DNA of 64,000 nucleotides from Hydrolagus colliei (Eukaryota): positions 15,934,001-15,998,000 of the forward strand of contig CM068746.1 of assembly GCA_035084275.1 (NCBI GenBank), in the 5' to 3' direction. This document shows, one piece after another, positions 1-64,000 of the stretch (positions within the stretch are counted from its first letter, which is position 1; every line of letters begins with the position of its first letter). Made by a program: the position numbers and the translations under genes. The notes below the pieces were generated by a model. That model had not been told where the DNA came from. It worked only from the letters and a program-made list of their open reading frames with translations, and ran no database searches.

Positions 1-329
1 CAATGGCATTACAGTATTTTAAACCAGGCATAACGTTATATTGATACTCAAGTTCTTGGAACAAACTAATAGATTGATACTTTGTTCAAATGCAAGAAAA
101 CGTGAATCGCTCATCTACTGAATTGGAGACGAAGTTGAACTCAGGCAGCAATTGTCTTGAACGAAAGTGTCTAGTGTCAAACAATACACCGAAAAACACA
201 ATGGCATGAATCACAGATGAGAGACAGATTTCAAACTCAGGTGCCAACTACCAAGACAGGTACACTATTTCATCTACAAATAGAACATGGTGTCTTTATC
301 TTAAAATAATCTATTGATAAAAAAGTTAC

Positions 330-402
330 CTTCCATTCATTCTCATTTTTGAGGTCGGATGTGAGAAGTCTCAACTTTTTGTCAGCATCTGCTGTGCACA
401 AT
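330..402 (-). CDS. NUP37: NUP37 coding exon 3 (gene continues beyond left edge)
   Basis: tcttacag|A TTG TGC ACA GCA GAT...TGG AAG|gtaac. 73 nt, (R)LCTADADKKLRLLTSDLKNENEWK, matching recalled human FCTSAADMKIRLFTSDLQDKNEYK. Phase fits the previous exon. Confidence 0.93.
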
Positions 403-683
403 CTGTAAGAGTTGAGAGATAGTTAAAAGAAAACAAGCAATAACAGCAAATCAAACCAAACATAAAAGTTGGATGTTCCCTTTGATTTCAGTTGAACATG
501 AAACATAATTATTCACTCAAATAATTTTTTCCTTGTGCTTTCCAAATTTGACAAAATTAGTGAGATATTAGAGCCGCTACTTTCAGGTAGACCATGCATT
601 TTTGTACTCTCTTCTAAAGATGAACTTTCTCTTCCATAGCCGACCCTTTATGTTACTTCCTCCAATCAATACAGTAGGTATTA

Positions 684-1286
684 CAGTAAAAGCCTGTTTA
701 TCCGGCACCCTTGGGACCTGACCAATGCCGGTTAACACGTGTGCCGGATATTTATTAAAAAATAAAAAAATTTAATATTTTTTTACAAAAATACAATATT
801 AATAATAGACTAAATAATAACAGAATATTGTATGGATACTTACCAATAAAGCAATAAATATCAAGTTACAGTCTATAAATACAGCACACAATCAAAGTTT
901 TTTTTCTCTCCCTCCTTCCCTCTTTCTTTCACATACACAGTCAACTGTTCCAAACCGAACCCCCCTCCACTCCTCTCATTTTCCATCTAAATTAATCAAC
1001 TCCCCCACCCTCTCTCTTCCCCACCTCTTTCTTTCTCTGCCCCCCCCCCTCCTTCCCCTACTCTACCGCAGCATTAAAAAGTAATTGTACTGTATTCGTT
1101 GTGAGGGAAAAAAATGGCAGTGCCAGCTTCAGGCACTAGTAGCAGCATACCAAAATACTGAGAGAGAGAAAAAAATACAATTGAGCCAGACAAGACCCAA
1201 TTAATCGAATTCCGGACCTTTGTTTTGAGGTGCCAGTTATACGGAAGTTACGGTTGATCAGGTCATGGATAAACAGGCTTTTACTG
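684..1286 (+). mobile_element. Non-autonomous Tc1/mariner (pogo/Tigger-like) MITE, copy 1
   Basis: TA|CAGTAAAAGCCTGTTTATCC ... GGATAAACAGGCTTTTACTG|TA terminal inverted repeats with TA duplication; no transposase ORF. Confidence 0.85.
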
Positions 1287-1976
1287 TATATGGTTTTCCA
1301 TGGACTGAATATTATAAGAAATTGACTGACATATTTCACCTACAAAATACAGTCACTCCACTTTACAAAATATTCTGTGAAGCACGTGATAAGATGCTAT
1401 ATCAAATGTAACAATTATTATTATTAAAACATGCTCTGGATCTAACATCCAGTTACAAAAGTTTCTTCTTTCATTTAAGCCATATTCCATTTTTACTGCA
1501 TTTTTCCATTGGCCTGATTAAAACACTGTAGCAATCAGTTTCCATTTGGACTCTTTAAGACTGCCAAATCTGCATCTGCCAGCTGTACATGTGTGGAGGC
1601 AGAATTAAGGATACAAAAAAAACTCTTCAGCCAAAGTAAATCCCATTATCCAAAAGTATGGTCTCCAAACATATAGTGCCACCAGCTCCTAATCCCTCTA
1701 ATCAGGAAGCTAGGATGCTGATTACATAGGGGAAGACTGATTCTCAACATACAACTGCAGTAAGAATTACACAAAGCTTACTTTTTTTTTAAAAAAGTGA
1801 AAATTTACACTGAACGTAAGAAAAATGTAACACTGTTGAGGACTTAATAAATGATTACAAGCTATTTCCTTTCTGGAAGTGTGATAGATGAATATACAGT
1901 ATTAATCCTCTGTCGACCACCACAATGGTTGAATAGTTTTAAAAAGACGTTTTCCCCCCACGAGATCTTCAATATT

Positions 1977-2762
1977 CAGTAAATGTCCGTTTATTCCTGA
2001 CCCGATCAACTGTAACTTCCGTATAACCGGCACCTCAAAAAAAGTCCCCATTCGAATAACCGGATCTTATCCGGCACAATCGCAGAGGCGCATTTAATGA
2101 GTTGATTGTCGCAGGAGAGTGCAGAGTGATTAGCGGCACCAATAGTGGCGCTTCCGGGTTTTCATCTTAAAGGTACACTGTTTTTTCTCTCTCTCTCTCT
2201 CTCACTCTCTCTCTCTCTCTCTCTCTCTTTCTTTCCCTCTCTCTCTGACAGATACTACATATTGCTTGTATAGCCTGACTGTATTGTGGGTTTATACAGT
2301 TTTGGTGGTGGTGGGGGGTGGGGAGAAAAAGAGAGGAGGGAAGAGGGGGGGGTGAGTTGATTAATTTAAATGGAAAATGAGGAGTGGAGGGGGGTTGGGT
2401 TTGGAGCCATTGAGATGCCAGACTGACTGACTGTGTGTGTACCCCTTTAAGAAGTAAAACAAAATCTTCCATCCACCATTGTAGAAGTTTGCTTTATGAT
2501 TGTGTGCTGTGTTTATAGATATTTATTGTAATCAATATTTATTGCTTTATTGGTAAATATCCATATAACATTCAGTTATTATTTAGTCTATTATTAATAT
2601 TGTATGTTTACTTTTTTTAATAATTAAAAATTTATTTAATTTTTTTTTTTAAGTTACTTTTTTTGTGTTGGGTTTTCGGCAGCTGGCCGTTAGAATATCC
2701 GACACGTGGTTTAACCGGCATTGGCCAGGTCCCGAGGGTGCCAGATAAACGGTCTTTTATTG
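1977..2762 (-). mobile_element. Same MITE family, copy 2, inverted relative to copy 1; contains a (CT)n tract at ~2186-2246
   Basis: Degenerate TIRs cagtaaatgtccgtttat / ataaacggtcttttattg. Internal blocks are reverse complements of 684-1286 (e.g. ttaatcaactc, gtataaccggcacctcaaaa). Confidence 0.8.
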
Positions 2763-2891
2763 TAATGTCTCCATATTTTTTCCTATAGTTTCAAAATATT
2801 TTAGCCATGTTCAAAACATTTTAGCCATGGCTTTCCCTTTTTATATTTCAGCTGACCTCCTGCCTCTCCACACAGGATGAAACTGCTCAGA

Positions 2892-3181
2892 ATAATAATA
2901 AAAATAATAGGTGCATTTGATGTTTCACGGTCTTCTAGATATCTCAAAAGTGCTTCACAGAATATACTGTAAAGTGAATTGACTATTTTTGTCACTGTAA
3001 TGTGGCAGCCAATTGCACACAGCAGTGTCCCACAAACAGTTGTGGATTGAGTGACCAAATTATTGTTTTTTTGAGGGATTATTATCAGGCATGTGTGGTA
3101 AGGAAATATACCCAAGGTTTCGCCCTGCCAGGTCTCTTGCTTACGAAGCGAGTGCTGTAACTACTGAGCTACAGGGCTCCA
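2892..3181 (-). mobile_element. tRNA-headed Deu-type SINE
   Basis: Reverse complement of the family consensus: ggagccctgtagctcagt head, tgtttgtgggacactgctgtg core, L2-like tail with (TTA)n. Confidence 0.85.
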
Positions 3182-3614
3182 AAAGGATATTAATAATAAG
3201 AAGAATAATTCTTGCATTTGATATAGCGCTTTTCACGTTATCTCAAAGCGCTTCACAGAATATACTGTAAAGTTAAGTGACTGTATATTTGTGGGTGAAA
3301 CCAAGAGAGAAACAGTAGGATAAACATGTTGGAAAACAACAGCTGTCTGGGTACAATGGGTTGTTGGTTAGTTGTCAAGAACAGGAAGAGCTACTCGTTC
3401 CATTGTTGAATGATGATACGGGAGAGACATATAAATAATTTGGCATTAAGATGGTCTGAAACCTTTTCTCAGAACCATTATATTTGTTATTTACAAATAA
3501 TTAACTAAACGAAGTTCAGTGGCTCAATCAGTTTGCATCAAAATTGTTTTCTCCAAGAAAATACACCTACTGATCAGTAAAAGCTGATATACTGATATAC
3601 TGATCAGTATATTA

Positions 3615-3837
3615 CAGTAAAAGCCTGTTTATCCAGCACCCTCGGGACCTGGCCAATGCCGTATAAAGTGCCTGCCGGATATTCGGCTGAAAACGCAAAA
3701 AAAAAAAAAAAATAATTTTTAAGTTTCAATGCATTTTCCCAGATAAATTCCAGTTAATCAAATGCAGACTTTTTTTTGCTATACTGGTTATACGGAAGTT
3801 ATGGTTGACCGGGTGCCGGATAAATGGGCTTTTACTG
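3615..3837 (+). mobile_element. Same MITE family, copy 3 (internally deleted)
   Basis: TA|cagtaaaagcctgtttatcc ... ggataaatgggcttttactg|TA. Confidence 0.85.
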
Positions 3838-4403
3838 TACTAACATTTATTTGGAACTTGGCTCTAATAAATTACGATGGGACTCAGGCAACGTATTAGG
3901 AACCTTGAAGTTAGGGACCAATGGGGAGGGAGTGGAGTGGGGTGGGGGAAGGCAAAGAGAGGCATTGATAAGAGTAACACATGAAGAATAGGCTGATGGA
4001 CGGCTAATCTTTTTGTTTTCTTATACTGTACTACTCACACATTTTTAAGCTTAAGATACAAATTCCTGATCAATGATGAGAATCCAAATTGGTTTGTATT
4101 CTTGGAGTAAAGTTACTGTTCAGTGTTTTATTCAAGATATTAGCAAAGGTAATTCAATTTCATGACATGTAGAAATAGTGTAACAGTATTATCCTGGAGT
4201 GAAATACAGTATGGGGTTAATAATGATCCTATTGTTGAGGCTGAAAGGAGCCACAATTAAGCTTGCTTACCCTTGTACTAAAATTCTGAAGTTTTATTTC
4301 CAAATGAATGCATCTATACCAGTCATATCACCACTGAATTTAGTTCCAAGCTGAAACAGTTTAAACACTGAAAATAGGATAATGAACATGAGTGCTATCC
4401 TAC

Positions 4404-4528
4404 CTGAGGACCTGTGGCACAGTGTCAAGTTTAGTTTCTGGACTCCAAGCAATTGCATCCACACGAATACCGCGATGAAAAGTCTTCAGTGTATTGTATT
4501 CTACACCTTTAATTTCAGTGTCTTCTTC
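4404..4528 (-). CDS. NUP37: NUP37 coding exon 2
   Basis: ttttag|GAA GAA GAC...CTC AG|gtagg. 125 nt, EEDTEIKGVEYNTLKTFHRGIRVDAIAWSPETKLDTVPQVL(R), vs human EEEADVEGIQYKTLRTFHHGVRVDGIAWSPETRLDSLPPVIK. Confidence 0.95.
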
Positions 4529-4849
4529 CTAAAATAGATTGAAAAATAGGATTTTGAATATTCATCCTGTACTGGCATTCGGAATAGGTGATACCTCTTA
4601 TTGCCTTATAATTTGTGTGTGAGAACCTGTTACCTAATTTTTTCACAGGTTCTGAGCTTGACCATGCAACAAAGCTCATTGCCATTATCACAATGTTGCA
4701 TGTGCAGTGTGGGTCTGGAGGAGATAAGAGCATTGGTGCTCATACAGGTAAGATTGAAACTAGGAAAGCACTGAGAACAGGGACTTGAATTTGAAAGCAG
4801 CATGGACTAAAGAAATACTCTTTCATCTTTGCTGGCTAATGAAAGCTCC

Positions 4850-5093
4850 AAAATACGGGGGTCTTAAAATTAGAGTGAAATCAGGAAGCATTTTTTTTAC
4901 TCAGAGGGTGGTGTAAATCTGGAATTCTCTCCCCAAAAAGCCTTGGATGCTGGATCCATCTACACCTTCAAGAGTGAGGTTAAGATTTTTGGTGGAGAAA
5001 TAATTTGAATTGAAAGGATTGGTTGAGGTACAGATCAGCCATGATCTAATTAAATGGTGGAACAGGCTCAAATGGCCTACTCCCATTCCTATG
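4850..5093 (+). mobile_element. CR1 LINE 3' fragment
   Basis: tttttactcagagggtggtg...tggaattctctcccc, plus the 3' UTR motif cagatcagccatgatctaattaaatggtggaacaggctc...ggcctactcc that recurs at 16915-16995, ~47740 and ~62860. Confidence 0.7.
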
Positions 5094-5804
5094 AAACGAA
5101 AAAAGTAATACTTGAGGCTAGGTCTCAAGAAGCATTGTTCATTCAATTGAGAGAATATACTGAAAGATTTTGAACAGCTTGAATTATTGATATTTATGTG
5201 AGATAATGGCACAATGGGTTAAGAGACCTGAATTTGAAAGCAATTTAAACAAACATTGAAGTCTTATTTCACTGGCTGAATTCTACAACTGAATTTTTCA
5301 TGAGATTACTAACAAGATATCCAAAAAGTTAAATTTCCATATTAAGTTCAATCTCCTCCAGCAAAATTCATAAAGGTGTAAGATTTGATAATAGAACATA
5401 TCCCTGGGAAGTTTAATAGAAACCTTAACACTGTTAAGACAAAAATATCAATGGATTTTCATTAGATTGTGAATCCAAACTCTAATTCTTAGGTTAGATT
5501 TCAGACGTGAACTCTATGCAGTGTTGTAATACAGAAATGAATCAGTGTATTAGGCACATATGTTATCATCTTACATGTGCTTAACAGTAGCAAAATACCA
5601 TAGATTTTAGTAAGAGTCTAAGAATCATTCAAACTCTTCAATAATTTTATTCATAAAGGAGATTCATTCGCCAATCCCCAGGTGCTAGTTTCAAATCAAT
5701 GGTTGCAGTTGTTACATTTTTTTTTAAATGTGATGGTTACATTAATATGGCCAAAATTGCAATTATGCAATATAAATATTTGCTACTGTTGGTCTGTGTA
5801 CTAA

Positions 5805-5962
5805 GAAAAATATAAATAACTATAAATAAATATTTAATATAAATAATAGAAATATTTAATATAAATAATATAAATATATATTTAATATATATTTAATAGA
5901 AATAATAGAAATATTTAATAGAAATAATAGAAATATATAAATATTTAATATAAATAATAGAA
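5805..5962. repeat. AT-rich minisatellite (~21-bp unit aatatttaatataaataatag)
   Basis: Imperfect tandem copies visible directly. Confidence 0.8.
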
Positions 5963-6248
5963 AAAATGGGGGTGGAGGAAAAAAATGTTAAGATGATAAC
6001 ATATTTAACTAAGGTTTATGACTAATTTTAGAAGAGATTTCACAGGAAATTTATTTAATCTGTGGAACTTTTTTTTCCCCAGAATTAGAAGCATCATGTA
6101 AGTTACATTTTCAACAACAACTTATGTTTATATAGCGCCCTCCATGCTGGACGGCGTCTCAGAGTGCTTCAAACCAGAGTATGGTACTGTACTGTGTGTG
6201 CCGGAGGCGTTTAACAGAGCTTCTTTTATTCATGTTATTGTAATACTG

Positions 6249-6511
6249 TAATAATAATCTTTGTATTTGATATAGCGCTTTTCAGATCTTCTAGACGTCT
6301 CAAAGCGCTTCACAGAATATACTGTAATGTGACTTGACTGTATTTGTGGGCGAAACGGCAGCCAATTGCGGTGTCCCACAAACAGTCGCAGATTGAAATG
6401 ACCAATTTTTTTGGAGGGATTATTATCAGGCATGTAGCATAACGAAACTTGCCCAAGGTTTTGCCCTGACTGGAACTGAACCCAGGTCTCTCGCTTGCAA
6501 GGTGAGTGCTC
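6249..6511 (-). mobile_element. tRNA-headed Deu-type SINE (5'-truncated)
   Basis: Reverse complement of the family tail and core. Confidence 0.85.
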
Positions 6512-6557
6512 CGGTTTTCCAGAAGGGACCCCCTTGCCTTATTATAATAATATATTC

Positions 6558-6888
6558 TGTGGAGTCCTGGAGCTCAGTGGTTAGAGCACTTGCCGTACAA
6601 GCGTGAGACGTGTGTTCGAATTCAGGCAGGTCAGGGTGGAACCTTGGGCGAGTTTCCTAATAATAATAATAATAATAACGCCTAATAATAATCCCTCCAA
6701 AAAAAGCCACAATAATAAAACTGGTCATTTCAATCCACGGCTGTTTGTGGGACGCCGCTGTGCGCAACTGGCCGCCGAGTTTCACCTCCAGACATACAGT
6801 CAACCCACTTTACAGCACATTCTGTGAAGCGCTTTGAGACGTCTGGAAGACTTTGAAAAGCGCCATGTCAAATGCAGGGATTACTATT
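6558..6888 (+). mobile_element. tRNA-headed Deu-type SINE, full length
   Basis: A-box-like ggagctcagtggttagagc, B-box-like gttcgaattc, core gtttgtgggacgccgctgtgcgcaactggc, tail aagcgctttgagac...gaaaagcgcc...caaatgca. Confidence 0.88.
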
Positions 6889-7102
6889 AAAGCCAGTAAA
6901 ATACTGTAAACCCTGCAGCCTCTCACATGTGGGGACATTAAAGGGCAGTGAATAGAGGACACTGACTAGCAGAGCACGGTAACTAACCAGAGAGCCGAGG
7001 AGACAGTGAGCAATCCCATTGCTATGGTGCTAATGTGGCTGGAAGGCCCGGCCAGGGAGGGAAACCAAAGCAGTGACAGGACCGGGTGAGATGCGGACAA
7101 AC

Positions 7103-7267
7103 CTGGAATCTACACGTCCCCACAACTACATAGTGGCTGCCTCCATAGGCGAGGAGCCCCCCGGCCTGGCCGCTCTCGAAGGGGCTGAACTCGGCCACGT
7201 GAACGTACTCCTCCTCGCACTGGACAGAGCAGGTGGGGGTCCTGGCCGCGGCCACCGGGTCCTTCAT
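7103..7267 (-). CDS. NUP37: NUP37 coding exon 1 (nucleoporin Nup37, WD40)
   Basis: ATG at 7267, 55 codons MKDPVAAARTPTCSVQCEEEYVHVAEFSPFESGQAGGLLAYGGSHYVVVGTCRFQ|gtttg, vs human MKQDASRNAAYTVDCEDYVHVVEFNPFENGDSGNLIAYGGNNYVVIGTCTFQ. Confidence 0.95.
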
Positions 7268-7500
7268 CACTCCTCCGCCGCCGCCGAGCACCGAGCCCTG
7301 CCATTGGTCAGCTTCACATTCCCGCGACGCGTGCTATTGGCTGCCGCCCCGCCTATTCGGGGCTCCGATTGGCCAATCTCTGCTCGCACCCACCCCACCA
7401 CTCCCCGCGCTCCCATTGGTCTAACCGCTTGTGTTCCACCTGCTCTCTCCCTGATTGGTCGCTTGGTCGCTTATGCGGGAGATTTAAATTTCGAGACGGT
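7268..7500. promoter_or_regulatory. CpG-island bidirectional promoter of NUP37/PARPBP
   Basis: High CpG content; ATTGG at 7303, 7336, 7368, 7415, 7454; E2F-like TTCCCGCG 7319-7326; GC box ~7346; GCGGGAGATTTAAA (CDE/CHR-like) 7475-7488. Confidence 0.85.
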
Positions 7501-7530
7501 AGGAAGGGCGAGTGTTTTCTCTGAGAGCAG
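7490..7530 (+). other. PARPBP: Probable non-coding first exon of PARPBP (5' boundary uncertain)
   Basis: Donor GCAG|gtatgg at 7530/7531 at the CpG-island edge. The next exon has an acceptor 4 nt before the ATG, so an upstream exon is required. Confidence 0.65.
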
Positions 7531-7704
7531 GTATGGGATTTTTTTTTTTTTGCCAGTCTATCTTAACTTCAATCTTCTTAGCGCTAAATCGTTCTTTAAT
7601 TAACTTGACGTTTTTGGGGGACTTATTTATTGGGGTAAATATGTAATGCATCCTTGGTGTTCAGCAATTTGAATCTGTTGCAACTGACATAACAGCTGTC
7701 TATG

Positions 7705-8003
7705 GAAACACCCAGCAGGTCAGGCAGCATCTATGGAGAAGGGAAAGTGACTCAACGTTTTGGGTTCATGATCCTTCGTCAGAATTAGTTGTGGACGTGG
7801 ATGTTCGGCAGGGCTTTAAGGGTCATGGACCTGAAACGTTGACTCACTTCCCGCTCTGAGACACCGTCCGGCGTGGAGGGCGCTATATAAATTGGAGTTG
7901 TTGTTGTTCCCTGTCTCCATAGATGCTGCCTGACTTGCTGAGTGTTCCTACCGAGCCTCTGGTTTTGTTTCACGCTTCCAGCATCTGCAGTATTTTGTGT
8001 TTT
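7705..8003. mobile_element. Inverted pair of Penelope-like terminal repeats, with a short L2 tail inserted at ~7855-7908
   Basis: cagcaggtcaggcagcatctatggaga (7713-7739) is near-complementary to tctccatagatgctgcctgacttgctg (7914-7940); same family as 52540-52645. Confidence 0.65.
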
Positions 8004-8224
8004 GTATCAGCTGTCTGTTAGTTCATGTGCCTCAGATTTAAAAATGCTCTTATTTCTGGAATGGAGATTAACTCTCTTTCTCTTAACCAACGTTTTGTAC
8101 CTTGTTGCTTTGTGTCCAGCACCCCCGTGTATCAAACTTAGAATTCTGTTTCTCCAGATTGGCTTGTGCCAGCGCCTTCGCACCTCTGCACTGGCAGCAT
8201 CGACCTCCATTGTTGCACACTGTA

Positions 8225-8953
8225 CCTCACCATACCAATCAGTAACCTAGGTGTCTTGTTTGATCCTCAACTGTCTTTCCTCACCCTTTCCTCACATCCA
8301 CACCATGACCCGCTCTGCCTTCCCTCACCTCAGTAGCATTGTCTGTCTCCGCCACTCTACCTCACCCCTCAGGCTGCTGAGACTCCTTTTCATGCCTTCA
8401 TCGTGTCCAGGCTTGACTACGCAAATGCCCACTTGTTGGCCTTCCCAACTCCTCACTCCATAGGCTGCAGATCATTCAGAACTCTGCAGCCCGTGTCCTC
8501 TTCTACACCAAGCTCCATGACCCCATTCACACCCATTTCTATTGGCTCCCCATTACTCAGAAGATTCAATTTAAGATCCGAGTCCTAACCTTTAAAGCCC
8601 TCCATGGCCTTGCCCCACCCTACATCTGCAACCTACTAACCTGTAGGCTTCCCTCTACTGAGTGGTCTCCGGCCTGCTCCATGTCCCCTGACCCACCCGC
8701 CCCACCACTGGCGGGTAAGCCTTTAGCCACTCTGCCCCCAACCTCTGGAATTCCATCCTGCAATCCCTCCGCCTCGATCCCTCCCTAGCCTTCTTCAAGT
8801 CCCACCTCAAGAACGCCCCTCTTAAATGGTGCCATCGGTCACCCCCTTCGTTCCCTCCACCTCCCCAATCGTGAACCCTTGGATCTGAAACACTGACTGT
8901 CCTTGGGACATCCTCCTGACATGAAAGGCACTATATATATGTAATGTTGTTGC
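8225..8953 (+). mobile_element. L2 LINE 3' fragment
   Basis: Degenerate SRLDYANA / LQIIQNSAA / HWLP RT C-terminal motifs; tail gggacatcctcctgacatgaaaggcactata...(ttg)n. Confidence 0.88.
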
Positions 8954-9402
8954 TGTCATAGTCTAATTTCATGCCCGATTTTAAATGCCTGAATATTGCC
9001 TACTCGAGTTTTGGTTTCGCCAATCCCTAAAGATTATGATCATTCAGGATATTTATATTTTTCTCAAAATACAGTACATTACTTTTGGATTGCTTCTATT
9101 GAATCCCACCTGCCTGTTATCTGCCTACTCTACTAACCATTGTCAAATATTTAAATTAATGTTTTCTTCTGTATTCAGAGAGGTGGTTGGATGCTTACTA
9201 CAACTCTCTACCATTGCTGGGTGAAGCCAGAAGCTTTGTGTTTCCCTACAGAAACCTCCCATTTGTCTATGGGTTTAGTCACATGACTAGTCTTGTGACT
9301 TGAGAATTTAGGTTCCAAAACTTTGTTATTATATGTGTTGTGTTTGTCCTTGCAACATAAAAATCTAATGCGTTTGTTTTAAAAAAAAATTCTTTTAGGA
9401 TC

Positions 9403-9552
9403 ATGGATTGCGTTCAGTTGAAGCTATTGCAGGTGATAAAAACATTCAGAAAAGAGCGTTATAAATTGTCTGAATCTGAAAGAACCACAGTATGTGGTGC
9501 GGATAGCATGTTCATGGTCTTGCAGCTTGCCATGGCAGAAATAAATAAAGAG
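9403..9552 (+). CDS. PARPBP: PARPBP (PARI) coding exon 1
   Basis: ttttag|gatcATG. 50 codons MDCVQLKLLQVIKTFRKERYKLSESERTTVCGADSMFMVLQLAMAEINKE|gtacg, vs human ...[26 protein letters not shown]. Confidence 0.95.
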
Positions 9553-10498
9553 GTACGTGCCTTCTCCATTATCTGTCACTATCTGTCTTCCCTAATTTGC
9601 ATCTGATGCTCTATTTTCCTGGTTCCACTGCAATATTTCCTGGTTCTGCTCAGTGGTTAGAGTTTTGCAAGTGAGAGACTTGGGTTATAGGGATACATTC
9701 ATGTGGTGCATTCCCAGTAAATCTATCTGCATCCTTCCAGATGACTGCTACCATGCAGCAGCTGCTCAAGAGATAAAACATCATGCTGTCTTGTCAATGG
9801 CCCTGCACCAGCAGTCTCTATCATCAGCTAGGACCACAGTAGTCTGAAAATAGATGTGCATTATTTGGTGTTCTCTTAAATGTCACATGGATATCTCCCC
9901 ATCACAATGAAGAATTCCAATCCTAAATTGGCTCCCAGTTCAACAACTATGGGATACTGCATCCAGTTGGTCTTCTACTGATTTATGGTATTTAGCTATC
10001 ACCCTCCCTCTTCCTACCTCTAGAATCTCAATCCAGTATTGATAAACAGGACTTAGCCTACTTAGATCCCAACCTAAGTTTAGACATTGATTTTATTTCC
10101 AAATATTGACATGTAAGACTTTGGCATCCCATTTCACTGAAAGAGATTGAAGGTCACTAATTTATCAGCTGGATAGAACTGCCCGATCGACTAAATCTGT
10201 TGTATGCCATACTTCCCTGCACATATGGTACTCTAGTCTATCTCTTCCCTCCGCCCCCACCATCCCACCCCCACTACCAATACACATGCAGACTAGCTCT
10301 GTAAAAATTACAGTTCCAGAAGAGAATGAATAGGTTTAAATAGTTGTTTCGCTCCTGCAAAAGCAAAACTTTAACAGAGAGCCGACAGTGACAACAGATA
10401 TTTAATTTTTTCTGGTATCAAATATAGATTATACAGTTGCATCTTTGCACAACAGAGATGCAAATCCATCTCAGTTTAATTTATGATGAGTAATTTAT

Positions 10499-10838
10499 TG
10501 TGGAGCTCCTGTGGCTTAGTGGTTAGAGCACTTGTCTTACAAGCTGGGGAGACCAAGCTGGGGAGACCTGTGTTTGAATCCAGGCAGGTCAGGGCGAAAC
10601 CTTGGGCAAGTTTCCTTACTCCACACGCCTAATAATAATCCCTCCAAAAAAAACCACAATAATAAAATTGGTCATTTCAATCCACGACTGTGTGCGGGAC
10701 ACTGCTGTGCGCAATTGGCTGCCGCGATTCGCCCACAAATATATACAGTCAATTCACTTTACAGTATATTCTGTGAAGCGCTTTGGGACGTTGACAAGAT
10801 GTGGAAAGCGCTATATCAAATGCAAGGATTATTATTAG
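10499..10838 (+). mobile_element. tRNA-headed Deu-type SINE, full length, with an internal 14-bp duplication
   Basis: Family consensus plus aagctggggagacc x2. Confidence 0.9.
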
Positions 10839-11108
10839 TATTAAATTTGTTACAGATGTATTACAGGTACCAATTGAAATTACAGTCACATGTTATGCTA
10901 TTAACTCTGAGTCATTCTTGCTCGTAGTTCAGTCCAATAAAGAGTGTGTGCACTCTGCATGTACAAACTGAAAAGCAGCACTGAATGCAAGTAAAGTTTG
11001 TCAGTTATTGTTAGAGTTGGGCACGTGTTTTTGTTTCTCTCATCTTACCTTGCTTACTTTGCAACCTTTTCTTTTGTTGAATATTGCTTTTCTGCATTCA
11101 CTCCTTAG

Positions 11109-11342
11109 TCCTGTGGAGAATTCAGCATTGCCTTAAGTGACGTGCTTGTAACGTGGAGACACTTGCTTCAGGAGAAACTAAACCTATTGAGTGAAAATGA
11201 AGCAGCGCCAGAAGAATATGTGAACGTTCGAAAAGCTTATGATACTTTCCTGAACAGAAGCAACTCTGTCGACCTGATTGATGTGCACAGGATTTGTATT
11301 GAATTAAAATCTGAAAATGAAATTGGAGAAATGTTGTCTATG
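11109..11342 (+). CDS. PARPBP: PARPBP coding exon 2
   Basis: ccttag|TCC TGT GGA GAA TTC...TCT ATG|gtatg. 234 nt, SCGEFSIALSDVLVTWRHLLQEKLNL..., vs human HSGEFTVSLSDVLLTWKYLLHEKLNL. Confidence 0.95.
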
Positions 11343-11457
11343 GTATGTTGACAGTGTGAATATTTTGCATAAAGTTGCATACTTGTTTATTATATATATA
11401 TTGATTTATGTTCGGAGTGGTGTGTAATAGAGTAACTAACTGGACTTTTACTGCTAG

Positions 11458-11559
11458 GTGCAACTGTTCGACTTCCTGTCAGGATCATCTGAAACTTTGG
11501 AAAACTCGTTGATCTCAGTCCCCGCTTCTCCTTCCGATAAATATCCAGTCAATTCTAAG
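11458..11559 (+). CDS. PARPBP: PARPBP coding exon 3
   Basis: gctag|GTG...AAG|gtgag. 102 nt, VQLFDFLSGSSETLENSLISVPASPSDKYPVNSK, vs human SQLLDFLSG...SIPTSPTSKY. Confidence 0.92.
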
Positions 11560-11996
11560 GTGAGCTCAAAATATTTGGGCGAGTAACTTTATACCGTGTA
11601 TTGTTTTTGAATGGAGATCTTGTAAAATACAGAAAAGCCCTGTTATAAGTTGTTTCCTTGCAATGGAAATTAAATTAGGCATTTGCTAAACATGTGGGTA
11701 GCAGTTCCATTGACTTCCTTTATACCATCAACATTACCCACTAAAATGGCTGACTGGGCCACTACAAATGCCATTTCACAAATAGTGATGTCAGAGGAAA
11801 CGAGAGGTTGGTCATTTTATTTTCACTTGCAGTAAAAATGGCCGACATCCATATCTCGTATTGCCAGCTGTGTGTTTGGTGGGGTGGGGGTGCACATTTC
11901 ACAGCTCTAACCTTGCTATAGAGATGCATGTTATAATGGGCCTGCACTATATCTCCCTTTTAAACAATACTCCATTTGCGGCTTCAGGAAAGTATA

Positions 11997-12322
11997 CGCT
12001 AAAACCTCGATAATCCCGCACGGTTTGGCCTACTCACCTCCTCGGTGTTTGCCGGTATTTAGAAACCTACCTCGAAATGGCTGGGGAAGCCCCTCCCCAT
12101 ACACCACATGTGCTGTAAACACAGTACTGAGGCAAAACAGTGTCCGAGCTCCACCCACAGCGCCGGGTGACAGAGAGGCCACGCCGTGAACTCCAGTCTC
12201 CCATGAACTTCTGGAGATTTGCCGGACATCAGAAAACATCCAATACTGTTTGTATTTTTGAAGTCTTGCCGGTTTTAGGGAGTTGCCAGCTTTCAGAATG
12301 TTAGATTATCAAGGTTTTACTG
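11997..12322. mobile_element. Second Tc1/mariner-type MITE family
   Basis: TA|cgctaaaacctcgataatc ... gattatcaaggttttactg|TA imperfect TIRs. Confidence 0.65.
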
Positions 12323-12436
12323 TATCACATTCTCACAACCCTTTGTGTGAAGAAATGTTTTCTAACTTGAAACCAGCTCAACTCTAATTTCATGTTCATG
12401 TCTCCTTGTTTTGGATCCTTCAACCAGAGGTGAGAG

Positions 12437-12480
12437 TTGTCTCATTCAAATTGTCTCATTCAAATTGCCTCATTCAAATT
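12437..12480. repeat. 14-bp tandem repeat (ttgtctcattcaaa) x3 within an old CR1-like fragment
   Basis: Direct inspection. Confidence 0.85.
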
Positions 12481-13439
12481 TCCCCTTAACCTTCTCAGAT
12501 CTGGTGAAATTTATCCAAATTCTCACTAGCTAAAGCTCTTCATTTAGGTATTAACCAAGTGAACAGTTGTTACAAGCCCTCCCTGCCCTATTGTTTCTAC
12601 AGTTGGGTGTCCAAACTGAATATATTACTCTAAGTGAAGTCTAATCAGAACTGCAACAGCACTTTTCCTTTGTAGTCCAGACTACTTTATAAATCCTAGC
12701 GTCCCATTGACTTTTTGATTGCTCTCCGCACCTGGGAGCCAGCATTTAATGCCTTCTGTACTTAAATACGTTTGTTAATCTACCCCATCCGCCATCCCCT
12801 TTAGAATGTATTCACATCTCCCATTATACCCTCAAAGGGCACTACCTCGCCACTTTTCTGTGTCCAAATCTGGCTAACATGAATAAAGAATATCAGTAAT
12901 TGATCATCTAAATCTAACAGAACAAAAACTGAGAGCAACTAGTTTTTTTTAATGCAAATCAGTTTATTTGGTTTTATTTTCTTCACTAGTCAGAAAATAC
13001 ATTCAATTGAAGGTCAAGTACAATTGCTCTGAACCTATTAAAGAATATCTGAAATGGAGTTGGGCCGAGCTGTTAGAGTTCTGGAAGTCTCTGCTTTATG
13101 CTGCCATTGCGAATATGTTATTGACAAAAAACTATAGTTCTGGAGTTGAGACTTCTCATGACAGCAATAAGGAAAGCTTGATAATATCGCACTGGCAAAG
13201 TGTGCAGGGTGGTGTGCCACTTACTGAACTCTCTCTGGTTTGCCTGTATGGACCAGCAAATATGGAGTCTTTGGATTCCATCACAGTTTTAATAATGCTT
13301 AATAACCAACTGCTGTTCATTTAGCTTCAGCAGCTGCTTTGGATTAAATCAACAATAGCAAAAGGGAAATAATCGTCTCCTCCACAGGTCATGTCCCTGT
13401 AAGCCCTACTTGATGGCTTCTTTTCCAGCCCCTGCAACA

Positions 13440-14370
13440 TTCATATGTAGCATTCCTCAGGATTCTGTCCTGTTCCTCTCCATCTAAATGCTTGGTGGCA
13501 TCATCCGCAGACATGGGATTAATTTCCAAATGTATGCAGATGACACCCAACTCTATCTCTCTGCCTCCACCCTCGACTCTAGGACCACCCCCGTCTTAAT
13601 GGATTGTCTATCAGACATCAAGTCCTGGATGAGAGGTAACATGTTCCAATTGAATGTTAACAAGACCGAGCCCTCGTGCTTAGCTCCCATCAGGGCCTTT
13701 CATGCCATGAAGATGTCCCAAGGCACCAGCCAGGTAGTGTTTCGGATCCAATATAGGGTTGGAATCGGGTCAGGTGTAGGGAAGATGGGGGGAGAAGGAG
13801 ATGACTGATGGCACGGTCAAAGAGGTGGGATTTGAAGGAGGCTAGGGAGGGGGCAGATGGCAGAAGGCTCGCGCCGATTGTGGGGCGGGTGGTTTGAGAG
13901 ATGTGGAGCAGGCTGGAGCCCACTGAGTGGAGTGAGCGGACAGGTTGGTAGGGGGTTAGGTGGTTGCAGAGGTAGGGTGGGGCAATGCCATGGAGAACCT
14001 TGAAGATGAGGACCAGGATCGTGAATTGAATCCTCTGAGTGATGGGAAGTGGAGTTGGGTGCTCCCGACGTGAAAGGCGCTATATAAATGTAAATTGTTG
14101 TTGTTGTTGTTGGGTGAGAAGGGGGGTGATAGATTTGTGGAGCCTGGTGTGGGAGAGGACATGAGCCGCACAGTTCTGGATGATCTGCAGCCTACGGAGG
14201 GAGGAATTAGTGAGGCCGATAAGCGAGGGAGTTGGCATAGTCGAGCCTGGACATAATGAACGCATGAATGATCCTAACCACCAGCTCGGGTGTGGTTACT
14301 CGAATGTCCAGCACCTTGGGACGTCCGCCCAATGTGAAAGGCCCTACAACAAATGTAATTTGTTGTTGTT
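13440..14370. mobile_element. Cluster of L2 fragments: + strand RT piece (YADDTQLY, ~13440-13700), - strand 3' piece (~13705-14280), and two short + strand tails
   Basis: ORF 13488 contains IIRRHGINFQMYADDTQLYLS; ORF 14207(-) contains HAFIMSRLDYANS; tails end in (ttg)n. Confidence 0.85.
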
Positions 14371-14606
14371 GGAGAGGTGAAAATAAATGATCTCTTCTGT
14401 TACGTAATCCTTCAGTGTACACTTGGTAATAATACAAACTCTCCTTTTCTTTAACATTGTCCAGAAAAGAATAAGAGCTTCTGATTTAGATTTGAGATGC
14501 AAAGTTAAGTAGTAGTATCAAATCTGAAAAAGTTAAATGGCCGATTTGATCATACAATAGTTGAATATTGCATTAACATTTTTGTGTTACTTTTTTTTTG
14601 CTGCAG

Positions 14607-14777
14607 TTGGCAATGATGGTGAAGAAGCTCCTCTGTGGTTATTTGAACTTACTGGTGAACTCAAAGAGTGATCTAGCTTTGGCATATGTGTTCAACAGCC
14701 CTGACCGAGGACTTGGAAGGAATGCCTTCACTGATCTCCGACATGCAGCACAAAGCAAACAGACCTCTCTATTCTTG
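14607..14777 (+). CDS. PARPBP: PARPBP coding exon 4
   Basis: ctgcag|TTG...TTC TTG|gtaaa. 171 nt, includes YLNLLVNSKSDLALAYVFNSPDRGLGRNAFTDLRHAA. Confidence 0.96.
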
Positions 14778-16542
14778 GTAAACGAGCAAGTTGGAACTCT
14801 TTCGCAATCTTAACTAGTTAAATTGACACAGTTCTAATTAAAGCCGCTAAGACTGTGGCAATTTGCCAAGTACTCCATGTGAATCCCAGATTTTATACGC
14901 TTTTTGTTAAATGGGTAAATAACAATATCATGTATCCATTTTTCTGCTGATCACTTTGTTTGGTAGAAAGGTTTTTTTTAAAAAAAAGGAGTCTTCCACT
15001 GTGCCTAACTTATGTTATTTTCAGGGTAATGTGGAATACTGAAACAACATGCCTAGCACCAAGTCAAGCAATCCTAACCTTTGGCAGTAGCACAAGCATA
15101 GAATGGGATTCATTTTTTTTATTACTCCAATGTTTTACCCTTCCAGTGGGTGACGCTTTTCATCTTCTGAAAGCTTTAAAAATGCTGTTCAGTCAGAAGA
15201 CAGTAAATTTGTATAGTTGAGTGTTAATGTCACTGAGCACTGATGTTGGGGAGTGCTGGATTTGGCAGCCAGCACTCTTACATCATCAGGCTTCATTTTG
15301 TAGCACGAGAGAGCCCCAGAGTAAGGCGCTCAGAAAGCTCCATGAAACATAATAATAATCCTTGCATTTTGATATAGCACTTTTCATATCTTCTAGACAT
15401 CTGAAAACGCTTCACAGAATATACTATGAAGTGAATTGACTGTATATTTGTAGGCGAAATGCGACAAAAAAGAAATTTAAACTTTTTAAAAAATCTCTGC
15501 ATTTTAAGACATCATGAGGAAAGGCTCATAAATATAATTTTCACAAACCTACTGAGGCATTTCTTTATCGTGAATTTGGAGCTAAAAATAATCCTAACAT
15601 GATTTATTGTAGACAAGTGAAATGGATTTTAATTATTTATTTATGTAGCATTTACTATAAAGGAACTTGCTTAAAATATTGATATAATTGTCGGATGCTA
15701 TAAATTTTGAATGATCTATATAACTACGCGTTCGTTGCCAATTAACTAGTGTCATTGTGTGTTTTCCAAACCAATTTCTGAAAATCTGACTTGAACTTCG
15801 TATTGTCTACACCGGGGTTGTCCAACATTTTGCCTGCTGAGGGCCAGGTGCCCTATTTGAGAAACATCCAGGAGTGACATAGGCAATATTTTTGGGTTTC
15901 CCTTCAAGAAAGGGTAACCTGTCATTAACAGATTATCAATCAATCAAATCAAAACTTACATTTATATAGTGCCTTTCACGTCGAGAGGACATCACAAGGC
16001 ACTGTACAGTCAGATAGGGACAAGAGCAGGGGGGTGGGGGGGTGGGGAGGGGCAGGACGAAGAAGGGTAGGAAAATTGACTGCATATTTGTGGGAGAAAC
16101 ATGAAGTTATGAAGGGAGTGAGTGGGCCAGATTAAATGGGGGGAGCTGGATGAAATAAACTCCCAGGCCACCAGTTAGACCACTCTCCTCTGCTCTATTC
16201 AGCCTCCATGTACAAACAAGAATTGTCATTATCCTGGGGATGAATTAACGCCGGGAGAATTCTCCCTTTTAAGCACACACAATACTGACTCAGTTTGCGC
16301 TTAATTTAAGCACAACTCCAAAATTGTCTCTCAGATGATGGTCCAGCCAAAGACGAAACGGCCATCAGCAAGATTATTGTAATGGATGCAACCATACAAA
16401 CCATTATTAACTATGGCAATTCAGTTTTGACTTGTCATCTTCTGTGCTCAACACTGGCCTAAAGGTGTAAGGTTTGAAGAAACCAAAGTTTCTTACTTGT
16501 ACACAGAGGTTGAATAAATTAGAAATTGGGTTTTGCTGTCTA

Positions 16543-16851
16543 ACAATAATCATTGCATTTGATATACCACTTTCCAAGTCTTATAAACTTCTCAAAGCGT
16601 TTCACAGAATATACTGTAAAGTGAATTGACTCTACATTTCTGGTTGAAACGCAGCAGCCAATTGCGCACAGCAGTGTCCCACAAACAATCTTGGATTGAA
16701 GTGGCCACATTATTATTATTTTTTCTTGATGGATTATTATCAGGCATGTAGAGCAAGGAAACTTGCCCAAGGTTTTGCACTGTCTGGAACCAAACTCAGG
16801 TCGTTCGCTTGGGAGGCGAGTGCTCTAATCACTGAGCTACAGGACTCCACA
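16543..16851 (-). mobile_element. tRNA-headed Deu-type SINE
   Basis: Reverse complement of the family consensus, head through tail. Confidence 0.87.
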
Positions 16852-17176
16852 GTTACTTATCAACCATACTGGAGTGTCAACATGGTTTTCCTTATGTTTC
16901 TCATGTTTCTTCTGGAACATAGGAACAGGAGTAGGCCATTCAGCCCCTCAAGCCTGTTTCAGCATTCTATTAGATCATGGCTGATCTGTACCTCAACTCC
17001 AATTACACACCTTTACCCCATATCCCTCATGCCTTTATCTGGTTTGATTAGTTATGATTGGAAATGTATTTTGTTTATTGCATATTTCAGTATTCTTCCT
17101 ATCACTTGAAGTCTCAATTCTGCCCCCCAAGGAAAGTGCACAGTTACAAAATAAGACCTGAGTGGGGAAAGATATG

Positions 17177-18140
17177 GACAACAACAACAAAATTACATTT
17201 ATAGAGAGCCTTTCATGTTGGGAGGACATCTCAAGGCACTGAACTGTTAGGTCGGGAGGTGGCGGGAGGAGTGGAGGGGGGTGGGGGAGGCGGGGAAGGA
17301 GAGTAGGAAAGGGGGGGAGTGAGGAGGCAGCAGAAGGCACGGACGAAGAGGAAGGTCTTGAGACCGGCCATGAAGGAGGAAAGGGAGGAGGCAAGGCAAA
17401 GGGATTGCGGGATAGAGTTCCAGAGTGTGGGGGCAGAGAGGCTAAAAGCCCGGCCACCGATGGTAGGGTGGTGTTGGTGGGGGACGTGGAGCAGATTAGA
17501 GCCTGCTGAATGGAGGGGATGGGCAGGCGGATAGGGAGACAGCGGGTCGGAGAGATAGGCGGGGGCAAAGCCGTGAATGACTTTAATGGTGAGGACGAGG
17601 ATCTTGAATTCGATCTTCTGGGGGATGGGAGCCAGTGGAAACGGGCGAGGGTGGGAGTGATGTGGTCGTGGAGCCTAGTGGGGTGGGGGGGAAGAATACA
17701 CAATCTGCAGAATTCTGAATAATCTGCAGCTTGTGAAGGAAGGTCGACGAGGAGAGAGTTCCCGTAGTCGAGCCTTGATGTGATGAATGCCTGGGCGAGT
17801 GTTTTGGCAGCAGTATGGGGGGTGAGGTAGTGGCGGAGTCTAGCAATATTGCGGAGGTGGTAGGACCAGTACTGGTCATGGAGCGGATTTGGGGGAGGAA
17901 GGACAGTTCTGGGTCTGCCCAGATTCCTGACTGGGTTTGAGAGATGGAGAGTACAGCCTTGGATGCTGATATTGCCAGCGCCTGAATTGCGGAGGCGCTG
18001 ACGCGAGCCTATCAGGAAGGTCTCTGTCTTTTGGATGTTTAATTGGAGGAAGTTGTCCCTCATTGAGGACTCAATGTCGGTCGGACATGCAGTCAGAACG
18101 TCAGTGGTCCTGGAGTCGAGGGTGGAAGCAGAATGGTAGA
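17177..18140 (-). mobile_element. L2 LINE 3' fragment (~1 kb)
   Basis: ORF 17035(-): NFLQLNIQKTE...RNLG...LRNIARLR...AFITSRLDYGNS...HWLP; tail (ttg)n. Confidence 0.92.
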
Positions 18141-18230
18141 GTGCTAAGGATGCAAGATTGAACCTTGTTTCAAAGAATGAGGAAGGCTATGGCTACTGTC
18201 ATTTAATTTATGTTTTACTTTACCCTCTAG

Positions 18231-18385
18231 GCTGTAACATCCTTTGTTCGGAGTCTAGAGCTGGGAGGAAAAAGCTATGATCCTTCAGCAGAAGCTCCAC
18301 TTAAACAGCATGTTAAAGGACTTTTAGAATTTGTGCATTTCATAGATACATTACAAGAAATACTGGGAGAAACTGCAGACTCCAG
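18231..18385 (+). CDS. PARPBP: PARPBP coding exon 5
   Basis: ctctag|GCT GTA ACA...TCC AG|gtaac. 155 nt, AVTSFVRSLELGGKSYDPSAEAPLKQHVKGLLEFVHFIDTLQEILGETADS. Confidence 0.95.
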
Positions 18386-19209
18386 GTAACTCCACTTTCT
18401 TTTGTGCAATAAGAACTAACTCAATACATTTTTTTCAACAAGAAAGTACACGATAGTAACTTTGGCAAATGTAATGGCGTTGAACAATTTAATTGTAAAA
18501 CTTGGAAATGTAGGATGCCATTATATGGAAAATAGCTATATTTCCCTTTGTGTGAATGCGCTTGCTTGTTCTACAACAGAACTTCAAAGTGAATGAGTTA
18601 TTGTAACAATTAGCACAAGAAAGAAAATCAGCACAAATTTAGGTTGAAATTAAAGGAATGAAAGTTACTTAATTTCTAAATGTTTTAAACATTTGAATAG
18701 AAATTTAAAGTGAACCACTGTTACTTTGTAAATTCTTATTTCAACTGAAATAAATCAAAAAGGGTTTAACTTGCAATGAAAGTTTAAGACACATAGTTAA
18801 TTCTGAAGTCTATGAATGGGAAAGTATTTCAGATAAAAAGTAGACAATTTCTTAAAGATCTTTAATTATAGCCTAGAGCCTTAGTTGTACCTACAAAAGA
18901 ACTAGAAAAAAAGTGTTTTTTTTATGGGTGAGTTGCCAATCTGAAAATGCTGATCTTACTATTAACTGGAAATTGAAGAAGTCACTTGTTCTTGGAATGA
19001 AAATTTAGCAGCTGCTGAATTTAATGCATGTTCTTTAATTTCCTGAAAATTATAAGAGTACAATCAATCAGCTGTCTCACATGATTAAATTTGTGGCAAC
19101 TAACATGGATATAATTGGTAATGAGTTGCATTTACAGTGAATTATATTCTTTAGATTTGCTCAGTTACATATCTTTATCATTGCATTTTCAATCTATATC
19201 ATAGATATA

Positions 19210-20502
19210 GAGCAGTTTCCACCCTGCCCACAGTACAGAGACTGCGCTCGTGAAAGTCACAAATGACGTCCTCTCTATCTGTGACCAGGGCTCCCTCTGT
19301 CTCCTTCTCCTCCTGGACCTGTCCGCTGCATTCGACACAGTCGACCACGCCATCCTCCTCCACCGCCTGTCCTCCGCCATCCACCTCAGTAGGACCGCAC
19401 TCGCCTGGTTCGAGTCCTACCTCACAAACCGCCAGCAGTACATCCCCACAAACGGCTTTTCCTCTCACACTTGCCCAGTTACGTGTGGGGTACACCAGGG
19501 ATCCATCCTTGGCCCCCTCCTCTTCCTCATCTATATGCTCCCTTTTGGGGATGTCATCCGCAGACATGGGGCACACTTCCACATGTATGCAGTTGACACG
19601 CAACTCTATTTCTCCACTTCACTTTGCGACCCCCAGTCCCCAAATGTTCTGTTAGCCTGACTGTCATACATCAAGAGCTGGATGAGCGCAAATTTCTTGC
19701 AGCTGACGGAGGCTTTGACTCTCGTCAACGTCTCCATTCACATGGCTCACTCTCATCTCCTCTGCCTTTCTGGTCTCCCACTGAAACTCTCCGAACCTGT
19801 GCGCAACCTTGGCATCAGGTTCAACCCCCAACTGTCCTTCCTCCCCCACATCTGGTCCCTCACCAGCACCGGTTTCTTCCACCTCTGACGGATTGCCCGT
19901 TTCCGGCAATACCTCACCCCAAAAGCCGTTGAAACCTTGGTTCACGCCTTCATCGCCTTATGGCTGGACTATTCAAATGGCCTCCTCGCCGGTTTCCCCT
20001 CCACCACAATCCATAAAATCCAACTCATCCAAAACTTTGCTGTCCGCATACTCATCTGCACCAAACTTCGCTCCTCCATTACCCCAGTCCTTGCCAGACT
20101 TCACTGGCTCCCTATCTCAGAGAGGATCGACTTCAAGATCCTCATCCATGTTTCCAAATCCCTCCACTCTTCTGCATCCCCCCTACCTCCCTGACCTCCT
20201 CTCTCCTCAAACCAGCTCCACCAGGTCTGGCCTCCTCCATGTCCCCGAATCCTCCACTCCACCCTCGGCGGCCGGGCCTTCAGCCACTATGCCCCGAGAA
20301 TTGGAATTCCCTCCCTCACTACCTTCGTCTTGCCCCCTCTTTTGTCAGTTTCAGGTCCCAGCTGAAGACCTTTCTCTTTGACTGCGCCCTTGGTCACCTT
20401 TCTACCCCTGCCTCTGGATCGGTCCCGGGATCCGCTATTGTGAAGCGCTCAGAGACGCCATCCGGCGTGGAGGGCGCTATATAAATCAAAGTTATTGTTG
20501 TT
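19210..20502 (+). mobile_element. L2 LINE, 5'-truncated, frameshifted RT
   Basis: LLLLDLSAAFDTVDH, GVHQGSILGPLLFLIY, LHWLPI motifs; tail gagggcgctatataaat...ttgttg. Confidence 0.93.
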
Positions 20503-22221
20503 TATATAGGTACATCAAGCCTCATCCTTAAGCCTCTTAAGGCAAAGGGAAAATATTTTTCATGTGTGGGTTGTCAAGTTTCTGAGTAGAAGTGCCAGAG
20601 GAGATAATGATGGGGGCAGAGAAGAAAGTTAAATTTAATTAAATTTAAATTTTTGACATTAAATTTAATGTCGAATTTCCCATTGCTTGTCTTGTGAGGA
20701 CTACTCTACCTGTTTGGGCTTTGGGTTACAGGGATAGCAGGAGCCCAGTGGGAACAATCTCTGCTCCCAGTGATGGGTCGCCCTACCCAATCCCTGATGA
20801 TAAGCCAGGATAGCTGGTCTGCCATTAGCAGGGTCCAGGAATACCCTGGATCTGCCAGGTGTTGATCCAGTTCCCTTTTGAAAGCACCTAGACTGCTACA
20901 CAAGGTTAACTAGATTCTGACATTCCATTAGCAAAGCATGTCACTGCGGAGCTCAGCTCAATGGGGATGCCATTTAATTCCCCTCACCCCCGCCTCCCTG
21001 GATCATTGCTCATTTGAAATCTAAAATCCACCTCAGTGGACCACAGATACCAGGAAGCCTAACATATATATGTGTGTATGAGAGGGTTGCCATCAATTTC
21101 CTGCTCACAGCTCAGGCTCTTTTTAATCCTTTCAGCCCAATTTACTTTCCCCCATATCCCTGTAGTTTAAACCCCTTTCTAGGTATTTATATAGCTCCCT
21201 TTTGAAAGCATATATGGGTTCTGCCTCCACCACCTCTCCTGGCAGGACATTCCGTATCCTAATTACTATGTGGATGGAAACAAATTCTCCTAACTTCCTC
21301 ATTATGCTAGTTACTGTATCTTTAATTGATGCCCTCTAGCACAGTGTAAAAGGACTGCCACTTTCTCAGGTATACAGCCACTACATGCTATGAAATGCAA
21401 GGTTTACTTAGTATATCCTCCTAGGTTTCTCATTCCACAAACTTTCCTCATGGGAGAAAACACTCGATAGTTTAAAGCCATCAAATACAACTTTCTCTGT
21501 TCAAACACTGTTCTTTTAATAAGTACAACATTCTTATACTCCTAATTCTCAATCATTGTTAATTCCTATTCCTCCTCCAAGAACTCCTAGTGGTTAAGTA
21601 ATCCTGCCACTTTCACTGTATATTTGGCCATACTTTTCCTTTAAAACTTTTTTCCCCCAAGAGTGATGGGTTAAATTTGTGTTTTTCTTAAAAATGTCAA
21701 ATCAATTTATCTGGGGAAATGGTGCTCTATCCCAAGATGTGTTTTGTTTTTGGGTGGGGGGAGGAGGTGAAAGCTCAATCTGTTTCTCATTCAGCAAATT
21801 TTATTTTTTACAATTTCTCATTTGGTCCAAATTTGACATTTTGAGGGCCAGAGACATTCTAATCAATTTGGATAGTTTAAACCTCATTTCCCCAATCCTA
21901 CACACACAAAATGTTTGACATTTATGGTTGGCCAACAATATAAATTGTGTTGATTCAATATTTCTTGATTTATACTATAAATCACGTTTAGGTAGGGGGA
22001 TGGAGTGCTCCTTCTTCACAGGCCACAAGTTGGCCAACTGTACTTTGAAGTTAAAGTTAAATGTAGACACAGGTGGAATTTCTGCCCAAATCTTTCTAAA
22101 CTGTAGATGACAATAGAAGCGATGCAAAACAATTGCTCTGCAACTGAGTTCAATCCTGTACAAAGTGACAGTCAGTTGCTGAGGAACAACACACGGGTAA
22201 CATCACTATGTTTGTTGCCAG

Positions 22222-22405
22222 TATTGCAGGGGGTCGAATTCTTACTGTGATCAAGACGCGGTTGCTAAAAGGCCATGGCTGTGCGAGCCCACTCTGTCTC
22301 GCTGCAGAGGAAGCCACACGAGAGCTAAGAACGAGGATTAACAATATTATCAATTGCCAGCATGAAGCCAGAGACGGAGGAGCTACAGGCATCAGTCCAG
22401 CACGG
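22222..22405 (+). CDS. PARPBP: PARPBP coding exon 6
   Basis: gccag|T ATT GCA GGG...GCA CGG|gtaaa. 184 nt, IAGGRILTVIKTRLLKG...GISPAR, vs human IAGGQILSVIKMQLIKG...DISPAR. Confidence 0.95.
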
Positions 22406-23416
22406 GTAAATCGGTCCTCGATCTCACACTGATTTCCTTTAGATGGTGACCAATCTTTCATCTGCATTTGATATTTGTGCGCTAGAGATTAGAGTTAATC
22501 CCCTGATTAAAGCAAAAGGCAAGATGTACTGGTAATGTTGTTTCTATTTGTAATGCAACAAAAGAATCTTCACTTAGTGACTGACATAGCTCTGGGCACA
22601 AATTGCAGTATTGAATTTCAGATTCCCAGTTGGAGTCTCCCTAATGCTATCCAAAAAATGTATTCACTTAAATTACTCATGCAAACTTCATTTCATGTTG
22701 AGTTCAAACCAAATGCTAAATTTCTCTTTTCACCCCAGGCACATTTTCTATGGTTGCTGTAATCTTGATTTTTTTTTGCATTTTAAGTGACATCATCCTG
22801 CTTCATTGCCACTCATAATTAGTTTGTTTTTCATATTTTAATAGTTCTACAGACTTTGGATTGACAATCTAAAATCTTTGAAAGTAACGAGTTGGGAATG
22901 CGGGATAAAAACAGTATTAGAAATGCAATACAAACTGGGCTCCAATTTGATGTGGTAATTATCTCTCGAAGCCTCAAAGGATGTGACTAAACTGTGTTCA
23001 ACCATGTTTCTTAACGGTCAATGCGCTGTTAGCCATTAAATGCATAATAGACCTGGACTGTTTTAAATCATCATTTTCTTTTAACTGTAATTTAATTATC
23101 TTTAATTAGTTAAAATTGACACTTGCTTAACTTGTTTAGGTAAATTGAGGGATTGCAATTTGCGCACAATATATCTGCTAGGTTTTGTTTTCTCTCTGGC
23201 CTCAACAATGTTTAGGTATAAATGGAAAACCATCCATTTGCGCTGCTGTTCTGCAATGCACATTACTGTACATGGTTTTGCAATAAAAACACTTTTCGTT
23301 TAGATTAGCTTTAAGAAATTTTGGCCACAAAATGCAGCAATGCCACTTGATTATATATATCTTGCGAAGCTCTTTGAGACATCCTCCTGACAAAAGAGGT
23401 ACTACATCAAATGCAG

Positions 23417-23731
23417 GTGGAATCCTGTAGCTCATTGGTTAGAGCACTCGCCTTGCAAGCAGGAAACCTGGGTTCGACACCAGGCAGGGCAAAACCATGG
23501 TCAAGTTTCCTTTCTTCACACACCTGATAATCCCTCAAGAAAACAAAGCAAAAATAAATTGGTCACTTCAATCCCCGACTGTTTGTGGGACACTGCTGTG
23601 TGCAATTGACTGCTGCATTTCACCCACAAATATACAGTCAATTCACTTTACAGTATATTCTGTGAAGCGCTATGAGACAGCTACAAGACATGAAAAGCAT
23701 TATATCAAATGCAAGAATTATCCTTTTATTA
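23417..23731 (+). mobile_element. tRNA-headed Deu-type SINE (followed by an inverted partial copy at ~23830-23990)
   Basis: Family consensus. Confidence 0.87.
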
Positions 23732-24062
23732 TTAATATTTTACATAATGTACAATTAAACATAATACGAAAGAGTGTTCTTCCTCTCATAAAGCCCTTCA
23801 GCAACGTGGTTTCATGTGGTAAGGATAATACTAATCCTTGTCGTTAATATAGCGCCTTATCACCTTATCCCAAACTACTTCACAGAATATACTGTAAAGT
23901 GGGACAACTGTATTTTGTGGGTGAAATGCAGCAGCCAATTGCGCACCGCAGAGTCCCACAAACAGTCGTGGAATGAATAACCCAATTCTTTATTTTTTTT
24001 TGGTGGGGGGAGAGGAATGGATGGATGATGATGTTAACTTGTCTATGTTTTTAAATTGTTAG

Positions 24063-24241
24063 CCTAGATTTCATGCTATCAACCATGCCTCAGCATATGG
24101 TGGTAGGGATACTGTGAAAGCATTCCTCGCTCTGATAGACGAGGAGGCAGTGAATCATCCAAGCAGAAACAAAGCTGAGCTGCTGCAGGGAACAGAGCAC
24201 CACAATGTGTTAGGAATGCCGTGTATGCTAACTCTCTTCAG
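24063..24241 (+). CDS. PARPBP: PARPBP coding exon 7
   Basis: tgttag|CCT AGA TTT CAT...TTC AG|gtatt. 179 nt, PRFHAINHASAYGGRDTVKAFLALIDEEAVNHPSRNKAELL...LTLFR. Confidence 0.95.
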
Positions 24242-24667
24242 GTATTGATTCGAAGCGTTTCATTATTGAATTCTGAAGAACAACTTGTGCGTAATAAAGA
24301 TACATAATGGAGCCAGGGGGAAGTGGGGAGATGACCGTAAGCAAGGTCAAAGAGGAAGGTCTAAAGGAGCAATCTGAAAATGGGAAAGAAGAGGGGCAAG
24401 ACAGAGAGGTTGAGGGAGAGATGGATAGGGTCGCAGGGTGCAGCGGCTGAAATGAGAAACGCAGTGGGTAAGGGACATGCGGGAAGCCGGAGCCAGCTGA
24501 GGCATGGGGAATAAGCCATGTCAGAGAAGTAGAGAGGTGCTAGAACATGAAGGGATCAGTAGACAGACCAGTGTGAGGATCAATTGATCTTTCCATATTT
24601 TAATATACTGTTGTACTATGTCTCCACTTTAAGTAAAGCATATTCAATAATGTTATTTTAATTGTAG

Positions 24668-24752
24668 ATCTCCAGAGCAGCCTAGTGGCTCATCTCCAAA
24701 GTCTTTGCGCAATCGTGTTCAAAGCAGAATCCGTGAAGGAAAAGACATTAAG
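24668..24752 (+). CDS. PARPBP: PARPBP coding exon 8
   Basis: ttgtag|A TCT CCA...ATT AAG|gtacc. 85 nt, SPEQPSGSSPKSLRNRVQSRIREGKDIK; phases fit both neighbours. Confidence 0.9.
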
Positions 24753-26114
24753 GTACCGTACTATTGTGCACTGGCATTTTCTGCTCCTGACAGTCATTTG
24801 CTGAATAATAATAATAATGCTTGTAATTAGATGCAACATTTTATTACCTCAAAGCATCTTGAAGTGCTTCCTGGAGTTTTTCTGAATTGGTTATTTATTT
24901 AGAAAAAATGTTATCCCTATAGGGGAAGAAAATGGAAGTTGTTCCAGTAGACTTTGTCAATGTTGCGGATATTCTGTGCCAAGAAAGAAAGTGTTCTAAT
25001 GGCATTAGTAATGTTGCCAAAGGTACTGTTAAGGTGAATCTCAGCAGGTTTATTTAACAAACATATTACTTTGGGTTTAACTTAAATAAATTCTTAATGT
25101 GCTGTGGTAAGTAGTGATCCGGAGAGATTGGTTGCTACCAGGGTAAGGTTTCTGTTTTCCAGATTACACAAATGACAGGAAAAAGAACAGTAACACAATT
25201 CATCTAATTGGACTCCCTTGCTACTTCAGCAATATTCTAATCTAGTCAAAATAATTTTCCTGTGTATTTTTTAAAAATTAGGCATTCATAAATCTCCAAC
25301 TTGGTTTAGTTTCATTCTTTGAAACTGTTTCAATGGATTTATAAAGTAAATTTGGGTCAATTTGTCCACCAAAAAATATTCCACACTAATAGCGATCACT
25401 CTAACTTTTTATACAGACAGTAATATAATTTTAAGCTTTGTGAGAAAAGCCCTTTTCCACCTGTAAAAAGCCATTTCAATTGTCCAGCCTCCTTTAACTC
25501 CACTATAGATTGAACTGATTTCCTACCAAAGGCCTGAGTTGATATTGTTAGCACATCTTTAAAACTTTTTTGGGGGTAGGTTAAACTTGTTTCATAAAAA
25601 ATATTAAATCAGATGTGTTTACAACTCCTTGATAGAAATCATTGGAATTAGGTTCAAAGCATCTGTTTTGTTCATTGCATTGGTGAACTCCACACATACT
25701 CTAGATTATTATTGGCTTCAAAACAACTGCTGTACCATAGCAATTTGTTCTGTGGAGGGTCATGTTGCAATTCAGCTTTTAGAGTTGAATCCCAGATGTG
25801 TGCTATGTGATCTGCAACATCTGCATTAAGCTAGGTAATACAATCTTTAAATGCTGCTCTTTTTTTAAAAAAAATTAATCCAACTGGTAATGATTTCCAA
25901 CAATATGCATCATTAACTCCTGTACTCCTGTAAAACTGTTAACCTAAAATAATTCTCCACTATTGAAGAATATACTTGACCATGGTGTAAAATAAGGTTT
26001 TGCCTTTACACTTTTAAACCTTGACTGGTTTCACGTTGATGTGAATATTCAAGACAAATTATTCTATGCTCAGCATTATTAACAAGGTATCACTTTGTGT
26101 GTCTGTTACCATAG

Positions 26115-26280
26115 GTGAAGCACAATCTGATTAAATCCCAGTTTTCGTGCACATACAAAGAGGATGCTGCAATGACCAGCAATGTTCAGAACTATCGAAG
26201 CCTCAGCCAAGCTTTAACATGTGTGCACCCTGGTCCAAAACATGTTGCGGATATGTACAGTGACAGCACATCTACTAAAG
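26115..26280 (+). CDS. PARPBP: PARPBP coding exon 9
   Basis: ccatag|GTG AAG CAC...AAA G|gtaaa. 166 nt, VKHNLIKSQFSCTYKED..., vs human MKQTLIRSQFACTYKDD. Confidence 0.92.
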
Positions 26281-26481
26281 GTAAAACTATATGGACTTCT
26301 TGGTACAAGTATGTAGTGACAATATTGCAACCTCATTTTCCTCTGGTTAACAGTTAACACTCATACCTTGAAATATAATTAAAAGAAAAGGTAATGGGCA
26401 AGATTTATTTTCTTGTCTTGATACTGATATTGACTGTTTGGATAATAGGTTACAGCATGTTGCTTTTGGTCCGATATTTTA

Positions 26482-26809
26482 TGTGGGCTCCTGCAGCTCA
26501 GTGATTAGAGCACTGGCCTTACAAGCGTGAGATCTGGATTCAAATCCAGGCAGCTCAGGGCGAAACCTTGGGCAAGTTTCCTTACTCCACACACACGCCT
26601 GATAATAATCCCTCCAAAAAAAACAATAATAAAAATTGGTCATTTCAATCCATGACTGTTTGTGGGGCACTGCTGTGCGCAATTGGCTCCTGCGTTTTGC
26701 CCACAAGTGTACAGTCATTTCACTTTACAGTATATTCTGTGAAGTGCTTTAAGCCATCTAGAAGACGTAAAAAGTGCTAAATCAAATGCAAGGATTATTA
26801 TTATTATTA
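26482..26809 (+). mobile_element. tRNA-headed Deu-type SINE
   Basis: Family consensus. Confidence 0.88.
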
Positions 26810-27519
26810 GTTGAATATCTGAGAATGTTCAGGGAACACTCAAAAGGCAAACGTGGGGTTTAGAGTTTGAACATACAAGACCTGAAAAAAACTGTGTGCT
26901 TCATATGTTGGGTAAACAACAAATAGAAAATGCTTACACCACACTACTCTACCTCGTAAGCTTCGCTGGATTTCTTTGCCAAATAGCGATCTAATTCCCC
27001 TTTGCATTTGCTGATGTAATCCACCCACCCTACCTCCTCGTATACTCTCTTTCTCATATTCATCACTCTCTGTGGAAAGTAATTCAATCTGAACTATCTG
27101 TTCAAGATGTCCTTACTATAATGTGATGACCAGAGTTACATGCAATACCCCAGATGGGACTGACCTGTGCTCTATACAAACTCAGTATCACTCCCTGTGA
27201 CTTGTCTTCTATTCCTCCTTGTACACACCCCTAACATGTTGTTCACCTTCTTTACTGTTTCTGTGATCTCTCTACCAATACCCGCCGAATTGTTGTCCTC
27301 TGCAGTGTAGTCTGCCTGCCCTGCTCACGAATGCTGTTTAGATTATATTCCCATTTTATTCACCCAATCTCTATTTTTGCCCACATTAAATGAAATCTGT
27401 TTCTTGCCAGGCCAACCCCTTAATAGTAATGCGGCATTTCATATTACACTTATAACGTTGAAACATCTCATGCTCACAGAAAGTGTATTATTGTCACATA
27501 GATGTTAATATAACATCTA

Positions 27520-27960
27520 TGTGGAGTCCTGTAGCTCAGTGGTGAGAGCACTTGCCTCGCAAGCGAGAGACTTGGGTTCAATTCTAGACAGGGCAAAACC
27601 TTGGGCATGTTTCCTTACTCCACACGCCTGATAATAATCCCTCAAAAAGAACAATAATAAATTGGTAATTTCAATCCACTGTTTGTGGGACACTGCTGTG
27701 CCGAGTTTTGTCCACAAATATACAGTCAATTCACCTTACAGTATATCCTGTAAAGCGCTTTGAGACATCTAGAAGATGTGAAAAATGCTATATCAAATAC
27801 AAGTATTATTATATGTTCCCGCTTGGTGACATCAACCGCAGACATGAGGGCAACTTCCACATGTACGCGGATGACGCCCAACTCTATCTCTCTGCCTCCA
27901 CCTTCGATAACAGGACCACTGCTGTTGGACAACAAGTTCTGGATGAGAGCTGACCAGTTG
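27520..27960 (+). mobile_element. Deu-type SINE (27520-27812) directly followed by a short L2 RT fragment (YADDAQLY)
   Basis: Family consensus; ORF 27708 translation. Confidence 0.85.
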
Positions 27961-28136
27961 GGCTCTGTTTGCCTACATAAATCCAACTAACTTTATTCCA
28001 AAAGGGGCTTTGAAGCATTTTGATACTGTAAGATGCTCTATCAAATGCAAGTATTTTCCATTAGAATTTCACCAGTGTTAAACTACAAAACTTACTATCT
28101 CCCCTTTCTATCCACCTGATCTCCCTATCATATTAG

Positions 28137-28492
28137 ATGAATGTGAACCTGGAACAGCTTCTGCAGCTCACTCACCAGGCAGTAAAGAATGTGCATTGAA
28201 CAAACCTGGACTTGGGATGAAGGCTGGGAACACTCATCATAAGCAAACTATGAATCTGAAAGGCAGCAGGAAAGTGACTAAGAGGAAACTGGTAGAGGTG
28301 AACTCGCTTTCGGAATGCAACGGTGAGAATGAGCCACGGCAGAAGTCTGTTAAAATGACTGACGTGAAGTGCATCCTATCGAAGAGTAAAATAGGCATGA
28401 AAATGCCAGTATCATCAAAGGGAGGCAAAAATGCAGCCAAGAATAAGTTAATTCCTGGACAAGGAAAGTTGACACATTTTTTTAGAATGTAA
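28137..28492 (+). CDS. PARPBP: PARPBP last coding exon with C-terminal PIP box (QGKLTHFF, 28460-28483)
   Basis: tattag|AT GAA TGT... in frame with ORF 28196; ends KLIPGQGKLTHFFRM*, vs human KLISGQAKLTQFFRL*. Total CDS 1782 nt = 593 aa. Confidence 0.93.
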
Positions 28493-28661
28493 AATTTTCA
28501 GGATTTGTTTTGTTTACTTTAAAAGACTGATGGGTATCATTTTTAAATGTTGGCTTTATTATAACTTGATATGATCCATTGTGAAAAATTTGTTTCAATT
28601 GAAATTGTGTGAATAACATTTCCTTCCAACAGTTGAATCAGAAATGCAGAATTTGTAACCC

Positions 28662-28667
28662 TTTATT
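28662..28667 (-). terminator. Candidate PMCH polyadenylation signal (second candidate 28555-28560)
   Basis: TTTATT on + strand = AATAAA on - strand, ~235 nt downstream of the PMCH stop. Confidence 0.6.
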
Positions 28668-28742
28668 AATATAATGGTTCCATTGATCACTCAGTAACCA
28701 AATGCAGTTTCACATCAGGACTTTGGCTTTTGAAGTATGAAC

Positions 28743-28748
28743 AATAAA
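28743..28748 (+). terminator. Candidate PARPBP polyadenylation signal
   Basis: First AATAAA after the PARPBP stop codon. Confidence 0.55.
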
Positions 28749-28900
28749 GTAAATTGACATTTAAGCATGCATTTTTCACTACTATGCTTTAAGTATACAT
28801 TTTCCACCACCATTCGATACTACGAGAATATCTTTTTCTAAATGTAGATCACTGACAAAGTTCCCAACAATATTCTGTATCTTCCCAGCAGCCTTCAGAA

Positions 28901-28944
28901 TTACCAGCATGGCCTATATACTCTTCCCAGCATACATCTGAGCA
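28901..28944 (-). CDS. PMCH: PMCH exon 3, encoding the MCH ring
   Basis: cccacag|TG CTC AGA TGT ATG CTG GGA AGA GTA TAT AGG CCA TGC TGG TAA = (M)LRCMLGRVYRPCW*. Confidence 0.97.
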
Positions 28945-30263
28945 CTGTGGGACAAAATAGAAAAGATGCGTTAATTTAGATAAATAATCAAATTGTCATC
29001 CTTGCATTTGATGGAGTGCAGCAGGAGGACTGCATTCCAGTGGCAGCCTCGACTATGAGTTCAAAGTCCCAGTGTGAGGCTTAAACCCACAGCCTTCTGA
29101 CTCAAAGGTGAGAGAGCTAACAAATTGAGTTTGAGGCAAATTGTCACGTTGTTCAATGCAATTGAGTTTTATACAACAGCATCACGCAACCTTTGTGTTT
29201 CTGGATGTTTATGAAAATATGGTTACAAGGTCATGGGCCAATTGTGTACTTTGAGTTCTTGAGCAACTCTGGACAGATCATAAACTGGATTATCCGGTGT
29301 TTAGGGATGTGCAGGTAGGTCGAGAATGAGAGAATAGAGAATTTTAGGCAATTAAATCAACAGTCATGCAATGACAATTTCAAAGAATATGGTAATCCTA
29401 TTAGCTGTATAATAATCCTTGCATTTAAACAGAATGTGGTAATCCTGCTAGCTGTATAAAGAAAATTTGCCTCTAAATGACAAAAAGAAATACTTTGGTT
29501 ATGCATCAACGGCAGGAAGGTACACAATGTATTATCCAGACAGCCACAGTAAATAAATTCAATAATTGGCAGGCAAAATCATCAGATGGCTTCTCTTTTT
29601 ACGCAGTACAGACCAATCCACTACTGCATGTCATAATTCTAAATTTTGGATACTTTGCATGAGAAAATATGTGGCCATATTGCATCCAGCAGGATTGTGA
29701 TATTAATCTTATATTGGCACTATCCCTACATTATTGGCCGGGTCCTGGAAGCCATTGAGTCTGTTCTATTGAATTATGGCAGATCTTTTAATCCCATTTC
29801 CAAACTTTGTTTTCCTCCAGATCACTTGATAATCATACTGCCCGAGTATCTCCATCTTTTAAACATCTCAATTCATTTTGCATTCACGGACTTCAGGGGT
29901 AATGAATACCTAATTTTCGAAACCCTGTGTTTGTGGAGGGGGGGGGGATAAAAAAAATCTTGAGTTCTTTATTGTAGGTAGATTGTCTGTTGAACTGCCA
30001 CACAGAAATGGAGCAATTCCAACACACCCCCTTGAAGAAAAGGGCAAAGATTTATCTAAAAGTGTGGCGTTAATCTTGCATGGGGGAAGAACACTCTTGT
30101 GGCAAAAGTTAAAGCCCAGAATAAGTAAATTAATAAATAAAATAATTAATAAATTGATGCAATTTGAACAATTTTTCTTGTTGCAGCACACTCTTCAGTC
30201 ACTCCACATCACTACCCGACTGGTATTTCTGATTGACTGGTCAACAAAATGCAAAGTACTTAC

Positions 30264-30510
30264 TGTCAAAATTTCTTCTGCTTACAGGAAATTTGCTTAT
30301 ACGTTCCATATCACCAGAACCTCTCCGAGTTTCTGTTGTCTCAGTCTGCTGTAGATTGTCAGATAATTCCGATTTGCTCGAGCCTTTGATTGCAAAATAA
30401 GGTGGTTGTTTCACTGTGGCTTTCAACGGTAGAGCGGATTTGAGCAGACTTTGGTTGGCAGAGCTAAGATGATCCTGAATGGTTTTCCAGTCTAACTTGT
30501 AACCCAAATC
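30264..30510 (-). CDS. PMCH: PMCH exon 2 (NGE-like, NEI-like peptides and start of MCH)
   Basis: tgttaag|GAT TTG...TTT GAC A|gtaag. 247 nt, ...PYFAIK-GSSKSELSDNLQQTETTET-RR-GSGDMERISKFPVS-RR-NFD. Confidence 0.95.
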
Positions 30511-31735
30511 CTTAACAGAAAAGAAGAATGGATGCATAAAGCAGTAGGTCTTATTAATGCAGTGTCACTGAAAGGGTTTCACCACTAATTGAGGTAGGTT
30601 TTACTGATGAACTTAACATGTTGGTATTTCAGCAGAAGGAGATTTGTGGAAGAACCTTTACCAAACCATTGTGACAACAGAGTTGCTGCTCCCCCACCGT
30701 CCCCTCCACCAGAATTAATTGAATGGCTGTTGTCTACTTGTTGGCAAGCAGAGTGATGCAAGTCGATTTACAAGTCTGCCTTTTAGCTAGGGAATAGTAA
30801 GCGAAACGAGAAGACTGAAACAAACATAGGGATGCAAAACAATTATTTAACCTTTCAGAAAGATGGATGAATCTTTCAATTATTTCTCTGTTTGGGCTAA
30901 TGTGCTGCTTTTGGTTGTTGTTGCCCTTTTATTGGACAACATTTAATCACTTGCCTTGAAAATGTTTCTTGATCGTGGGATTTAAAACAAAACGATATTT
31001 GCTATTTAATATTCTATATAAGACACTATCCTTGAGTCCAAATTCAATAATAATAATCCTTGTATTTGCTATAGCACTTCATGTCTTCTAGACGTCTCAA
31101 ACGCTTCATAGAATATACTGTAAAGTGAATTGACTGTATATTTGAAATTAATTAAAAATGTTGGTGCATGAATAATATATTTTTTTAAAAACACCCCAAC
31201 TACTCCAGCGTGTTTCTGTTCATCATTTTCTTTTAATAAAAAGTCAGTCAGGGCAATGTTTGGAGCATTACAAATGGCTTCAGTATTCTGGGTGGGAGAG
31301 AGGAAAAATAGCCAACATTCACACTCCTGATCATCCAATGTTTTTTTTAAGAGAGAATGGCTGTGTCAACATTGGATGAGAATAGAATCGAGGTTGGCTG
31401 CAATGTTCCTCATAGTAGAATGGCCATTCGAAGCTCGCACATCAAGAGTGGCATTTTGGCTGAGGAACAGGATATGACTGTAAGCATTAATGAAATTACA
31501 CTACAGCATGAGAAACTGCCTCAGGAGAGCTGGGCATATTTTTTTTCTCTGACCGAATTATTATTTATCAAGGTCTAGCACGCGATGATTCAGGAGTTGG
31601 AATTGGTACTAGCCACTCTGAATCATAAACAACGACTCACTCCAGTAGCATTCTGTCATGACAACCTGCAAGAACAACAATCCAACATTGCCCAGAAGCA
31701 GATTTTGTGATGTACATTAAGGAAGTTAACAATAC

Positions 31736-32081
31736 TAATGATGATCCTTGCATTCGATACAGTGCTTTTCACGTTTTCTAGATGTCTCAAAGCGCTTCAT
31801 AGAATATACTGTAAAGTGAATTGACTGCATATCTGTGGGTGAAATGTGGCAGCCAAGTGGCGCACACTGTGTCCCACAAACAGTCTTCGACAAACAGTCC
31901 TTGGCTACTGTGTGGAGGGACAAACAGTCAAGCAGTCGGTGGATTGAAGTGACCAATATTTTTGGGGGAGGGATTATTATTAGGTGTGTGGAGTAAAGAA
32001 ACTTGCCCAGAGTTTCACCCTGACTGGAATTTAACTCAGTTCTCTCGCTTGCAAGACGAATGCTCTAACCATTGAGCTACA
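31736..32081 (-). mobile_element. tRNA-headed Deu-type SINE in PMCH intron 1
   Basis: Reverse complement of the family consensus with a ~50-bp internal insertion flanked by repeated acaaacagtc. Confidence 0.85.
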
Positions 32082-32263
32082 GCAGATAGCTTTGTGATGA
32101 CACTTCACTAAGTCACTCTAACTGACTCAAATAGAGAATCACTGTATGTAATGTCCAGATTTTCTTTTTGACATTTTACCAACTTCTTTTGATTAAATAT
32201 TTTGAAGTTTACATTTCATTACAAATGACAACATGAAAGTGACAGGATCAAAAGACAACTTAC

Positions 32264-32485
32264 CGTCATGACAAAGACTTCTGGGTTTATTTTGTCATCC
32301 AACAGTGGGTAATACTTGAATAACAGTGAAGGCATTGCACTTACTGGTAGGTCAACCTTCACCGGGTTAAAATCATTTTGTGGCACCTTGTTTTCTTGCA
32401 ACCATTCCACAGATTTTGCAGAAGCAGATAGCTTTGTGATGACCAAAACCGAGAAGAAGAGAACAGTGTACGCTGACACAGCCAT
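32264..32485 (-). CDS. PMCH: PMCH exon 1 (signal peptide)
   Basis: aaaATGG at 32485; 74 codons MAVSAYTVLFFSVLVITKLSASAKS...VFVMT|gtaag. Total precursor 170 aa. Confidence 0.92.
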
Positions 32486-32584
32486 TTTCACACTGGCTGC
32501 AAGTTCTCCTGAGAGCAGGTTTGCACAGAAACCAATGATGATCAGGAGATGCTTTCGTTTAAGTTACATGCCAGTAGCAATGCC

Positions 32585-32679
32585 TTTATATACTTCAGCA
32601 CAATGGAATAACTTCCTGGTGAGTCTACTTGCAAGGCTTATACCAGTTGTGACTTGAAATGAATGTATAGTCTGACTCA
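32585..32679 (-). promoter_or_regulatory. PMCH core promoter: TATATAAA (32585-32592) and AP-1-like TGA(C/G)TCA (32673-32679)
   Basis: TATA box 100 nt upstream of the ATG; motifs read directly. Confidence 0.7.
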
Positions 32680-34815
32680 TCATATCAATCGGTATTGCCT
32701 GATCCGCATGTTAATTAATGTTTTAAGGGGGTTTAATTCCATGATGAATCTCCTAATACTGTATTAGGAACAGCATGTCTAATGTATTTTTATCTGCATA
32801 ATGAAATGAATAATACATCTTAGATGTCAAAATGATGGATGGTTACTTCATCTGAAGAATAGTACATTAATGGATCTGATTTAAGAAGGTAAGCTTCAAA
32901 ACTATTCTCTGCATTTTGTAGTAGATGTGCTGAATAGGGAACGGAAATTATATTTTTGTTACAAAAAAACCAAGAGGAGATGAAAGGAATCTTTTACAAC
33001 AAAGAATTGCTAATCTCTGCTTAATGTGTGCCTGATGAGTATATCTGTTCTTACCAAAGATGATTTTGCATAACGTTGACTGAGACATAAATTAGAAAAA
33101 AAAATATTTCCTCAAAAATGTAATACAGTACTCGGTAGCTAGTATTTGAATTGTAATTTGTTGGATATTTAAAAATGTTGATACTAATCAATTTAGATTT
33201 AACTGATGTAATCATTTTCTTACATGCAAATTGTTTTTAGAGGCCATTATATTTTGGGATGATTCAAAGTTTATGTCCGCAACTCACTGATCGGAATTAA
33301 CTTCTTGGAGTATCAAAATGTTATTTGTTCAGTTTGTGGATTGTGAGTGCAAATTGGTCATCACTTTCCATTATTTTTTGTGATACCTTTTAAGTTGGCT
33401 TTCTGAAGTGAAAGGCGTTGTATCAAATGTAAGGATTATTATTATTAGGTAGGCCATGCTTCCATTTATTATTCATCAATGGATTCTCTAAAACAGTGGT
33501 GATGGGCTTTTTCTTCAACCAGCTGCAGCCTTAAGTTTTTCTGCAGTGATTTTCTTAGTGACTTTCCGGGCCAGCGGGAAGCCAGAATCAATCAGGATGT
33601 ACAGGGCTGAGGTTGCATATAGACCAGACGAGGTAAGCATGACATTTATATTGCAAGTAATTTAGGGATGATGGTGAATTTCAGAAAATGTTTTGGCAGA
33701 ATAAAACTATTTAGTATTATCAATTCCCAATGTTCTGTCACCAAGGACAGATTAGATACAAGTGATTATGGTGAATAAAATATTTCTGATGGGCTGAGAA
33801 ATGCTGGAAATGAAGCAATGAGAATCATTTTCAGGAAAGACGATAATGATTTTCTAGCAGCTTGTCCCACGCCAACCTGTCTGGCTGCTGAAATACGTAA
33901 TCGAAATGGGATCATCGAAGGCAAAGCATGCTGAATAGCTTGTCCATTGCTTGAAAGGAATGTTGCATTCATTTGCAGATGTGGATGAATTTAGTGACTG
34001 TCAAGAAGGATAGCGATGACACTCTTCCAGCCTTTGATTTCAGCCAGGGCAAACTTTGATTTTAGATCCACAAATTCAAAACATCAAGTGGGTAAGGAAA
34101 ATACCAACTTCAGAACCGAGTCTTTAAAGGTAACAAAGCAAAATAGCTGTCAGTCTCCAAATGGAACAGTTGAAGTAAATCTAAAAAGACAATAAAGATT
34201 ATTACATATGCCCAAGCATGTGGCTTCTGTCTGAACATATACACATTGTGCTTGGACTTAAGCCGTGATATAAATGTTATTTTTCCTTTAAACGTCTTCA
34301 ACCGATCCCTCCACACAGTAGCCAAGGTTGACAGGAGGAAAATCTATTTTCCATGAGGCCACACCAACTCGAGCAGTTCTGCACTATCTGCACTAATAGT
34401 GCAGAACTATTAGTGGCTAGTTCTCCTATATATAAGCTTGTGAAACAATCTAAAATGTGTAACAACATTTTTTTTGTTCCCTGTGTGAACTCTTTATATA
34501 GTAATAATCCCTACATTTTATGTAACGCCCTACCATGTAATTGAGACATCTCAAAGCTCTTCACAGAATATACTGTAAAGTGGATTGACTGTATAGCTTG
34601 TGGATGAAACACAGCAGCAATTGTGCACAGATCAATGTAAATTCTAACCTCTTCGAACTTGCATATGGTTACCTCCCGCTTCTCCGATGCTTCGTGTCAC
34701 CCCACCCCCTCCACCATCGCTGTGCAGTACTCCAAGACAAAGATGCAAATTTTTGTTGAGAAATAAGTAATAATAACCCTTGCATTTGATATAGTGCTTT
34801 TTACATCTTCTCGAC

Positions 34816-36363
34816 CAGTGGTCCTCAACCTTTTTCAGTAATGTACCCCTTGTTAATTTTCAACATTATTTTTTCAATATTTTTTCATAATTTTTCAACG
34901 ATGTAACAGAATGGGTGGACGATGGTAGTGCAGTTGATGTAGTTTACATGGACTTTCAAAAGGCATTTGACAAAGTGCCGCATGAGAGGCTTATTAGGAA
35001 AATAGAGGCCCACAGCGTTAAGTGGACAGTGGTAGCGTGGATCCACAACTGGCTGCGAGACAGAAAGCAGAGAGTTGTGCCGAGCGGCTGCTTTTCAGAC
35101 TGGAGGGAAGTGTGCAGTGGCGACCCCCAGGGATCAGTTTTGGGACCACTGCTCTTTTTAATATACATTAATGATTTGGATTTAAGTTTAGGGAGTACGG
35201 TTTCCAAATTTGCAGATGATACTAAGTTAGGAAGAATAGTAAATAGTGAGGAGGATAGTAGACATATGCAAGAGGATATAGATAAAATGGTAAAGTGGCA
35301 GACACATGGCAGATGAAGTTTAATACAGAGAAGTGTGAGGTGATACAGTTTGGGAGAAGAAATGAGGGGAGGCAATGTAGGCTAGATAGTACAATTTAAA
35401 ATTTTACAATTTTGTGTGAAGGAACAGAGAGACCTGGGGATTTGTGTTAGTGACTCTTTGAAAGTGGCAGGACAGGTAGACAAAGCTGTTAAGAAGGCAT
35501 ATGGGATACTAGGCTTTATAAATACGGGTATAGAATACAAAGGTCAGGAAGTGCTGATTAACTTCTATAAGACTTTGGTTAGGCCTCAGCTGGAGTACTG
35601 TGTCCAATTCTGGTCACCACACTTTAGGAAGGATGCAGAGGAGATTTACTAGGATGGTACCAGGAATGAGGGACTTCAGCTACAAGGAAAGGCTAGATAG
35701 GCTAGGATTATTCTCTCTAGAACAAAGAAGATTGAGAGGAGACCTGATAGACGTTTATAAGATTATGAGAGGTTTTGACAGGGTGAATAGGGAAAGACTG
35801 TTTCCACTAGTGGGTGAATCAGTGACGCGTGGTCACAGATTTAAAATAGTTTCAAAACGAAGCAGAGGGGAGCTGAGGAGAAATGTTTTCACTCAACGGG
35901 TTGTTCGAATTTGGAATGCATTGCCTGAAAAGGTGGTGGAGACAGATTCCATAACAGCTTTTAAAAGGGAACTAGATCTTTATTTAGGAAGAGCAGGTCT
36001 GTTAGGTTATGGGGAGAAAGCTGGGCAGTGGGATTGAGTTGCTCTGATCAAAGAGCCGGCACAGACTAGATGGGCCGAATGGCCTCCTTTTGTGCCATAT
36101 AATTCTATGATTATCGTGTGCTCCCATCCAACCACATACACACACACACCACCCACCTCATTCCACTTGCATTTTATGACCAAGCTTTTCTTATATAACA
36201 AAACAACTAGTACAAAACGAGGGGAATAACAATTAAATATACAATTTGTAAGGCGACAAAATGCTAAATAAGAGCCAAATAAATCAATGTACCACCACCT
36301 GTACCCACTCGAAGTAATTTTGTACCCCCTGATACAACATGTACTCCTGGTTGAGAACCGCTG
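34816..36363. mobile_element. hAT-Charlie-type MITE carrying a CR1 insertion
   Basis: TIRs CAGTGGTCCTCAACC / GGTTGAGAACCGCTG; 8-bp TSD ttctcgac / ttctagat, matching the NTCTAGAN-type target. Confidence 0.85.
34890..36112 (+). mobile_element. CR1 LINE, 5'-truncated RT and 3' UTR
   Basis: VDVVYMDFQKAFDKVPH, PQGSVLGPLLFLIYINDL, KFADDTKL, LVRPQLEYCVQFWSP, LEQRRLRGDLI; ends aattctatgatt. Confidence 0.95.
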
Positions 36364-37616
36364 TTCTAGATGTCTCAAAGAGCCTCACAGAATATACTGT
36401 AAACTGTAAAGACTGTATATTTGTGGGCGAAACGCGGCAGCCAATTGTGCACAGCAGTCTCCCACAAACAATCGTGGATTGAAATGACCAATTTACTATC
36501 GCTTTTTTTGAGAGATTATTATTATTATTAGGCATAGTAAGGAAACGAGCCCAAGGTTTCGTCCTGCCTGGAATTGAACTGAGGTCTCTCACTTGTAAGG
36601 CGAGTGCTCTGACCACTTTGGTATAGGACTCCACACTCCTGAGGTACAGGAATTTGTTTGAATTAAATTTGAAAGAGCATTTGAACACCGTAATTAAATT
36701 ATGTATCTGAAAATCAATTTCAAGGTCCTCGTCTTATACATCCCTTCATGCTCAGTATCACATTATCTTTCCGATCTCCTCCTGGCTCAATCCTCTCCCT
36801 GTACACTCTGATCAGCTAACTTGTGCGTGTTGCAGATCCCCTGTTCTACCTGTGCCATTATCAAATGCCAGGTTTTTCAAGTCTACACTCAACCTCTGGT
36901 ATTCCCTCCCCTCAATTTACCGTTTTGACCTTGCCTAAGGTTCTCTCCTTACCCTCTCCCCTCCCACACTTACCCGCATCAAAGCCAGTTTTTCTTTTGT
37001 TGAATCGTGATTTGAATTCGAGTTATTACTGAACATTGCAAGATTGGTCTGGTTGAAGAAGGTCCTTCGAGCCATCCATTCGAAACATGGACACAGGATA
37101 TTGAGCATTATAGGGTTACAATTTCTGTCTTGTATTGTATGGTGCGTAACTGAGAAATACCATTCTGGCTAACATTGCCAAAGGTATGTCAGGCTGGTGC
37201 AGTTAGCTGTCTCTCTGAGTCACAAGTTTGTGGCTTCAAACCTCGTGTCAGGATTTTGAACTCATAGTCGTGTTGTTGTATTGTTGGAGGTGTCATCCTT
37301 CAGATGATGCATTAAACTGAGATCCCATCTACCTGTTCAGATGGACATTAAAGATTCTATGGCACTATTTAACAAAAGAAGGGAACTTCTTCTGGTATCC
37401 TGGCCTGAAATAAAATTGATCTTTCCGTTCATGGTTTTTTGAGGGATACAGTTCAGTACAAATGCATTGCCAAATTCACCTACACATGCAGTAATATCCT
37501 GGGAAGCCATTTGAGACATTCTCCTGACGTGAAAGGCACACTACCAAATGCAAAATTATTATGTTGAATGGAATTTTTACCCATGCATTGCTTTTACCAA
37601 TGTGGCATATCTGTAG

Positions 37617-38240
37617 AACAACAACAACAAAATTACACTTATGAGTGCCTTTCATGTCAGGAGGACGTCCCAAAGCGCTGAAAGTCAGGTGGGATCCGAG
37701 CAGGAGGTGGGGTGGTGGGGGGTGGGGTCGGGATAGGGGGAAGGAGAGTAGGAAAGTGGGGAGAGTTAGGAGGAGAGCAGAAGGCACGATTGAAGAGGAA
37801 GGTCTTGAGGCCGGCCTTGAAGGAGGAAAGGGAGAAGGTGAGGCAAAGGGATTGCGGGATGGAGTTCCAGAGTGTGGGGAAGAGAGGCTCAAAGCCGATG
37901 GTAGGGCGGTTCGGGCGGGGTACGTGGAGCAGGCCAGAGCCCGCTGAATGGAGGGGACGGGCAGGCTAATAGGGAGACAACAGGTCAGAAAGATAGGTGG
38001 GGGCAAGGCCGTGAATGGCCTTGAAATTGAGGACGAGGATCTTGAATTCGACCCTCTGGGGGATGGGGAGCCAGTGGAGACGGGCGAGGCTGGGAGTGAT
38101 GTGGTCGGGGAGCCTAGTGCAGGAGAGTACATGAGCTGAAGAGTTCTGCATAATCTGCAGCTTGTGAAGGGAGGAGCTGGGAAGACCGACGAGGTTAGAG
38201 TTCCCGTAGTCGAGCCTAGATGTGATGGATGCGTGGACTA
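37617..38240 (-). mobile_element. L2 LINE 3' fragment
   Basis: VHASITSRLDYGNS...LHWLPIPQRVEFKIL; very similar to 17177-17800. Confidence 0.92.
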
Positions 38241-39229
38241 TCACAAAGTTTGCAACAATCAGTACACCAACACAGGTAAGGTAATTGTGAAAGAGTTTTA
38301 TTTAGAAACCTCACAGAGGCAAAAGATACACATATACACTAAAGATACTATAAGTAATATTTCTCATTTGAAAACCGATATCATCAAAGTATGCAGAACT
38401 AGAGTACTCTGGCTAAAGTATTTTTCAGTGTTCACACAAATTGAGATTTAGCATTAAACAATCTTAAAACTTATTTTTAACATTTTTTCCCTACCTGCTT
38501 TCAGGATTGTAAAATTGTTGTAATTTGCCCATTGAATGTAATAAAAGGGGGGATAAAAACAAATTTAATGGAGTGTTTAATTACAACTTTAATTTTTATT
38601 TTATAGTTTATTTTATATGGTAAACTTTATTTTCTAAACTGTTCAAAGTGGGACTGGTGTTACGGTGGGTTGTTAACACTATTGTTTCACCTCCAGATCT
38701 CTGTTAGAAGGTCAGAATGAAACAGTGCCAATCTCTTCTCTCTGCCACACATAAATGTATATGACACAAGTCTGCCCAATAACCATTGGTTCATGGCATA
38801 ATATTACTTGTAATTTTGCAACAGGATTGAAATAACGTGTCTTCATGAAAGTTGGCGCCAAGATTTTGTCCAAGTGATAACACATGTGGGATTCTCTGTT
38901 TACTAATCATTTTGCAAGTCTCAATACCCCAATATCACGCCAACAAACTACAAAGGCTTCAGTTGTAAGAAATAAAAATTGCAGTCATGTCCTACGGATG
39001 CTCTTTTGCAATTAAATTGGGGGTAGTTGAGAGAGATTTGCTTTGCATCTGATGCTGCCATACCTGACTTTGGAGTGCTTAAAGCTGACACTGGATTCTA
39101 AAGTGGAATATTGTTCCATGCTCCAGCTCTGACATTTCATTTACTGGGCAATTAAAAGAAATTACAAATTCATAATATTACTAACAAATTAACAATATTT
39201 TCTCAGCAATACTACAGATCATTAACAAA

Positions 39230-39650
39230 GTGTCAGCATGGCTCAGTTGGTAGCACTCTTCTTTTGGATCAGAGTATTGTAGGTTCAAGCCCCACACCAG
39301 GACTTGAATCCTTAATCTAAGATGACAGTTCAGTATTATGGACATACAGTATTATGTGCATGTTGCATTATTGGAAAAGTTGTCCTTTGGATGAGATGTC
39401 AACCCAAAATAATGTCTTCTGGTTCAAGTAGTCTGTAAAGATCCAATATATAATTTTGAAACATAAAGTTCTCACTGTGCCTTGGCTACTGTTCCTCCCT
39501 CAATCAAAATTCAAGAAAAACAGATTAACTTTGCTCATTCATCTCACTGCTGTTTGAGATGTTGTTATAGTAGAGACGCTGTTGTGTTTGTCTGCCTAAT
39601 AGTCATTGCAAAATGTGCTTTGATGTGATAAGACACTATATCAAATTTAA
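39230..39650 (+). mobile_element. Older, diverged tRNA-headed Deu-domain SINE (related pieces at ~37195-37430 and ~28995-29130)
   Basis: ggctcagttggtagcactct head, ggttcaagccccac, cctttggatgagatg, ctcactgctgtttg core. Confidence 0.65.
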
Positions 39651-42600
39651 CATTTCCAAGTGCAATAGAACTGAAAAAAATCCTTACATTTTGTCACAAA
39701 ACCTAAATAAATCTGTTTGTAATTTCCAGCTCCATAATCCTTAAAAGAGATAGCGGTGAACATCAGTGGCAAATACCATGCTGTCCTTCAATTGATCTTG
39801 AAATGTGAAGCATTCCATATGCATGTCAATTATTCTGATATGACAATATCATATTACATCAGTAGCTCCATATCAAAAATATTGAATCAATATTGTTTCA
39901 AAAAATGTTTTTCTACAAACCATCCAACACTCTAACCTTAAAATAACAAAAGATGCAATCGACTTTGCAAAATTACTTTCATATTGGCTATTTACAAAAT
40001 TAATAAATAAACAGCAGTCCCTCTCTGTATAATATCCTGCTTTAATTTGCACGATGCAAGTATCAAAAATCATTTAGAAAAAAATTACATTTTTGCACTG
40101 ATATCATTTTAAGTCCAATACTTTGTCAATGTTTGTGTTGACATTTACCAAAAATTTATAACAGATGAAAGTAATCAATTTGAACTTAATAATTTTCAAC
40201 AATCAAAGCAAATGACATATAGAATATTTCAATCCTCTTGTAGGATTCAAAGTTCCTAATTTAACTAAAAGCAACAGAAACATGGTGCAACTGTGCATGG
40301 CTATAGTTCTAGAGATTACATTACTTTGCTTACTTTGCATAAAAAAATGAAAAATTTTAAAGGCCTAGTTTTGGAATGCTAAAACACTTACATAACAGAT
40401 CATGGGTACAAAAATAAAAGTGGACTTTATTTTACACACATTTTGAAATATTTTGAATTGTTTGAGAAAGAATATATGGAAGACAATGGTACAGCATAAT
40501 TTGAGAAAGTAAAGCACATTATACTATCCTACATATTATATACTGCTCTGCCCAAGTAGGGAACTTAAGTATTGTATTCAAAATACAAGAGCTGAAAACT
40601 ATGGCCAAAATAAAAAGCTTAAATCTACATCTGCTCTATATGCATATGAATATCTTACCAGAAATCATGCTATTTTCTTTAACAGTTTTTTTTATTCCTT
40701 ATTTTTTAACATCAAGTACTTCACAAAAGTAAAAACAAATAGCACCTTGGTATTGAATAGATTATAAGTATTGCTTAAGTGAATAATTTATAGCCTGTAT
40801 ATTGAATTTAGGGTGCAATTCATAGTGAGAAGCTGGTTGAGGGTTATATTGTAATTCAAGATTTATAGCAAAATCTTTTTCAAAATCATTTTGTTTCAAA
40901 ATTAACAATGTGATGACTGTTTAAGCAATGAATATAGTTTATATTTAGAAAGGTTATAATTTTTTTGATCCAGAAGTAATTATTTGCAAATGAAATGTCA
41001 TTGTTACTAAGAAGAGATTAAATAGCTCATTTTAGCTCAACATTTTACAAACATTGAAGAGGCGATGGTCTGGAAACTGGTATTCTAATGGGATTAAAAA
41101 GAAACACAGCAGATACTAGAAATCTGAAATAAATCTGTGTTGGAACTTCAGGGATCAATTGAAAGTTAAGGTTAATGCTTCAGGTACAAACTTCACTGCA
41201 TTTCTGTTTCCCTTTTTTTAAACAAAATTAAAACAGTATTGTGCTTTTTTAAAAAAAAAGATGCACTGCTGTCTCACATTTTGAAGTTCAGTTATAACTT
41301 ACTTTCTCACAAAATACATTTTTGTCAGAGGAATTTCCAATGACATGTTTAGAGTGTAGGGGAGAATTAGACTTGAATAAAACAAATGTTTCTAAAAAGC
41401 CAATTGATTTATGCCAGTTTATTTTTCTTCTTGCTGTTTTTTAGCCTCATCCATCCTAAAGACTGCAGTCTACACACTTGGGTATATTTTGAAAGCAGCA
41501 GCAGCCTAACAGTACCCCACCCAACTGGCTTTCCTTTATCTGTGAGCCTGGTCAGTGAGCCAATCTACTGCAGGGGACTTCATAGCCAAAGATAATCCTG
41601 TCCTAATCTGACCTACACACACACACAAATGCACACACCCACGCACACAGGAAGTGAGAGCCCTAGCCAGTTTTTTCTTTTCTATTCCAGAAATACTGAG
41701 GCTCCTGTTCCCCCTTGCCTCCTCCCTGGATGAGATCAACAAACTTTTTTTGGTCAGCTGGGTGAACAAATACATGTGGAAAACCAACACAGTGCTAAAG
41801 CATATCCATTCTAGACAAGACTGATTTCACTTATGTATGCCAGTTAAACATGAGGTGTTCCTGTGTCTGGAATGGGAAGCGCATCTCTCCTGGAGGGTTC
41901 ACAGCCCTGCTTTCTAATCCCAGAAACTATTAGTTGCAGGTTGGCGAGAGCTCAGTTCCCGGAGTCTGAGCATAGTGGGTACTGCAGGTGTTTAACCAGC
42001 TAAAACATATCTTGCAATTGAGTGCACTATCTGGCAAGTTCCCTGCTGCTTGTCTATCTAGGATCACTCTGCCCCCAAGGGTTTTGGCTTGCTGTATTAG
42101 CAGCAGCCAAGTGGGCAGGTTAACCCTCCAAATCCTGCTAATGAACCAGGCTGGCTGAGCTGTCATCAGCAGCACTCTTGAGTATTGCAGACTCACCTGG
42201 CTCAGGAACTGGAGAGCCTATACAGCCACACCACAGAAGGTTAACTCGATTTTGCCAAATGTGTCACTTTGAGACAGTTCAGTTCTGAGACTTCTCTCCC
42301 TCACCCCCCCTACCTCCCTCCACCTATCTCTCCAGGAGAATAATCAGTCATTACTTTATTAGTTACCACAGCAGACCAACCATTAGAATCATCCTGATCT
42401 TTATGGTTAGGTACAACCCCATTTGCTACTTGATGTTGTGTTTCCAATGATCTTTGGAGGAGATGAGCTTCCAACCGGGCTTTGAATATGATTTATACTG
42501 TATTTTGTTTAATGTTAAACGATGATACTTACAACTCCGTATCCTGCCTCAAATATATTACCAACTAGGGGTGGCAATTTATCCCTGCATAGGAAATGTC

Positions 42601-42674
42601 TGAATCATGCAGTGCCTTATCACATTGTTGAGACATCTCAAAGCACTTCACATCTCAAAGTGCTGTAAAATATA

Positions 42675-43016
42675 TAATAATAATAATCCTTGCATTTGAT
42701 ATAGCGCTTTTCACATCTTATCGACGTCCCAAAGCGCTTCACAGAATATACTGTAAAAAGTGAATTGACTGTAAATTTGTGGGCGAAACGTGGCAGCCAA
42801 TTGCACACAGCAGTGTCCCACAAACAGTCATGGATTGAAATGACCAATTTTATTATTGTGGGTTTCTTTGGATGGATTATTATTAGGCGTGTGGAGTATG
42901 GAAACTTGCCCAAGGTTTCGCCCTGACCTGCCTGGATTCGAACACAGGTCTCCCCAGCTTGGTCTCCCCAGCTTGCAAGACAAGTGCTCTAATCACTAAG
43001 CCACAGGAGCTCCACA
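42675..43016 (-). mobile_element. tRNA-headed Deu-type SINE with the same 14-bp duplication as 10499-10838
   Basis: ggtctccccagctt x2; near reverse complement of 10499-10838. Confidence 0.9.
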
Positions 43017-44807
43017 AGCCATAGGTGCTCCACATTGTAAAGTGAACTGACTGTATATTTTGGGGGGCAAAATGTGGCAGCTAATTGCTCACAGCAGTGT
43101 CCCACGAGCAGTCATAGATTGAGTGACCAAATTATTATTATTTAATTAACATGATAGAATTTCACATTACTCACATGGATATGCATTCATACACATACAG
43201 GTATATGTACACTGGATAGCCAGTGATTGATTTGGTGCATTCCTATCAATTGCATCTCCAACAAGAATTAAATCACACCAGTGATGCTAGTATACATTAC
43301 AGCAATTAACCTGGATTTAAATCCTCGATTCCTTCGCAGGTATCTTACTCCTCTACAACATCAGAAAGAAGCACATTCCCCCCATAAGACAACAGTTTAG
43401 TTGAAGACGCCTCTTTATCAGAACTTGAAGTATTTGGACACATTATTCTGCTTCCTCCCCTCCTCCAGCTGCCAATAGAATGATTTGACACCAGAAGAAA
43501 ATACTATAGCAGAAATACCTCTGTGCTCCTGTGAAACAGTTTAGTTTCTGAATAGGGATAGTCACATATGCTCTCACAGTAACGGGTTTGAGCAAAATTC
43601 AGGTTTCCAAGTTCCAGATTTGCAGTTTGGACCTCGTGCTTATCACTTTAACAGCTCAGCAATGGTCCCAGTAATGAACAATAGATCTACCTGTGCTCTA
43701 TATGCCTTTCTACTGCTGGCATACACTCCACTTGTTTGGTTCACTGTGTGGAGCTTTGTACGAATCTGGAGTAATCGTGGGGACATTTGTACTGTTTCAT
43801 GACATTTTCTCTTTGAAACATTGCAAATTTCCACCTCCGAACTTCCTAAAGCCTAATCATCTCCATTCTGCTCCATACAAATTCCATCGTAAAGTTGTCC
43901 AAACAACACTACCTGAAGCAATGACCAGTCTGCAGACTGAATATGTGCTGTAGAAGTTCTCCGATAGTGACTGGTTTTAATGAAAGAGAAACTGGGGTTA
44001 GGGCAAAATGAAAATGGATGATTATCCAATTTCATTCATATTAAATTAGCTGGGCAGATATTTGTTGTGATGATAGTGTTGACATTTATATGCAAACTTC
44101 ATATCGAGAGGATTATAGCATCTTGATAATGTTAATGAAATACTTGAGATCAGGCAATGCATTTAAAGCTTACCATGTTGATTGATGACTGTCATGAAAT
44201 TCATGACTATCTGTTCAAAGCCTTTTAAACTGCAGACAGCAAAATTGATATTACTTGCACTGACAACACACAAGAGGGCAAATATTGAAAGGTAGTCTGA
44301 CATTGCTCTGTGTGTCATCTACTTAATCTGCTTTCATAAAGTAATCAACATCAATAAAGACTTCATCACCCTCAAAAGTATATTATTGCAGAAGCATGAT
44401 TAATGTAATAACAATATTGACAAGTAAATGTATGATAATCGCATTGAAAAATTATTTTGTTTCTTTATCACTGGCCCTTAAAGTAGTCCACATGTATTGA
44501 GCAGCTAATTGTTACATAGGCTCCTGGTAGATGAATTTGAAACTCCTTGTTAGATCAACATTTTACACCAGTGTGCTGTAAACGTCACTTGTTCCCCTCC
44601 AAGAAGATATCAAAGGTCTTGAAAACATGTGTATTCTACAAAATGGCTGATCTAACAAAGGTACTGTTCTATAATGTCTGTTGTGGTCATCAAAGCAATT
44701 CTGAATGTAGAAATGACTGTCTTATAGAACGATTCAGTGGTGAACAGACTCTTCAGCTACTTTAAGCATGTTGTGGTAGCCATCCCATTGTTCATTTCTC
44801 TTGTATT

Positions 44808-44873
44808 TCATATTCTGTAATTTCTGTTGACACTACTGGTATTACCTCGGCTAGAGTTCTTCAAGACAGTTTC
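44808..44873 (-). CDS. IGF1: IGF1 last coding exon (Ea peptide end; mammalian exon 6 equivalent)
   Basis: ttatag|GAA ACT GTC TTG AAG AAC...AGA ATA TGA = ETVLKNSSRGNTSSVNRNYRI*, vs human EVHLKNASRGSAGNKNYRM*. Confidence 0.93.
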   Translation of the reverse strand, partial: ETVLKNSSRGNTSSVNRNYRI

Positions 44874-45608
44874 CTATAATAATCAAGAGGAATGACATTA
44901 AGGAACATAATATATAACATCTGAAGTGTGTTGGATCATAGTTCTTCTTTATACCTGTGTGCCACATAACATAAGACTCATCATAAGAAATAGACAATTC
45001 TAATGATTCAGAATTCCACATAAATGTGAAAGCTCTCCCATTAAATGTGCTTTGGTATGTCATTAGAGCACCAATACATTATAGCCATTCCCTCTTAGAT
45101 GAGATCCCACCATGGAGAGGAAGCAAGCAGAGGCCAGGCACATCCCACGGGTACAGGAAAAGATACTGACAGTCAAGCCTTGACTGCCTTTACACATGTT
45201 CTAGAGGCCGCATACACAGTGGCATCAGCCTGTCCTGGCAGCAGGTTGCCTCCTGCTTATGAACGATACAAAGACCAAGGAAAGAGCTGGAGAAAAGCAC
45301 TTCAGAAAAAGAGAGAGCCTTACTTCCAATACAAACTAAACTACCTGCTAATTCAAGTTATTTGTTTTTGAATAAATTCAATTAAAACATTTTACATTGC
45401 TCTCAGCAACGGCCACTCAGTTGCGTTTGACATCTTTCAGAAAGAAAAGTAAAGTGGACATTACATCTATACAGGTTAACATCAGAGTTTGATATAGAGT
45501 TGCACATTAATGTAGGCACATGGTACATTTTAGCAGATAAGTGGAACACAATGATCTTAATTAATACTGGGGTGAAAACAAAATGTTAATAACAGTGCAG
45601 TTGCTCAC

Positions 45609-45643
45609 CTCTTTGTTTTTCTGCCAACTAATTGCTTTATATT
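45609..45643 (-). CDS. IGF1: Candidate 35-nt alternative IGF1 cassette exon (exon-5-like)
   Basis: ttctctgttttcag|AATATAAAGCAATTAGTTGGCAGAAAAACAAAGAG|gtgagc; open in phase 0: NIKQLVGRKTK(R). No transcript evidence. Confidence 0.45.
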
Positions 45644-46556
45644 CTGAAAACAGAGAATCTCAAAATTAACTGTGAAAACCCTTAAGGCTTTTCAGATACG
45701 AGGCAATAATCGATGGGGTAATTTTTCTCTGGTCAGTAAAAGTGGCTTGTAATCTTGAAATTGACTATTACACTGGCTGATGGCTGAACACAGGAAGATC
45801 TTGGCGCTAACCAACATATAGTATCAAGATACTGTAATTAGAGACAGGAGAAGCACAAGATTTTCAGAAAGAGGATATTTCAAACTGATAAATTTAGCAG
45901 TGAACAAATCTACTAATGTATTCCCAAAGTGGCTTTGTTATCAATTAAACACTAGGCAAAGCCAATGGAGACATTTAGATATCTATTTCCTTCAAAATAT
46001 CAATATGTCTGAGAAGTTAATGCTATGATTTTCATCTCCATCTCACTACTATGCTAATGAGTTTGGGTCAGTAGCTATATCATTATTCATTATTTGCCTC
46101 TTGTGGATCATCCAGCAGTGGGGTGGGGAAGAGTTAAATGGCTTAAGGGAAGGAAGAAAAGGAGAAATTGGTCAAGAAAATTGGTGACTCCATGTGCTAT
46201 TTCATAATTATCTGTTAATAAACATTACTTATATATTTCTATGGAATAGATTCCCATTGGATCCTGGGAAAATGGGAGTGTAGCCTTTCTGTGTGAACAA
46301 GTTAAAGATCAATAACATGAATAATACAATATATCTGGTGGATCTATGAGCTTGAGATTTTACATATTGCAAACATTTCACACAGCACCTTCACCTCAGG
46401 ATTACAATTCTCTTCCACAAATAATATTAAGTGTTTTTAGTGGATAACCATGAGAGATCGGATGATGATACAGTTCAAAGCCCAAGATTTTTTTTAAAAA
46501 GATAGTATTTTTTCTCTATCTATTACAGGATGAAGTCAGATCTGTTTCTTCCTTAC

Positions 46557-46723
46557 CCTTTGTCCTTTATCACTGTGGGGTTGTGTGCGTGCAGACGCCT
46601 CTGGCTTTGCTGGTTTTGCACAATACATCTCCAACAACTTGAGATCACAGCTCTGGAAGCAACATTCGTCCACAATCCCTCTATTTGCCCGCCTTGTAGT
46701 AGGCCTGTAGCCTGTCGGTTTGT
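46557..46723 (-). CDS. IGF1: IGF1 exon encoding C, A, D domains and E start (mammalian exon 4)
   Basis: atcacag|AC AAA CCG...CAA AGG|gtaagg. 167 nt, (N)[55 protein letters not shown]. Confidence 0.97.
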
Positions 46724-49700
46724 CTGTGATAAAAAAAACATACACAAAACAGAACTGAAAAATATATCTGACTTGTCGGCAGCTAAAAACCTAACAGTAC
46801 TTGTATGATTTGATACATCATCTGAGACCCACACAATACTCCAGAGGCCATGAACCTTGCTAACACAGCACAATCTACAGGCACAGGTCAGAACTGAAGC
46901 CCTGAGTATGGTGGTGACTGCCAAAAATATAATACATTTGGCAAGACAAATGCTCTGCTGTACAGAATAGATTTTGGAATGAAAAAGTCTGCTGTTGCCA
47001 AAGTTCCAGATAAGATAGCTCGTCTTCCATGGACTTGAAACTTCACAAATCAAGTGGTAGGGGACAAAAACAGACCTATAACGTCACAACATTAACGTCA
47101 CGCGATTTGACCTGCGGTCTGACCCACATTAGCAGAAACCAGTGGGTGTGGTTTTGTGCCTGCAGTTCTTCATACACTGGGGTCTTAGGCTGCCTGCTAA
47201 AAATAGCGATTTTTCCGCTATGTTTTTACAATGGAATTTGATTATAAAGCCATAGCTAAAACATCGCTATTTTTAGCGATCAGAGTAAAATCGACCCAAG
47301 TGAGCTCGCACTTCAGATATCAAGACGCAGGATGAAAAGAGATTCACTCAAAATGTAAACGTGTCAACTACGGTCACTTGTGGATGTTCTTCAGCAACTG
47401 GTTCCAGAGCAGCGCCGAAATTGAAAGCATGTTGCTCACTGGACCTCTCAATAGAGGCACAATTGTCTTGCCTTTGGCATGGAAGATTCAAACCGAATCA
47501 AAGTTAACCTCAGATAAACAATTGTTGAGGGTGCAGCTCTGTCTGTTTGAGCTCCATTGTCCGCTTCTCTTCTTTGAATTCTACAGTCCATTTGCTGTCA
47601 TCCACCAAGAGTGCACATGGTCAACCTGCCCCTGGTTTTGTCAATGCCCTCGGTCTGAAGCTAGTTGCGAGGATGTGTGCAAAGTTGGAACTTTCCTGAC
47701 ATATTAAACAAAGGTCCTATCTGCTTGTTTAGATGAGGTACAGATCAGCCATGATCTAATAGAACGGCAGAACAGAATCGAGGCACTGAATGGTCTACTC
47801 CTAGGTTTGAATGTTAAACATCCCACCATATGAAAGGGAAAGGGAGTTTCTGCTCATCTTCAGGCCAACAGTCCTCCAGATTAACTGGTTGTTCACCTCA
47901 AGGCTGTTTGGACAAATTTATTGGCGCAATTGGTTGTCGAGTTTGCCTACAAAAACAATCATTATACTTGACAGTGATTACCTGGGAAGTGCTTTGAGAC
48001 ATTTCTATGTGATAAGGCGCTATAAAAACACAAGTTTGTTCATTTTCCCACCCCCTTTATTCCTCCAATGCCATGCATTATTCTTTAGCCAAGAGGATGC
48101 AGCTGGAGGGTGGGGAGACCTACTTATGAGCGTTTGCCAGTGCTACTCTTGATCCAAATACTCAGATGTGTAACAACAGTTGGAATGGACTTGCCTGCAA
48201 CTTTCCTTCCCTCCCTCCCTCTCAGCGATCTGCTTCCCTGCTGCTTTGGGTGCCCCGACTTAAAAGAAAACCTTGTGCAAGATTATGTTAAACTGCCAAC
48301 AGAAAGGGATTGGGAGCTGGATACAGGTTTTTTACTTTTCACTCATACTTCTTATAGGAATACATCTCTTGGAAGAATACTGTGCATGCATGTAGCTTTG
48401 CTCATTAGTGATAGTTTTATGAAGTTATTACAATGCCATTTAAAATAATCAACTATAAAGCTTTTAGGTGACATTAGACCAAAAGACAATCTTAGAGCTG
48501 AAAAGGTTGGGACGTCAGCGCCTTGAGACGTCCTCCCGACGTGAAAGGTGCTCTATAAATGTAGTTTTGTTGTTGTTGTTGTTGTTGTTGTGAGAATGGG
48601 GAATTTGTTATCCCAGAAGATTGGATATTAAGAATAAATTTTGATATTTAAGGAGAGATACTGTGAATAAACACATAGGAAGGAATAATAATAATCCTTG
48701 TATTTGACATAGGGCCTTATCATGTCTTTGAGGCGTCTCAAAGTGCTTCACGGAATGTACTGTAAAGTGAATATACTGTAATGTGTATACTGTATTTTGT
48801 GGACAAAACATGAAGAAAAAGCAGAGAAACACAATTAAAGGGTTGTTCTTATAGCTGAGTGGAGTCAATCGCTTCACACCATCTGCATTTGTACTGGTGT
48901 GAATGCTGCTACAACTCTCTGAAAGTAGCTAGGCTTTCAAGTTCTAGCATGATTCACTTTCATATTGTTCATCTCAGTCCCAATTTGTACTGTTAGATGA
49001 AACATGGCAAACTTTACAAAAGCATCTTACCGTTTAAATACCAAATTCAACTTTGCTGAATTCATCAAACCTAGATAAAGTGTTGTCAACATTTTCACCC
49101 AATAGGACTTTAAGAACAAACCAAATATTGATATTGGCTGAAGTCGTGATGTTTCATACAGTGAGAGGCTGCACTAAATTATTAAAGATAGTTTTATTGT
49201 GCAAGAGCACACAATGAGGCAGAAAGTGTTTCTTTCTGATTCTGGATGCTTTACTCATCAAATTTGTGAACCATTAGTTTACTGACTGCACTTTTTAAAC
49301 ATTGTGAGGTAGAAATACCATTTGGGTCTATATTTATTCTATTAGCATTGCATTTGTGCAGAATTTGGCAAATTGTTGAATTTAGTTTTAACTTTGAAGC
49401 TTGTTTTCTGTAGTTCTTAAAAGAAAACTAGCTTCAGAATTAAAAGTTGTATTTAGGTTCCGGATGGTGTGACATGCAATATTAGTAGCATAAATTCAGA
49501 CCTAGATAGAATTTTTACTGCAAGAATTTTTAGTTTCTCATCTTCTTCTATCTATCCATCTTCATCTATAATATTAAAACGACAATGTGTATCCGTGCTT
49601 CAGGAAGGATCCCAATGACCAATTGACATAGGGACATGATTTATACCTCATCCAAAAGGTCTTGTATCTGGGAGTGATGTGGGCATATTTGTTTTGGGGT

Positions 49701-50697
49701 ATATCCTATTGTTCATGAGTTATTTTCAGTTTTGTGTTTTTTTGCTGCAGTTACATCTGGTGGCGCAGAGTCACAGTGGTGCTGTGGCATCGTGCATCAC
49801 AGAGCACCTACATATGTAGGCATGCACTGTAGTTACACCTGGTGGCTGCACATCCTGCACCACAGAGCAAATAGCCAAGCGACAAGAACAAAATAAAGAA
49901 CACAAACGAAGCTAAACGATGGCAACAACCACAAAATTACATTTCTGAAACCCTGAGGCCTCCCACTGAATCCTCCCAGAAGTCCTCCCACAGGAGTCCT
50001 CCCAGATGAGTATAGATAAAGATGAAATGTCTGTCTGTGTGTCTTTTTGTGTGTCAAACTACATTCCATATTTGATCATTGGTTGCAAGCGTAGTTGCAA
50101 CATGTACAGCTAATCTGTAATAATAATAATAATCTTTCCATTTGATTTAACAACTTATCACATCTTCGTGATATCCCAAACACTTCTTAGGATGTACTGT
50201 AAAGAGTGGTGGCTGTATATTTTGTGGGCGAAATGCAGCAGCCAATTGCACATGTAAGTGTTCCACACACAGTCATGGATTGAGTGTCCAAATTATTATT
50301 GTTATTCGTTTTTCTTTTTGTAGAATCCTCCAATTGACCAACAACTGGATTCCAACTCACCGCCAGGCAAATAGGCGTTTGTGTGTGTGGAGCAAGGAAA
50401 CTTGTCTGGTAACCAAACCCAAGTCCCAATGCCTCATTTAGTTTAGCAAAGTATTGGTAGAATGATGTGGAGATTTGAAGATTAATTTCATTCATGTGTT
50501 ATAAATCTGTTCAGCACAATATTATGTGATCATGTTTGACCATGTTTGGTGGCTGTTACAGAAAATGTCAGTGATTCCTCCAAGGAAACAGAAACCATCA
50601 CTTTACATTGTAGAACGTGCATACATTGTAGTGTTATTATATGAACTAGCTTCATGCAAAATGACTTTATCCCCAGTAATAAAGGAAGTAAACCTAC

Positions 50698-50851
50698 TGA
50701 AATAAAAGCCTCGATTACCACACACAAATTGGAGAGTATCCACCAAATCTGAACCGCAAAGAGTCTCTGGATTGGCTTCCACTCCACTCAGGATTAGCAC
50801 ACACAGCGTCAGGTAGAAGAGATGAGGGTAGGACACAAAAGCCATCCTAAC
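50698..50851 (-). CDS. IGF1: IGF1 exon encoding signal peptide and B domain (mammalian exon 3)
   Basis: tttgcag|GTT AGG ATG...TTC A|gtagg. 154 nt, [51 protein letters not shown]. Confidence 0.97.
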
Positions 50852-52537
50852 CTGCAAAGATAGCAGAATAAATTTAGCATTTAAATCTCAATCTCAACTA
50901 TTTGGCATTGATAATATAATATTAATAATAGTAGCAATTGATCTAGTGTCTTATCACGTTGTTAAGATGTATCAAAGCAATTTCAGAATATAATGTCAAA
51001 TGAATTGACTACTTTGTGAGCAAAAGGGGGTAGCCAATTGCACTCAGCAATGTCCCACAAACAGTTGTGGCTTCAATTATCAAATTAGTGTTACATTTTT
51101 GTTTAGGGCGTATTACATTTGGCTGTAGCAAATTTAAAAAAATCCTTCTGATAGTAACACTGGTGTTTACTCAAAAATAACATGCCTGCATTTTAACTAA
51201 AGGCGAGATAAGGCACAAGAAATATACTTCTTGTACCTAACGAATGAGCTGCTTATGTAGACTTCTTAAATATCATGCAGATTACTGTAAGACAAGTTAT
51301 AATAATTATAATCCTTGCATTTGATATAGCACTTTTCACATCTTCTGGACATCTCAAAGCGCTTCACAGAATATACTATAAAGTGAATTGACTGTATATT
51401 TGTGGGTGAATCGCGACAGCCAATTACGCACAGCAGTCATGGATTGATATGACCAATTAATTATTGGGTTTTTTTGAGGGATTATTATTAAGTTCTAACA
51501 AAACAATTGATTTGATTGACACAGAGAGAAATAGAAGAATCTGCTGTTGCTCCGTAATATCTGCCCTCCAAACCCCCCACCCCCATTAATATATCAGATT
51601 TCTATAGAGTATCACACTAGGTTAGTGACAAAAGCAGATTACTGCTTAGGTCAATGAGCTGACAAGTGACTTAAGGTACATTTAGCCTCAGTTTGGAATT
51701 GATTCTAACTCTACTGATGAAAGAAAACCGGCCTTAACACGAGCATATCACAATGACTTAATTAAAGTACATTTAACTAATATATGTTTCACTAGACAAT
51801 AATGTAGAGTACTGTACTTATATTAATCTTAGACTGAGCACTGAAGCAATTTCACTGCGGGTTTCATTCTGATGTTCGAGTCTGTAAAAACTACCTTGCT
51901 TGGAAATGCTACTGATGATTACTTTAAACATTGACATTGTGTTGCCTCCAAGCGTCACACAGGAGCTGATATGTTACTCCACTACCTTAGACAGCTTTGG
52001 TGCAGAGTATCGAAGAGGTACACATGCATATCACTATGGGCATAAATTACACATGGATGTTGTATAATGATAATAGCAATAAACTCAAGAGAAGCACATA
52101 TAGTACCAGTTATTCAGTGGTGAAATGTGGGATTCAGTAGTTAACTGGTGAACAAGCAAGACTAAATGTATCATAATGCCCCAATTGATCAAGAATATTT
52201 TCATCATGTAGTGTTTTATTGTTCCCTCAGTTTCAGTTTACCACATCGGTTGAAAAGAAACATATATTTTCTGTTGAACATTATTGGGGGGTTTTATTTT
52301 TACTGCTAGTATTTTAATACTCTAGAGTTTTGTGAAAGGACTTTGATCCCTCTTCATACGTGGCCGAGTATCACTTTGGAAATTCCTGAAACATAAATGT
52401 CAATAAAGACACCTTTATGGCCAATTTTGCTCACAAAATACAAGTCAAACCACAAATGTCTAACTTGTTCCTCAATTCCAAACAGTTGAAAGCCGTTAAT
52501 ACCAGTGAACTGACTGAAAACAGCCTTCTCCAAGATT

Positions 52538-52900
52538 GAAACAAAAACAGAAATCGCTGGCAACACTCAGCAGGTCAGGCAGCGTCTATGGAGAAAGGAA
52601 AAGTGAGTCAACGTTTCGGGTCCACAACCCTTCGTCAGAACTGGGGCCTGTTGGGAGGGAGAGGCTTTTAAGCATTAACAGAATGGGGGAAGCAGGGCAA
52701 GGAAGACAAAGGAGAAAATGGGGTAGAGGGCAAGAGATGATGGGTTAAAGAGGTGTTAATATTGTAAAACAAAAGGGGGAATTGCAACAAAACTGGAGAA
52801 AAGGGGTGTTAATAACGTTAAAATAAAGAGGGGGAAATTACCAAAGAACAGGCAGATCAGATGGTTGCAGAAGAGGGGGATGGTGAGCTGTTATGGCCTG
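52538..52900 (-). mobile_element. Penelope-like retroelement terminal fragment containing a hammerhead-ribozyme motif
   Basis: The minus strand reads a pyrimidine-rich tract, then agttCTGACGAagggttgtggacccGAAAcgttgact...gctgcctgacctgctgagt...; same family as 7705-8003. Confidence 0.65.
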
Positions 52901-53084
52901 AAATTCTTGAAATCATTTCATGTAGATTTTCTAAATTGTCGATTTCCTTCCTGGGGCATGTGAATGTGGTGTTTGTGAGAAGAGAGAAGGGAATCAAAGA
53001 GGTATGGGTGACATTGAACTCGGGTGCTATGGTGTTGCTGTTCCAGTCTTCTGAATACCAACATTGCCCTCTTCAAGGTTTCAG

Positions 53085-53300
53085 GTGGAGTCCTGTAGCT
53101 CACTGGTTAGAGTACTCGCCTTGCAAGCAAAGCGAGAGACCTGGGATCAATTCCCAGCAGGGTGAAACCCTGGACAAGTTGACAATTGTTTGTCAGACAA
53201 TATACAGTCAATTCACTTTATAGCATATTTTGTGAAGCGCTTTGAGATGTCTAGAATATGTGAAAAGCACAAAATCAAATGCAAGAATTATTATTATTAT
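53085..53300 (+). mobile_element. tRNA-headed Deu-type SINE with central deletion
   Basis: Head and tail match the family; core missing. Confidence 0.82.
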
Positions 53301-54691
53301 TTCTGCACTTCTCTTCCTCCCTTATTTACTCCACAGGGTAGTTACATTGCTCATGGATGTGGTCCACTTGAGTTGTCCTCTTTGTCACAGATATTCAGTA
53401 CCACATACCCATTTGATAAATCACTTCTTACAATACCTCCAGCCTACTTCTTCCAAATCTGTGTCCTGTTACCCATTTCCCTTCCACTACACCTTCAATC
53501 ATTTTCCTATCCCTTGTCTCCCTGCCCCCCAACTTGGCTCTGAATCCCTGAGTGTCCAGCTCCTCGGGACGTCCTTTTCACATGAAAGGTGCTCTACAAA
53601 TGTAATTTGTTGTTGTTGTTATCAATTACATCTGCCTACATGTTGGCCACTGGCTGAAATATATGTTTGAATAGCATTTCTACCTCTCTTATGTGACAAA
53701 GTGTTCCCAACTGCTGCTGAAGCTCATAAACTTTGAATTAAAACAAGCAATCCGAGCCACTGCCTACATGTGTGGTCATCCCTGGCACATAAACTATGCA
53801 AGAATTCCAAAATTACACACAACGCAGGCATCAGCTAATGAACCGGATCCCTTGCTCAAGTTCAACAAAGACAAACATGCACTTACTTTAGTGATTTACT
53901 TAAGAAGTAAGGCAAATTTTCACTCATCACCTCATTTGCACTCTTGGCAAATCTGCTCGATTCCTGTCAAGCTGGCTGGCCTTTTGCCTGTGCTATTTCT
54001 TTTAAGTTATTTCAGGTAAAAATGTTTTGCATTTTCCACAATCCAAATGTTATCTTGTTTATAAAGAATCAATAACTGGCTAATACATGACCAGGGCTGG
54101 CAGTTAGTTCGTAATTGATTGAATGATTAACAAATCAGTTGTCCATCTCTAAACATCAACAAAACTACTTTATGACTGGCTTTCCTGCCCTGGGGTTTGT
54201 TTTAAATCAATTGAATATCGTTTCTGAATATCTTTACCAACCTCGAAACGTAATCACACCACTTACCAACTGTAATCTGCCACAATCATCAAATTCACTT
54301 GACTTTGCTGTGCGCCTCTCAAGCTCCCTCAACATTCCGCATCAATCCTCAGTGAAGCTAACACACTGCGCGCTCGCTTCCAGTGTAACCTGCTTTCAGC
54401 CAGTATCACCCATTGCATCAAGAACAACAACTTGCATTCATATAACGCCGCTGATTGCAGGGTAGCTCCCCAGAACCCTTGACGATGAAGGAGCATGGCT
54501 CCGAGCCTGCGTTGAGGGTGGGGGGTGGAGGGGGAAGGATGCGACTGTAGGATTTCGAACTCTGTTCTTTATTTGCTAAAACTTCAAATAGACAGTTCAC
54601 CATCACTTGCTGAACAAGGGTTGCTGGATGGACTGATTGAGTGAGGGTGTGCATTAATGGCTTTTCCGTTGGGTCCCCAGTATACACTTAC

Positions 54692-54736
54692 CAGATCATT
54701 GTGTGCTTCAGGGTGACAGGAGTACTCTGTACTCAT
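54692..54736 (-). CDS. IGF1: Candidate alternative IGF1 leader exon (exon-2-like)
   Basis: gtaATG AGT ACA GAG...GAT CTG|gtaagt; 15 codons MSTEYSCHPEAHNDL, phase 0, in frame with the exon at 50851. No transcript evidence. Confidence 0.35.
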
Positions 54737-56790
54737 TACAGGCCCCTGACTACTGATAGCTATTACAGTACCTAACATACAAATTTAAAAAAGTGGCCCA
54801 ATAAAAACTCAACAGTTTCTTTGAAAAATAAAATGTTAATGCTTAATAATAGTTCGACATTTTCTTCTGAAATACTAACTCAGCCAATCGCTAACTAATG
54901 CTATTGCAATATTTAAGCAGTATTTATTTTGAACGTTTGCAAATATTAGCAGTCCATATTGAGCGGCAAAGCCAAAAACTCTTAATCAACTCTGACTATC
55001 TGTAAAAAAAAAAAATCCTTTCCATGTGAAACTATTACAGGCCAAATTATTTCACCAAATGCCTGGGACCTTTCCAATATAGCAGCCAAACAGGCAAAAA
55101 ATGCAAGAGGGAGTTTCATTCGTGATGTTATTCTCTGGGTCTCGCCAAATAAAATATTCTGATTCTATCCCTCCAGAACACATTTGAAATAAGATTACAC
55201 TGCGGTTTAATGCACACACACATACACACACACAACTTGCATTAAAAATACACTGAGTTGGTTTCAAAGGCTGATCTGGAAATTGAAGGGATTGCCTAAT
55301 GGGAAGATGGGTATGTCCACCACAAAAATAAATCGGGGGGGGGGGGGGGGGGGGGGTTGGCAGGTTAGTTATGTTGGTTTGGGAAGGGGGGAGGCGAGGA
55401 AGCCCTCCAATGAAAAGTGTGTTACTTTCAGGAGGTGACCCACAACGCAAGAGATGTGACAGTGCACTTCAAATAAACATTACTTTCGTGCGTGTTATGT
55501 TTGCGAAGAAATATGACACTTTTCGTATGAAAACAGCGTCTTCACTCAGTTGCTGCACCCGTGGAAACACTGTACTGGAAACCCTATCTTGCAAAGAACT
55601 ATCAACTAGAAGAAGCTGATGGTTTAGCAGACTTTTGTGTGTGTGTGTCTTTAACTTTAACTGTTGTATAAATATTTTTTTTTGCTTGAAGCAAAGTCGA
55701 AGCCTCGACCAGATGTGTGTGATTTGGCAGCTTAAGGGGTCTACAGTAAGTCTTTAAAAACGCTACAAATGTCTTCAAACCCAAACGGGAGAGGCTTAAA
55801 TACAAGAATAACTCAAGTCGAACAGTGTGTGATTCCCTGAACGCTAGCCTCATCATTCTCCACAATGAACCCAGATGCTCCCAACTGCCTTTAACATTGT
55901 AAAGGAACAAATCCTCAGCAAAGTTAGAATATATATGTATGTATATATATATATATATATATGTACAGTATATATACAATTATATATTTTAGCCTGTCGA
56001 TATTTTAACATGAAACTCTGTAAGTCATTGCTAATAATAAAGTCACCTTTATTGCATTGTGGTTAATCCAACCAAACAGGCAAAGAATGCGCAAACTTAC
56101 ATAAGAAAGTAAATAATTTAATGTTGCACTTTCAACTGGATTCTCTGCACGATAACACGTTGCCAATTCCCCTTCTTTTTTTCGAAAAATAATGCTGTGA
56201 TAGCAGAATTGCAGTTTTGAAGGGTTTCACAAACGATTACATATCCCCCCCCACCCACCCAAAAAAAATCACATTTACATTGACAGGACCAAGAAAATAA
56301 TCTTGAAATGGTACAGTTTGCTAATTGGCAGTCGAGTGGTGGATATTTTCTAGGTTGTTCACTGACCGTATTCACAGCAGCATTTTCCTATTGCAGTAAA
56401 ACTGTGGAAATTCATCTGCTGGACTCATTCCTGTTATACAGCCCGACACTGAATACTAACCCTGTACAAACTCCTGAGTTACCTGCAATTCGTGTAAAGT
56501 CGTGCCGCTCCAGGAAGGAGCACTTTCACAGGTTTAGTTGGGGTTTTTAAGGGGGTGGGTGGGGGGTAACAATAAAAAAAATAACAACAATCCGCTAATC
56601 CTTATGAAAATCTCAAAACCTACACACAGCCTCCAATTAATTCATAATCTGTTGTTACAGGGGGGGGGGGGGGGAACCCCATTCACTCACACACACACTC
56701 ACATATATATTATTATACATATAAACAGGCTCAACAGCAATAATAATAATAATAAATAATCAGAAGAAGAAAAACAAAACAAAAAGTCAC

Positions 56791-56850
56791 CTTAAAGACT
56801 TCTGTCAGGCAGCAAGAGATGCATCTGATTTGTGTCTGTGTCTGTTCCAT
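56791..56850 (-). CDS. IGF1: IGF1 exon 1 coding part
   Basis: gtgATGG...TTT AAG|gtgac. MEQTQTQIRCISCCLTEVFK, vs human [21 protein letters not shown]. Core CDS 447 nt = 148 aa. Confidence 0.88.
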
Positions 56851-57024
56851 CACCTGGGTGGGATAGACAATGCGCCTTGGTCTCTCTGTCCTGTGAATGC
56901 AAAGAGGGAGGGAGGGGAGAGGGGTGTGTGTGAGTGTGTGTGTGTGAGTGTGTATTGTGGGGATGTGTGTGTGTGGAGGTTCTGCTCAGCCCTCTCACGT
57001 TTCTCTCAATTTCACACCAGAAAC

Positions 57025-57175
57025 AGAGGACTCCGATCGATTGCGCAGACTCATCTGAGGATCTGATCCGCTTTCAGGGACAGTGAAAACATTCCAGCGA
57101 ACGGGATTCACAGAAATCCCTTTATCTCCATCAAACACACTCACAGACAGGAAACAGCTGCGGGGGCATTCACTT
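57025..57175 (-). promoter_or_regulatory. IGF1 promoter 1 / 5' UTR conserved block
   Basis: Minus strand has cagctgtttcctgtct (57145-57160), agataaa, tcactgtc and ctgcgcaat (C/EBP-like) in the order I recall from the human IGF1 exon-1 region; TATA-less. Confidence 0.7.
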
Positions 57176-57189
57176 TGGACGTGTTCTCT

Positions 57190-57665
57190 TAAATATATAT
57201 ATATATAGAGAGAGAGAGAGAAATACGAAGGAGTTTTCGCTCATTGTTTCAAGCAACGTTTCTGCAGACACACAGACAGATGTAAGCACACACACACACA
57301 CACAGAGACATGCATAGACACACACACAGGGACACACACACAGACACAGACATACATAGACACACACACAGGGACACACACGCAGACAGACACATACACT
57401 CTCTCTCACACACACAGATACAGAGAGATAGAGAGAAGTAAAGGGTTTTTTTTCCAAGTAAAGTCATTTTTTTTTCTTGTTGTAACCAACAGAGGATCTT
57501 TTCAATCAGTTTCAGTACAAATGCAATTGAACAGTCCAGGAGGTGATGGTGGTGTGAGCGTGTGTGTGTGTGTGAGAGAGACACAGAGAGAGAGACACAC
57601 AGAGCAACTGTTGTTATCACCACTAATAAATATAGTGAGTGAGTGAGTGAGTGCACCCACACACA
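57190..57665. repeat. Compound (TA)n/(GA)n/(CA)n microsatellite field upstream of IGF1; further (GT)n at 56924-56975
   Basis: Direct inspection. Confidence 0.92.
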
Positions 57666-58544
57666 TAAAGGAGAATCGCTGCAGCCATCAGCTTTGCTGA
57701 ATTATATTACTGTGTCCACTGCTCAACAGAGATAGGGTGGGTTTTAATTTTCATCAAGATATTAAAAAGTTTGTGTTATAAATCCATTATAAAAAATTGG
57801 GTAACTCAGTCCCTGACTACCACCTTTCACCCACAAAAATGCACAGTCACTACACTTCACAATATATTCCTGAAGCCCTGTGAGATGTCTCATCGACCTG
57901 ATAAGGCGCTATATCAAATGCAAGGATTATTATTATTATTATTATTGTTGTTGTTGCATTACACGTGTGCATAGTGTCCATTTCGCAATAGGGATGAGGT
58001 GGGTTTAATTGTCCTAAAAATACTAAATGGTGCGGTTTTGTGAAATCAGTTTACTGCTTCTGAGTAAAAGCAGAAGCAGTTATCTGTGGATCTGTGTACC
58101 CTTTCACCTCCAGCACTCCCCCCCCCCCCCCCCCCACCCAACCACCCAACCACCCCATTCTTGGTGTGGGATCAAAATCGCATTAATTAATCCTATAATA
58201 ATCCTTGCATTTGATACAGCGCCTTATCATGTCGTTGAGACATCCTAAAGCGCTTCACACAATATACTGTAATGTGTAATGACTGTATTTTGCGGGAAAT
58301 ACATGGCAGCCAATACGCAGCAGTGTCCCAACAAAAGTGGTGGATTGAGTGACTAATTGTTTTGGGGAAGGATTATTACCCCCAGGAAACTAACTAACAA
58401 CCATGTTCCTATATACTGCTGAGTGAACAGAGATATATGGAGTAAGAAAACTTGTCCTAGGTTTCACCCCACCTCGGATTTGAACCTAGGTCCTTTCACT
58501 TGCGAGGGTCTTGAGCCTAATTGACAAGCATATGGAGATGAGGA

Positions 58545-59457
58545 TCACCTGCCCAATAGGTATGCTAAACCCCTACCAACCTGTCCACTCCTTCCCCTTT
58601 TGGGTTCCAGCCCGCTCCATGTCCCCTGACCCACCCGCCATCACCATTGGCAGGCGAGCCTTCAGTCACCCTGCCCCCAACCTCTGGAATTCCAGCCCGC
58701 AATCCCTCCATCTCTAGCCTCCATCAAATCCCTCCTCAAGACTCTCCTCTTCGACGGTGCCATTGGTCACCCCTCCTTCTCTCCCTTCCCTCCACCCTCG
58801 CCGATCCTGACCTCAGATCGGGTCTGAAACACCAACTGTCCAGGGCCTCGGGACGTGAAAGGTGCTACACAAGTGTAATTTTGTTGTTTTCTCCCATAAA
58901 CACCCAATTCAATCACATCCAAGCAATGACTCGCTCTGTCTTTCCTCACTTCCACAGGCTGCAGATAATCCAGAAGTCTGCGGTCCGTGTCCTCTACTGT
59001 TCCAAACACCGTGACCCCATCTCCCCCATCCTTGCCCGACTCCATTGGCTCCCCATCATCCAGATCCAATTCAAGATCCTGGTCCCCACATTTAAAGCCC
59101 TCCACAACCTCTCCCCACCCTACATCTGTGACTTCCTATCCCCTTACCAACCTGTCCGTCCCCTCCGTTCAGCAGGTTCTGGCCTTCTGCATGTCCCCCG
59201 ACCCACCCGCCCAACGATTGGCGGGCAAACCTTCAGTCACTCTACCCCCAACCTCTGGAACTCCATCCCAAAGTCCCCTCCCTGGCCTCCTTCAGGTCTT
59301 GCCTCACGACTCTCCTCTTTGATGGACCCATCGGCAACTCCTTCCCCCACCTCCCGTCTTCAGCTCGGGTCTGAAGCAGTAATTGTCCAGTGCCTTGGGA
59401 TGTCCTCCTGACGTGAAAGGCGCTATACAAATGTAATTGTGTTGTTGTTGTTGTTGA
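58545..59457 (+). mobile_element. Two tandem L2 3' fragments
   Basis: RLQIIQKSAVR...LARLHWLPI...FKIL; two L2 tails (~58850-58890 and 59390-59457). Confidence 0.88.
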
Positions 59458-62400
59458 CGCTCACAAATGAATTACCAAGGTGCTGTTCCCTCTGCACGTC
59501 CATTGCTCATCCCCTCTACTCCATCATTGGTAGTCATGCTTTCATCCACTACATCTGGAACTCCTTACTTACCTCAATCCCTCCATTTTGCCCTCTCCTT
59601 GTACATGGTCACCTCTGCTCTCTCCCCAGCTTGGGTTCAAGCTCTGCCACTGTTAAGCATTTCAAGACACTATCCAGCATGCAGGGTGTTGTATAAATGC
59701 AAGTTGTTTTTACGGCAAGGGTGGATGAAAAGGAGCAGATCATAGAACCATAGAAATTCATAGAAGCTTATGCCCTTTACAAAGGGCCTTTGTATAAATT
59801 ATAAAGCACACAATGAAAGACGGGAGGTTGAATCTGTGTCATCCTGTTATCACATATTATCTCTGAAGCTTAGTGTTGATGCTACCAAAGTGTTACCGAA
59901 AGTGCTCGGAAAAGTAGATATTTCTTTCCCTTTCTATGGGTTGGATACAACTACAACATTAACAGCAGCAACAAAATTGCATTTATAGAGCGCCTTTCAC
60001 GTCAGGAGAAAATCCCAAGGCTCTGTGTATAGTGAACAAACTTATGCTAACTCCCAACTGAAACTTCGGATGTTAATTAATGATCATCATTCTAGTTTGT
60101 TTTCAAAATGACACTACTAATAATATTCCTTGCATTTGATATAGCGCCTTATCATGTCTTTGAGATATCTCAAAGTGCTTCACCGAATACACTGTAAAGT
60201 GAATATAGTATGGCTGCATGGATGGCATCAATCATCAAATGCTTTTTTATTGATCAATATGTTCAAATAGATTTGTAGAGAAACGTCCCTTCTTCTTCAG
60301 AAGTTCCCCTCCTTTCAACGAAGGACAGATTAGCTAATTTCACGTTGAGAGAGAGTCTAAATCTCATTGGCTGTCGAGATCTGGATTGGAATTGAGTTTG
60401 TACCATTGTGAATGCAACATTCAGGTGCTGTTTGCTTATAAAATACACAGTCACTACACGTCTCAGTAAATCCTGTTCTCTGGGTGTAAAAGAAGCTAAT
60501 CAAAATATAAGGACAATTATTATTTGTGATCCATGTAATGTTTCAGAAATTGTATTAATGGAATAAGGTGTAAAATTAACAAAAGCTGGAGATTCTATAG
60601 TAAGTTATATGCCCCTTGGCTCTGCCTGTCCATCGGGGAAGCTGTGAAGCATACATAGAGGCCCCAAACTAACTTGGCCTATGTACATACTCATTGACTT
60701 ATTGCATCTGGTTTGGAAGTGAAAACTTCGTAAGCACCAATTTTGTTGGATTTGGCTACAGCTTCGTACTCTCAATGGGTTAGGGTGTCAAATTCAAATT
60801 CCATGCTCTGTGTGCACCTGGAATACTCACAGTTCAATGGATGGTATCATTTGGAATTTAAATGCAAAACTTAAGTTTTCCTTGAGGATGTTCTTTGGTT
60901 AAGTGAATAGGAAAAGGAACATAGTTCCAACCTCAGTAATATGGGGAGGGGAAAAAAAATGGAAAAAAGGGTGAACAGTGTCATTTTCTTTTCATTTTGC
61001 AATGAGAAGAGGCCAAATGAAACCCATTTATGAAGAGTTATGTTATTCCATAGGCTCTCCGTTCAGTTCCTGCTGCTGGTATTGAAATATCATATATCAT
61101 ATGGAAGCTATTAATCCTTCACCACCATCAGTGTACATGACCTATGGAATATCTCACACTGTGGGCGACCACATCATCAGCTACTTACAATGCTACAACG
61201 CTAACAAAGCTTGACACTTCGTCTTACTGTGAAAACAACCTTGTGTTTAACACATTTGAATTTGCTGACTAGACAAAGCTATGTTTTTTATATTTATGAA
61301 AGAACGATGGGTTCTTCCCAATGGGCAGTAATGGTACTTGTGAGATTTACAGAGAAATGACCTGGTGTCTCTGCAAATACCTTGCTGTAATTTATTAGGT
61401 GAAATTCATGATAGGTATTTTTTCAAATTTTCTTAGGATTATTGACTCCTATTTATTGAGGTCACCCTAAGTGTTATGTGGTTGCCAGGTATGGCTCTGT
61501 CTCCTTTCCTGCACATAGGGAACACGTTTTTTTTCATGGTTTGCCAGTATCTCTTCAGTTTTGAACAATTCTCTTAAAATGTTTGTCTTTCTGTCTGTCT
61601 GTCTGACATTAATTGCAATTTTGCCCCTTGTCTCTTTAAGTGCTGTAGGTATGTCAACCATCCCAGGGAATTTGTTGTTTTCAGCCTTTCAGGCTGTTTA
61701 GAACTTTTGTTTCACAAATGTCAAAGTCCCAAAGCTTACATAACATGCATTGGATGTTGAATAGAATATTATTGGTGTCTTCCCTGGCAAAATCTTCAAG
61801 AAGTAGTCATTTAATATGTTTACCATCTCCTGGTTGTCCTCCTTTTCAACTCCCTTTGGGTTCCCTCAGGGTTTTAACTTCCTCCTTGAATATTTATTCC
61901 AGTTCCACTGCTAACAATCCGTCATTGTTTCTCTTGTGAAACAAACAAGTCTGTGGGAGTTGCTGAACGTATTGCATTGTGTGCGAGAGAGAGACATTCA
62001 TGTATAACTTTGTCACATTCAGAAACCTTGGATTTAAAAATTCAAAACAAGATTTGTGATCACAGTGCTGATAATAATAATACTAATAATAATACTAATA
62101 GTATTCACTGCATTTTATACAGCGCCTTATCACGTCATTGAGGTGTTTGAAGACAGGTCACAGGATATACCGTAAAGAGAATTGATTGTCTATTGTGTGG
62201 GTGAAATGCCGCAGCCAGTTGCACACAGTGGTGTCCCATGTGCAGTCGTAGATTGAGTGATTGAAGTATTACTATTTTAATTTCTTTTGGAAGCGATTAT
62301 TACCCCTGGAAAGCCTCCCGCCAATCGACCAACAACCAGGTTCCCATTACTGCTAGCTAGACAGTGGAGAAAGTGAATCAAAGCCTTTCTCCATGTGTTG

Positions 62401-62528
62401 AAAAATTAAGTAATGCATTGATGTCAGCTTGGTCTTGCATAAGCGACAACTTGGAAAAATTCTTCCTCAACATTAAAAAAAACAGTGTATGCTGGAACAT
62501 GGACCTGAATATCTTAGTAACGTACATA

Positions 62529-62849
62529 GTGGAGCTCCTGTAGCTCAGTGGTTAGAGCACTTGGTTACAAGCGTGAGACCTGTGTTCGAATCCAGTAGAC
62601 CAGGGCGAAATCTTGGGCAAGTTTCCTTACTCCACATGCCTAATAATAATCCCTCCCTCAAAAAAACACAATAATAAAAATTGGTCATTTTCAATCCACG
62701 ACTGTTTGTGGGACACTGCTGTGCACAATTGGCTGTCACGTTTCACCCACAAATATACAGTCAATTCATTTTACGGTATATTCTGTGAAGCGCTTTGAGA
62801 TGTTGATAAGATGTGAAAAGTGCTATATCAAATGCAAGGATTATTATTA
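62529..62849 (+). mobile_element. tRNA-headed Deu-type SINE, full length (partial copies also at ~1330, 3190, 15350, 31050, 34500, 43030, 48685, 50120, 50920, 51300, 57790, 58190, 60120, 62090)
   Basis: gtggagctcctgtagctcagtggttagagc...gttcgaatcc...core...aatgcaaggattattatt. Confidence 0.9.
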
Positions 62850-64000
62850 ATATTATAGGAACATAGGAACAGAAGTAGGCCATTTAGCCTCTTGAGCCTG
62901 TTCCACCAATATCAAGCAATGTTTCTCACAATCTACTACTGTTATAGTTCCACTGCTCTCATTTAACTTTGCCAATTAATCTTGTGGCTTTAGTGAAAGA
63001 CCTATTTGGATGAAGTCATCAGTATCACAGTTAATTTTTCATTGTATTGTGCTGTTAGTCACAATGTCACATATAAATTGACTTTGAAATAGTACTTGAG
63101 TTCCACATGTGGTTCAACGTGATTTGGTGTGAATTCGGAGTGATTTAAACAATAACAAAATTATTGTCCTTACATTTCATGCAATATTTCTCAAACTGGG
63201 CAAATGTCACAAAGCACTTCACAGGATTACTGTAAAGTGGCGTAAACAAATGGTGTTATTTTTGTGTTTCAAGGGCGGTTTGATGCAGTATGTTGACATG
63301 TTATGTGATTTGATGTGATATGATACATATGGTTTAAACGTCTTGCAATCCCTAAATCTCTTATTGTTTTCTAAGAATTTTTTGTACAGTATAAAATGTG
63401 ATTTTATTAAATTCGGTCCATTTGATTTTATCCTTTCAGAGAACATGCCCATCTGTCTTCCCATTAAAGCATTAAGCTTTTCGTAAATTAATCTACTGTT
63501 CATTGCCTTTATTATCATTTCTGGTAACAGTTTGCATTGTGTAAAAAAAAAGTTTGTGTCTTCGAAAAGTGCCCTTCACAGTCACTAACCCATGTTGTCT
63601 AGTCTTGTTTCTTTGAAGTACTCAATTTGATAGTATAGTTATTACATTAAATTTTTTATCCCATTTAAAGCCTTATATATACTGTGAGAAAAAACTGAGC
63701 TGTGTGAAAACAGCAGTGCCAAGTGAGTATTATATGAAATACTATCATTACCAGGCTGCATGGACAGCTTCTGCAATTCCGCACAAGTTCATAGGAACAT
63801 GCTTTGCGTATTTAAAGTTTAACTAAAACATACAAATTAAGTCTGCTCAGCAACTCATGTCAAGCAATATTTCATTCGCATAAAACAATACAGTATGATG
63901 CACAGTTTCCACCTTGTGGCTAAAGCAGGAATTACAGTTATAACAGGAGCAACAGGATTCATTGGCCTAAGAAAATATAGGAAATGTAAATAAATACATG

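Follow-up and report, generated by a model that had tools for sequence, protein, structure and literature searches.

An early stop codon shortens the predicted MCH of a chimaera, Hydrolagus colliei, to 17 residues

MCH hardly varies from sharks to mammals, although in synthetic work its last two residues prove unnecessary for receptor binding. The PMCH gene of the chimaera Hydrolagus colliei raises the question of whether a hormone lacking these two residues exists in a wild vertebrate, and whether such a gene is still functional or is decaying. The window analyzed here is a stretch of 64,000 nucleotides, in which an earlier sequence-only reading had recognized an MCH cut short by a nonsense change, with the ancestral stop still visible. 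We confirm that the TAA-truncated MCH is real in this sequence and that it is a new form of a known hormone. No prior report of a truncated chimaera MCH was found in a search of titles and the opening parts of abstracts, most subscription journals lying outside that search. The main text of the silver chimaera genome paper does not mention pmch, MCH or melanin, that of PMC6901935 contains neither 'truncat' nor 'stop codon', and the available portions of PMC4200842, PMC5207463 and PMC5447028 have nothing on residues 18–19.

PMCH in the window is one three-exon gene on the minus strand, and its frame is intact on splicing. The precursor comprises 170 amino acids up to the TAA, or 172 codons if read to the following TGA. 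Both introns are GT-AG, with pyrimidines at 17 of the 20 positions ahead of each acceptor. About 20 residues at the N-terminus are hydrophobic by hydropathy scan (peak 3.3), with a core common to Callorhinchus milii, and Pfam PF05824 (Pro-MCH) matches exons 2 and 3 with bit scores of 37 and 27.8, respectively, against a cut-off of 24. Intron 2 splits hormone codon 4, so that exon 2 closes with residues 1–3 and the first base of Met4 (30273-30264), which lie outside 28895..28944; the latter segment, read as 28944-28895 on the minus strand, spans the exon 3 acceptor through the second stop. An intron splitting hormone codon 4 is also the family layout (PMC6901935, available part). The following features were recognized, their conservation being given relative to 118 tabulated homologues from a profile search.

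32585..32592, minus strand: TATA-like box, 107 nt 5' of the PMCH ATG
32264..32485, minus strand: coding part of exon 1, 74 codons, with a hydrophobic, signal-peptide-like N-terminus and a phase-0 GT donor; 60/74 residues identical to C. milii pro-MCH
30264..30510, minus strand: exon 2, 247 nt, with the pro-region, MCH-gene-related peptide, Arg-Arg, hormone residues 1–3 and the first base of Met4; Pfam PF05824, E = 3.4e-9; 68/82 residues identical to C. milii
30280..30321, minus strand: predicted 14-residue MCH-gene-related peptide flanked by two Arg-Arg pairs, by alignment the counterpart of C. milii neuropeptide G-T
30274..30279, minus strand: Arg-Arg convertase site ahead of the hormone, dibasic in 118/118 tabulated homologues (117 RR, one KR)
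30271..30273, minus strand: codon AAT for hormone Asn1, straight after Arg-Arg; Asp1 in 118/118 tabulated homologues and in C. milii
28904..28944, minus strand: coding part of exon 3, which completes Met4, runs to Trp17 and includes the Cys7-Cys16 ring; match to model positions 70–83 of 85 in Pfam PF05824 (E = 2.6e-6)
28901..28903, minus strand: TAA stop at codon 18, which is Gln in 118/118 tabulated homologues
28895..28900, minus strand: relic codon 19, TTC (Phe, 28900-28898), and relic TGA (28897-28895) where the stop usually lies
28662..28667, minus strand: first downstream AATAAA hexamer, a candidate signal from the sequence (the second is at 28560-28555)

The 64-kb window contains exon 3 only once, even when up to 16 mismatches in 41 are allowed, and an alternative exon 3 acceptor is ruled out, the nearest other AG lying 56 nt upstream of the true acceptor. 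The exon 3 stretch gave no match in the PDB set searched, from which chains shorter than 20 residues are absent.

The gene is the single orthologous PMCH of a chimaera. It lies between NUP37/PARPBP and IGF1, and the expected vertebrate order, NUP37 - PARPBP - PMCH - IGF1, fits the neighbors found. An exon of NUP37 was identified, and two IGF exons are closest to IGF-I; the plus-strand neighbor, which showed only a weak UvrD_C match, we take to be PARPBP from its position and the usual gene order. The first NUP37 exon (7025-7333, minus strand) is head to head with the probable PARPBP exons (9361-14810, plus strand), and the sequence near 293-413 (minus strand) is presumably further NUP37-like coding sequence. 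In the IGF1 exon at 46539-46790 (minus strand), two Arg at the D/E-domain junction, which we take to line up with Arg71 and Arg77 of human pro-IGF-I, are replaced in the alignment to 8eyr_C, and the usual convertase motif of this junction looks eroded on sequence comparison. What we take to be broken reverse-transcriptase-like open reading frames (LINE fragments) and repeated SINE-like elements occur at 34891-36037 (plus), 17038-18186 (minus), 19211-20191 (plus), 26500-26800, 27520-27810 and 31740-32080, with presumed repeat copies also inside PMCH intron 1. The last exon of the PARPBP-like gene (28082-28492, plus strand) ends in what appears to us to be a PIP-box-like motif and had no Pfam or PDB match. 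PMCH (minus) and this gene (plus, stop at 28492) are tail to tail, with about 400 nt between their stops (28492-28901), and overlapping 3' UTRs are implied by AATAAA hexamers at 28667 and 28560 on the minus strand and at 28743 on the plus strand. The arrangement is reminiscent of the mammalian antisense gene AROM (PMC6901935, available part).

At the end of the hormone, Cys16 (TGC, 28909-28907) and Trp17 (TGG, 28906-28904) are followed directly by TAA, so that the series TGC TGG TAA TTC TGA, and with it a peptide of 17 amino acids, is read on the minus strand at 28909-28895 just as the sequence-only reading had it. The second in-frame stop that it placed where a 19-mer would end is indeed at codon 20, in agreement with the stop position in 118/118 tabulated homologues. 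Since chance alone would put a stop at a particular codon position downstream of the gene about 8% of the time, the TGA is by itself modest evidence. The Pfam match in exon 3 breaks off at model position 83 of 85. We infer that the old codon 18 was CAA, this being the simplest path, with the relatives compared as proteins. The 19-residue mammalian MCH sequence quoted for comparison agrees with the rat match and with PMC5650667 (available part), and residue 1 is Asn rather than Asp, as claimed, encoded by AAT at 30273-30271. The net side-chain charge of the hormone rises from +1 to +2, and the predicted mass of the 17-mer is 2156.99 Da (monoisotopic, ring closed). Everything else in the peptide is conserved: residues 2–17 match the commonest homologue form, positions 4–17 being without a difference from the commonest homologue peptide, and Arg11, Trp17 and the Cys7-Cys16 ring are present behind the dibasic site at the C-terminus of the precursor. 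The ring, Trp17 and splice sites are intact, as claimed, and a TATA-like box is present.

The profile search gave 196 matches, of which the best 120 were used; with the human record dropped, 119 were tabulated as cluster representatives ranked by similarity, and one of these, the C. milii model, is ring-less, leaving 118 for comparison. They include eight sharks, bichir, sturgeons, paddlefish, gar, amphibians, reptiles, birds and mammals, and no teleosts, rays or other chimaeras; given such similarity-ranked representatives from the best 120 of 196, a truncated form elsewhere could have escaped. Asp1, Gln18 and a 19th residue are present in all 118 ring-bearing pro-MCH sequences among the matches listed, residue 19 being Val in 92, Ile in 16, Asn in eight, Ala in two and Phe in none. 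The features of the canonical 19-residue class, namely Asp1 and Gln18 plus residue 19, are both absent from Hydrolagus MCH, which by its sequence belongs to the pro-MCH family but not to the canonical 19-mer class. Because Asp1 and Gln18 are invariant in 118/118 tabulated homologues, both are normally under selection, a point that counts against a change without cost.

The TAA might not be fixed in the species, being either an assembly error or an allele of the sequenced individual. It is a single base in a single haploid sequence, and PacBio CLR or short reads lie behind some holocephalan assemblies (PMC12952989, Table 1). Against this, the TAA came about by substitution and not within a long homopolymer, no N occurs in the window, and codon 19 has drifted to a residue absent from the 118 tabulated homologues, as expected if it ceased to be coding some time ago. 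A lone base-calling error explains the whole pattern poorly, because Asn1 and Phe19 are also derived, and we regard this explanation as quite improbable.

The only close database relative of the precursor is C. milii pro-MCH (P0001), which was also the only match in single-sequence searches with exon 2 and with the C. milii sequence. The two proteins are identical at 128 of 156 residues (18% difference), with no insertions or deletions and both Arg-Arg sites in common, and they are sisters in an 18-sequence tree with support of 99/98. A difference of this size suggests that the two chimaeras probably belong to separate families. C. milii has been described as having a 172-amino-acid precursor and a 19-mer ending in Ile19 (PMC6901935, available part; XP_007893646.1 cited there), and this length equals that of the Hydrolagus precursor when the old TGA is taken as its end. 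Residue 1 is Asp in P0001, versus Asn in the window; the Ile19 is taken solely from PMC6901935, P0001 being a ring-less model whose exon 3 is not directly comparable. Given the published 19-mer of C. milii, the truncation lies within Holocephali and is not group-wide; since C. milii has both the 19-mer and Asp1, truncation and Asn1 arose after the Callorhinchus split, put at about 187 million years ago for Chimaera (PMC12952989, available part). The change is dated only to after that split, because no further holocephalan protein appeared in the single-sequence matches or in the profile-search matches listed.

Two further differences between the chimaeras concern other parts of the precursor. 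The MCH-gene-related peptide (30280-30321, minus strand) has Ser as its last residue in Hydrolagus, and an internal Arg stands in place of a Gly of C. milii neuropeptide G-T, giving an extra possible single-basic cut site. The P0001 tail consists of 14 residues unrelated to MCH, which match part of Hydrolagus intron 2 (30116-30075, minus strand; 8/14 identical). That stretch is ruled out as an exon in Hydrolagus, in which TGG replaces the AG acceptor and there is a one-base shift. The match suggests that P0001 uses an intron-derived terminal exon, either as a prediction error or as a real alternative end.

If selection on the MCH system had been relaxed and decay were starting, the hormone core could be intact only because chimaeras evolve slowly. 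In accordance with that explanation, two positions otherwise invariant in the 118 tabulated homologues have changed in one lineage, and the ring-less, intron-derived P0001 tail might reflect imprecise splicing across the group; the tail may equally be a gene-model error, however, the 172-amino-acid C. milii form with full MCH having been published (PMC6901935, available part). We therefore compared rates and the placement of changes. Of the 28 differences between the two chimaeras, 12 are derived in Hydrolagus, 11 are derived in C. milii and five could not be assigned to either, as polarized crudely by outgroup counts. These counts of derived changes, 12 and 11 (P = 1.0, a comparison with low power for recent loss), and the end branches of 0.072 (Hydrolagus) and 0.12 (C. 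milii) argue for no general acceleration on the Hydrolagus branch. The hormone itself has changed at positions 1, 18 and 19 only. Three random replacements would all miss residues 6–17 with P = 0.055 and residues 7–16 with P = 0.12; for residues 2–17 the value is 0.004, at a boundary picked after the fact. If only two independent events are counted, the chance of missing residues 6–17 is 0.14. In favor of relaxed selection, the hormone rate fits that of the precursor: at least three changes in 19 codons have P = 0.16–0.40 at the whole-precursor rate, and an untouched 12-codon core has P of about 0.24–0.42 at the precursor's own rate. With chance survival at 24–42%, the intact core taken by itself is not significant and provides weak evidence.

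PMCH in the window carries no frameshift, no stop before the active core and no broken splice site, and its TATA-like box and Arg-Arg sites are intact. Together with the absence of a rate excess and the confinement of the changes to the ends of the hormone, this makes relaxed selection unlikely, and continued selection on the hormone core is favored. The earlier description of the gene as a natural minimal MCH rather than a pseudogene stands in part: with intact anatomy and no sign of general decay the gene is likely to be functional, as far as can be judged from the DNA, but the pharmacological minimum is residues 6–17 and the peptide here is 1–17.

The stop might instead be bypassed, either by read-through to the old TGA, which is still there, or by splicing from a new GT donor (28904-28903) made by the same base change. 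The GT fits the donor consensus at 8/11 bases; its U1 pairing energy, however, is -5.1 kcal/mol, ranking 22nd of 222 GT sites, whereas the real donors reach -9.3 and -7.0, and all nine downstream AG sites tested would turn Trp17 into Cys or a stop. To our knowledge, a T directly after TAA is not known to provide a context for read-through. We consider a bypass extremely improbable.

What the loss of residues 18–19 and the change at residue 1 may mean can be judged from data on human receptors, to which all the receptor data on the MCH ends belong. MCH without residues 1–5 and Gln18-Val19 is an agonist with an affinity for MCHR1 higher than that of the native hormone, and the pharmacological minimum is given as residues 6–17 (PMC7957705, available part, citing Audinot 2001 for the former). 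One cryo-EM structure of MCHR1 shows MCH density for residues 2–17 only (PMC11608246, available part). A second resolves residues 2–18, with residues 17–18 packed along ECL2; its listed contacts involve residues 5–15, this being the main listing, and a supplementary contact table could include Gln18 (PMC11074101, available part). The amino group of residue 1 binds ECL1 according to the available part of bioRxiv 2024.03.12.584619, so that Asn1 would keep the binding group, this not being the side chain. The same source places the affinity of MCH(6-17) below that of the full-length hormone and blames the N-terminus, in conflict with PMC7957705. Because Gln18-Val19 are dispensable for binding to human MCHR1, the expected functional effect is small.

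Adaptive remodelling, in which selection favored both trimming and the altered charge in connection with changed chimaera MCH receptors or with peptide stability, is highly unlikely in our estimation. Both ends are altered at positions invariant in the 118 tabulated homologues, and in human MCHR1 ECL2 borders residues 17–18 and ECL1 borders residue 1; the human structure-activity data in PMC7957705 (available part) nevertheless predict little effect, no receptor sequence lies within the window, and positive selection cannot be shown from two events. A wider conjecture, that in chimaerid-type holocephalans the two ends of MCH were remodelled alongside a change in, or loss of, its receptors, which gave the hormone a pharmacology or stability of its own, we also hold to be quite unlikely. 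Were it true, it would be a natural experiment on Asp1 and Gln18, which have been fixed elsewhere for >400 million years though dispensable in binding assays.

The Hydrolagus gene probably encodes a functional MCH(1-17) with Asn1, which would have originated by a tolerated nonsense change in the last exon. The change, most simply CAA to TAA, would have arisen after the Callorhinchus split and been tolerated because its cost was small, codon 19 drifting to Phe once past the stop. From general vertebrate neuropeptide biology, the mRNA should escape nonsense-mediated decay since the TAA is in the last exon, the precursor would be secreted and cut by PC1/PC2 at Arg-Arg, and the Cys7-Cys16 ring would close, yielding a 17-residue cyclic peptide with a free Trp17 end. 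Judging from the human receptor, the ring with Arg11 would enter the MCHR pocket as usual, because residues 18–19 are outside the core contacts. If there is an effect, it more likely concerns half-life or the preference for a receptor subtype than activation.

Such a peptide reveals no new mechanism, and the functional change is likely small. A wild vertebrate without the tail, and with residue 1 altered, provides a cheap test of the role of the tail in stability, receptor-subtype choice or processing. The generalization that MCH has 19 residues in chondrichthyans needs qualifying, and the finding is relevant to antibody and peptidomics work on chimaera brains.

Among known systems, the canonical 19-residue MCH of sharks, non-teleost ray-finned fishes and tetrapods shares with the Hydrolagus gene its layout, dibasic site, residues 2–17 and neighborhood. 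The differences are the end at Trp17 and Asn1, neither of which occurs in the 118 tabulated homologues. Teleost MCHB (pmchb, the salmon-type 17-mer) has the same number of residues and the same ring type, but it has a shorter N-terminus, keeps two residues beyond the Trp and is encoded by an intronless retrocopy (PMC6901935, available part). Equivalence with this 17-mer is ruled out, the Hydrolagus gene having three exons and ending at Trp17, and the equal length is a coincidence. Synthetic MCH(6-17) and the S38151 series likewise end at Trp17 and have high affinity for MCHR1 (PMC7957705, available part); these peptides, however, are man-made and also lack residues 1–5, whereas the Hydrolagus peptide retains the N-terminal arm.

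Follow-up and report, generated by a model that had tools for sequence, protein, structure and literature searches.

The window, that is, the whole 64,000-nt stretch of Hydrolagus colliei DNA that was analyzed, carries by sequence comparison a holocephalan IGF1 gene on its minus strand (Table 1). The gene was assigned on its A exon, whose top match among the best 120 of 183 is a Logan-derived protein (P0001, 100% identity) grouped with Callorhinchus milii IGF-I, with sharks and rays following at 61-75%. Across the coding sequence, 11 of the 159 residues aligned with C. milii are different and there is a gap of 3 residues; outside the cassette exon described below, the count is 11 of 147. The start of the A-domain exon is refined here to 46723 (167 nt) relative to the earlier note made on this DNA. 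Leader exon 1b matches the N-terminus of P0001, so holocephalan IGF1 appears from its sequence to have two alternative first exons, resembling class I and class II of mammals.

Table 1. Exons and splice features of the IGF1 gene (window coordinates)
Feature	Position	Strand	Basis
IGF1 leader exon 1a, coding part, 20 codons	56791..56850	-	tblastn of C. milii isoform X2 (P0121) residues 1-24; GT donor next
Alternative leader exon 1b, coding part, 23 codons	54267..54335	-	Identical to N-terminus of Logan protein P0001; consensus donor next
Signal peptide and B-domain exon, 154 nt	50698..50851	-	49/51 residues as in C. milii
C/A/D-domain and common-E exon, 167 nt, equivalent of mammalian exon 4	46557..46723	-	52/55 residues as in C. 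milii
Cassette acceptor region: candidate branch point at about -23, pyrimidine tract, CAG	45644..45669	-	Sequence reading; branch point by consensus only
Frameshifting cassette exon, 35 nt, purine-rich 3' half	45609..45643	-	12/12 residues as in C. milii isoform X2 residues 131-142; single match in own genome
Cassette donor site; read-through stop at 45607-45605	45603..45608	-	7/9 consensus positions
Last exon, coding part: 21-residue Ea tail, two NxS/T sequons; shifted-frame stop at 44863-44861	44808..44873	-	21/21 residues as in C. milii isoform X1
3' UTR, at least this far	43284..44807	-	Strand-specific RNA depth about 7-11 (close relative, runs X2 and X4)

The last intron, 1,683 nt long, contains a 35-nt segment (45643-45609, minus strand), before which a pyrimidine tract runs into a CAG and after which comes a GT donor. 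The donor of the A-domain exon (46557) is 913 nt upstream of it and the acceptor of the last exon (44873) 735 nt downstream, which confirms the acceptor- and donor-bracketed segment that the earlier note had placed 0.9 kb after the A-domain exon. In simple consensus counts, its donor agrees at 7 of 9 positions, equal to the constitutive donor of the A exon, and its acceptor tract has 10 of 12 pyrimidines vs 8 of 12 for the last exon. By these counts the splice signals of the cassette score as high as the constitutive sites of the gene.

Using the candidate's own values as post hoc thresholds (10/12 pyrimidines, donor 7/9) on both strands of the 64 kb, we counted seven acceptor-donor pairs spaced 25-60 nt (four minus, three plus), the candidate included, and 34 spaced 25-200 nt (14 minus, 20 plus), the true A exon included; some of the other pairs counted may be real exons. 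Arithmetically, about 0.08 (25-60 nt) or 0.4 (25-200 nt) chance pairs are expected in the intron; taken by themselves, the splice signals are therefore suggestive and not decisive. Three short pairs (30345, 31092, and 31782) cluster on the plus strand between 30288 and 31816 and are possibly exons of a neighboring gene. A second strong acceptor at 45783 (minus strand) pairs with the cassette donor to give a 175-nt exon (45609-45783), which meets a stop after 16 codons and was set aside as unsupported.

The Logan contig of run X1 covers 43118-47758 with one differing letter and no gaps; the 35-nt length is therefore not an indel against this run, which is possibly the assembly's own source and hence not independent support. 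An assembly indel that reduced 36 nt to 35 was ruled out by this gapless contig and by the C. milii gene model, which is shifted too. The cassette sequence has only one match in its own genome (in a search that skipped very common words) and a near single-copy read depth, and on that single match a recent origin from a repeat was also ruled out.

Translation gives two alternative ends to the prohormone around an unchanged mature IGF1. When the cassette is skipped, the product ends in the 21-residue Ea tail with its two NxS/T sequons. When it is included, the tail has 15 residues, of which six are Lys or Arg and none Asp or Glu, has no sequon, and ends at a stop within the last exon; the frame shift and the loss of both Ea sequons claimed previously are borne out. 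Reading through the cassette donor leads at once to a stop. The use of this read-through as an Eb-like form found no such backing: it is annotated nowhere, no protein record of it was present among those compared, a sequence scan of the intron between 45609 and 44873 detected neither AATAAA nor ATTAAA, and RNA offers only the weak coverage described below.

The cassette is already present in a public gene model. Isoform X2 of C. milii IGF-I (P0121; RefSeq XP_007893560.1, identical in sequence to UniRef100_A0A4W3IBE3) has the same 12 cassette residues (12/12), and a tblastn search with these residues returned positions 45643-45608 of the window at an E value of 1.6e-6. The tail of isoform X2 is codon-compatible with the last exon of isoform X1 at offset 1, through the stop. 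Because both the residues and the offset-1 tail match, the exon, its two boundaries, and its frame are common to the two holocephalans, and we regard the C. milii exon as orthologous, with the same peptide, shifted frame, and tail length and a single Lys/Arg difference in the shifted part of the last exon. XP_007893560.1 is a predicted model; in the RefSeq pipeline, alternative isoforms are derived from transcript alignments or from RNA-seq introns. We found no paper describing this exon in either species in the open-access literature searched.

Between C. milii and the window, six of the 20 residues in leader exon 1a are different and none of the 12 in the cassette (Fisher p = 0.043), a fragile result since p rises to 0.077 with one difference fewer and the Ea tail is equally invariant (0/21). 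The cassette has 28.7 replacement sites, and the probability that its 12 codons remain unchanged is 0.56-0.23 at 2-5% neutral divergence and 0.05-0.01 at 10-15%. Selective constraint on the cassette is likely from these comparisons, but it is not established because the chance of no change is 0.23 if neutral divergence is assumed to be 5% but 0.05 if it is 10%. The living Callorhinchus species are given a common ancestor at 15.5 Ma, and the holocephalan crown group is placed at 173 Ma on morphology (PMC11521621).

The RNA data comprised three raw poly(A) runs (X2, X3, and X4) from one sample of a close relative, considered over region 43000-51500; the stretch was in no indexed RNA run. Strand-specific IGF1 depth over the last exon and 3' UTR was approximately 5-11 in X2 and X4 and below 2 in X3; the 15 joints listed, beside 4,996 further ones, all fell in repeats, and no IGF1 junction was among those 15. 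At position 44811 every read of the related organism differs from the window (16/16 in X2), replacing the last Ea residue, Ile, by Met as in P0001. Depth in the 284-nt bin containing the cassette was 2.3, 0, and 1.75 (X2, X3, and X4, respectively); the values were 0.03, 0.47, and 0 for the neighboring upstream bin and 1.71, 0, and 1.37 for the neighboring downstream bin. Low coverage of the minus strand in 44988-45839 therefore runs from the cassette bin downstream, with near none upstream, in two of the three runs of this one sample. One explanation would be splicing to the cassette and retention of the intron that follows it. We take the coverage as a hint only, because it amounts to about 5-6 reads per run in one sample, is absent from X3, and has a counterpart elsewhere in an intron in X2, where a bin has a depth of 1.75. 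The cassette is skipped in P0001, the only Logan-derived holocephalan protein, which is probably transcript-derived since its sequence joins exons, and in the C. milii GenBank protein AFK11290.1 (P0123). Ea is thus probably the main form.

Of 164 proteins compared, only C. milii isoform X2 has the cassette. It is absent from all 32 elasmobranch records, which represent 22 named species (protein annotations, with all 16 chondrichthyan cluster representatives expanded), and this absence in sharks and rays is provisional because it was judged from protein annotations rather than intron DNA. Residues 106-145 of isoform X2 used as a query found only P0001 in a search over cluster representatives with their members hidden, a search of such representatives for proteins of 30-78 residues with a cassette-bearing C-terminus gave no match, and the amphibian, turtle, and elasmobranch records compared contain no cassette-like exon. 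Conservation in other chondrichthyans, to which the earlier note had looked, accordingly extends to the C. milii model (12/12 residues) and not to the shark and ray records (0/32).

A different alternative C-terminus begins at the same junction in Heterodontus (two of three records) and Narcine (one of two), which share its start (P0128, P0129, and P0137). These tails are not a shifted last exon according to a codon-compatibility test, and that of P0128 has no match below an E value of 0.09 in the window; the shared C-terminus is possibly an alternative terminal exon of elasmobranchs. Several shark and ray models (P0014, P0015, P0016, and P0133) are without the 12-residue common E segment, apparently lost through an internal donor in the A exon.

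In ray-finned fishes, records from gar, sturgeon, and teleosts occur with and without an in-frame 12-residue E-domain insert at the same junction, and four Ea forms are mentioned in trout (PMC3608916). This Ea-2/Ea-4 insert is close in size to the cassette (12 codons vs 35 nt), but it is in frame and keeps the Ea tail and sequon, whereas the cassette of the chimaera and C. milii shifts the frame. When the peptide of the cassette was compared with 23 fish inserts in the frame used, 468 of 1000 random window 35-mers scored as high, as did 174 of 1000 shuffles; over three frames the numbers were 776 and 472 of 1000, respectively. Homology to the fish insert is thus unsupported, the similarity being at background, with the proviso that 35 nt over such a distance is a weak test.

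Catfishes provide a second Ec-like case outside mammals. The IGF1 "isoform X1" models of five genera (Tachysurus, Clarias, Pangasianodon, Neoarius, and Silurus; predicted models P0039, P0048, P0093, P0159-P0161, and P0163) have a Lys/Arg-rich insert, after which the last exon is read at offset 1, in the frame that the chimaera tail also uses, and 19 residues of the shifted tail are codon-compatible in all three species pairs tested. In contrast to the chimaera cassette, the catfish insert is longer, follows the 12-residue fish insert, and leads into a long shifted tail; by inspection its sequence is unrelated. Like the C. milii isoform, it is known from predicted models. Basic frameshifted E-tails are therefore already present in non-mammalian annotations, and the view of such a switch as mammal-restricted, which the earlier note had taken as usual, needs qualifying.

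The cassette does occupy the position of mammalian IGF1 exon 5, as proposed previously, with the common-E exon before it and the Ea exon after it. Mammalian exon 5 lies in the same intron, and when it is included the last exon is likewise read in a shifted frame, the Ea sequon is lost, and the tail becomes basic. The two differ in length, the chimaera insert having 35 nt (3n+2) vs the 49 nt (3n+1) of exon 5 used in human Ec/MGF (PMC7582825) and 52 nt in rodents. The last exon is therefore read in opposite shifted frames: the human Ec tail uses offset 2 (eight positions including the stop), and the chimaera and C. milii tails use offset 1, that of the chimaera ending three residues into the last exon. 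Exon 5 in mammals can also be terminal, with a poly(A) site of its own (Eb); no long terminal form of Eb type was seen among the protein records compared.

Against nine mammalian exon-5 peptides, 58 of 1000 random window 35-mers scored as high as the cassette, as did 288 of 1000 composition-matched shuffles, or 618 of 1000 over three frames (a comparison at the peptide level only). Since 288 of 1000 shuffles do as well, the likeness stems from A/G-rich composition; the earlier note had rightly called it weak, and we found no homology of sequence beyond composition. According to a review, Ea alone is conserved among vertebrates, and Eb and Ec arose in mammals by exonization of a MIR-b element (PMC7582825, sect. 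3.5), an origin of exon 5 that Rotwein (2017) cites as a postulate (PMC5730178, sect. 9). The chimaera cassette, for its part, has a single match in its own genome. Judged by sequence, the cassette is like exon 5 in outcome and is not a member of the exon-5 family.

We conclude, with a probability of roughly 0.6, that the 35-nt segment is a genuine but minor cassette exon of holocephalan IGF1 that arose in that lineage independently of mammalian exon 5. Independence is argued by its absence from the 32 elasmobranch records, the other reading frame, similarity no higher than that of shuffles to either mammalian or ray-finned sequences, and the reported MIR-b source of exon 5. It is somewhat unlikely that the segment is instead a cryptic exon at noise level, without selected function, kept by slow DNA change in holocephalans and annotated from few reads. 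Comparable splice-site pairs do arise by chance, seven of 25-60 nt being present in the window, the Logan-derived and GenBank proteins skip the cassette, its product is a short tail without known motif, and 12 unchanged codons are unremarkable at 2-5% neutral divergence. Set against this are the identity of all 12 residues when leader exon 1a has six differences and a gap, the retention of both exon boundaries in two species, and the low probability of no change at 10-15% divergence; moreover, if the species of the window lies outside Callorhinchus, as is likely, it parted from C. milii at the crown node, given as 173 Ma from morphology (PMC11521621).

Two homologies would make the exon older. 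The 12-residue ray-finned insert has the same junction and nearly the same length, and its optional presence in gar, sturgeon, and teleosts alike would suit an old jawed-vertebrate exon, shortened by one base and diverged in the chimaeras and lost altogether in sharks and rays. We consider this improbable, given background peptide similarity to the 23 fish inserts, the retained frame and sequon of the fish insert, and the extra loss required in elasmobranchs. Still less credible, to the point of being very improbable, is an ancestral form of exon 5 that only chimaeras and mammals have retained. The shared intron, basic charge, and frameshift speak for it, as does the small number of random window 35-mers (58/1000) that score as high, but A/G richness accounts for the likeness in the shuffles, the frame is opposite, a MIR-b origin is reported in mammals (PMC7582825, PMC5730178), and no such exon exists in the amphibian, turtle, or elasmobranch records compared. 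Of the two origins that the earlier note had offered for an MGF-like switch, the convergent one fits and the ancestral one is unsupported. An independent exon of the chimaera lineage that converges on the Ec/MGF logic is thus the likely reading.

A stop codon in the last exon avoids nonsense-mediated decay, and a message bearing the cassette would be expected to escape it. Purine-rich codons encode Lys, Arg, and Glu, so the basic character of the tail may in part be a by-product of a purine-rich exon; 15 of the last 17 nt of the cassette are purines. A purine-rich enhancer is present in human exon 5 (PMC7582825), and the basic residues could reflect exon-definition needs in both lineages. In human cells, glycosylation of Ea stabilizes pro-IGF1 and guards it against proteasomal loss, and the unglycosylated Eb and Ec forms accumulate in nuclei (PMC5995926). 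By analogy, the cassette isoform would be an unglycosylated, basic pro-IGF1 with stability, secretion, or localization differing from Ea, and it may uncouple IGF1 output from glycosylation or alter its localization.

The RxxR convertase motif at the D/E boundary (46557-46620, minus strand) is missing from the holocephalan pro-IGF1 records, which have only KxxR at the end of the A exon. The motif is present in human, sturgeon, Heterodontus, and Amblyraja and absent in Squalus (two of three elasmobranch sequences checked have it). The alternative tail could matter more in holocephalans than in mammals, and in chimaeras, which have no RxxR there, the switched tail may remain attached after secretion or be cut off precisely where the exons join.

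It is disputed whether E-peptide switching of IGF1 serves any function. Eb and Ec are described in reviews as a mammalian novelty (PMC7582825). It is possible, although we hold this view only tentatively, that the last IGF1 intron has repeatedly and independently gained frameshifting inserts, in mammals, catfishes, and chimaeras, which put a basic tail without glycosylation in place of the glycosylated Ea tail, and that the MGF-type switch is a recurrent adaptive solution rather than a mammalian invention. Non-homologous exons with the same outcome in chimaeras and catfishes would provide a natural test of E-peptide function. If sequon loss and basic charge recur with unrelated sequences and in a different frame, the function would lie in the glycosylation and trafficking of the prohormone and not in a specific "MGF peptide" sequence.

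Follow-up and report, generated by a model that had tools for sequence, protein, structure and literature searches.

The usual cut site of IGF1, which gives the 70-residue form of the hormone in bony vertebrates, is missing from the precursor encoded in the Hydrolagus colliei DNA analyzed here, and the sequence indicates that the hormone is probably released as a longer molecule. In the records surveyed, sharks and rays have partly lost that site as well. The DNA is a 64-kb stretch of contig CM068746.1 of assembly GCA_035084275.1 (the window), which carries a true igf1 gene on its minus strand. The exons of this gene and its neighbor are as follows, where P0001 is an independent spliced IGF1 record (from a 2,332-base contig).

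56791..56850, minus strand: igf1 leader exon 1, 20 codons from the ATG to a GT donor, phase 0, with the ATG and donor read directly.
54267..54335, minus strand: alternative igf1 leader exon, 23 codons, with a 100% match to the P0001 N-terminus and a GTAAGT donor.
50698..50851, minus strand: igf1 B exon (end of the signal peptide and B domain), 154 nt, phase 1, identified by Pfam PF00049 (E 7.9e-07), its splice sites and its match to P0001.
46557..46723, minus strand: igf1 exon C, 167 nt, coding for the C, A and D domains plus the shared portion of the E peptide, Pfam PF00049 (E 9.6e-09).
44808..44873, minus strand: last coding exon of igf1 (Ea type), 20/21 residues identical to P0001; its two N-glycosylation sequons lie at 44858 and 44843.
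28901..32485, minus strand: pmch, the neighbor downstream of igf1, identified by Pfam Pro-MCH (E 3.7e-09) and tblastn with P0152 (E 3.5e-11), with its exons read.

All the igf1 exons (both leaders, B, C and Ea) have canonical splice sites, and the coding span is only about 12 kb. The match of leader exon 1 is weak (tblastn with the IGF1 N-termini of Heterodontus and Scyliorhinus, E 0.05–0.1). The two alternative leaders resemble the class 1 and class 2 IGF1 transcripts of mammals, and P0001 uses the second (54335–54267). The spliced window protein is identical to P0001 at 150 of 151 residues, the sole difference being the last residue, and exon C matches at 55/55 residues; the junction residues and the Ea splice are therefore independently supported.

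The protein belongs to the insulin/IGF/relaxin family (PF00049), in which P0001 scores 64.1 bits against a cut-off of 23, and both window exons pass the same cut-off. The six Cys, Y24, Y31, Y59 (human Y60) and R36-R37 are all present, in agreement with an earlier sequence-only reading of this DNA, which had described the six cysteines, Tyr24/31/60 and the C-domain RR as intact. The close named relatives are all annotated as IGF1, and the last exon is of the Ea type with a sequon. A Pro-MCH exon is located 14 kb downstream on the same strand, and the adjoining pmch supports the orthology of igf1. In a tree of 28 rows, which are IGF1 only and include no IGF2 or IGF3, the window protein joins 11 elasmobranch rows (100/99) yet falls outside them (99/97). 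We infer that this igf1 gene belongs to a cartilaginous fish that is neither a shark nor a ray, namely a holocephalan. An IGF2 or IGF3 identity was rejected in view of the named relatives, the Ea exon and the pmch synteny; Ala occupies the position of IGF2 Arg68, the E peptide is short and of the IGF1 type, and there is no second Pfam domain.

Several other features of the window were recorded. The wider gene order around igf1 includes parpbp and nup37. Frames resembling the first exon of nup37 (about 7260–7040, minus strand) and the last exon of parpbp (28082–28492, plus strand) gave no Pfam match; we take them to be these two genes, which would complete the usual igf1 neighborhood. In pmch exon 3 (28944–28901, minus strand), the Trp located after the second Cys is followed at once by TAA (28903–28901), so that the mature MCH has 17 residues; the MCH peptides known from other vertebrates run two residues further. 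The B domain (50770–50710, minus strand) has Asn at residue 1 and Ser8-Asp9 in place of Ala-Glu, unlike all 18 other records compared, and this region is presumably the contact region for IGF-binding proteins. A dispersed repeat of about 300 bases occurs in many copies throughout the window at 70–85% identity (e.g., 2891–3301, 6232–6900 and 34891–36037), together with what we take to be LINE-like reverse-transcriptase fragments.

The regions of the precursor that bear on cleavage near the D/E junction and within the hormone are given below.

46578..46616, minus strand: degenerate D/E junction of 13 residues, with K65 and K68 kept, Ala at human R71, Arg at R74 and Pro at R77.
46680..46706, minus strand: C domain R32-P-T-T-R36-R37-A-N-R40, by sequence a putative convertase site inside the hormone.

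The role of the pentabasic motif K65-X-X-K68-X-X-R71-X-X-R74-X-X-R77 in pro-IGF1 is stated in PMC3608916 and PMC5995926. In the window protein, the five positions read K, K, A, R and P, and Pro directly follows K68; as far as its letters go, the window gene is a real IGF1 orthologue in which this motif has broken down. The position of human R71 is encoded by GCG, Ala (46598–46596), two changes from any Arg codon, and that of human R77 by CCC, Pro (46580–46578), one change from Arg. The Arg at the position of human R74 (46589–46587) is kept and is residue 71 in the protein's own numbering. The 16-mer from the first Lys to the Asp aligns with human P0106 without gaps at 9/16 identical residues, a score reached in 0 of 100,000 shuffles. 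This register is the first-listed optimum in 12/12 global alignments with six references and the sole optimum in 11 of the 12, and HMMER against PDB 8eyr_C gives an identical register. Relative to human IGF1, two residues are missing immediately before the 16-mer and one in the C domain.

Since the numbering of the window protein itself puts the retained Arg at 71, an alternative register was considered, which places the window K-P-E-A-S-A-R on human K65–R71. It needs two gaps and is the first-listed optimum in none of the 12 alignments, and it is also countered by the gapless alignment of the shark sequences to the window in the first register. An assembly error was rejected as well because P0001 carries the same Ala and Pro at the junction. 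Thus, the codons, the alignment with P0106 and P0001 agree on the gapless 16-mer, with R71 replaced by Ala, R77 by Pro and R74 retained, as had been read from the letters at the outset. The accompanying statement that no R-X-X-R remains is correct at the D/E junction; elsewhere it fails, since the C domain contains R37-A-N-R40 and the C-terminus R-N-Y-R. The lone junction Arg is preceded by S-A and has no basic residue at P2, P4 or P6, with a Lys at P7 only. K68G/R74A/R77A changes were made in human pro-IGF1 with the design intent of preventing E-peptide cleavage (PMC6990632), and a monobasic cut by a convertase is less likely because the lone Arg matches the arrangement left by these changes.

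The survey of vertebrate IGF1 comprised 167 records, P0001 and 166 named ones, after 31 further matches lacking a usable name had been dropped; they are top-ranked representatives of 90%-identity clusters, many of them isoforms, and not independent species. Here, sites were counted as K/R-X-X-R with a P1' residue other than Pro, by distance from the last Cys. The first such site is at +9 to +11 in 150 of the 151 bony-vertebrate records and at +16 in the other, and at +5 in 14 of the 15 elasmobranch records and +14 in the other. In the window protein it is at +21, alone among the surveyed records. The claim that the convertase motif of the D/E junction is gone is upheld; in every one of the 151 bony-vertebrate records, by contrast, a K/R-X-X-R occurs no more than 16 residues past the last Cys. 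The exact pentabasic spacing is found in 143/151 bony-vertebrate records and 0/16 chondrichthyan records.

The arginine loss had been described as if peculiar to this gene, which the survey contradicts. R71 is absent in 15/15 shark and ray records (14 species), and all 15 have K65-P-Q-R68, where the next residue is Ala in 10, Leu in 4 and Pro in 1. The absence of R71 from these records and from the window indicates a trait of cartilaginous fishes, and the window, with its full loss of the site, is the extreme case among them. Among the 12 full-length elasmobranch records, R74-X-X-R77 is kept in 8 and missing in 4, and Arg is kept at R74 in 11. The predicted X2 isoforms of Pristis, Stegostoma and Rhincodon (P0015, P0016 and P0017) omit everything between the R74 region and the exon junction; these models imply an internal donor and leave K-P-Q-R as the sole nearby site. 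At the position equivalent to this shark donor, no GT is found in the window. Arg68 of IGF2 falls on the same Ala as human R71, which suggests that for both hormones the ancestral D/E site was probably the Arg lost here. Two bony vertebrates show independent single losses: Megalops atlanticus (tarpon, P0189) has the R77-to-Pro change of the window, and Geotrypetes seraphini (caecilian, P0037) has His for R71; both keep another K/R-X-X-R site. Among the homologs listed, P0001 represents the only holocephalan-type sequence cluster; nameless matches from a search of 50%-identity clusters were set aside. A 1995 paper on Squalus IGF may already have remarked on the shark site. No report on IGF1 processing in cartilaginous fishes was found in the literature searched, which covered few subscription journals, and passages of PMC2738950, PMC11392399 and PMC12702675 contain nothing bearing on it.

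The site at +21 is located at the end of exon C.

46557..46568, minus strand: K-G-Q-R, candidate replacement processing site, own residues 78–81, the first K/R-X-X-R after the last Cys.

This K-G-Q-R, which the sequence-only reading overlooked, lies 21 residues after the last Cys, seven after the Pro and ten downstream of the lone Arg. Its Arg is the last codon of exon C, and in the Ea form the next residue is Glu. Of the 12 full-length elasmobranch records, 10 carry K-G-[QE]-R. At the same place, the 151 bony-vertebrate records have K-X-X-K (116), R-X-X-K (31) or K-X-X-R (1), with 3 unmatched; Lys at P1 in 147/151 of them, against Arg in those elasmobranchs, marks the Arg as a trait of chondrichthyans. 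In Mobula and Hemitrygon the motif reads K-G-Q-V, which makes the Arg dispensable in these two, although R-I-Q-R is retained in both. The Arg codon, being the last of its exon, could also be conserved for other reasons, and K65 and K/R68 may owe their conservation to receptor binding instead of cleavage. A Lys at P4 without a basic P2 makes a weak furin site. Human IGF1 is cut at a 68-X-X-Arg71 site (PMC3720995, which prints Arg68, although the residue is Lys in P0106); as this site has Lys68, Lys at P4 can serve in IGF1. Two outcomes had been foreseen for the precursor, glycosylated pro-IGF1 or a monobasic cut. This pair is incomplete since K-G-Q-R offers a third, a predicted 80-residue form.

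The earlier proposal also assigned a role to the choice of E exon through a possible exon in the last intron.

45609..45643, minus strand: putative cassette exon, 35 nt, with a strong acceptor and an AG/GTGAG donor.

Inclusion of the cassette shifts the frame of the last exon, giving K-T-K-R, three residues and a stop, with both sequons lost; read-through of the cassette donor gives a stop directly after K-T-K-R. The cassette would yield a short, basic, unglycosylated E peptide and could be an Eb/Ec-like exon. Among acceptor–donor pairs 25–60 nt apart in 128 kb (both strands), it is unique, or one of three with a looser donor, under a filter set post hoc. It is absent from all 16 chondrichthyan records and has no transcript support. 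The letters do encode the KTKR that the cassette was said to add, but the putative exon of 35 nt shifts the frame, and KTKR cannot release mature IGF1. As a rescue cleavage site KTKR was rejected: it sits three residues before the new stop, and only those three would be trimmed. The further claim that E-exon choice would directly alter the secreted ligand is tenable only if K-G-Q-R stays uncut. K-G-Q-R lies upstream of the splice junction, so that, if it is cut, this choice would hardly alter the ligand; if it is uncut, the change made by the cassette would be one of glycosylation. The Ea sequon governs stability and secretion (PMC5995926); there are two Ea sequons in the window and one in 13/15 elasmobranch records.

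We tentatively favor, at somewhat less than even confidence, an explanation in which K-G-Q-R is substantially used and the products are an 80-residue "big IGF1" and a glycosylated 102-residue pro-IGF1. An Arg closes the D domain of IGF2 and of bony-vertebrate IGF1; it would have disappeared in the ancestor shared by all cartilaginous fishes. In its place, sharks and rays carry a K65-P-Q-R68 site, while the window lineage, with Lys68 followed by Pro, has lost Arg77 too. Furin-like convertases would be unable to release a 67–70 residue hormone efficiently and would cleave K-G-Q-R in a sizeable fraction of the precursor molecules, after which trimming of the Arg would leave the 80-residue form (about 8.9 kDa) without the glycosylated exon-specific tail. 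The remaining precursor would be secreted as the glycosylated 102-residue pro-IGF1. The computed masses are 7,806 Da for the 70-mer, 8,941 Da for the 80-mer and 11,475 Da for the 102-residue pro-IGF1 before sugars. Both long forms should signal because the receptor-binding core is intact. Pro-IGF1 activates IGF1R, but its glycosylation impairs the activation (PMC3608916). The partly processed big-IGF2 forms 87 and 104 make up 10–20% of serum IGF2 in the human circulation (PMC10439913).

A precursor that is essentially uncut would circulate as glycosylated 102-residue pro-IGF1, with E-exon choice setting the ligand. This would fit the lack of any site near the D/E junction and the two sequons of the Ea tail, against one in human (PMC5995926); uncut glycosylated pro-IGF1 is, moreover, the main form in mammalian muscle (PMC3608916), and K-G-Q-R may be too weak a site. 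However, K-G-Q-R followed by Glu shows the P4-Lys/P1-Arg pattern known from the D/E site of human IGF1 and is conserved among cartilaginous fishes, the impaired receptor activation noted above would burden such a hormone, and this locus has no proven alternative E exon; we therefore regard the uncut precursor as somewhat unlikely, although a serious contender. Taken together with substantial use of K-G-Q-R, it makes it fairly probable that long forms rather than a 70-mer or so leave the secretory pathway. The opposite outcome, an ordinary 70-residue IGF1, would follow if a monobasic or extracellular trypsin-like protease cut at the single junction Arg. Counting along the window protein, this Arg is residue 71, S69-A70 precede it as in human, a cut there gives exactly 70 residues, and it is among the residues kept in 11/12 full-length elasmobranch records. 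The agreement in length, however, is due to three upstream deletions, and the homologous human residue is R74; P2, P4 and P6 are all non-basic, the same arrangement was engineered to block cleavage of human pro-IGF1 (PMC6990632), and three elasmobranch isoform models splice the Arg out. Such a cut is judged unlikely.

Two further possibilities concern the C domain and the nature of the locus. Convertases might clip the C domain and produce a two-chain, insulin-like hormone, which is compatible with the other readings. The segment offers R-X-X-R plus a dibasic pair for which P6 is Arg and P1' is Ala, unlike 13/15 elasmobranch records, in which Pro follows the dibasic pair. Nevertheless, the C domain of human IGF2 has R-R-S-R, yet its solved mature form (1igl) is a single 67-residue chain, and clipping appears very improbable. 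It is harder still to credit an artefact or a paralogue, that is, sequencing errors or an igf2/igf3-like gene for which the human IGF1 motif would be the wrong yardstick. The A and D domains do align gaplessly with human IGF2, at 49.1 bits against 48.4 for IGF1. However, P0001 has the same residues and the Ala codon is two changes from Arg; the nearest named relatives are all IGF1, the Ea tail is of the IGF1 type and pmch adjoins. The loss also stands by either yardstick, since the processing Arg68 of IGF2 is likewise Ala.

A broader reading, which we consider rather doubtful, is that cartilaginous fishes as a class lack the standard 70-residue IGF1 and that the holocephalan-type lineage secretes only long, E-peptide-bearing IGF1. 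The D/E site would then have decayed or moved in several ways, with R71 lost in all, R74-X-X-R77 lost repeatedly, K-P-Q-R used in sharks and rays, and the remaining arginines spliced out in the isoform models. If true, this would provide a natural animal model for whether pro-IGF1 suffices for the whole job of the hormone. The IGF1 E peptide is a matter of continuing debate, in which it figures as waste, as a tether or as a component of the active ligand (PMC3608916), and a lineage living without the canonical site would be a natural test of its role. It would also follow that a "mature shark IGF1" whose ends are taken from human numbering might differ from the real hormone. So far, this is a sequence argument on a well-known hormone, and its R71 half is common to all cartilaginous fishes sampled, which tempers the surprise.

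Compared with the pro-IGF1 (Ea) of bony vertebrates, the window gene has the same two leaders, B exon, C-A-D-E exon, Ea exon and pmch neighbor, and its protein the same six Cys, Y24/Y31/Y60, R36-R37 and Ea sequon. It differs in lacking R71 and R77, in the Pro after K68, in a D domain two residues and a C domain one residue shorter, and in a first K/R-X-X-R at +21 instead of +9 to +11. With elasmobranch IGF1 (15 records, 14 species; 63–71% identity to P0001) it shares the missing R71, the short D domain and the K-G-Q-R at the end of exon C, whereas K-P-Q-R (15/15) and R-X-X-R77 (8/12 full-length) are both missing in the window. The engineered K68G/R74A/R77A pro-IGF1 (PMC6990632) is similar in its single junction Arg after S-A with Lys at P7 only; in contrast, the window protein is natural, its lone Arg is homologous to R74 and not R71, and a further K-X-X-R lies ten residues downstream. 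Pro-IGF2 has a D domain of equal length and aligns gaplessly up to Glu67, and big-IGF2(87/104) is a precedent for circulating long forms (PMC10439913). However, IGF2 keeps Arg68 and yields a 67-mer, and its E domain is unrelated to the E peptide of the window.
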